From Methanotrichaceae archaeon (lineage in GTDB: Archaea; Halobacteriota; Methanosarcinia; Methanotrichales; Methanotrichaceae), in contig CAVWIG010000023.1 in NCBI GenBank assembly GCA_963754945.1, forward strand, positions 1 to 64,000: DNA of 64,000 bases, written 5' to 3'. Positions 1 through 64,000 of the stretch are shown here, piece after piece. Within the stretch, counting starts at the first letter, position 1, and each line of letters starts with the position of its first letter. Both the position numbers and the translations under genes were made by a program. The notes beneath the pieces were generated by a model. The model ran no database searches, had not been told where the DNA came from, and saw nothing but the letters and a program-made list of their open reading frames with translations.

Positions 1-165
1 CACATTGTCTCTCTTAACTTCAGGAGAAGGGACGAGATATTGTCCATAATCGCGGAGCTTCTGGAAGATTAGTTTCTGGATTATTCAAGCTACATGCGAC
101 ACGCAGTAATGCTAAGATTATTTATATCAAAATGGGTAAAGAAGATGGTAGTGAAGCTGGAATAA

Positions 166-618
166 TCACATTTTAGCGAATTCTTCCAGCATGTCTTTAT
201 TATATGCGACGCTTTCAAGGAAGTGCTTACGCTCGATAGGTGATAAGGAACTTAGCCTCTCTTCTGCAGGCATCAAGGACGTTCCTGGTGATTTCGTTGG
301 CACCGACACGCTCTCAATTTTGTCCGAACTATACCATTGCAAACACCTTTGTCATGGATGCACGTCTATAATGGCTATTTCCGCTGTAATAGGATAAATC
401 TTCCGGAACCCAGGAACCAGCCTCGGAGTGTCGAAGTGGCAGATGGCTTTGAGGTTTAGAGGTCGTTCTTGAGCATGGATGTATTATTAAAGCAGATCAG
501 TCCAAGCGTTCTTAAAGGCCGCCTGGGAAATGCTGCCTCCAACACTGTTAAATGAAACAAAAGAGCTATTAAGGGGCTGCGGTTCTGAAGCTGCAAAGCA
601 AACTTCACCTAAGTCCAA
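166..618 (-). pseudogene. Possible decayed ORF of unknown function
   Basis: One 151-codon frame from TTG(618) to TGA(166), broken by TAA-TAA and TGA; ends ...FLESVAYNKDMLEEFAKM. Confidence 0.25.
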
Positions 619-802
619 GAATTATTAAAAAATTTAATAAGCAACCTCAACCTTATACTTTATAACAAGAAAAATTAATCGTTTCAGTGTGGGATGATGC
701 CATGATTGCGTCTTCGAACGCTGATACTGGAGTTGTTCTGAGCCAGATAAAATCAACCAAATGCTTGGGAAATAAAGAGCAGCTAAGGCGGAGGCGAATA
801 AA

Positions 803-1477
803 ATGAGAAAACTGGTTGTATTAACTTTCATAACTCTTGACGGCGTCATGCAAGCACCGGGCGGACCTGAAGAGGACACGACTGGTGGTTTCAAGTATGG
901 TGGGTGGACTGCTGGTTACTGGGATGATATTCTTGGCGGCGTAATGGGCCAGCAAATGGCAGGACCATTTGATTTGCTGCTTGGAAGGAAGACTTACGAG
1001 ATCTTCGCGGCACACTGGCCTTATGTCAAAAGCGATGACACAGATGGCCCGATTGCAGACAAGCTCAACAGCGCCAAAAAATACGTTGCCTCAACGACAT
1101 TGAAGAAGCTTGACTGGAACAATTCCACCATCGTCAAGGGCGATGTCGTTAAAGAAATTAAAAAACTAAAAGAACAGAATGGACCTGAACTGCAGGTCCA
1201 CGGCAGTGGTAATCTTATTCAAACGCTCTTGAAGCACGACTTAGTTGACGAGTTCCGCCTGAAGATATTCCCGGTCACCCTCGGCATGGGCAAGCGCTTG
1301 TTTGGCGATGGTACTATTCCGGCAGGCTTCAAGCTCGTTGACAGCAAAACTTCAACCACGGGCGTCATAGTTGCCAATTATGAGCGCGCAGGAAATGTCA
1401 AAACTGGGTCGTTTGCCTTGGAGACGCCGACTGAGGCAGAACTTGCTCGCCGCAACCGTCTTGAAGAGGGTAATTAA
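803..1477 (+). CDS. Dihydrofolate reductase family / RibD C-terminal domain protein
   Basis: MRKLVV..FITLDGVMQAPGG, LLGRKTYE, VHGSGNLIQTL, DEFRL.IFPV.LG.GKRLF motifs. Confidence 0.9.
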   Translation: MRKLVVLTFITLDGVMQAPGGPEEDTTGGFKYGGWTAGYWDDILGGVMGQQMAGPFDLLLGRKTYEIFAAHWPYVKSDDTDGPIADKLNSAKKYVASTTLKKLDWNNSTIVKGDVVKEIKKLKEQNGPELQVHGSGNLIQTLLKHDLVDEFRLKIFPVTLGMGKRLFGDGTIPAGFKLVDSKTSTTGVIVANYERAGNVKTGSFALETPTEAELARRNRLEEGN

Positions 1478-1478
1478 C

Positions 1479-2372
1479 ATGCAAAAAATCACCCCGCACC
1501 TATGGTTTGACAAAGAAGCTAAAGAGGCAGCTGAGTTCTACACTTCTGTCTTCAAGGACTCGAAGATCAATAACACGACAACGCTTCATAACACCCCTAC
1601 AGGCACGACGGATATCGTAATAATTGAACTTTTGAGGCAGGAATTCACGCTCATCAGCGCTGGCCCGCTTTTCAAATTTAATCCATCTGTATCATTTCTC
1701 GTCGCCTGTAAGACGAAGGACGAGGTCGATAAATTATGGGAAAACCTCTCCGAGGGAGGCATGGCACTCATGGAGCTTGGTGAATATCCGTTCAGCGAAA
1801 GATATGGATGGGTACAGGACAGGTACGGCCTTTCGTGGCAGGTGATGTTCATGAGCGAGCATAAGATAGAGCAAAAAATCACTCCGACTCTTATGTTTGT
1901 AGACAAGCGAGCCGGAAGAGCAGAAGAAGCAATCAATTTTTACGCAACTGTGTTCCACGATGCAAAAGTCGGCGATATCCTCCGCTACAGCAAAGGTGAA
2001 GAACCAGACAAAGAAGGAACAATAAAGCACGCCGCTTTCACGCTTGAGGGGCAGGAGTTTGCAGCCATGGACAGCGCGCGTGTTCACAACTTCACTTTCA
2101 ACGAAGCCATTTCGTTCATAGTGCACTGCGAGACACAGGAAGAGATTGATTACTACTGGGGAAAGCTTTCTGCAGACCCAAAGGCGGAGCAATGCGGCTG
2201 GCTGAAAGATAAATATGGTCTCTCATGGCAGATTGTTCCCACGATTATGGAAGAGATGCTCAAGGACATAGATGAAAAGAGATTGGCTCGAGTGACCGAG
2301 GCATTTCTCAAAATGAAAAAATTTGACATTGAGGAGTTGAAGAAGGCTTATAAAGGGGAATCCAGAGCGTAG
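1479..2372 (+). CDS. Two-domain VOC / PhnB (3-demethylubiquinone-9 3-methyltransferase-like) protein
   Basis: MQKITPHLWF start 1 nt after previous stop; duplicated domain with GW..D.YGLSWQ twice. Confidence 0.88.
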   Translation: MQKITPHLWFDKEAKEAAEFYTSVFKDSKINNTTTLHNTPTGTTDIVIIELLRQEFTLISAGPLFKFNPSVSFLVACKTKDEVDKLWENLSEGGMALMELGEYPFSERYGWVQDRYGLSWQVMFMSEHKIEQKITPTLMFVDKRAGRAEEAINFYATVFHDAKVGDILRYSKGEEPDKEGTIKHAAFTLEGQEFAAMDSARVHNFTFNEAISFIVHCETQEEIDYYWGKLSADPKAEQCGWLKDKYGLSWQIVPTIMEEMLKDIDEKRLARVTEAFLKMKKFDIEELKKAYKGESRA

Positions 2373-2941
2373 AGGTATGCCTTGCGCTCCAATCCTAAAC
2401 CACAGCCAATAGTTTTTTTCAACATCAGCTAGAGGCTGGATTTGTTCTTATAGAGTAATGAATGACCAATTTGTCTTAGATGCGTTTAACCACTTTGACA
2501 TCTGCGGGTCAAGAAATGAAGGATCTGCAAGTTACATGCCCTTCCAAGGTCAAAGATTGGATTTAAACCCGAAAGAGTACCAATTAGGGCAAGCGCACCT
2601 CTTGCAATCATTCAGGCATATTAACGGACGGGCCCAACTATCACAGGATCATTAGATATCGCGATGATTATAGACACGACTTACTTGTAATTCCCTGGAT
2701 CCACCGCATAGCCGCCCTAGCCTTCCCAAGACTGTATCGGTGTCGAGCATCTTTGCAATAAATCCCAGATACCGTTATAACCTTCGAACTACATCGCTAC
2801 GATGCCATCAGGGTATTCATGTCTCTTTATGTCCTTTCTGGAAACGTACCCCTTTTCCTATCTTCCAGATATGCAGATCTTCGAGCCTCGCTGCATCTAT
2901 TTTCGGACACTTTAAATAAGTTTCAAACCCTATATGTAATC

Positions 2942-3325
2942 ATGGACGCCAAGCTTGCTGCACACTTATGGTACGCCGGACTCAATGAAAGGCTGATGGA
3001 GCTTGGCAAAGAGGACCCTGAGGTCTATAAACATTGGCACGATTGGTACGAGCCAAAAGCAACGCAGCCACTGTGGCTCAAGCCAGATTCTCCTGAGAGT
3101 CTTGAGAAGCTCATGGAAGCGCTTGATACAGCCATCAAAGAAAGAAGATGGACCCACGAGCCGATAATGGAGGGATCCAACAACACTTGGGCCACATGCG
3201 TTGTACGAAGAGACGGCATTCGTCATTGTGGAACCGGAGAATCCGCAGCAGACGCCTTGCTGGATGCATACGTTTCTGCATTAAAGGGATGTCGTGGGGA
3301 TGAGATTTGCCCATGGCTGCCTTAA
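2942..3325 (+). CDS. Hypothetical protein
   Basis: ATG at 2942 downstream of TATA-like TTTAAATA; protein-like composition. Confidence 0.55.
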   Translation: MDAKLAAHLWYAGLNERLMELGKEDPEVYKHWHDWYEPKATQPLWLKPDSPESLEKLMEALDTAIKERRWTHEPIMEGSNNTWATCVVRRDGIRHCGTGESAADALLDAYVSALKGCRGDEICPWLP

Positions 3326-3383
3326 TCGAACATTCTGTATCAGGCCAGCGAGCTTTCCAACTCTCCTGGACGATGATTAATTT

Positions 3384-3716
3384 TCAATGACACCCCATTT
3401 TTTCCGTCAGCTTCAAGATTGCAGCCCTGCTGAATTCGGCAATCAAATCCATGGCAGAAGGCTCAATTAGCGGCTCGACCAATCTGCCGTCCTTTATCAA
3501 TCCTGCTTTGATGGCATATTCAAATACGTATGGGTAGTACATACGAACTGCTGCTGTTTTCCCAATGGCCTCGATGTAGCATGTTGTTTCTGAATTCTGG
3601 AGTTTCTCACCACGAGCAATTGGCTCGATGCAGCGATTGTAAAGAATTCTCAAAGCCTCTGTGAAGCTTTCGGCACTTGTTACTTCTTTCTCATTCAATC
3701 CAACTACGCTATACAT
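3384..3716 (-). CDS. Hypothetical protein
   Basis: 110-aa ORF from ATG 3716. Confidence 0.55.
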   Translation of the reverse strand: MYSVVGLNEKEVTSAESFTEALRILYNRCIEPIARGEKLQNSETTCYIEAIGKTAAVRMYYPYVFEYAIKAGLIKDGRLVEPLIEPSAMDLIAEFSRAAILKLTEKMGCH

Positions 3717-4040
3717 AATATACACTTCCAGTAATTCAGGTTGTTTGATCACGTTGTATGTTCTTGATCACAGGATGGATTTCTTGAACAGTTCGCCAGT
3801 TTATAGTTATCTCTGCCCCTAGAATCTTTTTTCGGTTGAATTTATTATCCGCGTGTAAAACAAAAATGAATCCTGACAGTTATCCACATGGCCACGAGTC
3901 AGACGTTGAAATCAATAGACTACGGTTCCGGTTAAATATTCTCGTAGTTTCAGAAAATAGAAATAGGCAAAAGAAATCAAGACAATTCCCTAGCATATAT
4001 CAGGATAAATTCAAATAAGTATAGTCTGAAAAACATCCTC

Positions 4041-4874
4041 ATGATAATAGTAGTCTCTGACGTGCACATGGCTGAGAGAGCGGACGATCCCCAGGTTAAA
4101 ACCGATGACGGCAAATTCAAAGACTTCCTGGATTACATCATATCTAACCAGCTCAAAGACGGAGGAGATTTAGTTCTCTTGGGGGATATTTTCGACCTAT
4201 GGAGGAGGGATTTCGTAAAGGCTTTGATAGAGAGCGAGCCCGTAATCGCGAAGCTGACGGAAATGAAACTGAGCGGCAAGATCAATATCCATTATTTGGC
4301 TGGCAACCACGACTACCATATGCTGCAGATGAGCGAGCTGCTGAAGGATAAGTTCCCCTTTCAGGTGACAAAGGACTTGCGACTAGTTGAGAGTGGAAAG
4401 AAATTCTTCTTCATCCACGGATACCAGCTGGAAGTTTTGGCCAACCCATATTACAAATCTATGTCTGCCTACGAAACATTCTCTGAAGGGCTCTGCTTAG
4501 CTGGGGATGACACCGGTAATGCTGCCGATAAGCTTTGGGAGACCTTCGAGGCATCTAAATCTGCCCTGGAAGACCTCAAGCGATTGCCAACCGACATCCG
4601 AGGAGCTCTTACATCCATGATGAACCCACCGGCTAACCGTCTAAGCGGATCTCATCAGGCTCACTCCATGGTTGAACTGGCCGCTATTTCTGAGGCAAGG
4701 GACATCTACCTGGGGATGGACAGGGAGGAAGTCCTCGTCTTCGGCCACACTCATGCTCCCTTCTATGAGCCAGAAAATGGAGTCGTCAACACTGGATCTT
4801 GGAAAAAACAACCTTGTAGGGATTGTGCATATCTTGAGATCTCTGATGGTCAGCCTAAGCTCAAAACCTTTTAG
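4041..4874 (+). CDS. Calcineurin-like metallophosphoesterase (UDP-2,3-diacylglucosamine hydrolase-like)
   Basis: SDVH, GDIFD, GNHD, HG, GHTH, NTGSW motifs. Confidence 0.9.
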   Translation: MIIVVSDVHMAERADDPQVKTDDGKFKDFLDYIISNQLKDGGDLVLLGDIFDLWRRDFVKALIESEPVIAKLTEMKLSGKINIHYLAGNHDYHMLQMSELLKDKFPFQVTKDLRLVESGKKFFFIHGYQLEVLANPYYKSMSAYETFSEGLCLAGDDTGNAADKLWETFEASKSALEDLKRLPTDIRGALTSMMNPPANRLSGSHQAHSMVELAAISEARDIYLGMDREEVLVFGHTHAPFYEPENGVVNTGSWKKQPCRDCAYLEISDGQPKLKTF

Positions 4875-5292
4875 GCTTAATTTTGCAGCAAGCCGATGGT
4901 TTAGACTATAATTATATTTTTTGTTTCAATGGCGAAGCTGCCATTTAGTCGAAGAGATTGTGGTCTATATTTGCGGTAAGGTCGTCTCAATATTATATCA
5001 ATTATTGGATAATATTATCATTTAAAATGGTTCAATGTTTTATTAATGTCTGTTTCTCCTGAGTTGATTATATCATAGAACATGGCAAACAATAAGAATC
5101 AGATGAACGCAGGTTCTCCACCAGAGCGGGGTTAGTATGTTCTCCAACTTTCCCTTTCCTCATTGTACTATCTATCATCTATTACAATGAATCCCAAGCG
5201 TAGTCCTCCATAACAATACGACACCTTTTATCAGAAAATACCCCGGCATCCCTTATGTCCCTGTACAAAGTTGTGGCTCCACCATACGTGTG

Positions 5293-5311
5293 TTTTATAT
5301 AGAAGTTCAAA
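5293..5311 (+). promoter_or_regulatory. TATA box of thermosome gene
   Basis: TTTTATATAGAAGTTCAAA about 50 nt before ATG; GAGGT RBS at 5341. Confidence 0.55.
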
Positions 5312-5351
5312 CAACCATTGGATGTTAATGTATCATTATTGAGGTAATTTT

Positions 5352-7001
5352 ATGGCAGGACAATTTGGTGGAACACCAATATACATACTCAGAGAAGGCA
5401 GTCAGAGGACTGCCGGAAAAGATGCACAGAAGTCGAACATCATGGCGGCTCAGGCAGTTGCAGGTGCAGTTAGGACAACTCTAGGCCCCAAGGGCATGGA
5501 CAAGATGCTTGTAGACACCATGGGCGACGTAGTCATCACCAATGACGGCGTTACCATACTCAAAGAGATGGATATCGAGCATCCTGCGGCCAAGATGATG
5601 GTTGAGATCGCCAAGACCCAGGACCAGGAAGTAGGAGACGGAACTACCACGGCCGTGGTTGTAGCTGGAGAGCTTCTAAAGCAGGCTGAGGCACTTCTTG
5701 ACCAGGAGATCCACCCCACGGTGATAGCTTCAGGTTATAGAGATGCTACAGACAAGGCCATAGAGATTCTGAAATCCATGGCGGTAAAGGTCACCACGAA
5801 AGATGATGATCTGCTTCGGAAGATCGCCATCACCGCCATGACCGGCAAGGGCTCTCAATCTGCCAGAGATGAATTGGCAGTGATAGCCGTCGAGGCAATT
5901 AAGTCCGTGGTAGACGAAGACGGGACCGTCGATACCGACAATATCACCGTGGAGAAGAAGGTCGGCGGCGGCATAACCGACTCTCAACTGGTGAGCGGTG
6001 TAGTGGTTGACAAGGAGAGGCTGCACCCCAACATGCCAAAGGTGGTCACCGATGCCAGAATCGCCCTGCTCAATGCTGCTGTAGAGATCGAGAAGACAGA
6101 GGTCGATGCCAAGATTCAGATTACCTCCCCAGACCAACTCCAGGCCTTCCTGGACCAGGAAGAGGTCATGATCAAGGGAATGGTCGATAGAATCGTTGCT
6201 TCCGGAGCCAATGTACTATTCGTCCAGAAAGGCATTGACGACCTGGCCCAGCACTTCCTGGCCAAAGCCGGAATCTACACCATACGCCGAGTAAAGAAGA
6301 GCGACATGGAGAAGCTCGCGCGTGCTACAGGGGCAAGAGTTGTCACCAGCATTCACGAATTGTCCAAAGACGATCTGGGCAAGGCCGGACTGGTCGAGGA
6401 GAGGAAGATCGGCGACGACAAGATGACCTTTGTTGAGCAGTGCGTCAACCCCAAGTCCGTCTCTATAATTCTCCGGGGCGGAACGGAGCACGTGGTCGAT
6501 GAGCTGGAAAGGGCCATGAATGATGCGTTGCGGGTCGTAGGCGTGGCTGTAGAGGATAAGGTTCTGGTTCCAGGCGGCGGCGCTCCTGAAGTGGAACTGG
6601 CTCTGAAGCTCAGAGCGTATGCGTCCACCGTTGGAGGCCGTGAGCAGCTTGCTATCGAATCCTTTGCAGACGCCATGGAGATCATTCCAAAGACACTGGC
6701 TGAGAATGCTGGTCTGGACCAGATCGACTCTCTGGTAGCCCTGCGCAGTGCCCATGAGAAGGGCATGAAGAGCGCAGGCCTGGACATGGATACCGGCAAG
6801 CCTGTTGACATGCTGAAACTGGGAGTTGTCGAGCCGCTCAGGGTCAAGACCCAGGCAATTCAATCTGCCGCTGAGGCAGCGGTCATGATCATCAGGATCG
6901 ATGACGTCATCGCGTCCAAGTCCGGCGGACCTGGCGGCGCTGGCGGCATGGGTCCTGGCGGAATGCCCGGCGGAATGGGTGGCATGGGTGGAGAGGACTA
7001 A
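5352..7001 (+). CDS. ths: Thermosome subunit (group II chaperonin)
   Basis: [30 protein letters not shown]-rich tail. Confidence 0.98.
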
Positions 7002-7020
7002 GAGTAGGTCCTAACCCCCA

Positions 7021-7040
7021 TTTTTTTCCTTTTCTTTTTT
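7021..7040 (+). terminator. Archaeal oligo-T terminator
   Basis: TTTTTTTCCTTTTCTTTTTT 20 nt after thermosome stop. Confidence 0.6.
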
Positions 7041-7218
7041 CCTCTTGGCAAGTTATTCGGTATTTCATGTTCTTTTCGAGGACCAAAAACATTCAATATA
7101 CCTTGCAGAGTCCTTATAACGAATTTAATACTTCTTTAAGTTTCAAGACTTTGGCGTAGGGTTTATTCACATGCAATTCGTCGAGAGTAGTGTGAGTGAT
7201 CAATAGAGGAGGGATTGT

Positions 7219-8151
7219 TTGGAAGGATCGGATAATACAGAGAACGAGCTTAATGAGATGAGCAGGCAGTTCAAGGAACTAGCAGGGCCCGGCAGCAAGA
7301 CCGCCATGGGAGTTTTGCTCGCCAGGTTCGCTGAATCCAGAAAGCCCGAGAGCGAACGGATCTGTTATGATCCTTATGCCGTCCATTTCATCAGCCCGAA
7401 GATATCGGAGTGGGCAGCCCGCCATCCAGAAGAAGTTAATGCGATGCATGAGCAGCGTGAGCGCTTCCTGCCTGGACTCAACAATTCGATCGTGGCCAGG
7501 GTCAGGTTCTTTGATGATTTTGTGAAGAGATCGATAGATGAAGGGACCTTGCAGCTTGTCATTCTGGGCGCAGGGTACGATTCACGTGCCTACAGGATTG
7601 AAGGGCTGAAGAAGATAAGGACTTTTGAGGTGGACCAGCCCGACACACAAGCTGTGAAAATGGATAGGATAAAAGAAATCTTCGGCCATCTCCCCGATCA
7701 CGTTGTGTACGTCTCAGCAGATCTGGGAAGGGATGATCTTGGGCAAAGGCTGGCTGAAAAGGGATACGACCGATCTCTGAAGACCCTCTTCCTCATGGAA
7801 GGGATCTTGATGCACCTCCAGCCCACGGCTGTGGATGAAATCCTATCATTCATAGTGAAAAATTCGAGCAAGAGAAGCAGCATACTCTTCGATTACCACC
7901 CTCAGTCAATGGTCGATGGGAGCTCTGAGCTTGAGACAGGAATGAACATCTGGAACCATGTATCACAGCTGGGCGAGCCCTTCCAGTTTGGCATCAAAGA
8001 AGGAACAATCGAGACATTCCTTGTTGAGCGGGGATTTTCCCAAGTTCACAACCTGACCAGCGAGGACTATAAGAAAGCCTATTTCCAGGGTGTCAATGAA
8101 GGCCGAGCCGTGCTCAGCTTGCTGTGTTTTGCACATGCTGTTGTGGAATGA
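7219..8151 (+). CDS. Class I SAM-dependent methyltransferase (LCM family)
   Basis: R..FFDD, QLVILGAGYDSRAYR, FEVDQP, EGILM motifs; start may be ATG 7258. Confidence 0.88.
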   Translation: MEGSDNTENELNEMSRQFKELAGPGSKTAMGVLLARFAESRKPESERICYDPYAVHFISPKISEWAARHPEEVNAMHEQRERFLPGLNNSIVARVRFFDDFVKRSIDEGTLQLVILGAGYDSRAYRIEGLKKIRTFEVDQPDTQAVKMDRIKEIFGHLPDHVVYVSADLGRDDLGQRLAEKGYDRSLKTLFLMEGILMHLQPTAVDEILSFIVKNSSKRSSILFDYHPQSMVDGSSELETGMNIWNHVSQLGEPFQFGIKEGTIETFLVERGFSQVHNLTSEDYKKAYFQGVNEGRAVLSLLCFAHAVVE

Positions 8152-8338
8152 TGGAAATATCGATACATTGATGGCTGTGGGAATTGTTGAATTATGAACC
8201 AAGATCTTCGTTTCTGGAGAACGTCATGCAAAATCAGGTTGCCAAAAAAGAATAAACAAAAACAAGAAAGATCTGGTTTATAGAACCAGCCTCTTGTTCA
8301 TTCAGCAAGGAGTCTTGCTGCATCAAAGGCTCGCTTAC

Positions 8339-8569
8339 TTAGACCTTGTGGCCTATAGCGAAGCGGCGCATGACACGGTCGACCTGAAACTTAATCTGGT
8401 CCCCTACTTGGGTTCCCGGTACAAAGACCACAAAACCCTCAACCCTAGCTATGCCATCCCCTTCACGAGCGGTATCTTCAATCTTAGCGTCGTATTCGGC
8501 GCCAACCGTCACGGGGGCGGAGGGTGCAGAATCTTGATTAGAGGAATAACTTTCCTCACTTCTAAACAT
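8339..8569 (-). CDS. Single-TRAM-domain RNA-binding protein
   Basis: EYD..IED.AREGDGIARVEGFVVFVP; paralogous to 51832 and 52089. Confidence 0.92.
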   Translation of the reverse strand: MFRSEESYSSNQDSAPSAPVTVGAEYDAKIEDTAREGDGIARVEGFVVFVPGTQVGDQIKFQVDRVMRRFAIGHKV

Positions 8570-8697
8570 TTCTTCACGTCCTTAGCAAAAAACAGAAAAA
8601 TGAATTTTGCGCACTTATACAAGTACATCTGACTATTAATACCTTTGCTAAGCGATCTGCATAAAAGGTAATACTGGAAATATGGATTTTATGACTA

Positions 8698-9879
8698 GTG
8701 CACCATAACGCAAGTTTTAAATCTTATAAAAGGTCTAGAATATAGATCGTGGCAAGAAAAACAAAATTCTGTGTGAAACTGGAAGAGAAAGAACGAGAAG
8801 AGTTGAACCAGTACATCCGTCGTGGGAAGTCGTCTGCAAGGAGTTTAACTCGCGCAAGAATACTGCTCCTGGCCGACGAAGGGCAATCCGATGCGGAGAT
8901 CATTGATGCATTGAAGGCGAGCAGAACGACAATAGTGAGGATAAGAAAGAGATATTTCGAGGGTGGCCTGGAATCTGCATTGAATGAAAGATCTCGCAGT
9001 GGAGCGCCTCCGAAGATAGATGCACGAGTTGAGGCTAAACTGACCGGCATTGCTTGCTCAGATCCGCCTGAAGGCAGATCGAGATGGACGCTGAATCTAT
9101 TGGCCGACAAGCTTGTTGAGCTGGGGGAAGTGGACTCGATCTCAGGAATGAGCGTTTGCAGAGCGTTAAAAAAAATGAAATAAAGCCATGGCTCAAACAG
9201 CGATGGTGCATAGGGAGCATGACGAGCGAATATATCTGGAACATGGAAAATGTATTAACTCTGTACGAGCAACCATATGATCCGAGGCATCCTGTGGTTT
9301 GTTTCGACGAGAGGCCATGCCAACTGATAGGCGATGTCTTAGTGCCTATACCCATGAAACCAGGCAGTCCGAAGAAGGTGCATTATGAATACGTCCGTAA
9401 CGGGACATGTTGCATCCTTATTGCTTTTGATCTTCATGCAGGAAAAAGAATGATTCGTGTCATGGAGCACAGGACAAGGGTGGACTACGCCCATTTCATG
9501 AAAGAACTTACCCAGCAATATCCAGGTGTAGAATCCATTCGATTGGTCCAGGATAATCTCAATACGCATACTTCAGGCTCATTTTATAATGCTTTTGCGC
9601 CTGAAGAGGCGTTTGAGCTGGCTAAGGAGTTCGAATATTATTATACGCCAAAGAAAGGTAGCTGGCTCAACATGGCTGAGATAGAACTCTCAGCCCTATC
9701 GAAGCAATGCCTCGATCGTCGGATTGGAGACATCGATACTTTAACCAAAGAGGCTTCGGTGTGGGCACAAGAACGTAACGCAAAAAAAACTACTGTAAGA
9801 TGGAAATTCACGAAGAATGATGCAAGATTAAAGCTAAACAGGCATTATATTAATTTGCAAAATTAATGTTATGGTGCAC
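8698..9879 (+). mobile_element. IS630-family element, copy 1
   Basis: TIR GTGCACCATAAC/GTTATGGTGCAC; TA duplicated within CTAG. Confidence 0.95.
8749..9866 (+). CDS. IS630 transposase, HTH ORF (8749-9183) + DDE ORF joined by probable -1 frameshift
   Basis: A8 run at about 9167-9174; DE..QL, DNLNTH, SWLNMAEIE motifs; same split in copy 2. Confidence 0.92.
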
Positions 9880-10145
9880 TAGGCAGAAGTTCCACGCCTA
9901 TGGCTTGTGTTAGCGAACGGGACGAGGCTATTAGAATCCTGGATCGTGCAGTCTCTGACTACGGACTGTTGGAGGATCTGCGTGGCTATGTAGTTAAGGT
10001 GGACAGTTCACAAATTTACAGGTGCTGAAGAATCCGTGACGAGAAAGATACCCTATTCTAATCCTATGCTTCCCAGTTCATAGAGATAGAGATGACATTC
10101 TATTAGAAGACTGATGAGGTCGAGAAAGAACATGTGGCGCTGAGG

Positions 10146-10472
10146 TCAATTCTCCCTCAGCTCGTCGGTCCCAATGAAATCAATTACCGGATTGGAGTCG
10201 ATAGGGTCTGGAAATGTGGAGACAAAGAACTGCCCACTATAGATCTTTTTACCTTTATGGAACTCTGCAAAAATGGGCTCGTTCATAGGAATTGGGCCGG
10301 ATTTTGCGCGCTCCTCTATCATGGCACGAAGGTCTGTCTGAGAGATAATTGCCTTACCGCACCAGCTCTCTTTACCGGCATCTGTTTTGTCCAACTCTAT
10401 CTTCCAATATTTTAAGGCCAATGGGAAATTGTCCCAAACCAAGCGACCATCACGGCCAATTATCATCGACAT
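10146..10472 (-). CDS. Hypothetical protein
   Basis: 108-aa ORF with ATG start. Confidence 0.5.
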   Translation of the reverse strand: MSMIIGRDGRLVWDNFPLALKYWKIELDKTDAGKESWCGKAIISQTDLRAMIEERAKSGPIPMNEPIFAEFHKGKKIYSGQFFVSTFPDPIDSNPVIDFIGTDELREN

Positions 10473-10537
10473 AAGGAACTATAGTTTTAACGAATCACAA
10501 AGTTGATAGTATAACGAGAAGGTGGTGGGTCATAACT

Positions 10538-10678
10538 CTAAACACGGCAACCCACAGCATTCCAATTCAATGGCTCTTCAAGACGAGTTACACATGAGCT
10601 ACATATCCAAGCTCCAGGGACAACATAGCGTCCAGCAGCAACCAAGCTACTGCAAAATATACATTCGCATTCTACCAT
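10538..10678 (-). CDS. Small C4 zinc-finger protein (46 aa; not in ORF track)
   Basis: MVECECIFCSSLVAAGRYVVPGAWICSSCVTRLEE...; GGAGGT RBS upstream. Confidence 0.6.
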   Translation of the reverse strand: MVECECIFCSSLVAAGRYVVPGAWICSSCVTRLEEPLNWNAVGCRV

Positions 10679-10786
10679 TTTTAAACCTCCAACACTTGCT
10701 ATATTTACGCATGGGACCCTGGCAATGATCAGGAGTTGTCAACTCTGCAGCGAGGCAGAGGTCAACGATTCTGAGGATTGACGAGG

Positions 10787-11017
10787 TTATCGCACCAAGC
10801 ACGGAAGGACGAGCGGTGCAGGCGGCATCGACATGCTCTTTGATTCCAAGAACTTGAACGCCTTCTTCAGTGCCTTATCCTCATTCCCTTCATACCCGTG
10901 CCCGATGAATCCCGTCATCTCATTGTCTTGCACATCCACCGTGATCTTCCCATGTCCGTCTCTCAGTAGGTACCGCACCGCTCCATCAACTTGAGGCCAT
11001 GATTCAACAATCTTCAT
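10787..11017 (-). CDS. Hypothetical small protein
   Basis: GGAGGT RBS before ATG. Confidence 0.55.
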   Translation of the reverse strand: MKIVESWPQVDGAVRYLLRDGHGKITVDVQDNEMTGFIGHGYEGNEDKALKKAFKFLESKSMSMPPAPLVLPCLVR

Positions 11018-11155
11018 CTAATACCTCCTCGCTTGGAGTTATTCAGTCAAACAATGATGGAATTGCCAGTCAAGGACAAAACCGCTGGCAAAAGTCGTTA
11101 ATCCTTAACTGGTTGTGCTGCCATCCACTAACTACTCCTAGTACGATGTTTTTAA

Positions 11156-11747
11156 GTCAAACGTTGCGGCGGCGGACCCCGCTGCAAGCAGGCGGGGCAT
11201 GTTCCCGCCGCCGCCAAGTTAATCGAATTCAAGCAAACTCATTTGCATAAATCCTTCTTTTTCTTCCGTTGTTCCTTGCATTTCGACATAATTGCGAATT
11301 ATGTCCGATAATATCCCATCACCTACCGTCCCAATATATCCCCCATCGCTCCAAAATTCGCTGCCCCAAAGTGCTTTTTTGATTTCAGGAAATCTTTTGA
11401 AAATTTCTCTTGCGGTTATGCTTTTTATTATTTGCATAATCCTTGATGGCGAATGCTTTGGAGCTGCTCCAACGAAAATATGTATGTGATCTCCATCAGT
11501 CCCAATGGCATCAAATACAAATTGATATCGTTCTCCCAATTCTGAGCAAATATACTTGAAATATTCAATCTTATTATTTCCAGAAAGTAATTTCTTTCTA
11601 TACTTTATACATAGAACCATGTGATACCTAATTTTGTACACGCAATGATTCGCCCTTCCTAATTTAACCATAAGCCGAATATGCAACTACCCTTAAGTCG
11701 GTTTTCATGCTCATCCCCGCAGCAAGCTGCGGGGTATTCACTTAAAA
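11156..11747 (-). mobile_element. IS200-type element (tnpA only)
   Basis: Subterminal hairpins CCCCGCTGCAAGCAGGCGGGG and CCCCGCAGCAAGCTGCGGGG; no TSD; inserted 3' of TTAT on - strand. Confidence 0.9.
11219..11686 (-). CDS. tnpA: IS200/IS605 Y1 (HUH) transposase
   Basis: YH.V...KYRK, DHIH, KS.TAR, LWG..FWS.GGY, I..Y motifs. Confidence 0.95.
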   Translation of the reverse strand: MHIRLMVKLGRANHCVYKIRYHMVLCIKYRKKLLSGNNKIEYFKYICSELGERYQFVFDAIGTDGDHIHIFVGAAPKHSPSRIMQIIKSITAREIFKRFPEIKKALWGSEFWSDGGYIGTVGDGILSDIIRNYVEMQGTTEEKEGFMQMSLLEFD

Positions 11748-11821
11748 ATAAAAAGCTTTTGGTATCTAAATTCTCAAGCGCCAAAAGCTATATAACCATA
11801 GAGCCTAATAATTAGTAAATA

Positions 11822-11977
11822 ATGCCTAAAACTACATTGACCCTTTCAGAACCAACAGCCAAAACTCTGAGGGTCTACACTGCACAAACCAAAAACAGCA
11901 TGCGTGCCCAAAGCGAAGTTGTAGAGGAAGCGCTAAAAGAGTTCTTCGAGAGGCGCAATGTGAAGATCGAGGAGTAA
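11822..11977 (+). CDS. Ribbon-helix-helix (CopG-like) protein, 51 aa (not in ORF track)
   Basis: MPKTTLTLSEPTAKTLRVYTAQ...QSEVVEEALKEFF; TATA upstream. Confidence 0.7.
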   Translation: MPKTTLTLSEPTAKTLRVYTAQTKNSMRAQSEVVEEALKEFFERRNVKIEE

Positions 11978-11991
11978 CCAAATAAGCGAAC

Positions 11992-12234
11992 ATGATGAAG
12001 GCGCAATCGATGGCTCGACGCAACGACCAGCATGCAGTTGATCTCGATACGTATATTTCGAAGAATAGCCGATTCAAATTTTTCGTCTATGATAGAAGAG
12101 AGATTCGTACTATCGCAGATAATTTGGGATTCAAAACTGATCGTGTACGTACAGAACTTAAAAAGCTGGGCTACTGTTTAATTAAGAGCAACAATGGTCG
12201 ACTGGTCTGGAAAAGAGATGTTGTGTGGATATGA
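11992..12234 (+). CDS. Small basic putative winged-helix DNA-binding protein
   Basis: IADNLGF...VR.EL.KLGY; 14 nt after the RHH gene. Confidence 0.5.
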   Translation: MMKAQSMARRNDQHAVDLDTYISKNSRFKFFVYDRREIRTIADNLGFKTDRVRTELKKLGYCLIKSNNGRLVWKRDVVWI

Positions 12235-12345
12235 TGGCGAAGCGTAAAATCGATGCCTAGCACTTTTTGACCTTCTGAGTTTACACCAATACAAGAAGTG
12301 CATGCAAATAAATTTCCAAAAAAAATACGGCTGGCGGCTGCAGCT

Positions 12346-12501
12346 TTACAGTATAAGCGATATTACCGCCAATATGATGAATATTATAACCAGCCATTTA
12401 GCAATATCCATTGATAAGCCCGCGACTCCGCGTGCTCCCAATGCTCCTGCTATTATGGCGAGTATGAAGAACCCTATTGCCAAGCTAAGTAAGCCTGCCA
12501 T
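12346..12501 (-). CDS. DUF1328/UPF0391 small membrane protein
   Basis: [37 protein letters not shown]; AGGAG RBS. Confidence 0.85.
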
Positions 12502-12535
12502 TTCGTGATCTCCTAGATTTTGATAATTGCTACAC

Positions 12536-13293
12536 TCAATAGGTCGATTGTTGCGCTCCGTAAGGCTGCGTTGAGCCTGAAGGTGGCACGACTGACCCTG
12601 GTTGAGTCTGGGCAAACACATCCACGATGACCACGTTGCTTGGCTGATTGTTCACCACATAGAGCAGTATATGTCTTCCTACTTGGTCGGCATTGAAGTT
12701 CATAGTGTTATAGCCGGGGTTGAACTGATAAGTGTTGTACTTAGGACTGGTTGTGCTTGTCTGAACCATCTCGTAGAAGCCTGCTGATCCTCCATCTGGC
12801 GAATAGGCGACTAGCTGCAGCCAGGTTCCAAGCGGGCTCACTACATACTGGGACCAGTCTGTCGCTCCCTGAACCCAGAGTTCGTTGGTCCTGGAAGTCG
12901 CAGAAGATACATACTGGTTGTATGGCAATGGCTGGCCGGTGCCGAAATATATCCTTGATGGCGTTTTTTGAGCAATGTCGAACTTGACCGGGGTACTGAT
13001 TATACCGCCCACTACTGGCGTACTCGTGCTTGTATAATACTCGCTAAAGGATGAAAATGTGCTGTCATTAAACCTTTGGCTAGTGAAGGAAATATCAGAG
13101 CTGTACCAGGGGAAGTTGGGGTAATTTCCGCTAGAGATTGAGTTGGGGTTAAGATAATCTCCGCCTGATCCCATTTACCATCACTGTTTCCTTTGTTCCC
13201 ATCGCCTTTTCCATTGTTCCCATCACTGTTTCCTATGGCACAAGAAATTCCCAAGAATGCGATAGCAGTAATGACTATCAGTTTATTTAGCAT
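12536..13293 (-). pseudogene. Secreted protein of the WxQGATxWxQY...ADxxGRH family, frameshifted near 13175
   Basis: Signal peptide and G/N linker in ORF 13012-13293; conserved domain in another frame (12536-13174). Confidence 0.7.
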
Positions 13294-14162
13294 ATTTTCT
13301 CACCTAGGTACTGTAGAATTTGATTGTTGGATATGTAATTATTGTTTCATAATAATGGCTGACCAAACATGCTAAGAAGTAGACCCTTATCATACCAAGA
13401 CTGCGCTTGTACTTGATTTATTTCGATGGCCTTATCGTATGCATTAAGCGCTCCCTCATAAGGTTATGCAGCATGTTATTGCCTAACAGAGATATGTGAG
13501 ATTGATAGTAGTAAGGCTCGATGGCCGAAATGTACCTACCATCAATCTCAATATTTATGTCAGTGATGCATTATCTCTAAGATATTGTATGTACAGGCTT
13601 CGTTGATCCTGCTGGAGACTGGGCAAAAACGTCCACAACGACCACGTTGCTGGGCTGGTTGTTAACCACGAAGTAGAGTGTGTGTCTTCCAACCTGGTCG
13701 GCATAGAAGTTCATAGTGTTATAACCTGGGTTGAACTGATAGGTATTGTACTTCGAACTGGTTGTGCTGGTCTGAATCATCTCATAGAAGCCAGCTGGCC
13801 CTCCAACGGGCGCATTGGCGACAAGCTGTAACCAGGACCCGACTGGGCTTACCACATACTGTGTCCAGTTTGTTGCTCCTTGGATCCAGAGGTCGTTGGT
13901 CTTTGATGGCACTGTGGATACATATTGGGTGTATGGCAACCCTTGGCCGGTTCCGTAGTATATCCTGGATGGCGTTTTCTGCGCTATATTGAACTTGGCA
14001 GGATTGCTTATTATCCCGCCAACTACAGGCGTACCGGTGGTTGTATAATACTCTCTGAAGGGCGAAAACGTTGTGTCGCTATACGATTGGCTGTAGAATG
14101 AACCACCCGAGCTGTACCAGGGGTAGTTGGGAACTGGCTGATCGAGCCACTGCATCATACTA

Positions 14163-15344
14163 GTGCACCATAACGCAAGTTTTAAATCTTATAAAAGGTC
14201 TAGAATATAGATCGTGGCAAGAAAAACAAAATTCTGTGTGAAACTGGAAGAGAAAGAACGAGAAGAGTTGAACCAGTACATCCGTCGTGGGAAGTCGTCT
14301 GCAAGGAGTTTAACTCGCGCAAGAATACTGCTCCTGGCCGATGGAGGGCAATCCGATGCGGAGATCATTGATGCATTGAAGGCGAGCAGAACGACAATAG
14401 TGAGGATAAGAAAGAGATATTTCGAGGGTGGCCTGGAATCTGCATTGAATGAAAGATCTCGCAGTGGAGCGCCTCCGAAGATAGATGCACGAGTTGAGGC
14501 TAAACTGACCGGCATTGCTTGCTCAGATCCGCCTGAAGGCAGATCGAGATGGACGCTGAATCTATTGGCCGACAAGCTTGTTGAGCTGGGGGAAGTGGAC
14601 TCGATCTCAGGAATGAGCGTTTGCAGAGCGTTAAAAAAAATGAAATAAAGCCATGGCTCAAACAGCGATGGTGCATAGGGAGCATGACGAGCGAATATAT
14701 CTGGAACATGGAAAATGTATTAACTCTGTACGAGCAACCATATGATCCGAGGCATCCTGTGGTTTGTTTCGACGAGAGGCCATGCCAACTGATAGGCGAT
14801 GTCTTAGTGCCTATACCCATGAAACCAGGCAGTCCGAAGAAGGTGCATTATGAATACGTCCGTAACGGGACATGTTGCATCCTTATTGCTTTTGATCTTC
14901 ATGCAGGAAAAAGAATGATTCGTGTCATGGAGCACAGGACAAGGGTGGACTACGCCCATTTCATGAAAGAACTTACCCAGCAATATCCAGGTGTAGAATC
15001 CATTCGATTGGTCCAGGATAATCTCAATACGCATACTTCAGGCTCATTTTATAATGCTTTTGCGCCTGAAGAGGCGTTTGAGCTGGCTAAGGAGTTCGAA
15101 TATTATTATACGCCAAAGAAAGGTAGCTGGCTCAACATGGCTGAGATAGAACTCTCAGCCCTATCGAAGCAATGCCTCGATCGTCGGATTGGAGACATCG
15201 ATACTTTAACCAAAGAGGCTTCGGTGTGGGCACAAGAACGTAACGCAAAAAAAACTACTGTAAGATGGAAATTCACGAAGAATGATGCAAGATTAAAGCT
15301 AAACAGGCATTATATTAATTTGCAAAATTAATGTTATGGTGCAC
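14163..15344 (+). mobile_element. IS630-family element, copy 2
   Basis: Near-identical to copy 1 (offset 5465); same TIRs, CTAG target. Confidence 0.95.
14214..15331 (+). CDS. IS630 transposase (frameshift-joined)
   Basis: As copy 1; DEG vs DGG difference. Confidence 0.92.
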
Positions 15345-15560
15345 TAGCTAGCCCTGTATCAGGATTTGTGTTCATTTGACTATCCGATAAAGGTTGTGCG
15401 CTTGCCTGAAACGCAAGGCAGACGAGCGCCGTCATAGACAGCAAAATTTTGCTATATTTCATTTTAACACCTACTATTACTTAAACCGGCTTCTTGGACT
15501 TTCTAAATGAAATTGAACTCAAAGTTTTAAGGGGACGGACAGGCAAATAGCGAAAGAATG

Positions 15561-15920
15561 TCAAAAGTCTTTTGAATCCATATCGGATCTGCCTGAATTG
15601 TTTTTATATTGTTTATTCAGCGTATCAGCCATCTTATTTTCTATGTTAGCTTTCGCTTTCTCAGCATCAGCTTTCGCATGTACCATCTTATTACCTACAT
15701 TAGCCTTCGCTTTTGCTGCATCAGCCTTTATGTCAGCATTTGCGTAAGCCGCCTTCTTCTCCAGCTCATCACCATGCCCAAATTTGGCCTCTACCATCTC
15801 CACATCAGCCTTTGCATCGGCCTTTGCGTGGGACAATTAGATTCCCTATATCGGACACTGCATTCATAGCATCAGCTTTCATAATCTCTACATTTCGTTT
15901 AACATTTTTTTAATTCCACC
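15561..15920 (-). pseudogene. LEA/hydrophilin-like A/K/D-rich repeat protein, frameshifted 5' end
   Basis: HAKADA repeats; upstream MKADAMNAVSDIGN segment lies in another frame. Confidence 0.6.
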
Positions 15921-16265
15921 TTTTATGCTTCTAACTCTTAGTACGATGTCTTTAAATAAAAAGCTTTTGGTACCTTAATTCTGTGGTACCACAAGCTATG
16001 CAGGTATAAACATCAATAAATTAAAGTGAGAGATCCATAATTATTTGCCCATCCAAATCGATGGCTGAAAAGGGTATGCCCAGAATTGGCATGGATTCCG
16101 TCTTTGGCTACTAAATATAGATCATTTTCCGTTGAGACTGCGATGCATCTTCCTTGCTAGGACCAAGAGGAGGGGGATAACCGTCCCTAACACAAACAAT
16201 GTTTTTATAAGTTTCTTTATCATAGTTCGCCTCATTAAACTAATATTCCCGTTAAAGCTAAAAAT

Positions 16266-16604
16266 TTAAGAGACCCTATCTTTTCTCCTCAGATCTAAGA
16301 AGGCCACTGCCAGAATCCCGGCTATCGCAAGGGTAGTCTCGAAGCCAGGAGTCGTGCTAGTAGTAGTTGTTGATTTAGACGTACTTGTAGGCCCTGTGGC
16401 AGGATTCGAGCTTGTTGTGGTCGTAGTTGATTGGGTAGCATTAGAGCCAAGAGCCGAGGCAGTTGTGGTTGTAGTTGATTTGGTAACATCGGGGCTGGGA
16501 TTCATGCTGGTTGCAGTTGTAGTAGATTTACTTATATCTGCTGCTACACCTAAAGCTAGCAGCATCATAGTGGCGATAAGCATGGCCACTAATATCTTTT
16601 TCAT
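16266..16604 (-). CDS. Small Thr/Ser-rich PGF-CTERM surface protein
   Basis: Signal peptide, four KSTTTT-type repeats, TPGF + TM + RRK tail (archaeosortase A signal). Confidence 0.88.
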   Translation of the reverse strand: MKKILVAMLIATMMLLALGVAADISKSTTTATSMNPSPDVTKSTTTTTASALGSNATQSTTTTTSSNPATGPTSTSKSTTTTSTTPGFETTLAIAGILAVAFLDLRRKDRVS

Positions 16605-16692
16605 ATCGAACTTCCTTTCTATTGGGATCTTTATGAATCACGCCTGTTGCCCAAGCATATCCATAATGTGTTTAGGGCGAGTAATGCGCATC

Positions 16693-16881
16693 CTAACTTC
16701 CAAGCTGCAGTACAGCGAAGTGGAATGAGCCTCCAAATATGAGTGATATTACCGACAGTATGACGAATACTATTATTAGCCATTTGGCAATATCCATAGA
16801 TATGCCTGCACCACGTACTCCCAATACCCCAAGTATCAGAGCTATTACAAAGAACACTATGGCCAAATAGAGCAAATCCAT
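16693..16881 (-). CDS. DUF1328/UPF0391 paralog
   Basis: [35 protein letters not shown]. Confidence 0.8.
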
Positions 16882-16995
16882 TTTTATACACTCCAAGATA
16901 TTGATTATTGTTTAGTCTCACCTGTCGATTTTGACTCTCAGCCCAGAATCTACATGAATTAGTTATATATTGTTTAATCCAGTGAATCAGCCTTC

Positions 16996-17219
16996 CTATT
17001 TCCTATGTTCAGCTTTCGTCTTCTCCAGATCGACTTTTGCATGTGACAGCTTATTCTTTACATCAGCCATCCCTTTCTCAGCAGCCGCATTTATGTCAGC
17101 CTTTGAATAAGCAACCTTCTTCTCTACATCACTTTTGCCAAAATTAGCCTTGACCTTCCCTGCATCAGCTATCCCTTTCTTTACATCAGCCTTTGCCTCT
17201 CTATAGTTTCATTTGTCAT
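16996..17219 (-). pseudogene. Second LEA-like paralog, frameshifted (not in ORF track)
   Basis: MTNETIE / AKADVKKGIADAGKVKANFGKSDVEKKVAYSKADI..NKLSHAK aligns with 15561-15836. Confidence 0.65.
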
Positions 17220-17509
17220 TTTTCCAATCTTCCTTTTTGCGCTCTAACTCTTAATACGACTTCTTTGAATATAAGCTTTTTTTGATTCAAAATTTCCTGG
17301 ATTTGAGCATAGATCATCCCTTGAGTTTGAGCTGGCGCAGAATCCAGCTCCGGCTGAGGCTTATTTTTGGAGGCATGGAACGATCCATTTTTTCTCTTAT
17401 TCATTCAACACCGCGCCTCCTATAGTTCCTTCGCATCTCTTCATGTCAATGGCTCAGGCATGACTAGAGAGTGCCGAAGATACGTGGAACCAGTAGATCG
17501 TTGATTAAC

Positions 17510-17686
17510 TTATAGCCCAAAAGGCCAGCGTCTATGGTGTCCCACTATGATGATCGATACTAATGCCAGAACAATGAGGATTATAACCAGCCATTGGGTT
17601 GACACGCCCAAGAAACTCACTCCTGCTATTGCTACTATAAGAGCGAGTACTAAGAGCACTGTAGTCCAGTTGAGCGGTTTCGCCAT
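17510..17686 (-). CDS. Divergent DUF1328-like two-TM protein
   Basis: Two hydrophobic helices, WLVII motif, same GGAGTGTA.AAAAATG leader as 16881. Confidence 0.65.
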   Translation of the reverse strand: MAKPLNWTTVLLVLALIVAIAGVSFLGVSTQWLVIILIVLALVSIIIVGHHRRWPFGL

Positions 17687-18197
17687 TTTTGTACACTCCA
17701 TTCGTCTAATTCAAGCGTGATTGCAAATCGGAACGATGCCTTCGTCATGTCACTGTTGCGTTGCGCCTGAGCAAACACGTCCACAATGACCACGTTGCTT
17801 GGCTGGTTGTTCGCCACGAAGTAGAGCATGTGTCTTCCCACTTGATCGGCGACGAAGTTCATGGTGTTATAGCCGGGGTTGAACTGGTAAGTGTTATACT
17901 TCACAGTGTTTGTATCGGTCTGAACTATCTCGTAGAATCCCGCAGGCCCTACTACGGGAGCATTGGCGACCAACTGTATCCAGGTTCCGACTGGGCTTAC
18001 CACATACTGTGCCCAGTTTGTTGCTCCCTGGACCCAGAGGTCGTTGGTCCCGGATGGCACTGTGGATACATATTGGGTGTATGGCAACGCTATGGCCGGT
18101 GCCGTAGTATATCCTGGATGGCGTCCGATGAGCTATATCGAACTTGGACGGTGGTGCTGATTATCCCGCTCACTATATGGCATGCCAGAGGTTGTAG
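17650..18197 (-). pseudogene. Third paralog of the secreted family, multiply frameshifted and 5'-truncated
   Basis: High DNA similarity to 13620-14040; about three frameshifts in 18085-18180. Confidence 0.85.
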
Positions 18198-18477
18198 ACA
18201 ATAAATCGGAACTTCAAAAATCCAACCGGATCAACCTGCGGAATTTCCTCGGGCGAGCCGTTGAGGAGAGGACAAAATTATTCGTTCAGGAGGGAATACG
18301 ATGACGACATCACCCACAAATGAAGAACAACATGATATGATTCAACGGCTCCTAATTGAGATCGTGGCCAAAAATGGATTGCCGCAATCGAGATTGTCGA
18401 TGCCACTAAATTATGAAACATCCTGATGACATAGGCAAAAGGCGCAACTACGGAAAAAGTTATAGGTGGTAAAAGAA

Positions 18478-18594
18478 ATGATCGAGAAATGTGGCGATTG
18501 CTCGCGGTGGAATCGCTGTAAGTGGTTCATATCAAGCATCAATAAGGAGTCTGAATGTGCATTTGAATCAAGCAGATTCCAAAAGCAAAGCTAG
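18478..18594 (+). CDS. Putative 38-aa Cys-rich microprotein
   Basis: MIEKCGDCSRWNRCKWF...ECAFE; AGGTGGT RBS. Confidence 0.4.
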   Translation: MIEKCGDCSRWNRCKWFISSINKESECAFESSRFQKQS

Positions 18595-19165
18595 GCCTGC
18601 CAATTTCGCAGTGCTTTTTGCGGGTCCTTAATTACATCAATCACAATAAATTTCCTGATGGAAAAAGGTTCAAGAAAATTCGAATGCTGAGTGGGCTAAG
18701 ATCGCTGCTCGGACAATGAAAGGGAGGAGCGTGCTCTTGCCGGACATTTGTGCAGGCAACTTGCATTTACGCAAGGTTCCAGATTTCGGGGACGAGCAGA
18801 TAGTTGAGAGTTGAGTGCATGTACAAAAAAGAAAGCTTTAGATGTAAAGGTTGTATAGGAATTCATGCTGGATGCAACCTCGTATCGCTTGACCCTCAAG
18901 TGAGTGACATGGTAGGGACAGGTGGTTTGGTCCATCCAGGCTTGATCCCGGCATCAACCCTTTGATTTTTGATTTACGCAGTTATGTGAATGCTATTGGC
19001 AGCCGTGAATGATAGAAACGCAGAGCTACAGTCAAGAATCTAGATACTCATTAAGGTCATTTCCACTGTAGACCGTTTTACCTTTGGACTGCTTTACTTT
19101 ATGGAACTCCGTGGGAAAAGGGTTGCTATTTTCTAATTTCTTTCTTAGAACCCACATTCCGCGGT

Positions 19166-20779
19166 TCACTCCATCCCGTAATATTTTTGGCACTCGCTGC
19201 CTAATAATTCAAGAATAGTGCTCTGTGGGTCACTCAGATGTATTATAGTCTTAATGATTGTTCCACCATCCGTAACAGCCGATACAATGACGCCCATAAA
19301 GATCTCAAAGACCCAACGCATAGTAGGTCGCTGAGTTGGTTTGTTTACCTGATCAGGTATGGTTTGCTCTGTCTCTTTTAGTTCCTTCCTGAGCTTCCAT
19401 TCAGCGAATGAATATATGAGAAGACTCAAGACCATGATCATGCAAAGTGCTTCGATCCTCTCCTCTTTTTTGAGATAGACCTCGGAAACATGGAAGCTCT
19501 TATCCTTCAAGAATCTGAATCCACGTTCGACCGCTTGCTGTCCTTTATAATAATTTAGCATGACCTCGGAGTCGAGATCGACTTGATTGCTGGCCAAAAC
19601 AAATCGACCCAAGTTCTTGCGAGCTTCTATTAGAGCTTCCTCGTTGAGTTCTATCTCACTTTCAATCACGTAGCTCACGTTCAAAAGTTCATCTTTTTTC
19701 GGACGTCCTCGTTTCTTTTCTGCTTTTTCCATAACGGGCATGACCTGCACATTCTTGAGCAGATGATGTGGATGCGCAGATTGCCATAATCTCGAATCAT
19801 TATCTGCGTCCGGTATGCAGGCAAATTTCTTTCTCATTAGCTTTTTGAGATCTTTTTCGGCCTCAGTCGTTTCTTTTTCAATTTTTTTCTCGAACGTTTT
19901 TTCGTTCCTCTTTTTCATTTCTTCAGACCAAACAACAACCGCACGCTGAGGAACACCTGCGTAATTGAGATCGGTTGTGAAAAAAGCGTATCTTGGATCG
20001 TTGCCAGGAATCATATTTAAGTTGGAGTTGAGTAGCTTTTGAGCTTCTGCTACAGTCGCTGGGATATGTGTAATCCATTTTGTATCTGTTCCCAAGAGTT
20101 TGATATTTTCTTCTGTGTACAATGCGCTATCTGCGATCCAATAGCTTTCATCGTCAAAATCAATCGCTTGTTGCGTTTTTTGTATCATTTCCATTATGCT
20201 CTTCTTATCCGATTTATTTCCTGAGTATGCTTTAGCAAAGAGCGGTAAACCAAATTGATTTGTAACCATGCCGAGCACGAACCTCTTCAGATCCATTCTA
20301 CCGTCTTTGGCATGACCAAAAGTAACCCGGATTGAATCAGTACCATCTGGCGCATCATTATCATATTTTCCATAGACGCTGAAGTTTGTTGTATCTACAT
20401 GGATCAGTTGAGTTCCAATGGAAAATTGTTTCATGATGTGCAAAGAGATCTCATTGAAAAGCTCAGTGGCACCGCTTTTGTAAATCGCATCAAGTGTCCT
20501 GCCAACGACATCATCATTGAGGTCGGTTGGACTGATGCCCTTACCAAGCAACTTTTCTGTAGGAATCGTCATGAAAAAGTTGGGGAAAAGGTACAGTCGC
20601 TGACCAGTAAAACCCAAGCCGTTCAGGATCATGGCTTTGATAATTACTGAATGAAGAAGATTTCGCGAACCTCTCTTGGGAAGAACTCGATCAATTACAT
20701 CAGCGATATTCAATGAATCAAATATGCCAGCAACTATGCCAAGGTGACCTATCAAATATGATTGGACATCCATATCCAT
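19166..20779 (-). CDS. IS1634 transposase
   Basis: GHLGIVAG, HVDTT, FGHAKDGR.DL, IADSALY, YKGQ..VERGFRFLK, PTMRWVF. Confidence 0.93.
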   Translation of the reverse strand: MDMDVQSYLIGHLGIVAGIFDSLNIADVIDRVLPKRGSRNLLHSVIIKAMILNGLGFTGQRLYLFPNFFMTIPTEKLLGKGISPTDLNDDVVGRTLDAIYKSGATELFNEISLHIMKQFSIGTQLIHVDTTNFSVYGKYDNDAPDGTDSIRVTFGHAKDGRMDLKRFVLGMVTNQFGLPLFAKAYSGNKSDKKSIMEMIQKTQQAIDFDDESYWIADSALYTEENIKLLGTDTKWITHIPATVAEAQKLLNSNLNMIPGNDPRYAFFTTDLNYAGVPQRAVVVWSEEMKKRNEKTFEKKIEKETTEAEKDLKKLMRKKFACIPDADNDSRLWQSAHPHHLLKNVQVMPVMEKAEKKRGRPKKDELLNVSYVIESEIELNEEALIEARKNLGRFVLASNQVDLDSEVMLNYYKGQQAVERGFRFLKDKSFHVSEVYLKKEERIEALCMIMVLSLLIYSFAEWKLRKELKETEQTIPDQVNKPTQRPTMRWVFEIFMGVIVSAVTDGGTIIKTIIHLSDPQSTILELLGSECQKYYGME

Positions 20780-20860
20780 GCTACTTCCCTTCTTGGAAGC
20801 AGTAGGAAGTTGTTATTAAATAATCTTTCCCATTTTAATCGTAGGCTATTTCCGGATTAT

Positions 20861-21011
20861 TTTAAAACGCAATACCCCGCAGCTTGCTGCGGCTGGGATA
20901 AAGAGCATGTAACTCCAACTTAAGGATGCTTCAGATTTCGTAGAGCATTTTTATGCGTCGGCGGGAACATGCCCCGCTGCTTGCAGCGGGGTCCGCCGAC
21001 GCAACGTTGAC
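20861..21011 (+). mobile_element. Non-autonomous IS200-derived miniature element (151 bp)
   Basis: Both hairpin ends match the 11156-11747 element in reverse complement; preceded by TTAT, ends TTGAC. Confidence 0.85.
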
Positions 21012-21023
21012 TGATGCGAAGCG

Positions 21024-21140
21024 TGCTGTGTTGCATAACTCAGAACCACGATGTCGATTGCTATCGATTTTGCTCATTTACCTATCATTACTGATATGCT
21101 CCGATGCATATCGATTTTAGCAAATTTATGCAACACAGCA
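21024..21140. mobile_element. 117-bp MITE
   Basis: Perfect 15-bp TIR TGCTGTGTTGCATAA; 8-bp TSD GCGAAGCG. Confidence 0.88.
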
Positions 21141-21222
21141 GCGAAGCGCGGAATGTAGGTTAGAACATTTTTAAATATGTATAAGGTCATCTCTTAATAA
21201 GATTACAATATGGTGGGATAAA

Positions 21223-21648
21223 ATGTATAAACGGATTTTGGTCACCACGGACGGTTCTAACAAGTCAAGAATGGCTGCTAAAGAGGGTATAGAGTTGGCT
21301 AAAGCTCTAGGAGCACAAGTAATTGCGCTTAACGTTGTAAACGAGGTTGTAATTACAAGCGCAGTGAGACAGCTAGGATCTGATAGAAAGGATGCGGAAG
21401 CAAAGCTCATGGCTGGAGGCCAGAAGGCAGTCGATGAAATAAAGAAGATGGGCGATGACGCTGGGATCAAAGTTGACGCAATGCTGAAGATCGGTGTTCC
21501 CGCAAACGACATCATCGATGTTGCATCCTCGGAGAAGGCAGATCTTATCGTAATTGGAAGTCATGGTGAATCCGGAGAACAATCGATAGGCAGCGTAGTG
21601 CAGAAAGTAGTTTACTGGGCGACGATTCCAGTCCTAGTAGTGAGATGA
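21223..21648 (+). CDS. Universal stress protein (UspA family)
   Basis: MYKRILVTTDGS, ADLIVIGSHG, GSV, PVLVVR. Confidence 0.93.
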   Translation: MYKRILVTTDGSNKSRMAAKEGIELAKALGAQVIALNVVNEVVITSAVRQLGSDRKDAEAKLMAGGQKAVDEIKKMGDDAGIKVDAMLKIGVPANDIIDVASSEKADLIVIGSHGESGEQSIGSVVQKVVYWATIPVLVVR

Positions 21649-21762
21649 TACTGTCTTTATGCCGAGAATATTCCATATAAAAAAGAAAATGTTGTAAAAT
21701 GATTGCATTCGGTAGTACTCCTTCGTGGGCTGGTTCGGCGGCAGAGCAGGGAAGTGAGGGTA

Positions 21763-22170
21763 ATGCAGAAAAATGAACAAACAGCAGATGAGAGTGAAGT
21801 AGCTTCCATGAAGAAAGATATTAGTGATGCCTTGGGAGCCAACTATTACGATTGCATGCAGGCACTTGACAGCAGGTTTACCGAGCTAAGGTTAGGCACT
21901 CCCGTGCGGGAAAACTACGCGCTCATGCAGGATGCCATAGTCAGGCTGCAGGAGGAGATATTGGATAGCAATGACATGGAGTACACGGACGATGACTACG
22001 AGGAAGTGACCAAGGAGTTCTATGAAGAGCTGCTTGATGAGGAGACAGGTATAGATCTGCGTGGCCGGGCGGTCATTGACTTCGTGATCAGTAGGCTTAA
22101 AGGCATCCTCGAAGGCATTGAGAAAGAAAAGAGTGAAGAAGAGAAGGACGAGGAGGAAGAGAGCAGGTGA
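21763..22170 (+). CDS. Acidic hypothetical protein
   Basis: 135-aa E/D-rich ORF with GTGAGG RBS. Confidence 0.6.
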   Translation: MQKNEQTADESEVASMKKDISDALGANYYDCMQALDSRFTELRLGTPVRENYALMQDAIVRLQEEILDSNDMEYTDDDYEEVTKEFYEELLDEETGIDLRGRAVIDFVISRLKGILEGIEKEKSEEEKDEEEESR

Positions 22171-22328
22171 TGAGAAGTTTCAAAATGGCAAATTTCAGCA
22201 AACAGGATTAAAATCGGCCTGGAATACCCCAAGCCTTTTGATCCTCTAAAAAAAAGGTGGTTATCAAAGCCACTACTTCTTCCCAGATGAGCTTGTGTAG
22301 CAAGTGTCCAGAAGAGAACTCTTCCTTA

Positions 22329-22550
22329 CTACCTCGAGTCACCGGGTCTAATCGGTTCTATCGTGGCGGGTTTAATGTTTTCCTTGATTTTCTTTTCCAG
22401 ATCAGGTGATATCTCCTTCACGCCGTGAGACATTTCCTGATGCATACGTGCAAGCTCAATGACCTCATCGTCAGTCTTCGCACGTACCGCGAATTCGCAC
22501 CCAGGATACACTAGCTTACACATAAATTCCCTATAACTTTCCTCGGCCAT
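22329..22550 (-). CDS. DUF1059 small metal-binding protein
   Basis: C....PGC.F...A.T.DEV......H....HG pattern. Confidence 0.8.
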   Translation of the reverse strand: MAEESYREFMCKLVYPGCEFAVRAKTDDEVIELARMHQEMSHGVKEISPDLEKKIKENIKPATIEPIRPGDSR

Positions 22551-22836
22551 AGATATAGTTCTTCACTTCAAGGTTAAATACATTATCGGAAAATATTTCG
22601 GGTACACGAATGGCGGTTGCAGTTGACTGATAAAAAGATTTGCGCAAATCAAATCCTCGGTGGCTTTTCGCTGCTTCTTTTGACGCGAGATGTGCACTGA
22701 CCTTCCTGTTTGTAATTATCAATTTCGCGATTGTCTTTCCTTTATTTTCTCTTATGATTGAAGCTAGAAATGACACCAGCAAGGGGGGGCAATACGGTTA
22801 CATACACAGCGTTTATCTCCAAAGACAGACTATCAA

Positions 22837-23316
22837 CTATGGCTCCACATCAGCGGTGTCACACTTTATCTGAAGTTCCTGTAGTGTCCCATAAATTGCA
22901 GCTAGAGCCTTATTCTGAGCCGTCAAATGGTCTAAGATCACACGGGCCTCTTCTTCAGCTTTCTCATTGATCAAACAGTGTTGACGTGATTCGACCCTGT
23001 CACGTCTTTCTTGAAGGTTCTGGCTAATCAAGATGATAGAAGCGGCGTAGGATGCCAGCAGAGATAGAGTCAGGTTCATCAAAATAAAAGGGTAGGGGTC
23101 CCAATGGTAACGCCAACCTGTAACATTCATCAAAATCCAAAAACCAAAAATGACGGTCTGCAAAATAATGAACTTCCATGATCCAACCGTCTCAGCAACC
23201 CAGTCAGCGGCCTTCTGGCTAAAGGTGAGTTGTCCTTCAAAAAGCTCGATGGCATCGCAGACAGGAGGGTGTTCATGTTTATATGGTTCAGGAAACTCTA
23301 GCTTATTCGAGGGCAT
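22837..23316 (-). CDS. DUF1003 membrane protein
   Basis: AD.VA..VGSW.FI, WDPYPFIL.NL.LS..A.Y.A..IL.SQN. Confidence 0.85.
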   Translation of the reverse strand: MPSNKLEFPEPYKHEHPPVCDAIELFEGQLTFSQKAADWVAETVGSWKFIILQTVIFGFWILMNVTGWRYHWDPYPFILMNLTLSLLASYAASIILISQNLQERRDRVESRQHCLINEKAEEEARVILDHLTAQNKALAAIYGTLQELQIKCDTADVEP

Positions 23317-23688
23317 AAAGGACAAAATAGTAAAAGATCTTTTTATAGATATCTCTTCGATTCATTCTGCTTTCCCGTTCTACGCTCACAAGCAGGGATT
23401 CCTATTGCGCTTTGTCTAAAAGAGGTTGTTGGAGTGATTTAACTAAAGGGCTATTTTATTTCGGCTTTAAGAGAGCCGCTGAAAAAAAAAGGTTTATAGT
23501 TGCGAGTCAGATCACTCTTGGTCGAGTAACCCAGCATTTTTTGACCGACAGATATATAGTCCAGAGGGCCTTTTAGTAGTTAGCTGCATTGCATTGATTC
23601 AAAAAATTGTTGAAATGTTTTTGTGGCACGATCGATTCTTGAAATCGATATAAAAGTACGTAGAATAAAGATATTTGGAAATACAGTG

Positions 23689-23837
23689 ATGGCTTTCATT
23701 AGAGGTCCCTAGAGAGATGACCTATATGACCTGTTCAGATTGTGGATGTCGTACCCAGGTTCCCTTTGAACCAGACGGATCTAGGCCTGTATATTGCCAG
23801 AAATGGCTACCAAGGTAATAGACCTGTTAGGTGGTAG
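23689..23837 (+). pseudogene. Degenerate CxxC-x17-CxxC zinc-ribbon gene
   Basis: REMTYMTCSDCGCRTQVPFEPDGSRPVYCQK after a frameshift; paralog of 28216-28434. Confidence 0.8.
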
Positions 23838-24100
23838 CTAAGGCGATATTAAAAAGGATCTGATTATTATATTATCACTTCGTTTTAACAGAATTGCAAT
23901 CGCTGTAGTGCCTCTACCTCCGGTTGAAGTATCTCTCTGGAATGCATTGTGTCAGATACGATTCAACTTGTTTTCACAGATGAGATATATCCAGGCAGGA
24001 TCGATAACAAGAGCTTTATCTGGATATGTCTTTCAAATTCTGCCCTATAAGACTTCAACCAAATCAGAGAGCATCACCCAATAATCGTCAAGAGGTATAA

Positions 24101-25366
24101 ATGTCATTTGGAAATTTAAATATCATAGATCCGCTTCAGCGGGCACTAACCAAAGAAGGATACATTACTCCAACGCCGATACAGATGCAAGCCATACCAC
24201 ATCTGTTGAAGGGAAAGGACCTGATGGGCATCGCTCAGACGGGAACGGGCAAGACCGCTGCATTCGTGTTGCCCATACTTCAAAGGATGTCTGAACAGCT
24301 CAAAGCCCCAACTCCAGGAACTCCACGCGTGCTTGTGCTCGCACCGACAAGAGAGCTAGCAGCACAGATAGGCCAAAGCTTTGCTACATATGGTCAGTTT
24401 CTTCGGTTCAGACATACAGTCGTATTCGGTGGTGTCAGTCAAGGGCAACAGGTCAGAGATCTTTCACGAGGCGTCGATATCCTCGTAGCCACACCTGGTC
24501 GGTTGCTCGACCTGATGAATCAGGGTTATATAAAGCTGAAGGGCGTCGAGTTCTTCGTCCTTGACGAAATAGATAGAATGCTTGATATGGGTTTCATCAG
24601 AGACGTGCGCAAGATCGTCTCGGCGCTTCCACTGAAACGTCAATCACTTTTCTTCTCGGCCACAATGTCGTCACAGACAGGTGAGCTTGCGAAAAACCTT
24701 CTCACTGATCCGGTACGAGTCGAGGCAGCCCCGCAGGCGAGCACACTTGAGTGTATCAAGCAGCGTGTTTTCTTTGTGGATCAGAACAACAAGATTCCGC
24801 TGTTGCTGGGGCTCCTAAAACAGCAAGATCTGAAACGCGCCCTGGTGTTTACCCGCACGAAGCATCGGGCGGACAAGGTCGCGCTGATGCTCAACAAAAA
24901 CAGGATCAATGCCGATGCAATCCACGGAAACAAGTCGCAGGGCCAGCGCACCAAGGCCATGAGTAATTTCAAATCGGGCCACCTGCGAGTATTAGTCGCA
25001 ACAGATATCGCGGCGCGCGGTATTGACATTGATGACATAAGCCATGTCGTAAATTTCGATTTGCCCAACGAGCCCGAGAGCTATGTTCACCGCATCGGTC
25101 GTACGGGCCGCATGGGGGCTGAAGGTAATGCATATTCTTTCTGTGCAGCGGATGAACGCAGCTCCCTTCGGGACATCGAGCGGCTCACGAGGGAGAAAAT
25201 CGAGGTCATGGAGCACCAATATCATTCCGAACAGGCAAAGAATGCTGTCGGTGCAGCGGCAAAGCCGACGCCGAATAAATTTAGTGCCGTACAGAGAAGT
25301 TTCGGGCAGAAGAGCGTGCACAGATCCGGTCCTCGGAAGTCGCATCAGTTCGACGTCGCTCGTTGA
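24101..25366 (+). CDS. DEAD-box RNA helicase (RhlE-like)
   Basis: Q motif, AQTGTGKT, PTRELA, DEID, SAT, ARGID, HRIGRTGR. Confidence 0.96.
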   Translation: MSFGNLNIIDPLQRALTKEGYITPTPIQMQAIPHLLKGKDLMGIAQTGTGKTAAFVLPILQRMSEQLKAPTPGTPRVLVLAPTRELAAQIGQSFATYGQFLRFRHTVVFGGVSQGQQVRDLSRGVDILVATPGRLLDLMNQGYIKLKGVEFFVLDEIDRMLDMGFIRDVRKIVSALPLKRQSLFFSATMSSQTGELAKNLLTDPVRVEAAPQASTLECIKQRVFFVDQNNKIPLLLGLLKQQDLKRALVFTRTKHRADKVALMLNKNRINADAIHGNKSQGQRTKAMSNFKSGHLRVLVATDIAARGIDIDDISHVVNFDLPNEPESYVHRIGRTGRMGAEGNAYSFCAADERSSLRDIERLTREKIEVMEHQYHSEQAKNAVGAAAKPTPNKFSAVQRSFGQKSVHRSGPRKSHQFDVAR

Positions 25367-25468
25367 TGTAGGTTCAATACTGTGAGGCTATTTATATTCA
25401 AGAATAGCCAATTATTTTTTTATAGATTTGTCAAAACGCTTGCCACATCAAATACCCACTTCAAGCTA

Positions 25469-26680
25469 GTGTCGCGTCAGCTATCTAGTGTCGGATAAAG
25501 CCTAGATAGTTTAACTCTTGCATCCGCTGTAGTAAATTGCCAATTTACCTTTGCATTTTTATTATTTCTGAACTCCTGCCATGCCGCTACTTCATCCTTA
25601 ACAGTTTCAATTTTATCGATTCGCCTATTCAGACATTGCCCTGTAAGGACATTCAGCTCTATCTCAGCCATATTTAGCCAACTGCCATGCTTCGGCGTGT
25701 ACACAAATTCAAACCTATCCATTAACGCCTTTGCCTTATCTGGCGTAAACTTCTCATAAAACGATCCTGCATTATGTGTGTTGAGATTGTCCATCACCAA
25801 TGTTATCTTTTCTGCATGTTCGTATTGGGCGGCGACATCTTCCATAAAGCAAGCCCAGTCCAGCGCAGTTTTTCTTTCAGTGACCTTTACCATACGCTTC
25901 CCGGCCAACGGTTCGCATGCAAGGAAAATATTTGATAAGCCGCAGCGTTTGTATTCATAGTCGTGTTTGGCAGCCCGCCCTGGAGATATTGCAATAGGTA
26001 CTCTTGTCTCGGATATCAGCTGCTTTGGAGATTCGTCCATGCATACAACCGGATGATATGAATCAAACGGACGCTTATAAACATCCAATACCCTTTCCAT
26101 ATTTGCGACGAAGCTACCGTTTTGATTTGGCGGAATTACCCATCCTTTGCGTTGCCATGGCTTGATCTCGTTTTTTTAAAATTTGACGCACAGCTTCATG
26201 AGAAATGCTGTCAATGTAGTTGAGCTCGACGACCTTATCGGCTAACAGCCTCAAAGACCACCGCGCAAAACCATCTGGTGGTTCGCTGCAACTCAATGCA
26301 ACTAAATGGGCTTCAAAATCTCCATCGGTCTTCTTGGCATAGATGCGGTTTCCCGTTCTTCTTTCAAGAGCTGAATCAAGACCTCCCTCTACAAATCGCT
26401 TTTTTAAACGGTCTATCTTTCTCATGCTTATATGGAGCACACGGGCTATTTCTTCATTCGTCGAGCCCTCTGTTTGGTACTCACCTTCATCACAACCGAG
26501 CAATATTAATGCATTGAGGATCTTCTGTGATTTTTGCTTTCCCTTGACTGTAAGGTCGCTAAGAGCTTTGCGCTCGTCCTCAGTAAGCGTTACGATATAT
26601 TTCTTCATTGCTATTACCCCACATTGGATATGAAGATAATATATCTTAAACCTTATGTCACTTCAATATTGACGCGACAC
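25469..26680 (-). mobile_element. Second type of IS630-family element
   Basis: TIR GTGTCGCGTCA/TGACGCGACAC; TA duplicated in CTAG. Confidence 0.92.
25477..26608 (-). CDS. IS630 transposase, two ORFs joined at A_AAA_AAC slippery site near 26170
   Basis: HTH ORF 26114-26608 and DDE ORF with DNLNTH, HGSWLNMAEIE. Confidence 0.9.
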
Positions 26681-26800
26681 TAGGTCTAGCCAGCCGTTCT
26701 GGCGACTCTGCTCATCTGACGCGCTCCGCGTGACAGGAATGAATTATGTTAGAATTATGCCAGAAAGATAAAAGCAGAAAATTGTGAATCGGGAGCCGGA

Positions 26801-27082
26801 TCAATCAGCCGTCATTCCGGCAAGATATGCCCGGGCTATGTGAGGATCGCATGCCAGCTCATTTATTCGCTGCTCAGACATTTCCCAGAGCATATCATCT
26901 ATTTCGACCTCCTCATCTCTTTTCCGCCACCATGAGAGGCAGACGTCCGCCGCCTGATCGCAGGCGTCATCATCAGACAGATCGAGGGCGGCACAAAATG
27001 CTTCGCCCACGCATTCATTAACCGGTGCTCTAGTACAAAGATCACAAGTCATATAGCTCCTCACTCGAAATGTTGCATTCAT
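26801..27082 (-). CDS. Cys/acidic hypothetical protein
   Basis: GGAGGGAGG RBS; CDLC plus four further Cys. Confidence 0.5.
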   Translation of the reverse strand: MNATFRVRSYMTCDLCTRAPVNECVGEAFCAALDLSDDDACDQAADVCLSWWRKRDEEVEIDDMLWEMSEQRINELACDPHIARAYLAGMTAD

Positions 27083-27313
27083 AATCCTCCCTCCAAAGCC
27101 TGATACTTGGCTAATCCACCACGTGCAGGATATGTAAGAATGTTCGGGGCAAGATAATCTCACGCCGCATTAAGTTATTATTACTCAATATGATTCAACC
27201 GGATGTTCCACTGGCTCCTGTATCTCGGTGCCTGAAAGCCGTGTGTCCTCCCATTTCTCCTTACTAGCTTATAGGTTACTCAAAACACAACGCCTTTGGA
27301 GATAAAAAACGAA

Positions 27314-27655
27314 TCAGGCAGTAGCAAGAAACGGCTCTTTCGAGATCCTATCGCAGAAGACCTTTATCTGCTCCTCGTTCATCATATTTTTGGGCACAAC
27401 GAGGACTCGATATCCATCACCTTCAAGTCTGCTTGTCAGATCTTGGAATGTGTTCATTGCAATTTTATGTTTGCTCAGATCCGGCATCTTCAGAACAACG
27501 ACCTTTTCAGATGGTATTACTGCGTCCACGACATAGCCCCACCGAGTAGGGCGATTCATCAGTACCACAATCTCCCTCCTCCCCAGCTCCAAGATTATGT
27601 CATCGAATTTCTTCATATCGGGATTTATGGCTTGTCTAATTTTAAATTCCTCCAC
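27314..27655 (-). CDS. Hypothetical protein
   Basis: 113-aa ORF with TATA-rich upstream region. Confidence 0.55.
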   Translation of the reverse strand: MEEFKIRQAINPDMKKFDDIILELGRREIVVLMNRPTRWGYVVDAVIPSEKVVVLKMPDLSKHKIAMNTFQDLTSRLEGDGYRVLVVPKNMMNEEQIKVFCDRISKEPFLATA

Positions 27656-28215
27656 ACGTTGGATTCCAAATAGTGATATATTTATATATTATATTATTAC
27701 TAAATTTCGCTATTATCATGATACTAGATGCAGCTAAATTCAAGAATTGCCTTCTTACTATATCAAGTAGCCTTTCGTAATCTCCGACGGGAAAGCGGAT
27801 AGATATCGATAGCCTTATTCCATATAGTTCAGAGGGGTTTAATTATTTCAACAAAATCCCAGACCTCTTTTAGTAAGGGGTTGTCCTTCTTCAACCTCAA
27901 TCATCTCATTTGATGTTTGGATCCAGAATTGTAACCTGTTTGTGCTCAATCATTGCTTTGTTCATTCTCATTTGATCCATTTGCCTCAAAAAAGTCTCCA
28001 TTTAGACATCTTCCAAGACAGTTTTCACATCGGCGCATAGCCTTTAGCATGACAGTATGTCAGATATGCCTCAAAACAAATCTTCGAATGGCAGAGCAAA
28101 TACAACTAACGCCAAAAATTTGAAGAGGGCACATGAAATTGCCCGGTGTTTGTTATTCCGCAGTTGCGGATGCGTTCAGGTAAAACGGATTTAATTAGCT
28201 GAATAATCAAATCGG

Positions 28216-28434
28216 TTAATATCTGGATGACCTTGCAGGCCTATGCTTCTGGTAGCACTCGCTGCAGTAAACCGGCCTTGATCCGTCGGGCTTGAAAGGA
28301 ACCTGGGTCTCTTTCCCGCACTCTGAGCAAGTTACAGTTGTCATCTCTCTCGGGCCGCTGTTATAGCCGCCTCTGCTAGGTCCTCTACTGCCGCTACTAC
28401 CGCTGCTGCTACTTCCGTATTTTCTCTCGAACAT
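28216..28434 (-). CDS. CxxC-x17-CxxC domain protein with G/S/R-rich N-terminus
   Basis: REM..VTCSECG.ETQVPFKPDGSRPVYCSECY. Confidence 0.92.
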   Translation of the reverse strand: MFERKYGSSSSGSSGSRGPSRGGYNSGPREMTTVTCSECGKETQVPFKPDGSRPVYCSECYQKHRPARSSRY

Positions 28435-28683
28435 TTAATTCACTTACCTGTTGTATCGATTCAAGGAATCGAAACCTGCTACAAAAAACATCTCAACAAA
28501 ATCAATTGAATCGACGCAAAATGTAACGTCTTCTAAATGACTCTTCTGGATGATATACTTGTCGGTCAAAAACTCAAGGAACTCGGTCTCGAAATTTGTT
28601 TATATTCATGAGTGAGCATTCGAGATGGCATCTGTTCTATCTCAAGTTGAGCCTTTGATACGAGCATTGTTAAAACAAATTCA

Positions 28684-28768
28684 TGCGGGGGACGGGATTC
28701 GAACCCGCGAACACCTGCGTGACAGGGCCCTCAACCCTGCTCCTTTGACCTGGCTTGGAAACCCCCGC
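28684..28768 (-). tRNA. tRNA-Leu(GAG)
   Basis: GCGGGGG acceptor stem, CAGGG-TTGAGGG-CCCTG anticodon arm, long variable arm, GGTTCGAATCC; follows rpoD. Confidence 0.95.
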
Positions 28769-28797
28769 TCAATATGAGATGGGCCTAGTTAGCCCAT

Positions 28798-29592
28798 CTA
28801 AGACAGCTCAGCCAGTTTGGCTTCCAGTGTCTCAGCTCTCAGCTTGATCTCCTCGGATGCCCTGGTCACCAGGTCCTTGGCATGCATGGAACCACTACTC
28901 TCAATGGCCAGCACGAAAGAGTCCAAAACCGGCGTGATCAAGACGGCTCCGGCTTCGCATTCCTCGACACAGAGCTTGCAAAGGGAGCATTCCACGGTAT
29001 TTGTAGCTTTCGCTCTGCCGTCCTCCAAAACGAGGACTTTCCGCGGACACACTTCCACGCACTTCTTACACCCCGTGCATGCTTCGCTGACAACGATGCC
29101 GGGAAGGTTCTTGTAGCCGCAAAGGGTTCCGGACTGCCATTTGGCATGATCCCTCCCAACCCGTTTGGAAGCATAACCCTCTACCACCAGCTTTTCGCCC
29201 TCACCCAGAATAACAATGGGTATGCTGTCGAAAGCCGGCTTGACCGTAGGATCGGTGAACTTGATATCCTTGGAATAAACGGTGCACGGACCCTCAGCGG
29301 ATAGCATGAAATCTACCCTGCATCCTGGACAGCCTTCACCCGCGCACAGGCAGTCATCGGGCCTCGAATAGACGTCTAGATCTTCAGCCTGAAGAGGTAT
29401 CAAACCTAACCGGAGAGATAGTATCTCGTCGAACAACACCGATGTGTTATCATACAGAACTATCTCATCTATGGCAAGGGTAGGAACCTCGCTCATACAT
29501 GCCCGCCTGATGCCGTTGGCAAAAGCGGCTGTAACGCCGCTGAGGAGGAACTCAATTCGTTCCTCACTCAGTTCTAACAGTTCAACCTTCAA
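28798..29592 (-). CDS. rpoD: RNA polymerase subunit D (Rpo3) with ferredoxin-like insertion
   Basis: ANGIRR...EVP.LAID, HAKW, CxxCxxCxxxC motifs. Confidence 0.96.
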   Translation of the reverse strand: MKVELLELSEERIEFLLSGVTAAFANGIRRACMSEVPTLAIDEIVLYDNTSVLFDEILSLRLGLIPLQAEDLDVYSRPDDCLCAGEGCPGCRVDFMLSAEGPCTVYSKDIKFTDPTVKPAFDSIPIVILGEGEKLVVEGYASKRVGRDHAKWQSGTLCGYKNLPGIVVSEACTGCKKCVEVCPRKVLVLEDGRAKATNTVECSLCKLCVEECEAGAVLITPVLDSFVLAIESSGSMHAKDLVTRASEEIKLRAETLEAKLAELS

Positions 29593-29594
29593 AT

Positions 29595-29984
29595 CTACAC
29601 CCTTCGACCCCTCTTTCCACCCTTGGGCTTTGTGCCGTCGTGTGGGATTGGGGTCACGTCTTCTATCCTGCCTATCCTAAGGCCAGCCCTTGCTAGCGCC
29701 CTTATGGATGCCTGAGCGCCGGGTCCTGGAGACCTCTGCTTGTTGCCTCCCGGAGCTCTCACCTTGACGTGAACGCCGACTATGCCTTTGTCTTTGACCG
29801 ACTCCGCAACCTGCATGGCCATCTGCATGGCCGTGTAGGGTGAACTCTCGTCCCTTGCTGCCTTGACCACCATTCCACCGGAGATCTTGGCTATGGTCTC
29901 CGCCCCGGTCAGATCGGTAATAGTTATCAGCGTATTGTTAAAGGATGAGAATATGTGGGCTATGCCCCATTTGCCTTCTGCCAT
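29595..29984 (-). CDS. rps11: 30S ribosomal protein S11
   Basis: [23 protein letters not shown]. Confidence 0.98.
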
Positions 29985-30521
29985 TTATCCTTCCACCTTG
30001 GCTGTCCTGGATGCCCTCTCTGGATGGCCTTCCTTGGCCATAGGCGATCCAAGATAGTAGTCTATGGTCATCTCTTCGCCACGCCTAACCAGGTAGCTTG
30101 GAATTGTGACCCTGCGCCCAGAGACCTGAACGTGGCCGTGAGTGATGAACTGCCTGGACTGCTTCATTGAGTTAGCCAGACCCTGACGGTACACCTGCGT
30201 CTGCAGTCTTCTTTCTAGAACATCAGTAATCTTCATGGATAAAACTGCATCCAAATCGCCATCTTCCTTGAGCATGCCGTACTTCTTAAGGCGGTTTAGA
30301 ATAGCTTCCACTTTCGGATCAGCCTGGCCGGATGCCACAGACGCAAGCAGCGTTCGGCTGGAGTGCCTGTACTTCCTGAGAACAGCCTGGGCTTTCCACA
30401 GCTCTCTCTTGTTTCGAAGCCCGAAGGACTTCACCAGCACTACCTCTCCGGCAATCCTCTCTGACTGGAAGGGGGTTCGCGGCCTGCTGTACGTTTTGCG
30501 GTTCTTTCCTGGGTATCCCAT
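29985..30521 (-). CDS. rps4: 30S ribosomal protein S4
   Basis: GLRNKRELW, LERRLQT, RQFITHGH. Confidence 0.98.
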   Translation of the reverse strand: MGYPGKNRKTYSRPRTPFQSERIAGEVVLVKSFGLRNKRELWKAQAVLRKYRHSSRTLLASVASGQADPKVEAILNRLKKYGMLKEDGDLDAVLSMKITDVLERRLQTQVYRQGLANSMKQSRQFITHGHVQVSGRRVTIPSYLVRRGEEMTIDYYLGSPMAKEGHPERASRTAKVEG

Positions 30522-30531
30522 TTTTTACCAC

Positions 30532-31074
30532 CTACTCCTTAGTTGCCGCCGGTGCCGCTACAGGTGCTCCTTCCTTCTTCCTGCTTACTCCCACGATAGC
30601 GCCAGTTCGCCCGGTGGAACGAGTCTTCTGGCCTCTAACCCGCAAGCCACGTTCGTGCCTGATGCCCTTGTAGGACCTCATTTTCTTCATTAGGTCCAGA
30701 TCTTCTCTCAGGATCATGGCGAGGTCCATGCCCATGACATGCTTGTCCTGGCCGGTCTCAACGTCCTTCCTCCTGTTCATCATCCATACAGGCAGGTTTG
30801 CGCTGGCTTCTTCTATGACCTTCTTAAGATCGTTGATCTTCTCGTCTGGCAAAAGACCCAGAATTGCATATGGATCCACTCCGGCCTTTTCAGCAAAGAT
30901 CCGGCCAGTTCTACGGCCCACACCCTTCATGCCAGCAAGAGCCATGTGGACCTGTCGCTTCCCCTCCAGGTCCGAATTCATAATACGAACTATGTGCTTG
31001 AGTTCTTCGGCCACTTCGGCCTTCTTAGGTTTCTCAGGCTTCTCTTCTGCCTTTTTAGGTTTATCTTTAGCCAA
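30532..31074 (-). CDS. rps13: 30S ribosomal protein S13
   Basis: KGVGRR, YKGIRHERGLRVRGQKT; TTG start with GGAGG RBS. Confidence 0.96.
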   Translation of the reverse strand: MAKDKPKKAEEKPEKPKKAEVAEELKHIVRIMNSDLEGKRQVHMALAGMKGVGRRTGRIFAEKAGVDPYAILGLLPDEKINDLKKVIEEASANLPVWMMNRRKDVETGQDKHVMGMDLAMILREDLDLMKKMRSYKGIRHERGLRVRGQKTRSTGRTGAIVGVSRKKEGAPVAAPAATKE

Positions 31075-31323
31075 ATTATTCCTCCAGATGTCTGGGTAGC
31101 CCAGAGAACACTTCTGGAGCAGCCCCGGTCTGTTGCCGGCGCCGCCCAATCACCACGTAGTGGGGCGAATGTCCATTGAGTCCAAATTGAAGAGACGCTA
31201 CTTATACATAAGACTTATGATCTCTGCGTTGCTCCTTGGTCGGCATCTACTTACCTCCTCATTTCAGGCTCTTCGCAGGTGTCCTGACGCTACACATTCG
31301 GCCACTACCAGTCCAAGTCATTC

Positions 31324-32583
31324 TCAGACGCCGATCATCGCTCCTATGCTCGCCATCTCCTGGAAGAAACCCGGGTAGGAAACGTCCACACACTCAGCGG
31401 TATCTATTCGTGTCTTTCCGGTCGCCATCCCTGCAATGGCCAGGGCCATTACGATCCTGTGGTCATCGTAACCCTTCACGTCGGCACCATGTAGCTCGCC
31501 ACCGACGATCTCCAGGCCGTCTGGTTTCTCCTTTATATTAGCCCCCATCTTGGAGAGCTCGGTTGCCATAGCATGAAGCCGGTCGGTCTCCTTGTGACGG
31601 ACGTGCTCGGCGTTGGAGACAACGGTCTTTCCTTTGGCAAGTGCTCCCAGCACAGCAATCGTAGGAACAAGATCCGGAGTGAGGCTGGCGTCCACATCGA
31701 CTCCGTGCAGTTCTCGACCTTTAATTCGGAGCACACCTTCGACCTGGTCCCAGGAGATCTCCGCGCCCATGCGCCCGAGGATATCCACGATGGCCGAGTC
31801 TCCCTGACGCGACGGCAGCACGCCTCTGACAACTACCTCTCCGCACGTCACTGCTGCTGCGGCTAAAGGATAAGAAGCTGAAGAGAAATCTCCGGGGATT
31901 TTGTAGCTCTTCAGGTTGTAGGATTGGCCTCCTTCTACCTCGAACTCCTGCTTATCGGCCTCGATTTTTGCTCCAGCATCCTTGAGCATGTTCAGGGTGA
32001 TCTCTGCGTAGGGCCGTGACTTGAGTTCACCCTCTATTATGATCTTGGTATCGCCTTCAGAAAGCGGCGAAGCTATGAGCAGTGCTGACAGAAACTGAGA
32101 ACTCACGCTGCCGTTCAGTTTTGCCACTCCGCCTTTCATGCGTCCCTGGACGACCAATGGAGCCTTGCCATTTCCTTTAATGGAGAAGGCGTTGACGCCC
32201 AGGTCGTTTAATGCGCTAAGCAACGGACCATTTGGCCTGGATCTGATCGACGCATCGCCTGTCAGCACGGCCCCATTGGTCAGGGAAGCCACTGCAGAAC
32301 AGAAGCGCATGGTCGTTCCAGAGTTCAAGACGTTAATGACGTCCTCAGGAGTCTGGGGCTTGCCTGAAACACCCTCGATCTGGATATCTTCTTTTCTCGT
32401 GATCTTGGCACCGAAAGCCTCGCATGCGGCAATGGTTGCCCTGGTATCTGCAGATATAAGGGGCCTTTTGACAGTTCCACCAGGACCTAAGGCAGTAATT
32501 AGAATGGCCCGGTGAGTATAACTCTTTGATGGCGGAGCATAGACCTCGCCTGACACCACCGAACGTTCGACTGATACTATCAT
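31324..32583 (-). CDS. aroA: EPSP synthase
   Basis: PPSKSYTHR, NSGTTMRF, SSQFLSALL, KETDR, DDHRI. Confidence 0.97.
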   Translation of the reverse strand: MIVSVERSVVSGEVYAPPSKSYTHRAILITALGPGGTVKRPLISADTRATIAACEAFGAKITRKEDIQIEGVSGKPQTPEDVINVLNSGTTMRFCSAVASLTNGAVLTGDASIRSRPNGPLLSALNDLGVNAFSIKGNGKAPLVVQGRMKGGVAKLNGSVSSQFLSALLIASPLSEGDTKIIIEGELKSRPYAEITLNMLKDAGAKIEADKQEFEVEGGQSYNLKSYKIPGDFSSASYPLAAAAVTCGEVVVRGVLPSRQGDSAIVDILGRMGAEISWDQVEGVLRIKGRELHGVDVDASLTPDLVPTIAVLGALAKGKTVVSNAEHVRHKETDRLHAMATELSKMGANIKEKPDGLEIVGGELHGADVKGYDDHRIVMALAIAGMATGKTRIDTAECVDVSYPGFFQEMASIGAMIGV

Positions 32584-33046
32584 AGTCGCTTAGACAACCT
32601 ATGAGTATAAGAAATGTTGCGCCAGAAGGCCTTTCTTTGGACTTTAGACCAATCAGCCTTGCAATTGAAATTCAATACTACTTACACTTGTGAATTTGAC
32701 CCAAATCTGTTCCTGATAATATTCTTGCCGACAAGTATCTACACCTGGCCTAAGTATATCGTTTTCAGCTCGACAAAGGAGATCGTGGAGAAGACTCAAC
32801 TAAACCTTACTGATAAGATCAGTGCATCCTATCTGTCACTCCAGGTAGCTAGTGTATCGCTTCCAAAATGAACGCACAATGGAATAATATGCACTAAAAG
32901 CATCTAATTGCTAGATTATTTTGGAATCGCTATACTAGATTTAGCGTTGAGTACGAGGAATTTTGAAAGAACTGGATGAGAAATTAAAGGAGAAGATGCC
33001 GTCCCAGAATAACAATTGTCCAAAAGAGCAAAATGGTGAGCAAAGA

Positions 33047-33682
33047 TTAAGCCGCTTTGCTCACGTCTATCTCCAGTGCGTCACTGAACGTCCTTGATGC
33101 TCCTGATGCAGATGCAATTATTGTTGCCTTGTAGGCCCCCATGGTTGAAATGGCATTCCATATCCCTGCATATTTCTCTCCAGAGGTGTGCTCCAGATTC
33201 ACTTTGCCTACCTCTAAACCATCAGAGTTTTTAATGGTCGCATAAGCCGTCATATTAGTCACGGGATTGCTCTGAGAGTCTGAACTGTTGTTTCCGAAAG
33301 TCGCGGTGATCATTACAGGGTTTCCTGAGTTTACTGGATTGGGCATAGCGTTTATGTCCTTCAGACTGACATTAAGCGTTGACGTCGCCGCGGGATTGTT
33401 TGTGCCACTGGCAGGGTTGCTAGTGCCCGTTTTGAGCAGATTGGAATTGAAATCTGAATTCATCTGTCTGATCCGCTCCGGGTTGCTCAAGCTTGAGGGC
33501 ACATCATTTATGGGTTTGCCTTCCATAAAATTGTTTGCGCTTGCAGACCAATCCTGGTCGGCACTACCACACGTCGTACAAATTGCGAATGCATTAAAGG
33601 ACAAACTTGCCTCTATCACCATGATGGACACTAAAACCAGAAGGATTACTGATTTTGTCATAACATCTCCTTTATCGCTCAT
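33047..33682 (-). CDS. Secreted hypothetical protein (CTTC N-terminus, Ig-like C-terminus)
   Basis: Hydrophobic signal; PNPV..G..V.ITA..., G.Y beta pattern. Confidence 0.65.
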   Translation of the reverse strand: MSDKGDVMTKSVILLVLVSIMVIEASLSFNAFAICTTCGSADQDWSASANNFMEGKPINDVPSSLSNPERIRQMNSDFNSNLLKTGTSNPASGTNNPAATSTLNVSLKDINAMPNPVNSGNPVMITATFGNNSSDSQSNPVTNMTAYATIKNSDGLEVGKVNLEHTSGEKYAGIWNAISTMGAYKATIIASASGASRTFSDALEIDVSKAA

Positions 33683-34086
33683 TTGATTCGGGCAAAGTTC
33701 TTCTTACTGAGTGTTCATCGATGAAGATTTTCTTCGCCTTCTTCCTCCCGCTATCTATATTCAATTATATCTCCTTTACGCCTAAAGAAAGTACTCCACG
33801 TGAATTGCCGAATTCGGGTGTTGGCAGATCTACTGGATCTCAATCATGCTCTTGAAGGGCGCAATGACTTCAGAATTCTCGCTGGGCTAAATTGAGGTAC
33901 GACTGGCCTCGTTACTCCAAATAATACGAGATAATTATCTTTGACTCCATTTGGATGTCAAGAACTGAATCTTAGCACTTGCCAGATACGGACTTTTACG
34001 AATGTGATTCATCAACTCCGAACGATCCGTCCTGGAGAGAGTTTAAATTCAGGTAAGAGAAACGGCACGGGAAATATGGAGGAAAA

Positions 34087-34542
34087 TTGGTGAGACGTTT
34101 AATGGGATTTGGATTTGTGCTCTTATCGATCATTTTGGCTCTTTCTTTTGGGGTAGCCTCAGCAGAACAGGTCGAGCATAAGGTCAACTCTACCAGTTCG
34201 TCGGATCAAATCACCCCGACAGGGAATATTACTCAAGAATCGAGGGTTCTTCTGAACGCTACGAACACAACTGACACCCTGAATTCAACCAAGCTCAAAA
34301 ATGCGACTATGCTTGAGAATTTGACCATACCTGAGAATGTCAGTTCGAAGAACAAGGTCGTTATCAATGTATCTGCTATTCCATTTGACATCGGACCTTC
34401 CAGCAAGACAGTTTTCGCGATTGACGACGGAGTGACCCCGATCAAAAGTGCAGGAAATATAGGGCAATCTTCAATTAACGGCGCTTCACTAATGCGTGCA
34501 GTTGATGGAACACCGCATGGATACACTACATATTATAATTGA
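34087..34542 (+). CDS. Secreted hypothetical glycoprotein
   Basis: Signal peptide and many N-x-S/T sequons. Confidence 0.65.
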   Translation: MVRRLMGFGFVLLSIILALSFGVASAEQVEHKVNSTSSSDQITPTGNITQESRVLLNATNTTDTLNSTKLKNATMLENLTIPENVSSKNKVVINVSAIPFDIGPSSKTVFAIDDGVTPIKSAGNIGQSSINGASLMRAVDGTPHGYTTYYN

Positions 34543-34854
34543 ATCGTTCTCCGAAGATGTGCAGCGAAATATAGCAGGAAATGACGCCTCGCATTGTAGA
34601 CAGGATAAGTACTGCAGTTCCAGGATAATCTAATGTTGAGGATACTTCAATCTATCAGTGGCCATTTTCAGCTAAGATTTGAGGAACGATCAAGCTCATG
34701 TGGATTTCGAATCCCCTTTTAGCGACTTTCGGCCTCAACGGAGATGAAGATAGAGGAGAGGCGCTGGAGCACTGCCTGCGATCATGATCGTTGAGTATTA
34801 ATACCAAATAAACGAAGGGTAACGGATTAAGGAATTTATCAGCAGGAGGTCTTT

Positions 34855-36798
34855 ATGGGTTACACCTTGACCGAAAAGATCCTGAGAGCGCACCTCATCG
34901 ATGGATCTTACAAGCCCGGAGAGGAGATCGGGATAAAAATAGATCAGACTCTCACCCAGGATGCCACAGGCACCATGGCCTATCTCCAGTTCGAGTCTAT
35001 GGGCCTATCCAAGATCGCCACTGAGCTTTCGGTGAGCTACGTGGACCACAACACCATCCAGGTGGGCTTCGAGAACTCTGACGATCACGCCTATCTTCAG
35101 TCTATCGCCGAGAAGTACGGGCTGTACTTCTCAAGACCAGGAAACGGCATATGCCACCAGGTCCACCTGGAAAGATTCGCTCGACCTGGCAAAACGCTGC
35201 TGGGCTCGGACAGTCACACGCCAACCGCCGGTGGCGTTGGCTCCATCGCCATGGGCGCAGGCGGCCTGGATGTAGCCGTGGCTATGGGAGGCGGCGCTTA
35301 TTACATTACCTGCCCCAGGGTCATCAACGTTCACCTGACTGGCTCGCTTAGGCCTTGGGTCACAGCCAAGGACGTCGTTCTCAAGGTCCTGCAGATCCTC
35401 ACCACCAAAGGAAACGTAGGCTACGCATGCGAGTACACCGGTGACGGAGTTGAGAGGCTGACCGTTCCGGAACGTGCCACGATAACCAACATGGGTGCAG
35501 AGACAGGCGTAACCACGTCCATCTTCCCTAGCGACCTTCAGACCAAGCGATTCCTTGATGCCCAGGGCAGAGGAAACCAGTGGATTCCTCTCGCACCAGA
35601 CAAGGACGCAGTTTACGATAAGGTCATAGAGATCGACCTCTCACAGATCGAACCCCTGGCGGCTGCTCCCCACAGTCCCGGAAACGTCCTGCCTGTTACC
35701 GAGCTGAACCTTCCCGTGGACCAGGTGATGATAGGATCGTGCACCAACTCATCTTACGTCGACCTAATGACAGTGGCTGAAATGGTCAAGGGCCAGAGGC
35801 TTCCAAAGGGTATTAGCCTGGGCATAGCTCCAGGCTCCAGACAAGTGCTAAACACTATCGCCAAGAACGGAGCTTTGAGCGACCTGATCTCCTTTGGTGC
35901 CAGGATCCTTGAGTCTGCATGCGGCTTTTGTATCGGCAACAGCCTTTCGCCACGCACAGACTCTGTCTCGGTGCGCACCAGCAACCGGAACTTCCTGGGC
36001 AGATCGGGAACCTCTGGCGCCAACGTCTACCTGACGAGCCCGGTGGTGGCAGCCGCTGCGGCGCTCACGGGCATTCTGGCCGACCCCAGAACGCTTAAGA
36101 TCAGCTATCCGATGATCGAGATGCCTGAACATTTCGAGATAGACGACAGCATGATCATCCCACCCTTGCCAGGGAGCGCCCGCACCGAGGTGACAGTTCT
36201 CCGCGGTCCGAACATCGGTGAGCCTCCGGTAAATACTCCCATGCCTGAGGACATCCGGGGCGTAGCCACAATAAAGGTGGAAGACTACGTTACCACCGAC
36301 CACATCATGCCCGCTGGCTCTCGCCTTAAGTACAGATCGAACGTGCCGAAGTACTCTGAGTTCGTCTTTGAGCCTCTGGACAAGGAGTTCAGCACCAGGG
36401 CCGCATCACTTCGGGACAATGGTGTTCATAACCTGATAGTCGCAGGCGTCAGCTACGGTCAGGGGTCTTCCAGGGAGCACGCAGCCCTCTGTCCCATGTA
36501 CCTTGGGGTTAAGGCTGTGCTGGCCAAGTCCATCGAGAGGATACACGCTTCAAACCTGGTCAACTTCGGGATAGTCCCCCTCGCCTTCGTTGAGGATTCT
36601 GACTACGATTCTCTTGAGAAAGGGGCAGAGATCGTCATCCCCGGAATTCACAAAGCCCTAGAAACAGGTGCGGAATTTATAAAGGCCATCTCAGACAAAA
36701 AGGAGATCAAACTTAAGATGAACCTCAGCAAGAGGCAGAGGAAGATACTTCTGGCTGGCGGCCTTCTGCCCTACACCGTTTTGGGAAATAAAAGATGA
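34855..36798 (+). CDS. Aconitate hydratase (single chain)
   Basis: QDATG, DHN, GICHQ, DSHT, IGSCTN, CGFCIG, TTDHI, GSSREHA. Confidence 0.93.
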   Translation: MGYTLTEKILRAHLIDGSYKPGEEIGIKIDQTLTQDATGTMAYLQFESMGLSKIATELSVSYVDHNTIQVGFENSDDHAYLQSIAEKYGLYFSRPGNGICHQVHLERFARPGKTLLGSDSHTPTAGGVGSIAMGAGGLDVAVAMGGGAYYITCPRVINVHLTGSLRPWVTAKDVVLKVLQILTTKGNVGYACEYTGDGVERLTVPERATITNMGAETGVTTSIFPSDLQTKRFLDAQGRGNQWIPLAPDKDAVYDKVIEIDLSQIEPLAAAPHSPGNVLPVTELNLPVDQVMIGSCTNSSYVDLMTVAEMVKGQRLPKGISLGIAPGSRQVLNTIAKNGALSDLISFGARILESACGFCIGNSLSPRTDSVSVRTSNRNFLGRSGTSGANVYLTSPVVAAAAALTGILADPRTLKISYPMIEMPEHFEIDDSMIIPPLPGSARTEVTVLRGPNIGEPPVNTPMPEDIRGVATIKVEDYVTTDHIMPAGSRLKYRSNVPKYSEFVFEPLDKEFSTRAASLRDNGVHNLIVAGVSYGQGSSREHAALCPMYLGVKAVLAKSIERIHASNLVNFGIVPLAFVEDSDYDSLEKGAEIVIPGIHKALETGAEFIKAISDKKEIKLKMNLSKRQRKILLAGGLLPYTVLGNKR

Positions 36799-36845
36799 GA
36801 TCAATTCTGCTGATCTCATCGTATTTTATCCGACGCTAGGGTTGA

Positions 36846-37367
36846 TCAATAGCTGAAGAGCGTCTTTATTCCCTGGGATATGACCTGTCCAGATGAGGAA
36901 CTGTCGATTGCGGAGGATGTAGCGTTCTTCGTCAGGGAGAAACTGGATTCTTGAACACTCGGGGTGTAGATCTGGGTGTACTTCCAGCTCTGGTCTATGT
37001 TGAAATTCGTGAGCGTGTTTCTCTTCAGAAGCATGCTGTTCCATTGATCTGGGCTGTATTTGCTTGCTGTTGGGACACCAGTCGTGAGTGACGAACTCTT
37101 TAGCTGTACAGGCTCGTTGAAGTTCAGAGGGAATGTGTTGAACCAGATGTTCATGCTGGTTGCAGGATTGTACGTCGGCCCTGTCAAATTCGGGGCATTG
37201 TGAATGTAGGAGTCCCAGTACTTCTCCACGAAAGGTTCGAAAGGTGTTGTGCTTGGTCCGTTGAAGAAGGCAAGCTGAGAGGCGCCGTACCCTTCTCCAG
37301 TGAACATTGCCTGTGCTGAAGCTCCGCCGATTAGGCAGATCAGCGATAGTAGAACTATGCATCTCAT
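36846..37367 (-). CDS. Secreted hypothetical protein
   Basis: Signal peptide MRCIVLLSLICLIGGASAQ. Confidence 0.65.
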   Translation of the reverse strand: MRCIVLLSLICLIGGASAQAMFTGEGYGASQLAFFNGPSTTPFEPFVEKYWDSYIHNAPNLTGPTYNPATSMNIWFNTFPLNFNEPVQLKSSSLTTGVPTASKYSPDQWNSMLLKRNTLTNFNIDQSWKYTQIYTPSVQESSFSLTKNATSSAIDSSSSGQVISQGIKTLFSY

Positions 37368-37455
37368 TTTAATACATCTCTTTTTATATTTTATGTTGTC
37401 TTCTTATGCTCATCGGTCCCAACCTATTTATCTCTTATTGGTCGAGAAAAGATCC

Positions 37456-38880
37456 ATGCCGGATTGTTTCGAGATTCTGCACAAGGATTTGGCAGGTAGA
37501 ATCGGCAAGCTTTCCACACCCCACGGTACAGTGGAGACTCCAGCCCTCATGCCCGTGGTCAACCCCCACCTTCAGCTCATACCAGCCCCCGAACTCGGCA
37601 AAATGGGGGCCACAATGCTGATCACCAATAGCTACATCATCCGACAGGACGAGGCATTGCGAGTCCAGGCTCTTGAAAAGGGCCTTCACAGCCTTCTGGG
37701 CTTCCACGGTCCGATCATGACAGACTCAGGTGCCTTTCAGCTTTCCGTCTACGGCGACATAGATGTCCTGCCCCAGGAGATCCTCGAATTCCAGTTTGCT
37801 ATTCAATCCGACGTCTGCGTTCCCCTGGACATTCCCACACCTCCTGACGTGACCAGAGAACGAGCCGCATCGGAGCTGAAAGAGACTGAGAGAAGGCTGG
37901 AAGAAGCGCTGAAAAACAAAGGCGCTTCCCTTCTAGCAGGGCCCATCCAGGGGTCGACCTATCCGGATTTGAGAGAGGCAGCGGCCCGCTTTTTGAGGGA
38001 CAAGGGCTTTGACGTCTATCCTGTTGGGGGAGTCGTACCTCTAATGGAGACCTACAGGTTCAGCGACCTGGTGGAAGTCGTGACTGCAGCAAAAAAAGGT
38101 CTCGGCCCTGGAGCACCGGTCCACCTGTTTGGAGCGGGCCATCCTATGGTCTTCGCCCTCGCCACAGCCATGGGATGCGACCTCTTCGACTCTGCGGCAT
38201 ACGCCCTTTTTGCCAGGGAGGGAAGATACCTGACGTCACGGGGGACTTGGAGGCTTGAGGAGATGAGGTACTTACCCTGTTCCTGCCCTGTATGCCAGGG
38301 CCACAATCCAGAGGAGCTGATGAAGAGCCCGGAAAGGATTAAGCTGCTGGCAAGGCACAATCTCTACATCTCATTGCAAGAGATCAACCTGGTCAAGCAG
38401 TGCATCCGTGAGGGGTCTCTTTGGGAACTGCTGGAAACTAGGTGCCGATCTCACCCGCGTATGCTCGACGGTTTTAGAAAACTTGGCGAAAAGGGCGAAT
38501 GGCTGGAGAGCCTGGACACCTCGTCTAAATCCACTCTTTTCTATCTCAGTTCGGAATCGGCATCGCGGCCCGAGGTAGTCCGATACGGGTCCAGGATAGA
38601 AAGGCTAACACTATCCGGAAATGTCCTGATCACGGACGATACGAAGACCAAAGCGGATGGGTTTGACACCGTCCTTCATTTCAAGCCACCCTTCGGTCCT
38701 TACCCGGCCGAGTTAGCGGAGACTTATCCATTTAACGCCGAAGTCCCAGTCAAGGCTGATCCGTCGTCCATGGAGAGAGCGTTATTGAACACTAAAAGAT
38801 TGATAAAAGCCAATCCCAGTGCCAGGTTCAGCCTCCAGATCAAGGGCTTGACCCGGGAGGAGAATGACGAAATACTTTGA
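37456..38880 (+). CDS. tgtA: Archaeosine tRNA-guanine(15) transglycosylase, without C-terminal PUA
   Basis: ETP..MPV, TDSGAFQ, HLFGAGHP, FDSAAY, CSCPVC. Confidence 0.95.
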   Translation: MPDCFEILHKDLAGRIGKLSTPHGTVETPALMPVVNPHLQLIPAPELGKMGATMLITNSYIIRQDEALRVQALEKGLHSLLGFHGPIMTDSGAFQLSVYGDIDVLPQEILEFQFAIQSDVCVPLDIPTPPDVTRERAASELKETERRLEEALKNKGASLLAGPIQGSTYPDLREAAARFLRDKGFDVYPVGGVVPLMETYRFSDLVEVVTAAKKGLGPGAPVHLFGAGHPMVFALATAMGCDLFDSAAYALFAREGRYLTSRGTWRLEEMRYLPCSCPVCQGHNPEELMKSPERIKLLARHNLYISLQEINLVKQCIREGSLWELLETRCRSHPRMLDGFRKLGEKGEWLESLDTSSKSTLFYLSSESASRPEVVRYGSRIERLTLSGNVLITDDTKTKADGFDTVLHFKPPFGPYPAELAETYPFNAEVPVKADPSSMERALLNTKRLIKANPSARFSLQIKGLTREENDEIL

Positions 38881-40606
38881 GGTGATCAGACGCGACGGAC
38901 CCGCACGGCTGGGAAAGCTCTCCTTAGAGCGGACCATCCAGACTCCGGCCATCATATCCAGGGATGATTATCTCTGTAGAGGCAGCGTGTTTGGCTTTGG
39001 ATCAACAGAAGAAGCCATGAAATCTACTCCATCCTCGAACGGAGATAAGAAGCTGGTAATACTTCCGTACGTCCCCTCAGCACTTCACGTTGAGCCGCTT
39101 CTCGAGCTTCCCGACCGGGAGCTGGACGGACCCAAGGGCATAGTTGTTCACCCCCTTTTCGGCAGCAAGCCGGACAATGCCGATGTTTATGTGATGAGCT
39201 CGGCCGGCACTCTCAAGAACCCAAGAGATCTGATCGGTGCAGTTGTCTGCGTTCGAAACAGGATACCCGCAGACACCGCCCTCTACGTTCCAGCTCTGGC
39301 AACCCCCGCAAACCTGGCATTTTTAGTCTATCTGGGGATAGACCTCATTGACACAACCCGAGTCGTTGCCGATGCCTACTTTGGGAGATACCACACCCGA
39401 GACGGAGTTCGGTCATTGGCCGACTTCGACGAGCTGCCCTGCAAGTGTCAGTTCTGTCAGAGGCTGGTCGAAGAAAGCGAGGATGCAGAGATACTGGCAG
39501 GCCACAACGTCTTGAAGCTGGAAGAAGAGCTGGCAGTAGCCAGGGAGATGGTGAGGAGAGAGACCATTCGGGAGTACGTGGAACGCCAGGTGAGGGTCAC
39601 CCCTGAGCTGACGGCAGCGCTCAGATTAATCGACCAAGAGCACGCATACATCGAAAGCAGGACGCCTCAACACAGGCGCAGCACTCTGTACGCCAATACC
39701 GCAGAGTCGCTGAACAGAGCCGAAGTCACACGATTCGCCGAGCGGGTACTGTGTAGATACACCGCACCCAAAAGCGATGTTCTGCTGCTTCTGCCCTGCT
39801 CTGCCAGGAAGCCCTACTCTACCTCGAGATCTCACAGGTTCTTCGCTTTGGCCACAGGCTTCAGCCGCAGGTACCTGAACGAGCTCATCCTCACCTCGCC
39901 CCTGGCCCTGGTGCCTAGAGAGCTGGAGGAGGTTTATCCCGCTGCCAGTTACGACGTGCCTGTCACAGGACACTGGGATCTGGAAGAGAAGGCGTGGTTG
40001 CTGCGCTGTCTGGACGGTTACCTGGAGAAGAACAGATACGCTAGAATTGTTGCACACCTGGATGGAGAGCTGGAACAAACTGTGAAAGACCATGGAATAG
40101 ATGCAGTCTACACTGGCGGCGGAACCAGCGATTCTGCCCTGGCCATGCTATCCGATGCCGTTGGCGAGGCCTGCCAGGGAGCTGTGCGCCTAAGAGACAT
40201 GCGCCTAGGACGCTACAGGGCTGTGGCGGATTACTATTTTGGATCTGGAGCAGGCGATGCTTTGCTGGCAGGAAAAGTGAAAGTGAAGGGCCGGGAGATC
40301 CAGAATGAAAAAGGAAAGACTCTCGTCATGATCACCCCCAACGGCACGATCGCCATGTCCCCAGAGGGAGCCAGGAGGTTGGAGCCCCTGGGCAAGTACA
40401 TAGTGACCATAGGCGATTTCCTGCCCAAAGGATCGCTGCTCGCTCCGGGCGTCATTGAAGCAGACGAACAGATCCGGCCTGGAGACGAAGTGATAATCCG
40501 TGGGGAGAAGGCCTTCGGTGTAGGGCGAGCCAAGATGTCCGGCTGGGAGATGGTGGAGTCAAAGAGGGGCGTGGCTGTGGAGCTGAAGCAAATCGAGAAG
40601 ATATGA
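38864..40606 (+). CDS. arcS: Archaeosine synthase alpha subunit
   Basis: LLPCSARKPYS.SRSH, VPRELE, YDVPVTGHW, C-terminal PUA. Confidence 0.93.
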   Translation: MTKYFEVIRRDGPARLGKLSLERTIQTPAIISRDDYLCRGSVFGFGSTEEAMKSTPSSNGDKKLVILPYVPSALHVEPLLELPDRELDGPKGIVVHPLFGSKPDNADVYVMSSAGTLKNPRDLIGAVVCVRNRIPADTALYVPALATPANLAFLVYLGIDLIDTTRVVADAYFGRYHTRDGVRSLADFDELPCKCQFCQRLVEESEDAEILAGHNVLKLEEELAVAREMVRRETIREYVERQVRVTPELTAALRLIDQEHAYIESRTPQHRRSTLYANTAESLNRAEVTRFAERVLCRYTAPKSDVLLLLPCSARKPYSTSRSHRFFALATGFSRRYLNELILTSPLALVPRELEEVYPAASYDVPVTGHWDLEEKAWLLRCLDGYLEKNRYARIVAHLDGELEQTVKDHGIDAVYTGGGTSDSALAMLSDAVGEACQGAVRLRDMRLGRYRAVADYYFGSGAGDALLAGKVKVKGREIQNEKGKTLVMITPNGTIAMSPEGARRLEPLGKYIVTIGDFLPKGSLLAPGVIEADEQIRPGDEVIIRGEKAFGVGRAKMSGWEMVESKRGVAVELKQIEKI

Positions 40607-40680
40607 GTATATGAAAAATATGAAAATGCGTGCCGGCTTTCAGGATGCTTCAGAATAGCACTGATTTGATTGAATCATCA

Positions 40681-41886
40681 TCACTTTAGCTCGACATCAT
40701 ATTCGGCATCCTTCAGCGCATTTGCAATCTTGGCTATGTGATCGATGCCCCGCGTCGCTAGCTCTAGTTCAACCCGCATTTGGAAGATGGGCAGGTCCCT
40801 TTCGTTGCGAGCATGATAGATGTGGATAATGTTCGCCTGCGTCCTGGCCACCAGGTCCAGAAGCCCAGCCAGCGACCCCGGCTTGTCCGCAAGGGTCACA
40901 GAAAGCCGCATTATTCGTCCGTGCCTCAGCAAGCCCTGCCTTATTATCCTGTCAAGCAGAGGACTGTCTACGTTTCCTCCGCTGATCACCAAGACCACTT
41001 TGCTTCCTTTGGGGAGGACAACAGATGAACCCAAGAGAGCTGCCAAGGGAGCTGCTCCTGCTCCTTCAGCCAGGACTTTCTTGCGTTCAAGGAGGAGCAA
41101 GATAGCGGCTGCAATCTGCTCCTCGCTTACAAGGACGATCTCATCAACTTTTTCTTTGAGGATCGGGAAGTCTGCATCACCCACCTGAGTAACCATGATG
41201 GCATCTGCGATGGAGCTCTTCTCCTCGACGACTGATGGCTTGCCTTCTCTGAGGGCCACGTAGGCTGAGGGACACGCTTCGGCCTGAACCCCGATGATCC
41301 TGATCCCAGGCCGGAGGGCCTTGGCGACGACGGCAACTCCGCCGATGAGACCACCGCCTCCAACCGGTACTATGATGGCGTCTACGTCCGGCAGATCTTT
41401 GAGGATCTCCAGGCCGACCGTCCCCTGGCCGGTTATGAGGTCAGGATCGTCGTAGGGATGGATGAACGTCTTTCCAGAGGAGGCCGCCATCTCCTGCGCA
41501 ATTTGAAGGCTCTCCATGAGGGTCTGGCCTTTCAGAACGACCTCTGCTCCGTACTCCCTGGTAGCCTCTTGCTTTGTTATAGATGTCCAAACCGGCATGA
41601 CTATGGTGGCCGGTATCCCCTCTGCTCTGGCTGCCATGGCCACCCCCTGAGCGTGGTTGCCTATGGAGGCTGCCACGATGCCAGGGCCGAGCTGGTTGCG
41701 TTTGGTCAGGATTTTGTAGGTGGCCCCCCGGATCTTGAAGGAACCTCCCTTCTGGAGGTTTTCCAACTTAAGATACACTTCAGCTCCAGTCATCTTGCTG
41801 AATGTGGGAGAGTAGATGAGCGGAGTACGCAGTACGCGGCCTTTGATCAATCCCGCTGCCTTTTGGATTCCGTCCAGAGAGACCAT
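40681..41886 (-). CDS. ilvA: Threonine ammonia-lyase with ACT domain
   Basis: KLENLQ.GGSFKIRGA, GNHAQG, VGGGGL, SGGN, DKPG.L. Confidence 0.93.
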   Translation of the reverse strand: MVSLDGIQKAAGLIKGRVLRTPLIYSPTFSKMTGAEVYLKLENLQKGGSFKIRGATYKILTKRNQLGPGIVAASIGNHAQGVAMAARAEGIPATIVMPVWTSITKQEATREYGAEVVLKGQTLMESLQIAQEMAASSGKTFIHPYDDPDLITGQGTVGLEILKDLPDVDAIIVPVGGGGLIGGVAVVAKALRPGIRIIGVQAEACPSAYVALREGKPSVVEEKSSIADAIMVTQVGDADFPILKEKVDEIVLVSEEQIAAAILLLLERKKVLAEGAGAAPLAALLGSSVVLPKGSKVVLVISGGNVDSPLLDRIIRQGLLRHGRIMRLSVTLADKPGSLAGLLDLVARTQANIIHIYHARNERDLPIFQMRVELELATRGIDHIAKIANALKDAEYDVELK

Positions 41887-42072
41887 TGGCAGAAATACGC
41901 ACTGTCAGAATTTAGCCTTTCTTGTTACAGTTTACCGGCATACGGGCTTGAGTAGGGAGGCTATGGCAATTGTATAAAATGCCGACTCACTGATAACGCA
42001 CTGATATTTCTGTCTTTATACGGACATAATTTGTGTAAACAAATTGGTGTAGAGCAAATTAGCATAGAACAA

Positions 42073-42384
42073 TTAGTGTAGAACATTCGAAGCCAATGCA
42101 TACGGCGCTATATCTGCCACGGTTAAAGCAATTATCGCCGCTATCCAGTACATTGGTTTATGAGACCACCACACCCTCCTATTCCTGGCATAGATGTAAA
42201 GCACAAAGGGGAGAATTGGCGCGATGGAAACGATGGCCTCTGGCTCTACCTTCAGGACATAAGTGAAAATGTACCCCTGGAAGAGGAGGCAAATGACTGT
42301 AGCCAGGCCAACCATTGACTGGTTGCTCAATTGCATAACGCTTGCTTGGTTTCCTTGGTTAATAAGCCTTTCATGATTGGCCAT
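42073..42384 (-). CDS. Small three-TM membrane protein
   Basis: Three hydrophobic segments; start uncertain. Confidence 0.55.
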   Translation of the reverse strand: MANHERLINQGNQASVMQLSNQSMVGLATVICLLFQGYIFTYVLKVEPEAIVSIAPILPFVLYIYARNRRVWWSHKPMYWIAAIIALTVADIAPYALASNVLH

Positions 42385-42694
42385 GATTTCGCGAACCCGG
42401 AAAGACGACTATTTTGTCCCGTGGAGCCTCCAACTGCGCACAGTCAAAGCGTTCCTCCAGAAATTTTTGATTCTTGGACGTCTCAAAAGATTTTCTGCTC
42501 GAACTGTCCAGGTCGTGTTCATATTTACGATTTTTAAAGCATGTGGACCAAAAAGGCCGAAATTAAGACTGATTCTATCTTTGAAGCTTTCAATTAACCT
42601 GAAAAGCGCACGAAACCGATCTACATTTCGGTATGAGAAGGGACTTTCTTAACATTGGACTATCTTTATATATCATTAGAGACCCTAGTTATAA

Positions 42695-43090
42695 GTGGAG
42701 GGGTTAAGCATTAGCTCTCTTAAACTAAGTATGGTACTTCTTGCCCTCTTAGCGCTTTGCACTTCGTGGGCTGCTGGTCAAGGTTACAGTCAGAATTACG
42801 GTCAAGGTTATGGACAGAGTTATGGATTTTCATATCCATCACAGTATTCATACTCATATCCTTATCCGTGTCAATGCTACAGCTATCCCTGTACTTGCCC
42901 GTATCAATATTACCCAAATCAATATTGCCAAAGCTGCACGTCATATCAGACACCTTGCTACTACCCGTGTAACTACCCTTGCTACTATCCGTACTCCTGC
43001 CAGAACTGGCCTTGCACGGACTGTGATTCATGCCGGGATTGCGGCTATCCAGGCCACGGCCTAAACCCAGTTCCACCAGTTCCTTACTGA
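42695..43090 (+). CDS. Secreted Tyr/Cys/Pro/Gln-rich protein
   Basis: Signal peptide then GQGY and YPC repeats; TATA at about 42665. Confidence 0.7.
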   Translation: MEGLSISSLKLSMVLLALLALCTSWAAGQGYSQNYGQGYGQSYGFSYPSQYSYSYPYPCQCYSYPCTCPYQYYPNQYCQSCTSYQTPCYYPCNYPCYYPYSCQNWPCTDCDSCRDCGYPGHGLNPVPPVPY

Positions 43091-43150
43091 GGATGCCTTA
43101 AGCACAGCCAAGTGACGTTGGGCAGTTTGCTTGATCAATAGGTAGAAGAT

Positions 43151-43172
43151 AGCCGAACTTAGGAGTTCGGCT
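43151..43172. terminator. Hairpin between convergent genes
   Basis: AGCCGAACT-TAGG-AGTTCGGCT. Confidence 0.5.
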
Positions 43173-43178
43173 GCTGAT

Positions 43179-44174
43179 TCATAATTTTCTTCTATTGAGA
43201 ATACAAGAGACGCCAAAGAGACCTGCTAATGCAAAGGTCAGCTCGAATCCCGGCTGCTTTTTCGCTGGCGTCTGGTTCTCTTTTCCGGAGGTTTGGTTGT
43301 TCTGAATTGCTACAGAAGTTGCTGAATATTCTACAGGTATGAATCCATTCTCCTCAGCGATCTTCTGGCCCTGAGGGCTTTTTAGGAAGTCGATGTAAGC
43401 CTTAGCACCCGGATTTGGAGTGCCGAATGTGACCAAATAGAGCTTTCTGGCTAGAGAATAAGACCCATCCTTTATCGTCTCTACGGTCATTTGCTTTCCA
43501 TCCAGAGCGACGGCATCGAGATCTTTTCCCTGGATATAGCTGAAGCCCAGATAGCCAATCGCCTTATTGCTGCCGGTTACCGCTGTATTAACTTCTGCAC
43601 TGCTCATAGCTATGGTCTTAACACCAGGAGTTTCAGCTTTGCTGTTTCCCATGATGACTTCATTAAAAGTGTCCCGTGTGCCGGAACCCTGTTCTCTGGC
43701 AATGACGTAGATATCACTGTCCGGCACACCCAATTGGCTCCACTTTGTTATTTCTCCAGCGTAGATCTTCTTGACCTGATCACGGGTCAAATTCTTGACA
43801 CCCTCGTCATAGATCGCCTTGCTCACCGCAACTCCTATCCCATCGTAGGCTATGAGAAACACCTGGAACCGGTCGTTATACTTTTGCTTTTCATCGGTGG
43901 TTATCTCTCTGGAGACCATAGCCACTTCCGAACGACCTTCCGCTATGTTCGTGAATCCTACGCCAGTGCCGCCTCCTGTGACCGAAATGTGGAATTCATT
44001 CTGCTGAAGATTAAACGCCTCAGCTGCCATTTCTCCAAGAGGCAGAACTGTAGTCGATCCAGAAACAGATACTTCTGTAGTGGTTCCCAAAGAAACGCCA
44101 GTCGATCCAAGAAATAGAGATACAACCAATAGTATTAGAAGCCTGTTTATATTATCACCATTTTCAGGGTACAA
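43179..44174 (-). CDS. pstS: Phosphate ABC substrate-binding protein with PGF-CTERM
   Basis: GSTTVLP, GGGTG.G, RE.GSGTR..F, IGY.G, Y.L.R.LY; QPGF+TM+RRK. Confidence 0.9.
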   Translation of the reverse strand: MYPENGDNINRLLILLVVSLFLGSTGVSLGTTTEVSVSGSTTVLPLGEMAAEAFNLQQNEFHISVTGGGTGVGFTNIAEGRSEVAMVSREITTDEKQKYNDRFQVFLIAYDGIGVAVSKAIYDEGVKNLTRDQVKKIYAGEITKWSQLGVPDSDIYVIAREQGSGTRDTFNEVIMGNSKAETPGVKTIAMSSAEVNTAVTGSNKAIGYLGFSYIQGKDLDAVALDGKQMTVETIKDGSYSLARKLYLVTFGTPNPGAKAYIDFLKSPQGQKIAEENGFIPVEYSATSVAIQNNQTSGKENQTPAKKQPGFELTFALAGLFGVSCILNRRKL

Positions 44175-44351
44175 GAGAAATATCTAAACTTATCGCCATA
44201 GAGAAAATAGATCTAAATATTTTATATACCGATAAGCTATTTCGAGCAGAAATTTCGCTGATGTTATAAGCCAAGTTACGGTGCTACGCGCCTAGCTCTC
44301 TTAACCTTCGAAGTGAGCATTAAATCACAAACCACCATATAGCGTTGTTCT

Positions 44352-44570
44352 CTAGGATCTCGACATGTCCATAGAGCATAGTCGAGGTTGTTGGTATGCC
44401 AAGCATGGGAGCAGTGCAGACGATGTGGCACCATTCGCTCGTAGTGAGTTTTCCAGGACATATCTTCTGCCTCACAGAATCAACTAGAATCTCTGCAGCG
44501 GTCCCTGGCATGGAGCCCAGGCCGCTCTTCTTAAGCTCAATCAATGCATTCTCCACTGGGACTCTAGAGT
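44352..44570 (-). pseudogene. Internal duplicate fragment of cofH
   Basis: Matches about 49620-49835 (SMPGTAAEILVDSVRQKICPGK...). Confidence 0.9.
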
Positions 44571-44709
44571 ACCTTGCTACAACCCGTGTTACTACCCTCG
44601 CTACTATCCGTACTCCTGCCAGAACTGGCCTTGCATGAACTGTGATTCATGTCGAGATTGCGGCTATCCAAGCCGCGGCCTAAACCCGGTTCCACCAATT
44701 CCGTACTAG
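44571..44709 (+). repeat. Duplicate of the 3' end of the Tyr/Cys-rich gene
   Basis: Direct repeat of 42952-43090 with scattered substitutions. Confidence 0.9.
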
Positions 44710-44724
44710 GATGCATCTCCGAGG

Positions 44725-44868
44725 CGGCCTAAGCTTGGCCAGAACAGTCCCGCCTACTTGTAGTCCTGCCCGGCCAGGAGTAGCAGGATGCACTTCCCAC
44801 GGTCGTCCTTGGTTGCTTTCAGCAATCTGGCGAACTCTTCTGGCTTCAGGAACTTCTCGGCTTCCATG
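44725..44868 (-). pseudogene. Tyrosine recombinase/integrase fragment
   Basis: MEAEKFLKPEEFARLLKATKDDRGKCILLLLAG / AGLQVG resembles box I (TGLRxxE). Confidence 0.6.
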
Positions 44869-44917
44869 CACAAGAGGATTAAGTTCAAGCCATATCAGTT
44901 CGACTCTTCAATGGATA

Positions 44918-46327
44918 CTGTACTTTCCAACTTTTTCGTATATTTATAATATCATCAGATTAAATTAGAATATAAATTTAATAAAAAAAATAAAAAGTAA
45001 GGGTTTTATACTAGGATCAAATTCTCTCTTTTGGGAGTAGAATGATCAAAATAATAAAGGTACCATTACAATTAGAGCCGTTCTTGAATGAATTTCAGGA
45101 TCTTTTTACGAAACCGAGTTATGGATCGTTTCGAGATTTGTGTGGAGCGTTAAGCGTGTGTGATAAATCCAAGACCGTTTCCAACCTTTGTGATACTATG
45201 GCCGAATGTAGGAAAGGAAAAAAAGCACGCTCTTCGTACAATTGGTTCTTTAGCGATGCGAATTGGGACGAGGATGAAGTTGCTCAACGCAAAGTGGACC
45301 TTTTTATTGAGAAATTATGTTTAAAAGAAAATGATAGAATGTTGTTAATAATTGATGACACATACAATGAGAGGGAAGGAACTCAAACGGAAGGTGTAGG
45401 AAAATTTTATGATCATAGTAAAGAAACCTACATTTGGGGTAACAATTTTGTTACCTCTGTTATCCAATCCAAAGGATTATTCATACCACATAAAGCTAAG
45501 ATGTATATCAAGAATGATGACGAAAATGAGAATTTTAGAACAAAAATGGAGATTGCCTTGGACGAGATCATTGAACCATTAGAAGTACCAAAAAGCATGG
45601 ACCTTTATATCGTTTTCGATAGCTGGTGGTTTTCTTCTGATCTCTTTAACAAGTGTCTCAAATTAGGGCATAATATAGTCTGCCAAATCAAATCTGATAA
45701 GAAAATCAGGATAAATAAGGACATGTGTTTTCAGGTTAGAGACTTAGCAAACCAAATTGAGGATAAGTATTTTATTAAGACAACTATTAGTGTTCGGGGC
45801 AAAAAGAAGACCTACTATGCATTTGAAAAGAAGGTAGTCATAGACAAGGTAGGCGAAGTTAAACTTGTAGTCTCAAAGAGAAAAAAGGAGAGCACTACAA
45901 AATATTTTATAAGCACTAATGAATCGCTTTCGTCGAAAGAAATACTCTCAATTTACGAGGATAGATGGGATATCGAGACGGCCCACAGAGAGACAAATCA
46001 AAAATTAGGATTCAAAGATTACCAATTAAGAGAAAAACAATCAATTGAAAGATTTATTCAGCTAGTCTTCTCAGTATGGACTGCGATTCTCTTATGGGAA
46101 ATAGACAATCCGCCATCTGGGGACGGTTCAAATCCAAGAACTATGGGCGACATGATCGACCTAGTAAAAATGCAAGCATTAGGTGAAACATTTGAATATG
46201 TGCTGATGTATTTTAATACACCCGTACCGGAAGGCGGATTGCTTTATATACTCAGAAGCATGGGATTGAAAATATAATTTGATATAATTTAGAAAATATA
46301 AATAAAGGAGAAACTTGGAAAGTACAG
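44918..46327 (+). mobile_element. IS701-like element
   Basis: TIR CTGTACTTTCCAA/TTGGAAAGTACAG; 8-bp TSD AATGGATA; AT-rich. Confidence 0.9.
45042..46277 (+). CDS. DDE transposase (IS701/IS4 superfamily)
   Basis: LIIDDT, VFDSWW, Y..RW.IE..HR...Q.LG. Confidence 0.9.
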   Translation: MIKIIKVPLQLEPFLNEFQDLFTKPSYGSFRDLCGALSVCDKSKTVSNLCDTMAECRKGKKARSSYNWFFSDANWDEDEVAQRKVDLFIEKLCLKENDRMLLIIDDTYNEREGTQTEGVGKFYDHSKETYIWGNNFVTSVIQSKGLFIPHKAKMYIKNDDENENFRTKMEIALDEIIEPLEVPKSMDLYIVFDSWWFSSDLFNKCLKLGHNIVCQIKSDKKIRINKDMCFQVRDLANQIEDKYFIKTTISVRGKKKTYYAFEKKVVIDKVGEVKLVVSKRKKESTTKYFISTNESLSSKEILSIYEDRWDIETAHRETNQKLGFKDYQLREKQSIERFIQLVFSVWTAILLWEIDNPPSGDGSNPRTMGDMIDLVKMQALGETFEYVLMYFNTPVPEGGLLYILRSMGLKI

Positions 46328-46383
46328 AATGGATAAAGATAAATTATTAACATCGATCAGCAATAAGTACGTGGTGAAGCTCA

Positions 46384-48082
46384 TTGCCATACCAGACGGA
46401 GATCCATACGAAATCTATTAGTAGACAGAGTGAGAACCGCCAGGAGGCTCTTGAACTACTAAAAACCCCATTTTCCAAAAATTTTGGACAAAGCTCAAGC
46501 CTGGCAGGATCTTCACAAGCTAACTCAGGATAAAAACAAGTTCGTTCGATGGAAAGCTGCATATGTTCTGGAAACGGTTTTTGGCCAAGTTCCTGACAAA
46601 GTCCCGGCCTGGCACGATCTCATCAGGCTCGCTCAAGATGAAGACGCTCTCGTGCGATGGGAAGCTGCGGGTGCCCTAGGAAGAGCTTTCGGCCAAGTCC
46701 CTGACAAAGGTCAAGCCTGGCAGGATCTCCAAACGCTAATTCAGGATGAAGACAGTTTCGTGCGAAGGGGAGCTGCAGATGCCCTGGGAAGGGCTTTCAG
46801 TCATGTACTTAACAAAGCTCAAGCCTGGCAGGATCTCCAAACGCTAATTCAGGATGAGGACAATTTCGTACGAATGTATGCTTACCACTCCCTGGGACGA
46901 GCTTCAGTGCTCAAGGCTACAGAGGCAGATGGAAAAGTGATATTGAGGAAGGAATTAGAAAACGCAGTTGTTTATTTCGAAAAATCAACTCAAGAAGTGA
47001 GTTTTTTCCACGCCGCCAAGTTTTGCCATCCATTCTATCGCACATACCTTGCTATAACTTTCCAAGAGGCAAAGGAAGATGAAGTTCAAAGGTACCTTGC
47101 TGAAGCTAAAGAAGCTGTAGGTGGCTCCGAGAGCAAATATGAGCTTCTCAAAGCGGTCGAGAACCTTGCCAGGGCCCTTCAGGAGTCTCAACGTTTGAAG
47201 GACAGGTCTTTTCAGGAGGTTGCCAACGAACTAAACGCCTACAGGTGGTACTGCGATAAGGCATCTGAGTATATGATTGCAGCCGAAGACAAAGCACCTG
47301 GAGCTGTCAAGCTGCTCAGAAAATGCAACCCTATTCTTGATGAGAGAATACACGCCATCATTGCCGAGATCCAGGAAAAAGCCTGGCAGATCTGTCAGAT
47401 TACTCGTGGCAAGGGTACTGATTATGAATATATTGGTGCCGAGATCAATAAAGCCGCCAAAGTGCTTTCAACCGAGGATATTCACAACATCCATAAGAAC
47501 GTCTCTATAATCACTTCTCAGTTAACCGAGTTATGCAGGATTCTGCCAGATAATACAAAAAAATTGGCTTGTGAAGCTGTCGATGGGATTCAGATGGCTG
47601 CTGAGTTTCCGGAAAAGCTCGATAAAATGAAAGAGGCCCTTGCATACATCGTACCTGTCACCGAATTATCTCTTCAAGTCAAAGATGTCATGAAGGAAAT
47701 TCAAACGGCGAAAGATGACATCTTAGGTCGTCTCAGCCAAAGCGAGAAAAACACCGTTGAAGCACTACTCAAAGCGCTTGGTGAGGAATACCAGGATTTG
47801 CAGTTCCAAGATCAGATGAAAGAAACACTCGACGCTTTGGTGGAGCTGCTAGTCCAGATAAAGAAGAAAAAAGCCTTAGACTCAGATCCGACCATGACGG
47901 AAAAGGTGAAGAGCACTACTAAAATTATCGAAGATTACAATGTAAATCTCAAACGCAAGATGGAAGTTACCATACCCTTGATACCTGTTCTCCTTAACTA
48001 CAAATGGGAAGTCGAGTTAGAAGGTGGCGATATCAATCTAAGGGCTGCCTGGAACAAGCTGAGGAGCAGCCTTCGCATGTGA
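46384..48082 (+). CDS. HEAT-repeat protein with helical C-terminus; +1 frameshift at C4 run 46466-46469
   Basis: DK.QAWQDL..L.QDED..VR..AA.ALG repeats; upstream LPYQTEIH... segment in another frame. Confidence 0.75.
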
Positions 48083-48292
48083 AAATGCTCGTCGATTTCG
48101 GTTTCAGAGAATCTTACATTCTGCCTATAGCAAAGGGTTTCCAGAGCGGAGAAGAGCCAAACAATCTGGAGGCTTTCACATGATCAACTGGTTATGGAAA
48201 CGAGAGGCCAGAAGAGTTCTAGAATGCCCTTCTAAGCGATCAATTTGTCCCAGGATTCAGATCAAGAATAGATAACCTTTTGTGATTATCAA

Positions 48293-49186
48293 GTGAAACG
48301 GCGGCTGTGCACCCCGCGGCAGGGCAGTGGAAGCATGCGATTCTTAGCTGATGCGGTTACTGAAAGGTAGATTAGAACTGCCAGCATCAGAGCCAAAAGT
48401 CTCATAGCTTGCTTTAGCAGTGAAGAGAAAACTTTGGGGTTAGGGATAAAAGGCAATCATTTGAGGATGGAGATAAATAATCCAAGATAAATTACCCCTA
48501 CAAAAAGTCCAAGAATATAGGATGCAGTAGCCGCTATTAGATATTTTTTAGTATCATCCTCTAGGATAATAAATTCGTTTACTAATCCAACCCAGGCGCC
48601 TGCCGCAATCGCTTGTTTATGAGCCTCTTCGAACTCGGCATCGAAATTGGCCAAAAGACTTATTGCTTGGCTAGGATCAGATTTTGCTAGTTTTTGCTTT
48701 TCAGAGATCGTCTTAAACCTCGCTGCATATAGCTCTCTATTATAATCGAACTTATAGCTATTATAGTATAGCTTTATCCTAAAATAAGCAAATATCGCAG
48801 CAGATATGAACAAGAGTACCATGGATAAAACAAATAGCCATTTATTCGGCAATGCGCTTTTTATTACAAATGAAGAGTCATCGACGGTATTTATATAACG
48901 TGTAGTAAATTTATCGAAATTTCCCACAAACCACAACAAAGTTCCCGCACTTACCGCCAGCCCCCAGTTAACAAATCGCTCGAATGATGCTAGGCTCTTT
49001 TCCAGCGGGTTTTTTATTTCTAGAAGTCTTGCAACTTCTTTAGAACCATCACCGTTTTGAGGAGATCTCTCTACTTTTCCACCAGCCATGCTAGATCATC
49101 GACCTCCTATTTTAAAAAGATAACTAGCAATTAGAAACAGTCAAACAGCGCACCGCAGCAAGCAGCAGAGTAATGATTTAAAAAAT
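48293..49186 (-). mobile_element. Degenerate IS200-ended element carrying a passenger gene
   Basis: Both ends resemble the ends of 11156-11747; TTAT flank on - strand. Confidence 0.55.
48457..49089 (-). CDS. AT-rich three-TM hypothetical membrane protein
   Basis: GGAGGT RBS; three hydrophobic segments. Confidence 0.7.
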   Translation of the reverse strand: MAGGKVERSPQNGDGSKEVARLLEIKNPLEKSLASFERFVNWGLAVSAGTLLWFVGNFDKFTTRYINTVDDSSFVIKSALPNKWLFVLSMVLLFISAAIFAYFRIKLYYNSYKFDYNRELYAARFKTISEKQKLAKSDPSQAISLLANFDAEFEEAHKQAIAAGAWVGLVNEFIILEDDTKKYLIAATASYILGLFVGVIYLGLFISILK

Positions 49187-49208
49187 ATAATATAATCTCC
49201 GATAAATT

Positions 49209-50330
49209 TTATCGTAAACGCTCGTATAATGTCGTCCTCTGAACCGCAGTTCTGCCATGATCCTCGATGATGGCCCTCAGCTCATCGGGAGATAGGTACT
49301 GTGCCTCCTTTGAACCCGCACTCCTGGATATGTTCTCCTCCATCAGCGTCCCTCCAATGTCGTTGACACCCCACTCGATGGCAGACCCTGCTACGATTCT
49401 CCCTAGCTTAGTCCAGCTTGCCTGGATGTTGGTGATGTAAGGATGTAAGGCAACTCTGGCTAATGCATGCATTTTGAGATGGTGGAGAATACTTTTGGGC
49501 TTCGCCAATGGGCCTAGCGGATTGTTGCCGGACATGAACGGCAAAAGAACAAACTCGGTGAACCCGTGAGTTCTGGCCTGGATCTCCCTGAGGACCTGAA
49601 GGTGCCTGAGGCGGTCTTCCAGGCTCTCGACATGTCCGTAGAGCATAGTCGAGGTTGTTGGTATGCCGAGAGTGTGGGCGGTGGAGACAATGTGGCACCA
49701 TTCGCTCGTAGTGAGTTTCCCCGGACATATCTTCTGCCTCACAGAATCAACGAGAATCTCAGCAGCCGTCCCGGGCATGGAGCCCAGTCCGCTCTTTTTA
49801 AGCTCGACCAATGCATCCTCCACAGGTACGCGAGAGTTCCTCGACATGTGGAGAACCTCCATGGGAGAGTAGGCGTGAAGGTGCATCCTTGGGTAGCTTT
49901 GTCCAATCAGCTCCAGGATATCACAGTAGTCCTCAATGACCATCTCAGGGTCCAACCCACCCTGAAGGCAAATCTCAGTGGCCCCTATCCGCTCAGCCTC
50001 CTCCACACGGCTTAGGATCGCATCTAGAGATAGCTTATAGCCAACATTTTGCCTGAAGGCACAGAAGCTGCAGCTTCCAACGCAACGGTTGGTGAAGTTT
50101 ATGTTCCTGTTGATGACGAACGATACCTCATCGCCACAGCTTTTCTGTCTCATTCGATTTGCCAGACGAAAGAGCCTCACCGGCTGACTCCAAAGCTTCA
50201 GGAGCTCACAGTTATCGATTAGACCCGAATGAGGAGGAGAAGAAGAAGAAGGATTGAGTGATTCAAGGGACTCCAAAAAGGGTTCATGCAATTCAGAAGA
50301 TTTTGAAACGCTTGATAGCTTTGATAGCAT
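49209..50330 (-). CDS. cofH: FO synthase subunit 2 (radical SAM)
   Basis: NRNINFTN.C...C.FCAF, SMPGTAAEIL, T.TM.YGHVE, NIQASW, ND.GGTLMEE.IS. Confidence 0.93.
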   Translation of the reverse strand: MLSKLSSVSKSSELHEPFLESLESLNPSSSSPPHSGLIDNCELLKLWSQPVRLFRLANRMRQKSCGDEVSFVINRNINFTNRCVGSCSFCAFRQNVGYKLSLDAILSRVEEAERIGATEICLQGGLDPEMVIEDYCDILELIGQSYPRMHLHAYSPMEVLHMSRNSRVPVEDALVELKKSGLGSMPGTAAEILVDSVRQKICPGKLTTSEWCHIVSTAHTLGIPTTSTMLYGHVESLEDRLRHLQVLREIQARTHGFTEFVLLPFMSGNNPLGPLAKPKSILHHLKMHALARVALHPYITNIQASWTKLGRIVAGSAIEWGVNDIGGTLMEENISRSAGSKEAQYLSPDELRAIIEDHGRTAVQRTTLYERLR

Positions 50331-50849
50331 TCAAATATCCATCTCCGCATCGTCGCTGATCCTGCGCTCCTTGGGAAGCTGGGAAACCAGCTTTCCATGA
50401 GAGTACAGCCCGCAACCTAGTACGTCCCCATTATAAAATACTACCACATACCCCGGTTCGACGTTTGCTTCAAGGACCTGACTCTTCCCAGCAAAGAAGA
50501 TCCCGGATTGCTCCCTATTCAGATGTACAGCGTTCTTGGTGGCATGCCTTCCGAAGACCTGAAGAGCGCAGCTTGTGGGTTTCCAGGGTTCTTCTTTGAA
50601 GTTCATCATCCTGAGACCTATCGCCTCATAACTTAACTTAGGCAGGGCTGTGTCACTAAAGGCCCAGACGTTTTGGGCGCGCCTATAGAATGAAAAGCTA
50701 TCAAAGACCTGCACAGGAATCCCGAACCGCTCTTGCCATAGCCCGGCGATTTTGGAGCGATCCTCCAGTTCAAAGGCTGTCCTATTTCTTGACAAGCTTG
50801 GCGACAAAAAACCCCCCTGTATCGTTCTGATGAGGATAATACCTGGCAC
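50331..50849 (-). CDS. RsmF/NOL1-associated pre-PUA/PUA-like protein (true start probably near 50795)
   Basis: ERFGIP, KPT..ALQ..G..ATKN, GYVVV....LGCG, SQLPK. Confidence 0.75.
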   Translation of the reverse strand: MPGIILIRTIQGGFLSPSLSRNRTAFELEDRSKIAGLWQERFGIPVQVFDSFSFYRRAQNVWAFSDTALPKLSYEAIGLRMMNFKEEPWKPTSCALQVFGRHATKNAVHLNREQSGIFFAGKSQVLEANVEPGYVVVFYNGDVLGCGLYSHGKLVSQLPKERRISDDAEMDI

Positions 50850-51681
50850 AGTGCTTTAATTCATCGCAAAACTCTTTGCCGTTCCACTCAGTGAGACCTG
50901 GACATCCTTTCAGGCCCGGAACCGACGCTTCCTCAAGGCGGACCGTGTCCCGATACTCGCTTAGCACATCGTCAACTACTGCCTCGTTCTCTTCCGGAGC
51001 GTAGGTACAGGTAGAATAGACTATGAGGCCCTCGGACCTTGTTAGCTGGACAGCTCTCTTCAGCAGCCCGATCTGGAGCACCTGGAGGTCGAGAGATCTC
51101 TTTAGACTGCACCTGCTTAGGACCTTCGGGTCCTTTCTGGCCATCCCTTCGCTAGAGCATGGAGCATCCACTAGGACCCGCTCGAACTGTTGATGAGGAA
51201 ACCTCCGGCCGTCGTATCTTGTTATGGCCACGTTGATGGCTCCCAACCGCTCGCAGTTTGACCTCAAAGAGGTTACTCTGGCTAGAGATGGTTCATTAGC
51301 TATTACCAGACCACGGTTCTCCGTCGCTTGAGAGATCTGGGTAGTTTTGCTGCCCGGCGCTGCACACAGATCCAGAACCCGATCACCCGGCTGAGGGTCT
51401 AGCACGATTGGAGGGACCATGGATACCTCTTCCTGGATGTGGATATGTCCCAGCAAGTGCTCGATCATCTTTCCAGGACGCTCAACGTTCAATCTAAGGC
51501 CCAGAGGATACCAGTCCAGAGATGTGTACTCAACCCCAGATCTATCCAGGCGGTCTAGAAGGCTTGATTTGCTCGTCTTCAGGGTGTTTATCCGAACCGA
51601 TGCCGGCAGCGGCCTGTCCAAAATGGACAAGAAGCCATCGAAGTCCGGAATGATCTCCCGGTACCTCTGAAGATGATCCAT
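50782..51681 (-). CDS. RsmB/NOP2 family RNA m5C methyltransferase
   Basis: DLCAAPGSKT, DAPCS.EG, YSTCT..PEENE, GFFVA. Confidence 0.94.
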   Translation of the reverse strand: MDHLQRYREIIPDFDGFLSILDRPLPASVRINTLKTSKSSLLDRLDRSGVEYTSLDWYPLGLRLNVERPGKMIEHLLGHIHIQEEVSMVPPIVLDPQPGDRVLDLCAAPGSKTTQISQATENRGLVIANEPSLARVTSLRSNCERLGAINVAITRYDGRRFPHQQFERVLVDAPCSSEGMARKDPKVLSRCSLKRSLDLQVLQIGLLKRAVQLTRSEGLIVYSTCTYAPEENEAVVDDVLSEYRDTVRLEEASVPGLKGCPGLTEWNGKEFCDELKHCARYYPHQNDTGGFFVAKLVKK

Positions 51682-51831
51682 AGTACCCGATTGAATGTCG
51701 TGCAGAAATATCTTCTCTTTGGCTCACGGATAGACATTCTCCCGTATAAGCAAAAGGATTTAATAGTCGGGAATCAGCAATTTAGGCGCGAAAAGTCGTT
51801 TTCGAGGTTTTTCGCGAAGGACGGTGAAGAT

Positions 51832-52059
51832 TTGTTTAGAAGTGATGGAGGATCTTCCATGGGCGGATCCGATCCAGCTGCTCCGGTAGAAGCTGGAAAA
51901 GAGTACGATGTTGAGATTCAGGACATAGCCCGTGAAGGCGATGGCATTGCTAGAATTGAAGGATTTGTGATCTTCGTACCCGATGCAAAAGTCGGTGACA
52001 AGACCAAGATCCAAGTCGACAAGGTAATGCGCCGTTTCGCTATTGGCCATAAGGTTTAA
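51832..52059 (+). CDS. Single-TRAM-domain protein
   Basis: MFRS... start matches 8569 paralog; GGTGA RBS. Confidence 0.92.
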   Translation: MFRSDGGSSMGGSDPAAPVEAGKEYDVEIQDIAREGDGIARIEGFVIFVPDAKVGDKTKIQVDKVMRRFAIGHKV

Positions 52060-52088
52060 GACGATTTTCGTGAAGGAAGGTGAAGGTT

Positions 52089-52307
52089 TTGTTCAGACGT
52101 GAAGAGGGCTCCTCCATGGGCCAAGCTGCGCCCGTCGAGGTCGGAAAAGAGTACGATGTCGAGATTCAGGACATAGCCCGTGAAGGCGATGGCATTGCTA
52201 GAATCGAAGGATTTGTGATCTTCGTACCCGAGGCAAAAGTCGGTGACAAGGTCAAGGTTCAGATCGACAGGGTAATGCGGCGCTTTGCTATTGGTCACAA
52301 GATTTGA
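52089..52307 (+). CDS. Single-TRAM-domain protein, tandem paralog
   Basis: Near-identical DNA to the preceding gene. Confidence 0.92.
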   Translation: MFRREEGSSMGQAAPVEVGKEYDVEIQDIAREGDGIARIEGFVIFVPEAKVGDKVKVQIDRVMRRFAIGHKI

Positions 52308-52381
52308 GCTGAGAAAATTTGTTGCTGCTTTAAGGTTTCTGGTTCTTCGAACCAGGCCCAAAATATTTGTTTACAGCGTTT

Positions 52382-53530
52382 TTATAGGTTCTTCAGCACT
52401 GCTTCCAGATCTACCAGGAACAGATTGATGTTCTCATGGGTCATGTGCGGCATCAGTATTAACCTGAGCGCCCTATTTGGCTCTCTGGTCATGGAAACAT
52501 GCCAACCACGCTTGATAAGCTCCGATCTTACTACGGATGTCGATTTAACCTTGAGAGCAACCACGTTCATTACCGGCTCGATGACCGGATTTATGCCAAT
52601 CTGTTTTGAGCCTGCTACAAGGTGTCTGGTCAGATCCATGCAGTAGCTGACCACTTTCCTGAAACCCGACCTTCCAAGATGAATCATGACAGCATAAGTG
52701 GCTGCTGCTGCTGCTCCGCTCCTGGTACCTGTGAGCGATGCCTGCCTGGCAACAGTCAAGTAGTGCGTGTCAAGCTCCAAGGCGTTCATGTCCCTAAACG
52801 TCCTGAAGAGCAGGCCGCCTGCAGGTATGGTGCTCATGCCCATCTTGTGAGGGTCAATGGTGATTGAGGATACACCGGCAACACGGAAGTCCCATCTGTA
52901 ATCTCTGTCCAGGAATGGAAGCACAAACCCGCCAAAAGCTGCGTCCACGTGAAGGTGGATCCCTCTATCCTTGGCGATCTTGGCCAACTCGTCGATGGGG
53001 TCAACTTGACCAAACTCTGTTGTACCTGCTATCCCGACCACAGCCACTGTTCGATCGTCCACCAACCGCTCAACGGACGATATGTCCACGCTGAGATTTT
53101 CATCAAGATCGGCCTTGCGAACCTCCAGGTTGAGCAGATCCCCGATTTTGTCGAAGGAGAAATGGGCGGAGGCTGGGACAACTACGTTGCCATCTCTCAC
53201 GCGCGATGCGCTCCTTGCGGCCCTGATGGCCTGGATATTGGACTCAGTGCCGCCGGTGGATATGTATCCCACTGCATCGGGACATCCCAGAAGGTCTCCC
53301 ATAATACTGATTGTCCGGGCTTCCAGCTCGGCTACTCCCGGGAATAGTCCCGGATCGCCAAGGTTGGTCTCCAAAAAGAGGTTGTGCGCCTTGACCGCGA
53401 TTGAGTGCGGCCTGGTGCACATGGTGGAGAAGAACCTGTCGTACTGCAGGTCCCGGCCCTTCATATCCTCCAGGATCCTGAGGACCTCTTCCTCCGGAAT
53501 GGAATCCTCAGGAAGAGAATTCTCCATCAA
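52382..53530 (-). CDS. mfnA: L-tyrosine/L-aspartate decarboxylase
   Basis: MCT.PH, NLGDPGLFPG, GGTESN, HVDAAFGG, DPHK. Confidence 0.94.
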   Translation of the reverse strand: MMENSLPEDSIPEEEVLRILEDMKGRDLQYDRFFSTMCTRPHSIAVKAHNLFLETNLGDPGLFPGVAELEARTISIMGDLLGCPDAVGYISTGGTESNIQAIRAARSASRVRDGNVVVPASAHFSFDKIGDLLNLEVRKADLDENLSVDISSVERLVDDRTVAVVGIAGTTEFGQVDPIDELAKIAKDRGIHLHVDAAFGGFVLPFLDRDYRWDFRVAGVSSITIDPHKMGMSTIPAGGLLFRTFRDMNALELDTHYLTVARQASLTGTRSGAAAAATYAVMIHLGRSGFRKVVSYCMDLTRHLVAGSKQIGINPVIEPVMNVVALKVKSTSVVRSELIKRGWHVSMTREPNRALRLILMPHMTHENINLFLVDLEAVLKNL

Positions 53531-55803
53531 CTTTTATCCCTCACCGCCTTCAGCATCAGGATCTTCTCTGCTCGGGCCACTGTCTCCCTGACAACAGCAA
53601 CCGCATCGATATTAGCGGATATGCTGGTGATGCCTATCTCGACCAAGCGCTTGGCCATCTCCGGGTAGGATCCAGCCTGTCCGCAGATGGAGGTCTTGAC
53701 TCCCGCCTCGTTGCACCTCTCAACGACGTACTCTATCTGCTTGAGTATGGCAGGATGTAGCTCAGTATAAAGTCCGGCTACGTTTTCGTTGTTCCGATCG
53801 ACGGCCAGGGTGTACTGGGTCAGGTCGTTGGTCCCGAAGGAGACGAAGTCTAGGCCGTCATCGATGAAGTCTTCGATGGTAAGGGCCGCTCCTGGAGTCT
53901 CCACCATTATCCCCACATCGATCTTCTCCAGGTCCAGGCCTTCGTCGATCATTATGGCCTTGGCAGCCCGCAGCTCGCGGACGTGCTGAACCATGGGCAG
54001 CATTATTCCAACGTTGGTCAACCCTATTTCGTGCAGCTTCTTGAAGGCTCTGACCTCCAACCGGAAATGATCAGTCTCGACCAGGTCTCTGCGAATGCCG
54101 CGCCAGCCAAGCATTGGATTGTGTTCGACCGGCTCGCCCTCGCCGCCCTCCATTGCCCTGAACTCGTCCGTCGGGGCATCGAGAGTCCTGACCCAGACCG
54201 GCCTGGGATAGAATGCATCGGCGACTGTCTTGACGCCCTTGACCAGCTCGTCGATGTACTCCTCGGTCTTGCTGTTCTTTATGTACCAGTTGGGGGTCTT
54301 GCCTAGGCCGAGGATCATGTGCTCGATTCTGAGCAGCCCGACGCCGTCCGCCAGAGTGGCAGCAGCCGCTTGAGCGCGATCGGGCTCGCTGATGTTGACC
54401 TTGACCTCCGTCGCGGTAATTGGCTTGGACACCATGACGACTGCCCCAGACGCGACCGCCGGTTTGGCCGACTCCGGAGCGGCAACGCGGCCCTCGTAGA
54501 CCATGCCCTTGCTTCCATCGACCGTAACTTCCATACCGTCTTGTAAAACCGAAGTTGCCTTCTTGGTTCCCACAACAGCCGGGCAGCCCAGCTCTCTGCT
54601 GACTATTGCCGCATGACAGGCCATGCCGCCCTCATCGGTGACTATTGCTCCGGCCCGCTTCATTCCGGGAACCATGTCTGGCATTGTCATCTTGGTAACC
54701 ATGATGTCGCCCTGCTTGATCTTGCCCAGATCCTTTCCGGCGGTGATGAGTCTTACGATACCTGTAGCCACGCCGGGGGATGCTCCCAAGCCCGTTACCA
54801 GTATCTTGCCTTTGACGGCTGCTTCCGCAGCAGGCTTTTTACCATTGTTAATCGTTGTTATTGGCCTGGACTGTAGAATGTAGATCTTGTTCTTCTCCAC
54901 GCCCCATTCGATGTCCTGGGGAATTCCATAGTGTTTCTCGAGGATCTCGGCATAGCCAGCAAGTTGGAGAATCTCGTCATCCGTCAGCACGACTGCCTCT
55001 CTCTTTTTAGCCGGGACCTTGATGGTGACAGTCTTCAGGGATTTGGGGTCGCGTAAGATCTGGATCTCCTTGGCAGCGATGAACTTGCTCACTATGGTCT
55101 TCTTGGTCCTGTCGACAACGTAGTTGTCAGGAGAAACGGACCCGCTGACCACTGACTCGCCTAGACCCCAGGCTGCCTCAATGACAACTTGGGGTTCGCC
55201 TGTGCTTGGCTGTGAGCTGAACATCACTCCTGACTTCTCAGAGTCAACCATCTTCTGGACGATGGCCGAGAGGTTGACCTTCTCGTGATCGAAGCCCTGC
55301 TCAACCCTGTAGAAAATGGCCCTGGCTCCGTAAAGAGATGCCCAGCACTTCCTGACCGCCTCGAAGACCTGATCCGCTCCGCGCATGTTGAGGTAGGTTT
55401 CTTGCTGGCCTGCGAAGCTTGCATCGGGAAGGTCCTCTGCTGTTGCGCTAGAACGAACCGCCACGAAAACCTCCCTGCCCTCGCGCTTAGACAGTTCTTC
55501 GTACCGGGAGCGTATGGCCTGTTCGATGTCCTTGGGGACCTTGGCATCCATGATCAGCTTCTTGGCCTCTGCTTCTGCCTTGAGAAGCTGGGACTGATCG
55601 TTGACATCCACCTTTAGAGCATCAAAGAGCTTCTTTGAGATGCCAGAGCGATTGATGAAATCCCTGAAAGCCTGAGCCGTTACGGCAAAGCCTCCTGGAA
55701 CTGGCACATCGATGTTGATCATTTCACCGAGGCTTGCGCCCTTCCCTCCAACAGTGGCAAGGTCCTCCTTGCCAACTTCTTCCAGCCAAACAACAGCGTC
55801 CAT
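53527..55803 (-). CDS. ppsA: Phosphoenolpyruvate synthase
   Basis: VGGKGASLGE, AVRSSATAEDL..ASFAGQQET, CHAAIVSRE, SFGTNDLTQ. Confidence 0.96.
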   Translation of the reverse strand: MDAVVWLEEVGKEDLATVGGKGASLGEMINIDVPVPGGFAVTAQAFRDFINRSGISKKLFDALKVDVNDQSQLLKAEAEAKKLIMDAKVPKDIEQAIRSRYEELSKREGREVFVAVRSSATAEDLPDASFAGQQETYLNMRGADQVFEAVRKCWASLYGARAIFYRVEQGFDHEKVNLSAIVQKMVDSEKSGVMFSSQPSTGEPQVVIEAAWGLGESVVSGSVSPDNYVVDRTKKTIVSKFIAAKEIQILRDPKSLKTVTIKVPAKKREAVVLTDDEILQLAGYAEILEKHYGIPQDIEWGVEKNKIYILQSRPITTINNGKKPAAEAAVKGKILVTGLGASPGVATGIVRLITAGKDLGKIKQGDIMVTKMTMPDMVPGMKRAGAIVTDEGGMACHAAIVSRELGCPAVVGTKKATSVLQDGMEVTVDGSKGMVYEGRVAAPESAKPAVASGAVVMVSKPITATEVKVNISEPDRAQAAAATLADGVGLLRIEHMILGLGKTPNWYIKNSKTEEYIDELVKGVKTVADAFYPRPVWVRTLDAPTDEFRAMEGGEGEPVEHNPMLGWRGIRRDLVETDHFRLEVRAFKKLHEIGLTNVGIMLPMVQHVRELRAAKAIMIDEGLDLEKIDVGIMVETPGAALTIEDFIDDGLDFVSFGTNDLTQYTLAVDRNNENVAGLYTELHPAILKQIEYVVERCNEAGVKTSICGQAGSYPEMAKRLVEIGITSISANIDAVAVVRETVARAEKILMLKAVRDKS

Positions 55804-55926
55804 TTTGAAACCTCCACCTGACAAGTCTGCCCGACCATCCAGCTATTACAATATATCAAGGTTTCACAGGGTATATAGGATATATACAAAAGGATAATAT
55901 CCGCGCCGGCATTTCCCTGACAGACC

Positions 55927-57087
55927 ATGTTCAAGCGATTCATGTGGGCAATGGAGGCCCTGGAAGCCCTGTTAGGAATTATTCAGCCAACCAATGCCCA
56001 GGAGCACATTCCCGTACAAGATTCTGTTGGAAGGGTATTATCCGAGGGGATCGTCTCGGCCGTCGATCTTCCAGAGTTCAACCGCGCGGCCATGGACGGA
56101 TATGCTGTCAGATCCAGCGACACCAGGAGCGCGAACACCACCAACCCGGTCTATCTCCACCTAGGCGAGAACGTCACGCAGGTTCGAACCGGCATGGCCG
56201 TGCCCGAAAACTTCGATGCCGTTGTCATGCTCGAAGAGACTTTTTTGCGCGGAAACCGAGTGGAGGTCATGGGCGAAGTTCATCCATTTCGAAACGTCTC
56301 TCGGATAGGCGAGGACATCGCCATCGGGGATTTGATCTTCGAAGGGGGACACAGGATTCGACCGCCTGACATCGCCCTGCTGGCGGCCCTGGGTATAAAA
56401 GGGGTTTTTGTGTACGCGCGACCCAAAATTGCCATTCTGCCTACGGGCAGCGAGCTGGTGGCTATAGGCGCGCGGTCGCTCTTACCAGGTGAAGCATACG
56501 AGATCAACGGGCTCATGGCCCGGCTTTACGTGGAGAAGTGGGGCGGTCTGGCTACGGTGCACGACATAGTCCCTGATGATCCAGAGCTGATCCGCGCGGC
56601 CATAGAATCAAACCTTGACGCAGACATGATAATTCTCATCGGCGGCACGTCCGTTGGAGAGAAAGACTACGCTCCGAAGGTCCTGGCAGAAATGGGCCAA
56701 TTGCTGGTTCACGGAGTGAGGATCCAGCCCGGGAAACCAACAGCCTTCGGCTCTGTCCAGGGCAAACCCGTGGTCTGCCTGCCTGGCTATCCTGTAGCTG
56801 CGCTTGCCGACCTTTACCTGTTCGTCAGACCGGCTCTAAAAAAGCTGGCTCACCTTAACGATGCTGTGCCTAAGACCACTGCCAGGCTTGCTCGCAAGAT
56901 TGCCTCCAAGACCGGCTATCTGAGCATTGTCAGGGTCAAAATCGATGGCGAAATGGCAATGCCAATCATGACCTCAGGCGCGGGCATTCTCAGCTCGGTA
57001 GCCAGGGCCGATGGCTTTGTGATCGTGCCTGAGGAGCTGGAAGGGATCGAAGCTGGAGAGACGGTTGAAGTCATGATGATTGAATAA
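55927..57087 (+). CDS. moeA: Molybdopterin molybdotransferase
   Basis: F.RAAMDGYAV, TGSEL, GGTSVG..D, PGKP, LPGYP. Confidence 0.93.
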   Translation: MFKRFMWAMEALEALLGIIQPTNAQEHIPVQDSVGRVLSEGIVSAVDLPEFNRAAMDGYAVRSSDTRSANTTNPVYLHLGENVTQVRTGMAVPENFDAVVMLEETFLRGNRVEVMGEVHPFRNVSRIGEDIAIGDLIFEGGHRIRPPDIALLAALGIKGVFVYARPKIAILPTGSELVAIGARSLLPGEAYEINGLMARLYVEKWGGLATVHDIVPDDPELIRAAIESNLDADMIILIGGTSVGEKDYAPKVLAEMGQLLVHGVRIQPGKPTAFGSVQGKPVVCLPGYPVAALADLYLFVRPALKKLAHLNDAVPKTTARLARKIASKTGYLSIVRVKIDGEMAMPIMTSGAGILSSVARADGFVIVPEELEGIEAGETVEVMMIE

Positions 57088-57300
57088 TTAAAGTGTCCGG
57101 CCTCAACTCAAGGTACATTCCATCTTCCTCAACCTCTCCGGTTTCCTGCTCAATTACTCTGGGAATCCCGAAGGATTGCATATTGGAAGAGAAAGATTCG
57201 TACCGATATTGCCTAAGTCCAACGCCCAAGCGCCGCAGAAAAGATTAAAGGCCTCCTAGAATCCGTTTATGAATCAGGGAGGACCTTTGGTTGATCTTCC

Positions 57301-58047
57301 TTAATTGTTCTTGCCTTTTCCTTGATTGCCATGGTCCCCTTGGTCTCCTCCATTGCCTCCATTTCCTCCCGAAGACACGAATGTCCCATGGTCAAAGCCA
57401 TTGGAGCCAAAGAATCCGGGGAAGTTGTTGTAATATGGCATCTGATAGTAGGAAGGAAGCAGGTAGTAGTTCACTGGCGGCACATAAGTTCCTGTTACAT
57501 CTATGATCACGGTATTGCTTACCTGACCGTTTATGCCGAAGGAAAGGACGTGACGTCCTATTGTGTCAGCATAGAATGTGAACATGCTGTACGGGAAGAA
57601 GTAGAAGTTTGAATTGTACATAGATCCGTCCGGGCGTATTTCATTGAGATATCCGTTTCCTCCGGTTGGCGAGACGGCCAGGAGAGACACCGATGCACCC
57701 TGGGGAATCGCAGCGTACTGTGCCCAGTCGGTTGCACCTTGAATCCACAAAGAGTAGACTCCAGTGTTGGCTGGATTTGACATGTACTGTGGATAAGGTA
57801 CAGCCTGATTCAGAGTGCTGAAGTAAAGGTAGGACGGCAACTTCCCGGTTATATCAAATTGCGCTGGGGCACTTATATGAGTACCAGGAACAGATCCTGG
57901 CATCGTATAATACTCTGCGTACTGCGAAGTCGCCCCCACCTGAACCGTGCTCGGACTAGAAGACGTTGCATACTGCCCTTGGGCCCCGAACGAACTTACA
58001 AAAACGATCAGGACCAGCAAGGCCGGGAAAAGTCTGGATAATTTCAT
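57301..58047 (-). CDS. Intact secreted member of the WxQGATxWxQY...ADxxGRH family
   Basis: Signal peptide; LWIQGATDWAQY, FYADTIGRHVL; G/N-rich tail. Confidence 0.8.
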   Translation of the reverse strand: MKLSRLFPALLVLIVFVSSFGAQGQYATSSSPSTVQVGATSQYAEYYTMPGSVPGTHISAPAQFDITGKLPSYLYFSTLNQAVPYPQYMSNPANTGVYSLWIQGATDWAQYAAIPQGASVSLLAVSPTGGNGYLNEIRPDGSMYNSNFYFFPYSMFTFYADTIGRHVLSFGINGQVSNTVIIDVTGTYVPPVNYYLLPSYYQMPYYNNFPGFFGSNGFDHGTFVSSGGNGGNGGDQGDHGNQGKGKNN

Positions 58048-58298
58048 AGTTCTATGCTCCTATTGTCGATTATTAGTATTAATAATAGGCCTCAAAGGAA
58101 TAAATAGATTTTGAATTTTTTTGACTGTTTGGGCGCAATTTTTGTCCATTCAATTTTGATGCGGCACAAAAATAACAACAACCTCCTAAGGTTTTTACCC
58201 AATTGTGATACAATCTTATCTTGGCTGAGGAACCAGAGGAATCGAATAACGATAGACTATTTGATTAACGCAACCTAATGAGCCAAGATCAAATGAGT

Positions 58299-59569
58299 GG
58301 CAGTGTAACGATTTTTCTGTACTTTGATAATAAGAATGATTATCGGCCCTGTATCCTATCCAATCTTGAGAAAAGGAGGACACAGGACCATGATACCCAT
58401 AGCACTCTTGGAAGATTACCTTATCGATCAGGAAGATGGACTAAAGAAGCTTCTGACCTGGTTCTTGAACCTTGTAATGCAGCTAGAAGCGGCGCAACAG
58501 GCAGATGCAGAACCGTATCAGAGAGTCGAATCCCGAAAGGCACATAGGAATGGCTACAAGGAAAGATCTCTGAAGACGCGAGTTGGAGAGCTCCGACTCA
58601 AGAAACCTCAATTCCGTGAAATTTCCTTCGAAACCAAGGTGTTCGACAGATTTTCGCGCGTAGAGAAGGCTTTGGTCAACGCTGTACTCGAATCGTATCT
58701 CCAGGGGGTTTCAACCAGGAGAATCCAAGATATTGTCTCTCGATTTGGCATCGAGAATTTATCTGCCTCTAGCGTTTCCAGGATATCCAAAGAGCTTGAC
58801 GAGAAGGTAGAAGAATTCCTGAAGAAACCTATCGAACGTCCTATTCCTTATCTTTATGTAGATGCAAGCTACTTCAAAGTAAGAACAGAATCAAGATATG
58901 TTACCAAAGCTTTCATGATCGTCACAGGTGTTAGAGATGACGGTTATCGCGAGATACTTGGCGCAAGAATAGCTGACAGTGAAGATGAACTCTTCTGGTC
59001 GGGATTATTTCAAGATCTGGCGGATCGTGGGTTGTCCGGAGTAAAGCTCGTGATATCAGATGGTCATAAGGGAATCCAGAAAGCGGTTGAGAAATCATTT
59101 CTTGGTGCTTCATGGCAAATGTGTCACGTTCACTTTTCAAGAGCGGTCTTGAGAAACGTTGCCAAGAAGTATCATAAGGAGATCGCCGATAAGATCAAGA
59201 TCGCTCGGAAAGACGAAATCAAGATACAGGACTTAGCGAAAGAATTGAGGGAAAGAGGTTATGCGAAATCTGCTGACACTATCGACCGCTTCAGATTCAG
59301 TCTGTGGAATTACAGGGCATTCCCCAGAGGTCACTGGAGAAGGATTCGGATGACAAACGGGCTGGAGAGGATCAACAAGGAGCTGAAAAGAAGATCCAGG
59401 GTAGTCGGTGCCTTCCCAAGTGAGAGCTCGTTCATGAGGTTAGGGGTTTCGATCCTCATCGATATCAACGAAGAATGGCTGACCGCTAAAAAGTATTTAT
59501 CTATGGATGCTGATTGAGTATGTTGGGATACAGGGCAACTCCAAATTACAGAAATCTCGGCACACTACC
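58299..59569 (+). mobile_element. IS256-family element
   Basis: Imperfect TIR GGCAGTGT..GATTT.TCTGTA / TACAGAAATC..ACACTACC; 8-bp TSD AAATGAGT. Confidence 0.92.
58390..59517 (+). CDS. IS256 transposase
   Basis: RNGY..R, Y.QGVSTR, Y.DA, ISDGHKG, CHVHF, TN.LER.N.E.KRR. Confidence 0.95.
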   Translation: MIPIALLEDYLIDQEDGLKKLLTWFLNLVMQLEAAQQADAEPYQRVESRKAHRNGYKERSLKTRVGELRLKKPQFREISFETKVFDRFSRVEKALVNAVLESYLQGVSTRRIQDIVSRFGIENLSASSVSRISKELDEKVEEFLKKPIERPIPYLYVDASYFKVRTESRYVTKAFMIVTGVRDDGYREILGARIADSEDELFWSGLFQDLADRGLSGVKLVISDGHKGIQKAVEKSFLGASWQMCHVHFSRAVLRNVAKKYHKEIADKIKIARKDEIKIQDLAKELRERGYAKSADTIDRFRFSLWNYRAFPRGHWRRIRMTNGLERINKELKRRSRVVGAFPSESSFMRLGVSILIDINEEWLTAKKYLSMDAD

Positions 59570-59749
59570 AAATGAGTTCCATAGGATAGAATAGATGGAT
59601 GAATATGATATCTTTAACATTCGTCGCTGACTTTGTTATCTAAAGAAAAAGAACGGTGCCCACTAAATGCCGCTTTACCGATAAACAAGTAGACTTGATT
59701 AAAATAAGGTATCGTTGATTTAATATACCCAGACGGCCAGGCATAGATC

Positions 59750-60791
59750 ATGTCCAACTGGATCTACCCTGATTTTGAGTTCAAGCCCAAGAGACCGCTC
59801 TTCATGTGCATCATGTCCAACACCGACACAGGCAAGATTCCCGGAATAAGCGCCGCAGGAACAACGCCATATCTCACAGACTACACCCCAGGTGGAGACG
59901 CCGAGCTGGTAGAGACGAATAAGATAATTACCATGCCCGAGCTGCCCGAGGCCCCGGGCGGCTCGCCGACGCCCGCCATAGTGACAAAGGCAGCCCTCAA
60001 CCTTTCAGGCATACCTTCCCTATTCGTTGCCAGCGGCCTGCGAGTAAAGCCTGCGGTTCCCTTCATGGAGATGGGAGGATCGCCAGGGCACGACATCCGG
60101 AACGAGAGCGCTGTTGAGGGCGTGGAGGGCATATACCAGAGGGCGGAGCTGGCTGGCAAGAAGCTGGCTAAGCTCTCCGACTGCGTCTTCATAGGCGAAT
60201 CTATCGCCGGCGGGACGACCACTGCTCTGGCAGTCCTGAAGGCCCTGGGGTACGATGCAAACGTGAGCAGCAGCTTTGCCACTAATCCGGTGGAGCTGAA
60301 GCAGAAGGTAGTGGTTGAGGCCATGAAACGCTCCGGGATATCCTTGGGCGGTTTTAAGAACGATCCACTGCGGGGCCGTGGCCGAGATGGGTGATCCCAT
60401 GATGCCCTGCGCCCTGGGCCTCATGAAAGGGCTGAAGGGAACAAAGGTGGTCATGAGCGGCGGAACGCAGATGGCAGCGGTCCTAGCGTTGGCCAAGGCC
60501 ATGAACATAGAAGGCGACATATCCATAGCCACCACCAAGTACATCGACGATGACAAGAGCGCCAGCTTCCGCAAGATCGTGGAGGAGACTGGCCGGCCTT
60601 ACTACTTCTCTGATCCTGGCCTGGAGAGGTCAAAGATTCCACCAGTCCAGATATATGCCCAAGGGTATGTAAAGGAGGGCGTAGGCATGGGAGGAGCCGT
60701 CCTTGCTGCCAGCCTTTACGGCGTCACACAACAGCAGATAGTGGAGGAGGCCGACCGCGTTCTGATGACCGTGGAGCTGCCTAAGAAGTGA
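59750..60791 (+). CDS. cobT: Archaeal-type nicotinate-nucleotide:lower-ligand phosphoribosyltransferase, split by +1 frameshift at G4 60372-60375
   Basis: IPGISAAG, YTP..DAE, PTPA.VT, GESI.GGTTTA, GDPM, GGTQM.AV, G.VKEGVG.GG. Confidence 0.88.
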
Positions 60792-60818
60792 AGGAAAGTT
60801 CCCATTTTTTTGCTTGAT

Positions 60819-61853
60819 ATGAAAGCAGCTGTTTTGAAGGCCCCGGGCATTCTTGAGCTAGAGGACCTCCCCGACCCGGAATGCCCGAAGGGTGGTGCCC
60901 TAATCGAGGTTAAGGCCTGCTCCGTTTGCGGAACGGATGTCAAGATGCTCCAGAAAGGCCACAAGGACCTCGTTTATCCCCGGGTTCTGGGCCACGAGAT
61001 CGTCGGCGAGATCGCTGAGATCGACCAAGAGTGCAACATAGTTGAGGGAGACTTAGTCCAGGTCTGGCCCGGGATCGCCTGTGGCATATGCAGGCCCTGT
61101 CTTCGAGGAAATGACAACCAGTGCGAGAGAATGAAGATCCTCGGCTTCAATCGGGATGGCGGTTTTGCCGAGCTTGTCGCCCTGCCAAAAGAGTGCATTT
61201 CCAGAGGCATGAACTTGATCGACCGCCGTGCGATCAACCTTGACGTCATCTCCCTTGCCGAACCGTTAGCTTGCTGCTTAAACGGCCAGGAGTTGACGGC
61301 GATCTCGGAAGGCGATGTCGTTCTCATAATCGGCGGCGGACCCATCGGATGTCTTCATGCCGTCCTGGCAGAGCTGCGTGGTACAGAAAAGATAATAGTA
61401 GCCGAGAAGCTGGAAAACAGGATCGGTAAAATCAAGAGACACACAGCTTGCAGAGTATTGGATGTCTTTCTGCCATTGCAAGAAGCCGTCTTCGAGGAAA
61501 CCCACGGAAAAGGCGTAGACGTGATCCTGATGGCTACGCCAGAGGTCGGGATCGATAACTCTCTGTTAAAGCTGCTGGCTCCCGGAGGAAGAATATGCAT
61601 CTTTTCAGGTCCCAGATCAGGAGACTATGAAAGGACGATAGACATCAGGTCTATGCACTACAGGGAGTTGACGATTGTTGGAGCCTACGGATGCTCCAGT
61701 CGCCAGAACAAGCAGGCTGCACAGCTGCTTGCCTCAGGCGCTTTAGACGTCGACTGGATCATAACAAAGAGGACTAACCTTGAGAATATCGGGGAAGCAT
61801 TGGACCATTCTTCAGAGAGAAGAGGACTGAAAGCTGTAATTAATGGGGTTTAG
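60819..61853 (+). CDS. Zn-dependent NAD medium-chain dehydrogenase (sorbitol/threonine DH-like)
   Basis: CGTD, GHE, CxxCxxC-x7-C, EPL, GGGPIG. Confidence 0.9.
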   Translation: MKAAVLKAPGILELEDLPDPECPKGGALIEVKACSVCGTDVKMLQKGHKDLVYPRVLGHEIVGEIAEIDQECNIVEGDLVQVWPGIACGICRPCLRGNDNQCERMKILGFNRDGGFAELVALPKECISRGMNLIDRRAINLDVISLAEPLACCLNGQELTAISEGDVVLIIGGGPIGCLHAVLAELRGTEKIIVAEKLENRIGKIKRHTACRVLDVFLPLQEAVFEETHGKGVDVILMATPEVGIDNSLLKLLAPGGRICIFSGPRSGDYERTIDIRSMHYRELTIVGAYGCSSRQNKQAAQLLASGALDVDWIITKRTNLENIGEALDHSSERRGLKAVINGV

Positions 61854-62990
61854 GTGTTTTCTATGGAATCTATGGAAGAAAAGATGATGTATTTCGGAAA
61901 TAAGGTGGATTCGTTGATAAAGGGCCTGAACCTTGACAGGTCGGAAGCCAGGGAGTTGTTTTGCCAGATTCTTCTGAATGTTCAGCCCGACCTTCAGCAG
62001 GGGGCATTCCTGGCGGCAATTACAGCCAAGGGCGCCACCCCTGAGGAGATCGCTGGAATATGGGAGGCGATTTACGAAATAGATACAGTCAAAGTCTGCC
62101 CGGAAGTCGACGGTCCACTTGTGGAAAATTGCGGAACGGGGATGGACGCCATCAAGACCTTCAACATCAGCACTGCCGCATCGATAGTGGCCGCATCCGA
62201 CGGCATAATAATGGCCAAGCATGGGGCCAGAGCTATAACATCGAAGTGTGGGGCAGTGGACATCCTGGAGGAGCTGGGCGTCGACGTGGAGTGCGATGTC
62301 GCCCTGGTAAAGAAGAGCATCGAACACGCTGGCATCGGCATCTTCAACGGCATGAGCGGCAAAGTTCACCCTCAGGCCCTTTACAGGATTTTGTCTCAGA
62401 TCAGATTTGGGACTATCCTCAACATCGCTGGGTCCCTGGCAAATCCGGCCCTGCCTACGCTCGGCGTACGGGGCGTCTATTCCAGAGAGATGGTGTTGCC
62501 CATAGCCAGGGCAATGAGAGAGATCGGCTACCGCAGGGCCTTTGTGGTCCACGGGCTCTGTGCCGACGGGACAAGGGGCATGGACGAGATATCTACCCTG
62601 GGAGAAACCATAGCTGCCGAGCTGAACGATGACGGTGAGATAAACGAGTTCACCATCTCCGCCAGAGAGATGGGCATCGAAAAAGGTGATGAGACGTCGA
62701 TTCTCCACCAGGCAGACAGGAAGAGGGAAGCCGTGAGGCTTCTAAGGATACTGTCCGGCGACGAAGTCGGCCCCAGGAGAGAGATCGTCTGCCTGAACGC
62801 AGCCCCAATCCTCTACATCGCAGGCCATGCCTCTGACATGCTGGATGCCACAGAGAAGGCCGCTGAGATCATAGACAGCGGAAAGCCCATTGATAAGCTG
62901 AAAGCATGGGTATCGGAACAAAACGCGAATCCGGGAGAGCGACTTGAACACCTTGAAGAAATGCTCGATCTGGCCTCCACCGAATCGTGA
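61854..62990 (+). CDS. Anthranilate phosphoribosyltransferase-like protein (divergent)
   Basis: CGTGMD..KTFNIST, AKHG.R, GMDEIS, LNAA. Confidence 0.85.
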   Translation: MFSMESMEEKMMYFGNKVDSLIKGLNLDRSEARELFCQILLNVQPDLQQGAFLAAITAKGATPEEIAGIWEAIYEIDTVKVCPEVDGPLVENCGTGMDAIKTFNISTAASIVAASDGIIMAKHGARAITSKCGAVDILEELGVDVECDVALVKKSIEHAGIGIFNGMSGKVHPQALYRILSQIRFGTILNIAGSLANPALPTLGVRGVYSREMVLPIARAMREIGYRRAFVVHGLCADGTRGMDEISTLGETIAAELNDDGEINEFTISAREMGIEKGDETSILHQADRKREAVRLLRILSGDEVGPRREIVCLNAAPILYIAGHASDMLDATEKAAEIIDSGKPIDKLKAWVSEQNANPGERLEHLEEMLDLASTES

Positions 62991-63067
62991 CTTTCTTTTC
63001 GACATCTTTTTTTTAAAAAAATTTTAATATTATTAAATATTAATGTTCGGCTGAATAAGTCATTCGA

Positions 63068-63174
63068 CAACGTTCAATTGGACAAGTCGTTCTAGAAAAT
63101 TTAATCCTAACGAAGGCGAATTTTCTAGTAGTGCTCACCAAATTCGTGCTGAGTTAGTTGTGTCCGAGATGTTG
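63068..63174 (+). ncRNA. Candidate structured RNA (three-way junction)
   Basis: Nested stems with G-U pairs on + strand downstream of an AT-rich TATA-like tract. Confidence 0.4.
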
Positions 63175-63251
63175 CTGGGCGCAAAATTTACTTAATCGTC
63201 TGCAGTACAACAAGAACAAGCAAGGGAAATATCCGTAATCGTAGCTAAGAT

Positions 63252-64000
63252 ATGAGATTTTACATAGAAACCTACGGGTGCACATCAAACATGGGGAACT
63301 CGATGGATGCAGCTTCTGCCCTGATCAGCCTTGGGCACCGGCCATCCAATATCGAAGAAGCCGACATAATAATAGTGAACACCTGCGCAGTTACCCAGAA
63401 GACCGAAAATAAGATCGTCAAACGCCTGCACCAGCTTCCCCCGGATCGTCTGATCATTTCGGGTTGTCTTTCTACTGCCATCCCAGGGTCAACGGAACAA
63501 ATACCATGCCGCAAAGTAATGGGCCGGCTGAACAGATCCTCGGCCTTGGAGATGGTTCGTTCATTAGGCGACGAGTTATCAGGCCATCCTGCTTCGAACA
63601 ACCCTTATAATTTGATTGCTGATAAAAAGGCCGTTCATGACGTTATCGCCCCTGAACACCTCTGCGCCATTATAAACATCGCCGAGGGCTGCCGGGGCAG
63701 ATGCAGCTACTGCATCGTTCGAAGGGCCAGGGGAAAGCTGGTCAGCCGCAGTCCGAAGGATGTTGTCGAGCAAGCTCGGTCTATGGTCGATTCTGGAGCT
63801 GTCGAGCTGCAGCTTGCAGCGCAGGATACCGCCGCCTATGGACTGGACATCGGCTCCAGCCTTCCCGACCTTCTGAACAGGATTGTCGAGATTCCCGGTA
63901 GGTTCATGGTAAGGGTGGGGATGATGAACCCGGACACAGCAAAGCCTATCATGAACGAACTGATCGAGGCCTTAAGAAGCCCAAAAATCTACAAGTTTCT
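63252..64000 (+). CDS. MiaB-like tRNA methylthiotransferase (t6A37, archaeal type), runs off the window
   Basis: IETYGCTSN, VNTCAV, ISGC, I.IAEGC.G.CSYC, QDT.AYG.D, RVGMMNP. Confidence 0.92.
   Translation, partial: MRFYIETYGCTSNMGNSMDAASALISLGHRPSNIEEADIIIVNTCAVTQKTENKIVKRLHQLPPDRLIISGCLSTAIPGSTEQIPCRKVMGRLNRSSALEMVRSLGDELSGHPASNNPYNLIADKKAVHDVIAPEHLCAIINIAEGCRGRCSYCIVRRARGKLVSRSPKDVVEQARSMVDSGAVELQLAAQDTAAYGLDIGSSLPDLLNRIVEIPGRFMVRVGMMNPDTAKPIMNELIEALRSPKIYKF

Follow-up and report, generated by a model that had tools for sequence, protein, structure and literature searches.

A TrpD-like protein and its dehydrogenase partner beside cobT: a conserved gene pair with a probable role in cobamide assembly

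The window analysed here, a stretch of 64,000 nucleotides from a Methanotrichaceae archaeon (contig CAVWIG010000023.1), carries three genes on the forward strand that encode an archaeal-type CobT, an MDR dehydrogenase and a TrpD-like paralog, referred to as TrpD*. An earlier note on this DNA had described three co-oriented genes and proposed them as a lower-ligand module. ORF and profile checks confirm the genes and their orientation, with matches to TIGR00303, to PF08240 and PF00107, and to PF02885 and PF00591, respectively. The features of the locus are as follows:

59750..60394, + strand, archaeal-type cobT, 5' frame, 214 aa (TIGR00303, E 2.5e-60)
60370..60373, + strand, additional G within a run of Gs, breaking cobT into two frames (comparison with relatives and public contigs)
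60378..60791, + strand, archaeal-type cobT, 3' frame, 137 aa (TIGR00303, E 1.2e-27)
60805..60811, + strand, T7 tract in the gap between cobT and the dehydrogenase gene, possible archaeal terminator-like signal (sequence)
60819..61853, + strand, Zn/NAD-dependent MDR dehydrogenase of the threonine/polyol dehydrogenase group (PF08240, PF00107)
61863..62990, + strand, TrpD-like paralog TrpD*, 375 aa from ATG 61863 (TIGR01245, clade, model, residue counts)
63007..63014, + strand, T8 tract 3' of TrpD*, likely an archaeal terminator (sequence)

The spacing of the genes is as first described, with 27 nt before ATG 60819 and then 0-9 nt, the oligo-T tract noted after the last gene is the T8 listed above, and trp genes are indeed absent from the ORFs of 52000-64000. 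The dehydrogenase has an alternative upstream start (TTG at 60810), and the TrpD* ORF opens at GTG 61854. What the earlier note missed is that cobT is not a single ORF here. Its 5' frame reads as true CobT until about 60370, with residues 1-208 being 81% identical to intact relatives of 346 aa, and the two frames jointly cover profile positions 7-332 but score 204.5 and 97 bits against the TIGR00303 cut-off of 240 because of the frameshift. A single cobT ORF is present in 39 of 40 cobT-bearing loci, and since all four public contigs spanning the G run, which stem from three sequencing runs, are one base shorter there, the extra G is probably an assembly error or else private to the strain. The two pieces are the only cobT that searches of the organism's own genome (88% complete) returned. 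In view of the T7 tract, co-transcription of cobT with the two downstream genes is not certain. A scan for bacterial promoters and terminators gave a result at chance level, and an Rfam search of the whole window found no riboswitch.

TrpD* exceeds the cut-off of the TrpD profile TIGR01245 (269 versus 199 bits), and its AlphaFold model (pLDDT 89.8) adopts the TrpD fold (Z 43.1, rmsd 1.8 over 325 residues). Fold and motifs (GTGxD, N-x-S-T, KHG, DE) are common to TrpD* and TrpD (EC 2.4.2.18; TIGR01245; PDB 9UCW, 1KGZ, 1ZVW). The separate canonical trpD that the earlier note had suggested looking for was located on contig C19 within a trp operon, so that TrpD* is not the only trpD of its genome; the two proteins share 36% identity, and in a tree, likewise suggested at the time, TrpD* forms a separate clade (SH-aLRT 100). 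The motifs quoted for TrpD* (GTGMD, TFNIST, KHGA, DE and HPQALYRILSQIRFGTILNIAGS) stand, and the PRPP/Mg elements G94, G96, D98, N104, H123, D244 and E245 are kept in all 244 members of the clade. For TrpD from Mycobacterium tuberculosis, R193 and N138 are named as the residues that hold the anthranilate carboxylate (PMC9835598). When residues are equated by sequence alignment, both are replaced throughout the TrpD* clade, by L180 and A/S125 (each 244/244), while in a control set KHxN is kept in 68 of 71 canonical TrpD proteins. The claim that TrpD* has no Arg at the carboxylate position is thus correct as far as the position itself is concerned, which is occupied by Leu180, but an Arg, R178, sits two residues before it in 244/244 clade members. 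TrpD* further differs from canonical TrpD in that the fourth residue of GTGxD is Met, not Gly, that it occurs outside trp operons and that it is retained where TrpC is missing. N165, S168, R178 and S194 are new invariant residues. Judged by these residue patterns, the binding site for PRPP is preserved in TrpD* and the one for anthranilate is not.

An ordinary second anthranilate phosphoribosyltransferase that came to lie beside cobT by chance would agree with the TIGR01245 score, with the name TrpD given to the protein in databases and with eight Methanomassiliicoccales genomes in which TrpD* is the sole TrpD-like match. However, none of these eight has a TrpC over the cut-off while both control genomes do, the present genome contains a canonical trpD, both carboxylate residues are lost, and neither B12 regulation nor fusion to CobT (see below) would be expected, which renders this explanation hardly credible. 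A plasmid search for TrpD* gave canonical-level matches only (best about 35% identity). TrpD2/YbiB is, like TrpD*, a TrpD-fold paralog encoded outside trp operons (Z 25.8). YbiB is described as being without PRPP motif and as less than 20% identical to TrpD (PMC9835598), whereas TrpD* keeps this motif and remains far under the YbiB cut-off (NF006005, 31 versus 185 bits); the name TrpD2 is therefore unsuitable. Nor does TrpD* belong to nucleoside phosphorylase II: it reaches 38 bits against the 535 required by the AMP phosphorylase profile, its 375-aa model ends in helices and not in the C-terminal hammerhead domain, and its fold is closer to TrpD (Z 43) than to AMP and thymidine phosphorylases (Z 25-29).

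The partner dehydrogenase reaches no NCBIfam cut-off and attains 161 of the 458 bits demanded for L-threonine 3-dehydrogenase (TIGR00692), with three orthologs also staying under this cut-off; its best solved relatives are Tdh and putative dehydrogenases. It has the fold (TM about 0.85) and the catalytic and structural Zn ligands in common with Tdh, sorbitol dehydrogenase and IolM, and the acidic NAD-specifying residue E199 in common with MDR threonine/polyol dehydrogenases. C40, E63, E151 and four structural Cys are present in 116/116 TrpD*-partner dehydrogenases, and the Zn-binding His is exchanged for Glu in some bacterial ones. In contrast to Tdh, which has His at this position, 113 of the 116 partners contain Lys45, and a family-specific GHRDLxxPR loop as well as identities of at most 30% set the dehydrogenase apart from all three enzymes.

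In 77 of 80 genome loci, no more than 0.7 kb separates the dehydrogenase gene (ADH) from TrpD*; the three misses are located at contig ends. The same holds for 54 of 66 metagenome loci, as compared with none of 14 loci of canonical trpD. A gene for CobT adjoins TrpD* in 44 of the 80 genome loci (35 of the 55 well-flanked ones) and is not nearby in 20 of these 55, Methanomassiliicoccales loci among them. Accordingly, the three genes are linked in other genomes, as the idea of a conserved triad implied, but the fixed unit consists of TrpD* and the dehydrogenase, and cobT is optional. Carriers of the pair include acetoclastic methanogens, sulfate reducers, ANME-1 and Dehalococcoides mccartyi, a dechlorinator. 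Two unrelated types of CobT adjoin it, the archaeal one in Methanotrichaceae and locus L084 and the bacterial one in ANME-1 and Syntrophoarchaeum, where the gene order is reversed. In nine loci an ADH::CobT fusion is encoded directly 3' of TrpD*. A fusion profile gave at least 120 listed matches, every one of which has both domains and which belong to Desulfobacterota where named. Among the matches listed, F or Y precedes the conserved Pro in 120/120 fused CobT domains, a count that stands without a control set; F or Y at this site of CobT is linked to benzimidazole preference. In Methanomassiliicoccales cobT is present in 42/43 genomes with TrpD* and in 27/38 without, though kin are not independent. 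Mere synteny as the reason for cobT adjacency is rejected overall by the fusions, the nucleotide-loop operons and the fusion-profile matches. Within Methanotrichaceae alone, where other neighbours are conserved too, a synteny reading is plausible.

Two Dehalococcoidia genomes contain the arrangement cbiZ-cbiB-cobD-[riboswitch]-ADH-TrpD*-cobT-cobS-cobC-cobU, for which translated sequences and resemblance to neighbours typed by Pfam provided the gene names. The genes cbiB-cobD are directly upstream of the pair in L188, L225 and L226, a CblS-like gene is divergent from it in nine loci, and further neighbours are the salvage genes cbiZ and btuB/btuF. Cobalamin riboswitches (RF00174) precede the pair in 19 of 20 bacterial loci where no B12 gene was seen nearby in 11 of 13 bacterial loci of another scan and in 5/5 loci from Dehalococcoidia; none was found at six archaeal loci or in six other loci searched alongside the window, three of them apparently bacterial. 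The two genes hardly ever occur apart, in bacteria they are under B12 control, and they adjoin cobT or are fused to it. The proposed link to cobamides is borne out by fusions, riboswitches and placement inside nucleotide-loop operons, and the term lower-ligand module is supported as a class of function rather than as one particular reaction, albeit the unit does not include cobT at every locus. Because in many anaerobes the pair follows RNA switches that sense B12 or forms a fusion with CobT, it very probably catalyzes a so far undescribed step in cobamide assembly; a literature search found no paper describing the TrpD*/dehydrogenase pair. A function in pterin or p-aminobenzoate metabolism, outside B12, could be read from a folP-like gene within 4 kb in 19/80 genome loci, the majority from Methanomassiliicoccales; in L084 and L126 it lies a short distance upstream. 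This gene is, however, mostly confined to one lineage and to the opposite strand and recurs in 1/66 metagenome loci, and such a function, which would leave riboswitches and CobT fusions unexplained, is highly improbable.

BluB, BzaAB/BzaF-CDE, CblTS and ArsAB are encoded before cobT in B12-regulated operons, just as the pair is. Unlike these systems the pair employs a PRPP transferase and an MDR dehydrogenase, and no homology to their enzymes was seen in Pfam/NCBIfam-type profile matches. The BluB/CobT2 fusion of propionibacteria parallels the ADH::CobT fusion. We lean towards the view that TrpD* and the dehydrogenase constitute a dedicated nucleotide-loop unit which provides the lower ligand, the base used by CobT, and would fill the place held elsewhere by bluB or bzaF/bzaAB. 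TrpD* would move the phosphoribose of PRPP onto an aromatic amine devoid of an ortho-carboxylate, the NAD-dependent dehydrogenase would then oxidise the sugar of the adduct, and the product or a ring-closed form thereof would be the base that CobT re-attaches as alpha-ribotide. Fusion and adjacency may fit a dehydrogenase serving CobT's base, CobT's donor, or merely the same operon. Actual replacement of bzaF/bzaAB by the pair was rejected: carriers hold one to three ThiC-family copies, counts that pool ThiC and BzaF, with no copy-number pattern. The amine is probably scavenged, because D. mccartyi, which carries the pair, still needs added DMB for cobamide remodelling (PMC11321594); full de novo synthesis of the base is thereby ruled out in this organism.

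Alternatively, TrpD* may run backwards and release base and PRPP from a beta-ribotide or N-ribosyl-arylamine and PPi. In this case an N-ribityl or altered sugar, e.g. from flavin breakdown, would be converted beforehand by the dehydrogenase, and CobT would re-attach the base in alpha configuration. Such base recovery shares the genomic evidence with base supply and is in line with the salvage functions of cbiZ, btuB/btuF and CblS-like neighbours, the presence of the pair in cobamide auxotrophs and the fold that TrpD* shares with AMP and thymidine phosphorylases. With a fold nearer to TrpD and the full synthetic PRPP/Mg motif set retained, we consider it unlikely. The threonine 3-dehydrogenases among the nearest solved relatives of the dehydrogenase and the upstream cbiB-cobD of L188, L225 and L226 would suit formation of the aminopropanol(-phosphate) linker without PduX, with threonine or aminoacetone as the substrate of a Tdh-like enzyme and TrpD* as a helper. 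According to the supplement of PMC6461909, EC 2.7.1.177 is absent from D. autotrophicum and D. propionicus, which would also count in its favour if these species carry the pair. Yet the Tdh cut-off is missed by a large distance, the fusion partner is CobT and not CobD or CbiB, and no mechanism is known by which a PRPP transferase could take part in linker synthesis, which makes a linker function distinctly unlikely.

A further candidate is regeneration of CobT's donor: TrpD* would either form NaMN from nicotinate and PRPP as a non-orthologous PncB or yield a different donor, which the dehydrogenase activates. TrpD chemistry yields beta-ribotides like NaMN, the invariant R178 might bind a carboxylate in a shifted position, and PF04095 at first seemed to exclude TrpD* in Methanomassiliicoccales (0/43 with versus 15/38 without TrpD*). 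This exclusion is an artefact: a PRK08662-type nicotinate phosphoribosyltransferase (NF006415) is over the cut-off in all 43 TrpD*-bearing Methanomassiliicoccales, and likewise in 5/5 Dehalococcoidia. As the genome studied here also has a PF04095-family PncB-like gene and the dehydrogenase would be left unexplained, NaMN recycling is a weak and very improbable explanation.

Returning to the supply of CobT's base, one specific version can be put forward tentatively, as a possibility and not as the expected outcome: an o-phenylenediamine-type amine is N-ribosylated, and oxidation and ring closure yield a benzimidazole whose C2 derives from C1' of ribose. Such chemistry would be the oxygen-free counterpart of the BluB reaction. 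To our knowledge, no biological source of an o-diamine has been described. With the same reserve, the pair could represent a third route to benzimidazoles that requires neither oxygen (BluB) nor radical-SAM chemistry (BzaAB/BzaF) and builds the ring from an aryl diamine and C1' of ribose. If so, benzimidazole and 5-methylbenzimidazole, orphan bases in Methanothrix and sulfate reducers, could have one of their origins here, and Dehalococcoides could use a scavenged precursor to produce its base itself; should a cheap precursor feed the pair, this would be relevant to how bioremediation cultures are supplied with B12. A. fulgidus is a producer of 5-methylbenzimidazole. A universal route to this base via the pair is not supported, as TrpD* occurs in 0/58 genomes of a family that is presumably Archaeoglobaceae, judging by dsrA in 41 of the 58.

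A cobamide is usable only by certain microbes and enzymes, depending on its base. In the survey of bacterial genomes by PMC6461909, 42% of predicted cobamide producers are without a known base-determining gene, and the determinants given there are bluB, bza, arsAB, cblS/T and cbiZ only. The pair offers a concrete two-protein candidate for the missing step. Both proteins look soluble, their models being without membrane segments, and the question of function is therefore directly testable. In databases the two proteins carry the names TrpD and iditol/sorbitol dehydrogenase, which are mis-annotations.

TrpD* (the TrpD-like paralog of the window and its clade) and its partner, a Zn-dependent MDR dehydrogenase (ADH), form a real, widespread module that very probably serves cobamide assembly; it consists of known enzyme families with, to judge from sequence, new specificity. 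The module is apparently undescribed so far: assignments of a TrpD paralog or the ADH to cobamide synthesis were not found in the full-text literature covered, which lies mostly outside subscription journals, nor in passages of PMC8123684, PMC4230183, PMC4285132, PMC5102406, PMC10468695, PMC11321594 and PMC9835598 or in section 12, passages and searched supplement files of PMC6461909. From open reading frames and sequence, the genes concerned lie in the window at:

59750-62990, co-oriented: cobT, Zn-dependent ADH gene and TrpD-like gene
60819-61853, +: ADH
61863-62990, +: TrpD*

Their co-orientation, intergenic gaps and T tract are as described in the earlier note. cobT is split over two frames (214 + 137 aa) by a single surplus G at 60370-60373. 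Since all four public contigs spanning the site (from three of four runs) have one base fewer and 39 of 40 cobT-bearing loci contain a single-ORF cobT, this split is probably an assembly error. A second cobT was not found in the own genome (88% complete). An IS256-family transposase (58324-59517) ends 232 nt upstream of cobT, between this gene and the moeA/PEP-synthase block preceding it in several relatives. An AI-2E-family membrane gene follows TrpD* in 33 of the best 80 of at least 543 genome loci; it is missing after the window's TrpD* (62990-63252), where a MiaB-like gene comes directly next.

The protein had been considered a re-specified paralog, and a separate canonical trpD indeed resides in a trp operon on own-genome contig C19, its product being 36% identical to TrpD*. 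The name was chosen because TrpD2 already denotes the YbiB family (passages of PMC9835598). The structural model has the TrpD fold (pLDDT 89.8, Z 43.1), and a branch with SH-aLRT 100 separates 33 selected clade members from 36 canonical proteins in a quick, midpoint-rooted tree. The PRPP/Mg residues as well as N165, R178 and S194 are invariant in an alignment of 244 members, made up of the query and the best matches of several searches (330-420 aa). In M. tuberculosis TrpD, an Asn and an Arg hold the anthranilate carboxylate (passages of PMC9835598). The former is replaced by Ala or Ser in 244/244 members, and the lack of the latter, previously suspected from alignment by eye, holds throughout, with Leu in all 244. 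Retention of the PRPP/Mg residues together with uniform replacement of both carboxylate-holding residues suggests strict selection for a different acceptor rather than decay. By its predicted substrate-binding features TrpD* lies outside TrpD, though it probably acts in the manner of TrpD. The clade also has sister branches that have diverged further (proteins P0123, P0127, P0141, P0144, P0166, P0252), and these show different acceptor-site changes (GTGAD, GTGSD, KKGA).

TrpD* occurs in 16 of 24 relatives of the same family, none of 16 genomes from two other families, 13 of 301 genomes across the phylum, 43 of 81 Methanomassiliicoccales and 6 of 151 Dehalococcoidia. Named matches include Methanothrix soehngenii, Dehalococcoides mccartyi, Desulfosporosinus youngiae, Formimonas, Syntrophobacterales and Desulfobacca. 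In eight Methanomassiliicoccales genomes it is the sole TrpD-like match, and TrpC above cut-off was found in none of these eight. Some genomes have two copies (G541, on contigs C9 and C17; loci L043 and L060, same MAG title).

Of 600 stretches in a scan of genomes, at least 543 were confirmed; genome-locus counts refer to the best 80, which are not independent, as about half are Methanotrichaceae. The earlier note had called for a test of whether the triad is conserved. Linkage of TrpD* and ADH stood, the latter lying within 0.7 kb in 77 of these best 80 of at least 543 loci, in 55/55 genome loci with full flanks and in 54/66 metagenome loci (0/14 canonical trpD control loci); adjacency of cobT (within 2.5 kb) applied only in part, to 44 of the best 80 and 17 of 66 metagenome loci. 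The ADH carries Zn ligands together with an acidic residue of the NAD type; in some partners (L139, L151, L155, L159, L160, L166, L168-L170, L172, L179) Glu replaces a Zn-binding His (PRxPGEE). A conserved ORF of about 70 aa (L134:9056-9280; also L125, L149, L152, L158, L163, L181) separates TrpD* from the ADH or ADH::CobT gene; it has no Pfam match, falls into 'hypothetical' Atlas clusters from Thermodesulfobacteriota and is a possible third subunit.

The link between the pair and B12 genes arises repeatedly in independent forms. The order cobT-ADH-TrpD* with an archaeal-type cobT is found in Methanotrichaceae, cobT-TrpD*-ADH with a bacterial-type cobT in ANME-1 and Syntrophoarchaeum, and ADH-TrpD*-transporter-cobT in L084, while btuFCD, cobU, cobQ and cbiB are neighbours in L106, L119 and L114. 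In two Dehalococcoidia genomes the pair comes first in a unit with cobT-cobS-cobC-cobU. In nine metagenome loci (L145 cut by the contig end) TrpD* is followed by a single ADH + CobT ORF, and both domains are present in 120/120 fusion-profile matches among those listed. In Methanomassiliicoccales, 42/43 genomes with TrpD* contain cobT versus 27/38 without, at a p of 0.001 that is overstated because related genomes are not independent.

Same-strand cobalamin riboswitches precede the pair in 5/5 Dehalococcoidia loci, 11 of 13 loci mostly chosen for B12 context (both misses begin with the gene itself) and in 19 of 20 loci chosen because no B12 gene was seen. None was found in six archaeal TrpD* loci, in the window or in six further loci. 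In Dehalococcoides, transcriptome papers reportedly describe a riboswitch-led unit, DET0125-0128, as induced at low B12 and give it no function, so the B12 regulation may already be in print. In ANME-1 and related archaea, a gene mostly divergent from the pair encodes a protein that joins a ribbon-helix-helix domain to a CblS-like (alpha-ribazole kinase) domain (L096:5535-6455, -; Atlas score very high; same cluster in L101-L103, L109-L111, L115, L118, similar genes in L230, L232-L234). As a candidate regulator that would sense alpha-ribazole, this protein may take the place of the B12 riboswitch in archaea.

The pair, whose PRPP site is intact and whose acceptor site is altered, is B12-regulated in bacteria and coupled to CobT; it very probably acts in cobamide assembly. 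BluB occurs fused to CobT. As the pair sits where bluB or bza genes are otherwise located and its ADH is fused to CobT in the same way, we slightly favour the view that it supplies CobT's base. In the simplest chemistry an o-diamine would be N-phosphoribosylated, the sugar oxidised and the ring closed; work by Maggio-Hall et al. in 2003 reportedly provides a precedent for it. A universal route to 5-methylbenzimidazole, a base made by M. soehngenii, D. propionicus, D. autotrophicum and A. fulgidus, was not supported, TrpD* occurring in 0/58 of dsrA-bearing family f7. Full de novo base synthesis is disfavoured: D. mccartyi has the pair but depends on supplied DMB (passages of PMC11321594). That the pair instead recovers bases is unlikely, and a role in aminopropanol supply somewhat more so. 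Recycling of NaMN by TrpD*, attractive at first, became highly improbable once a second nicotinate phosphoribosyltransferase family was found in 43/43 and 5/5 carriers. Separately, a second ThiC-family gene (L201:1288-1933; G000:C13:71839-72240), truncated after about 135 profile positions, adjoins thiM/thiE-like genes, leaving one full ThiC copy.
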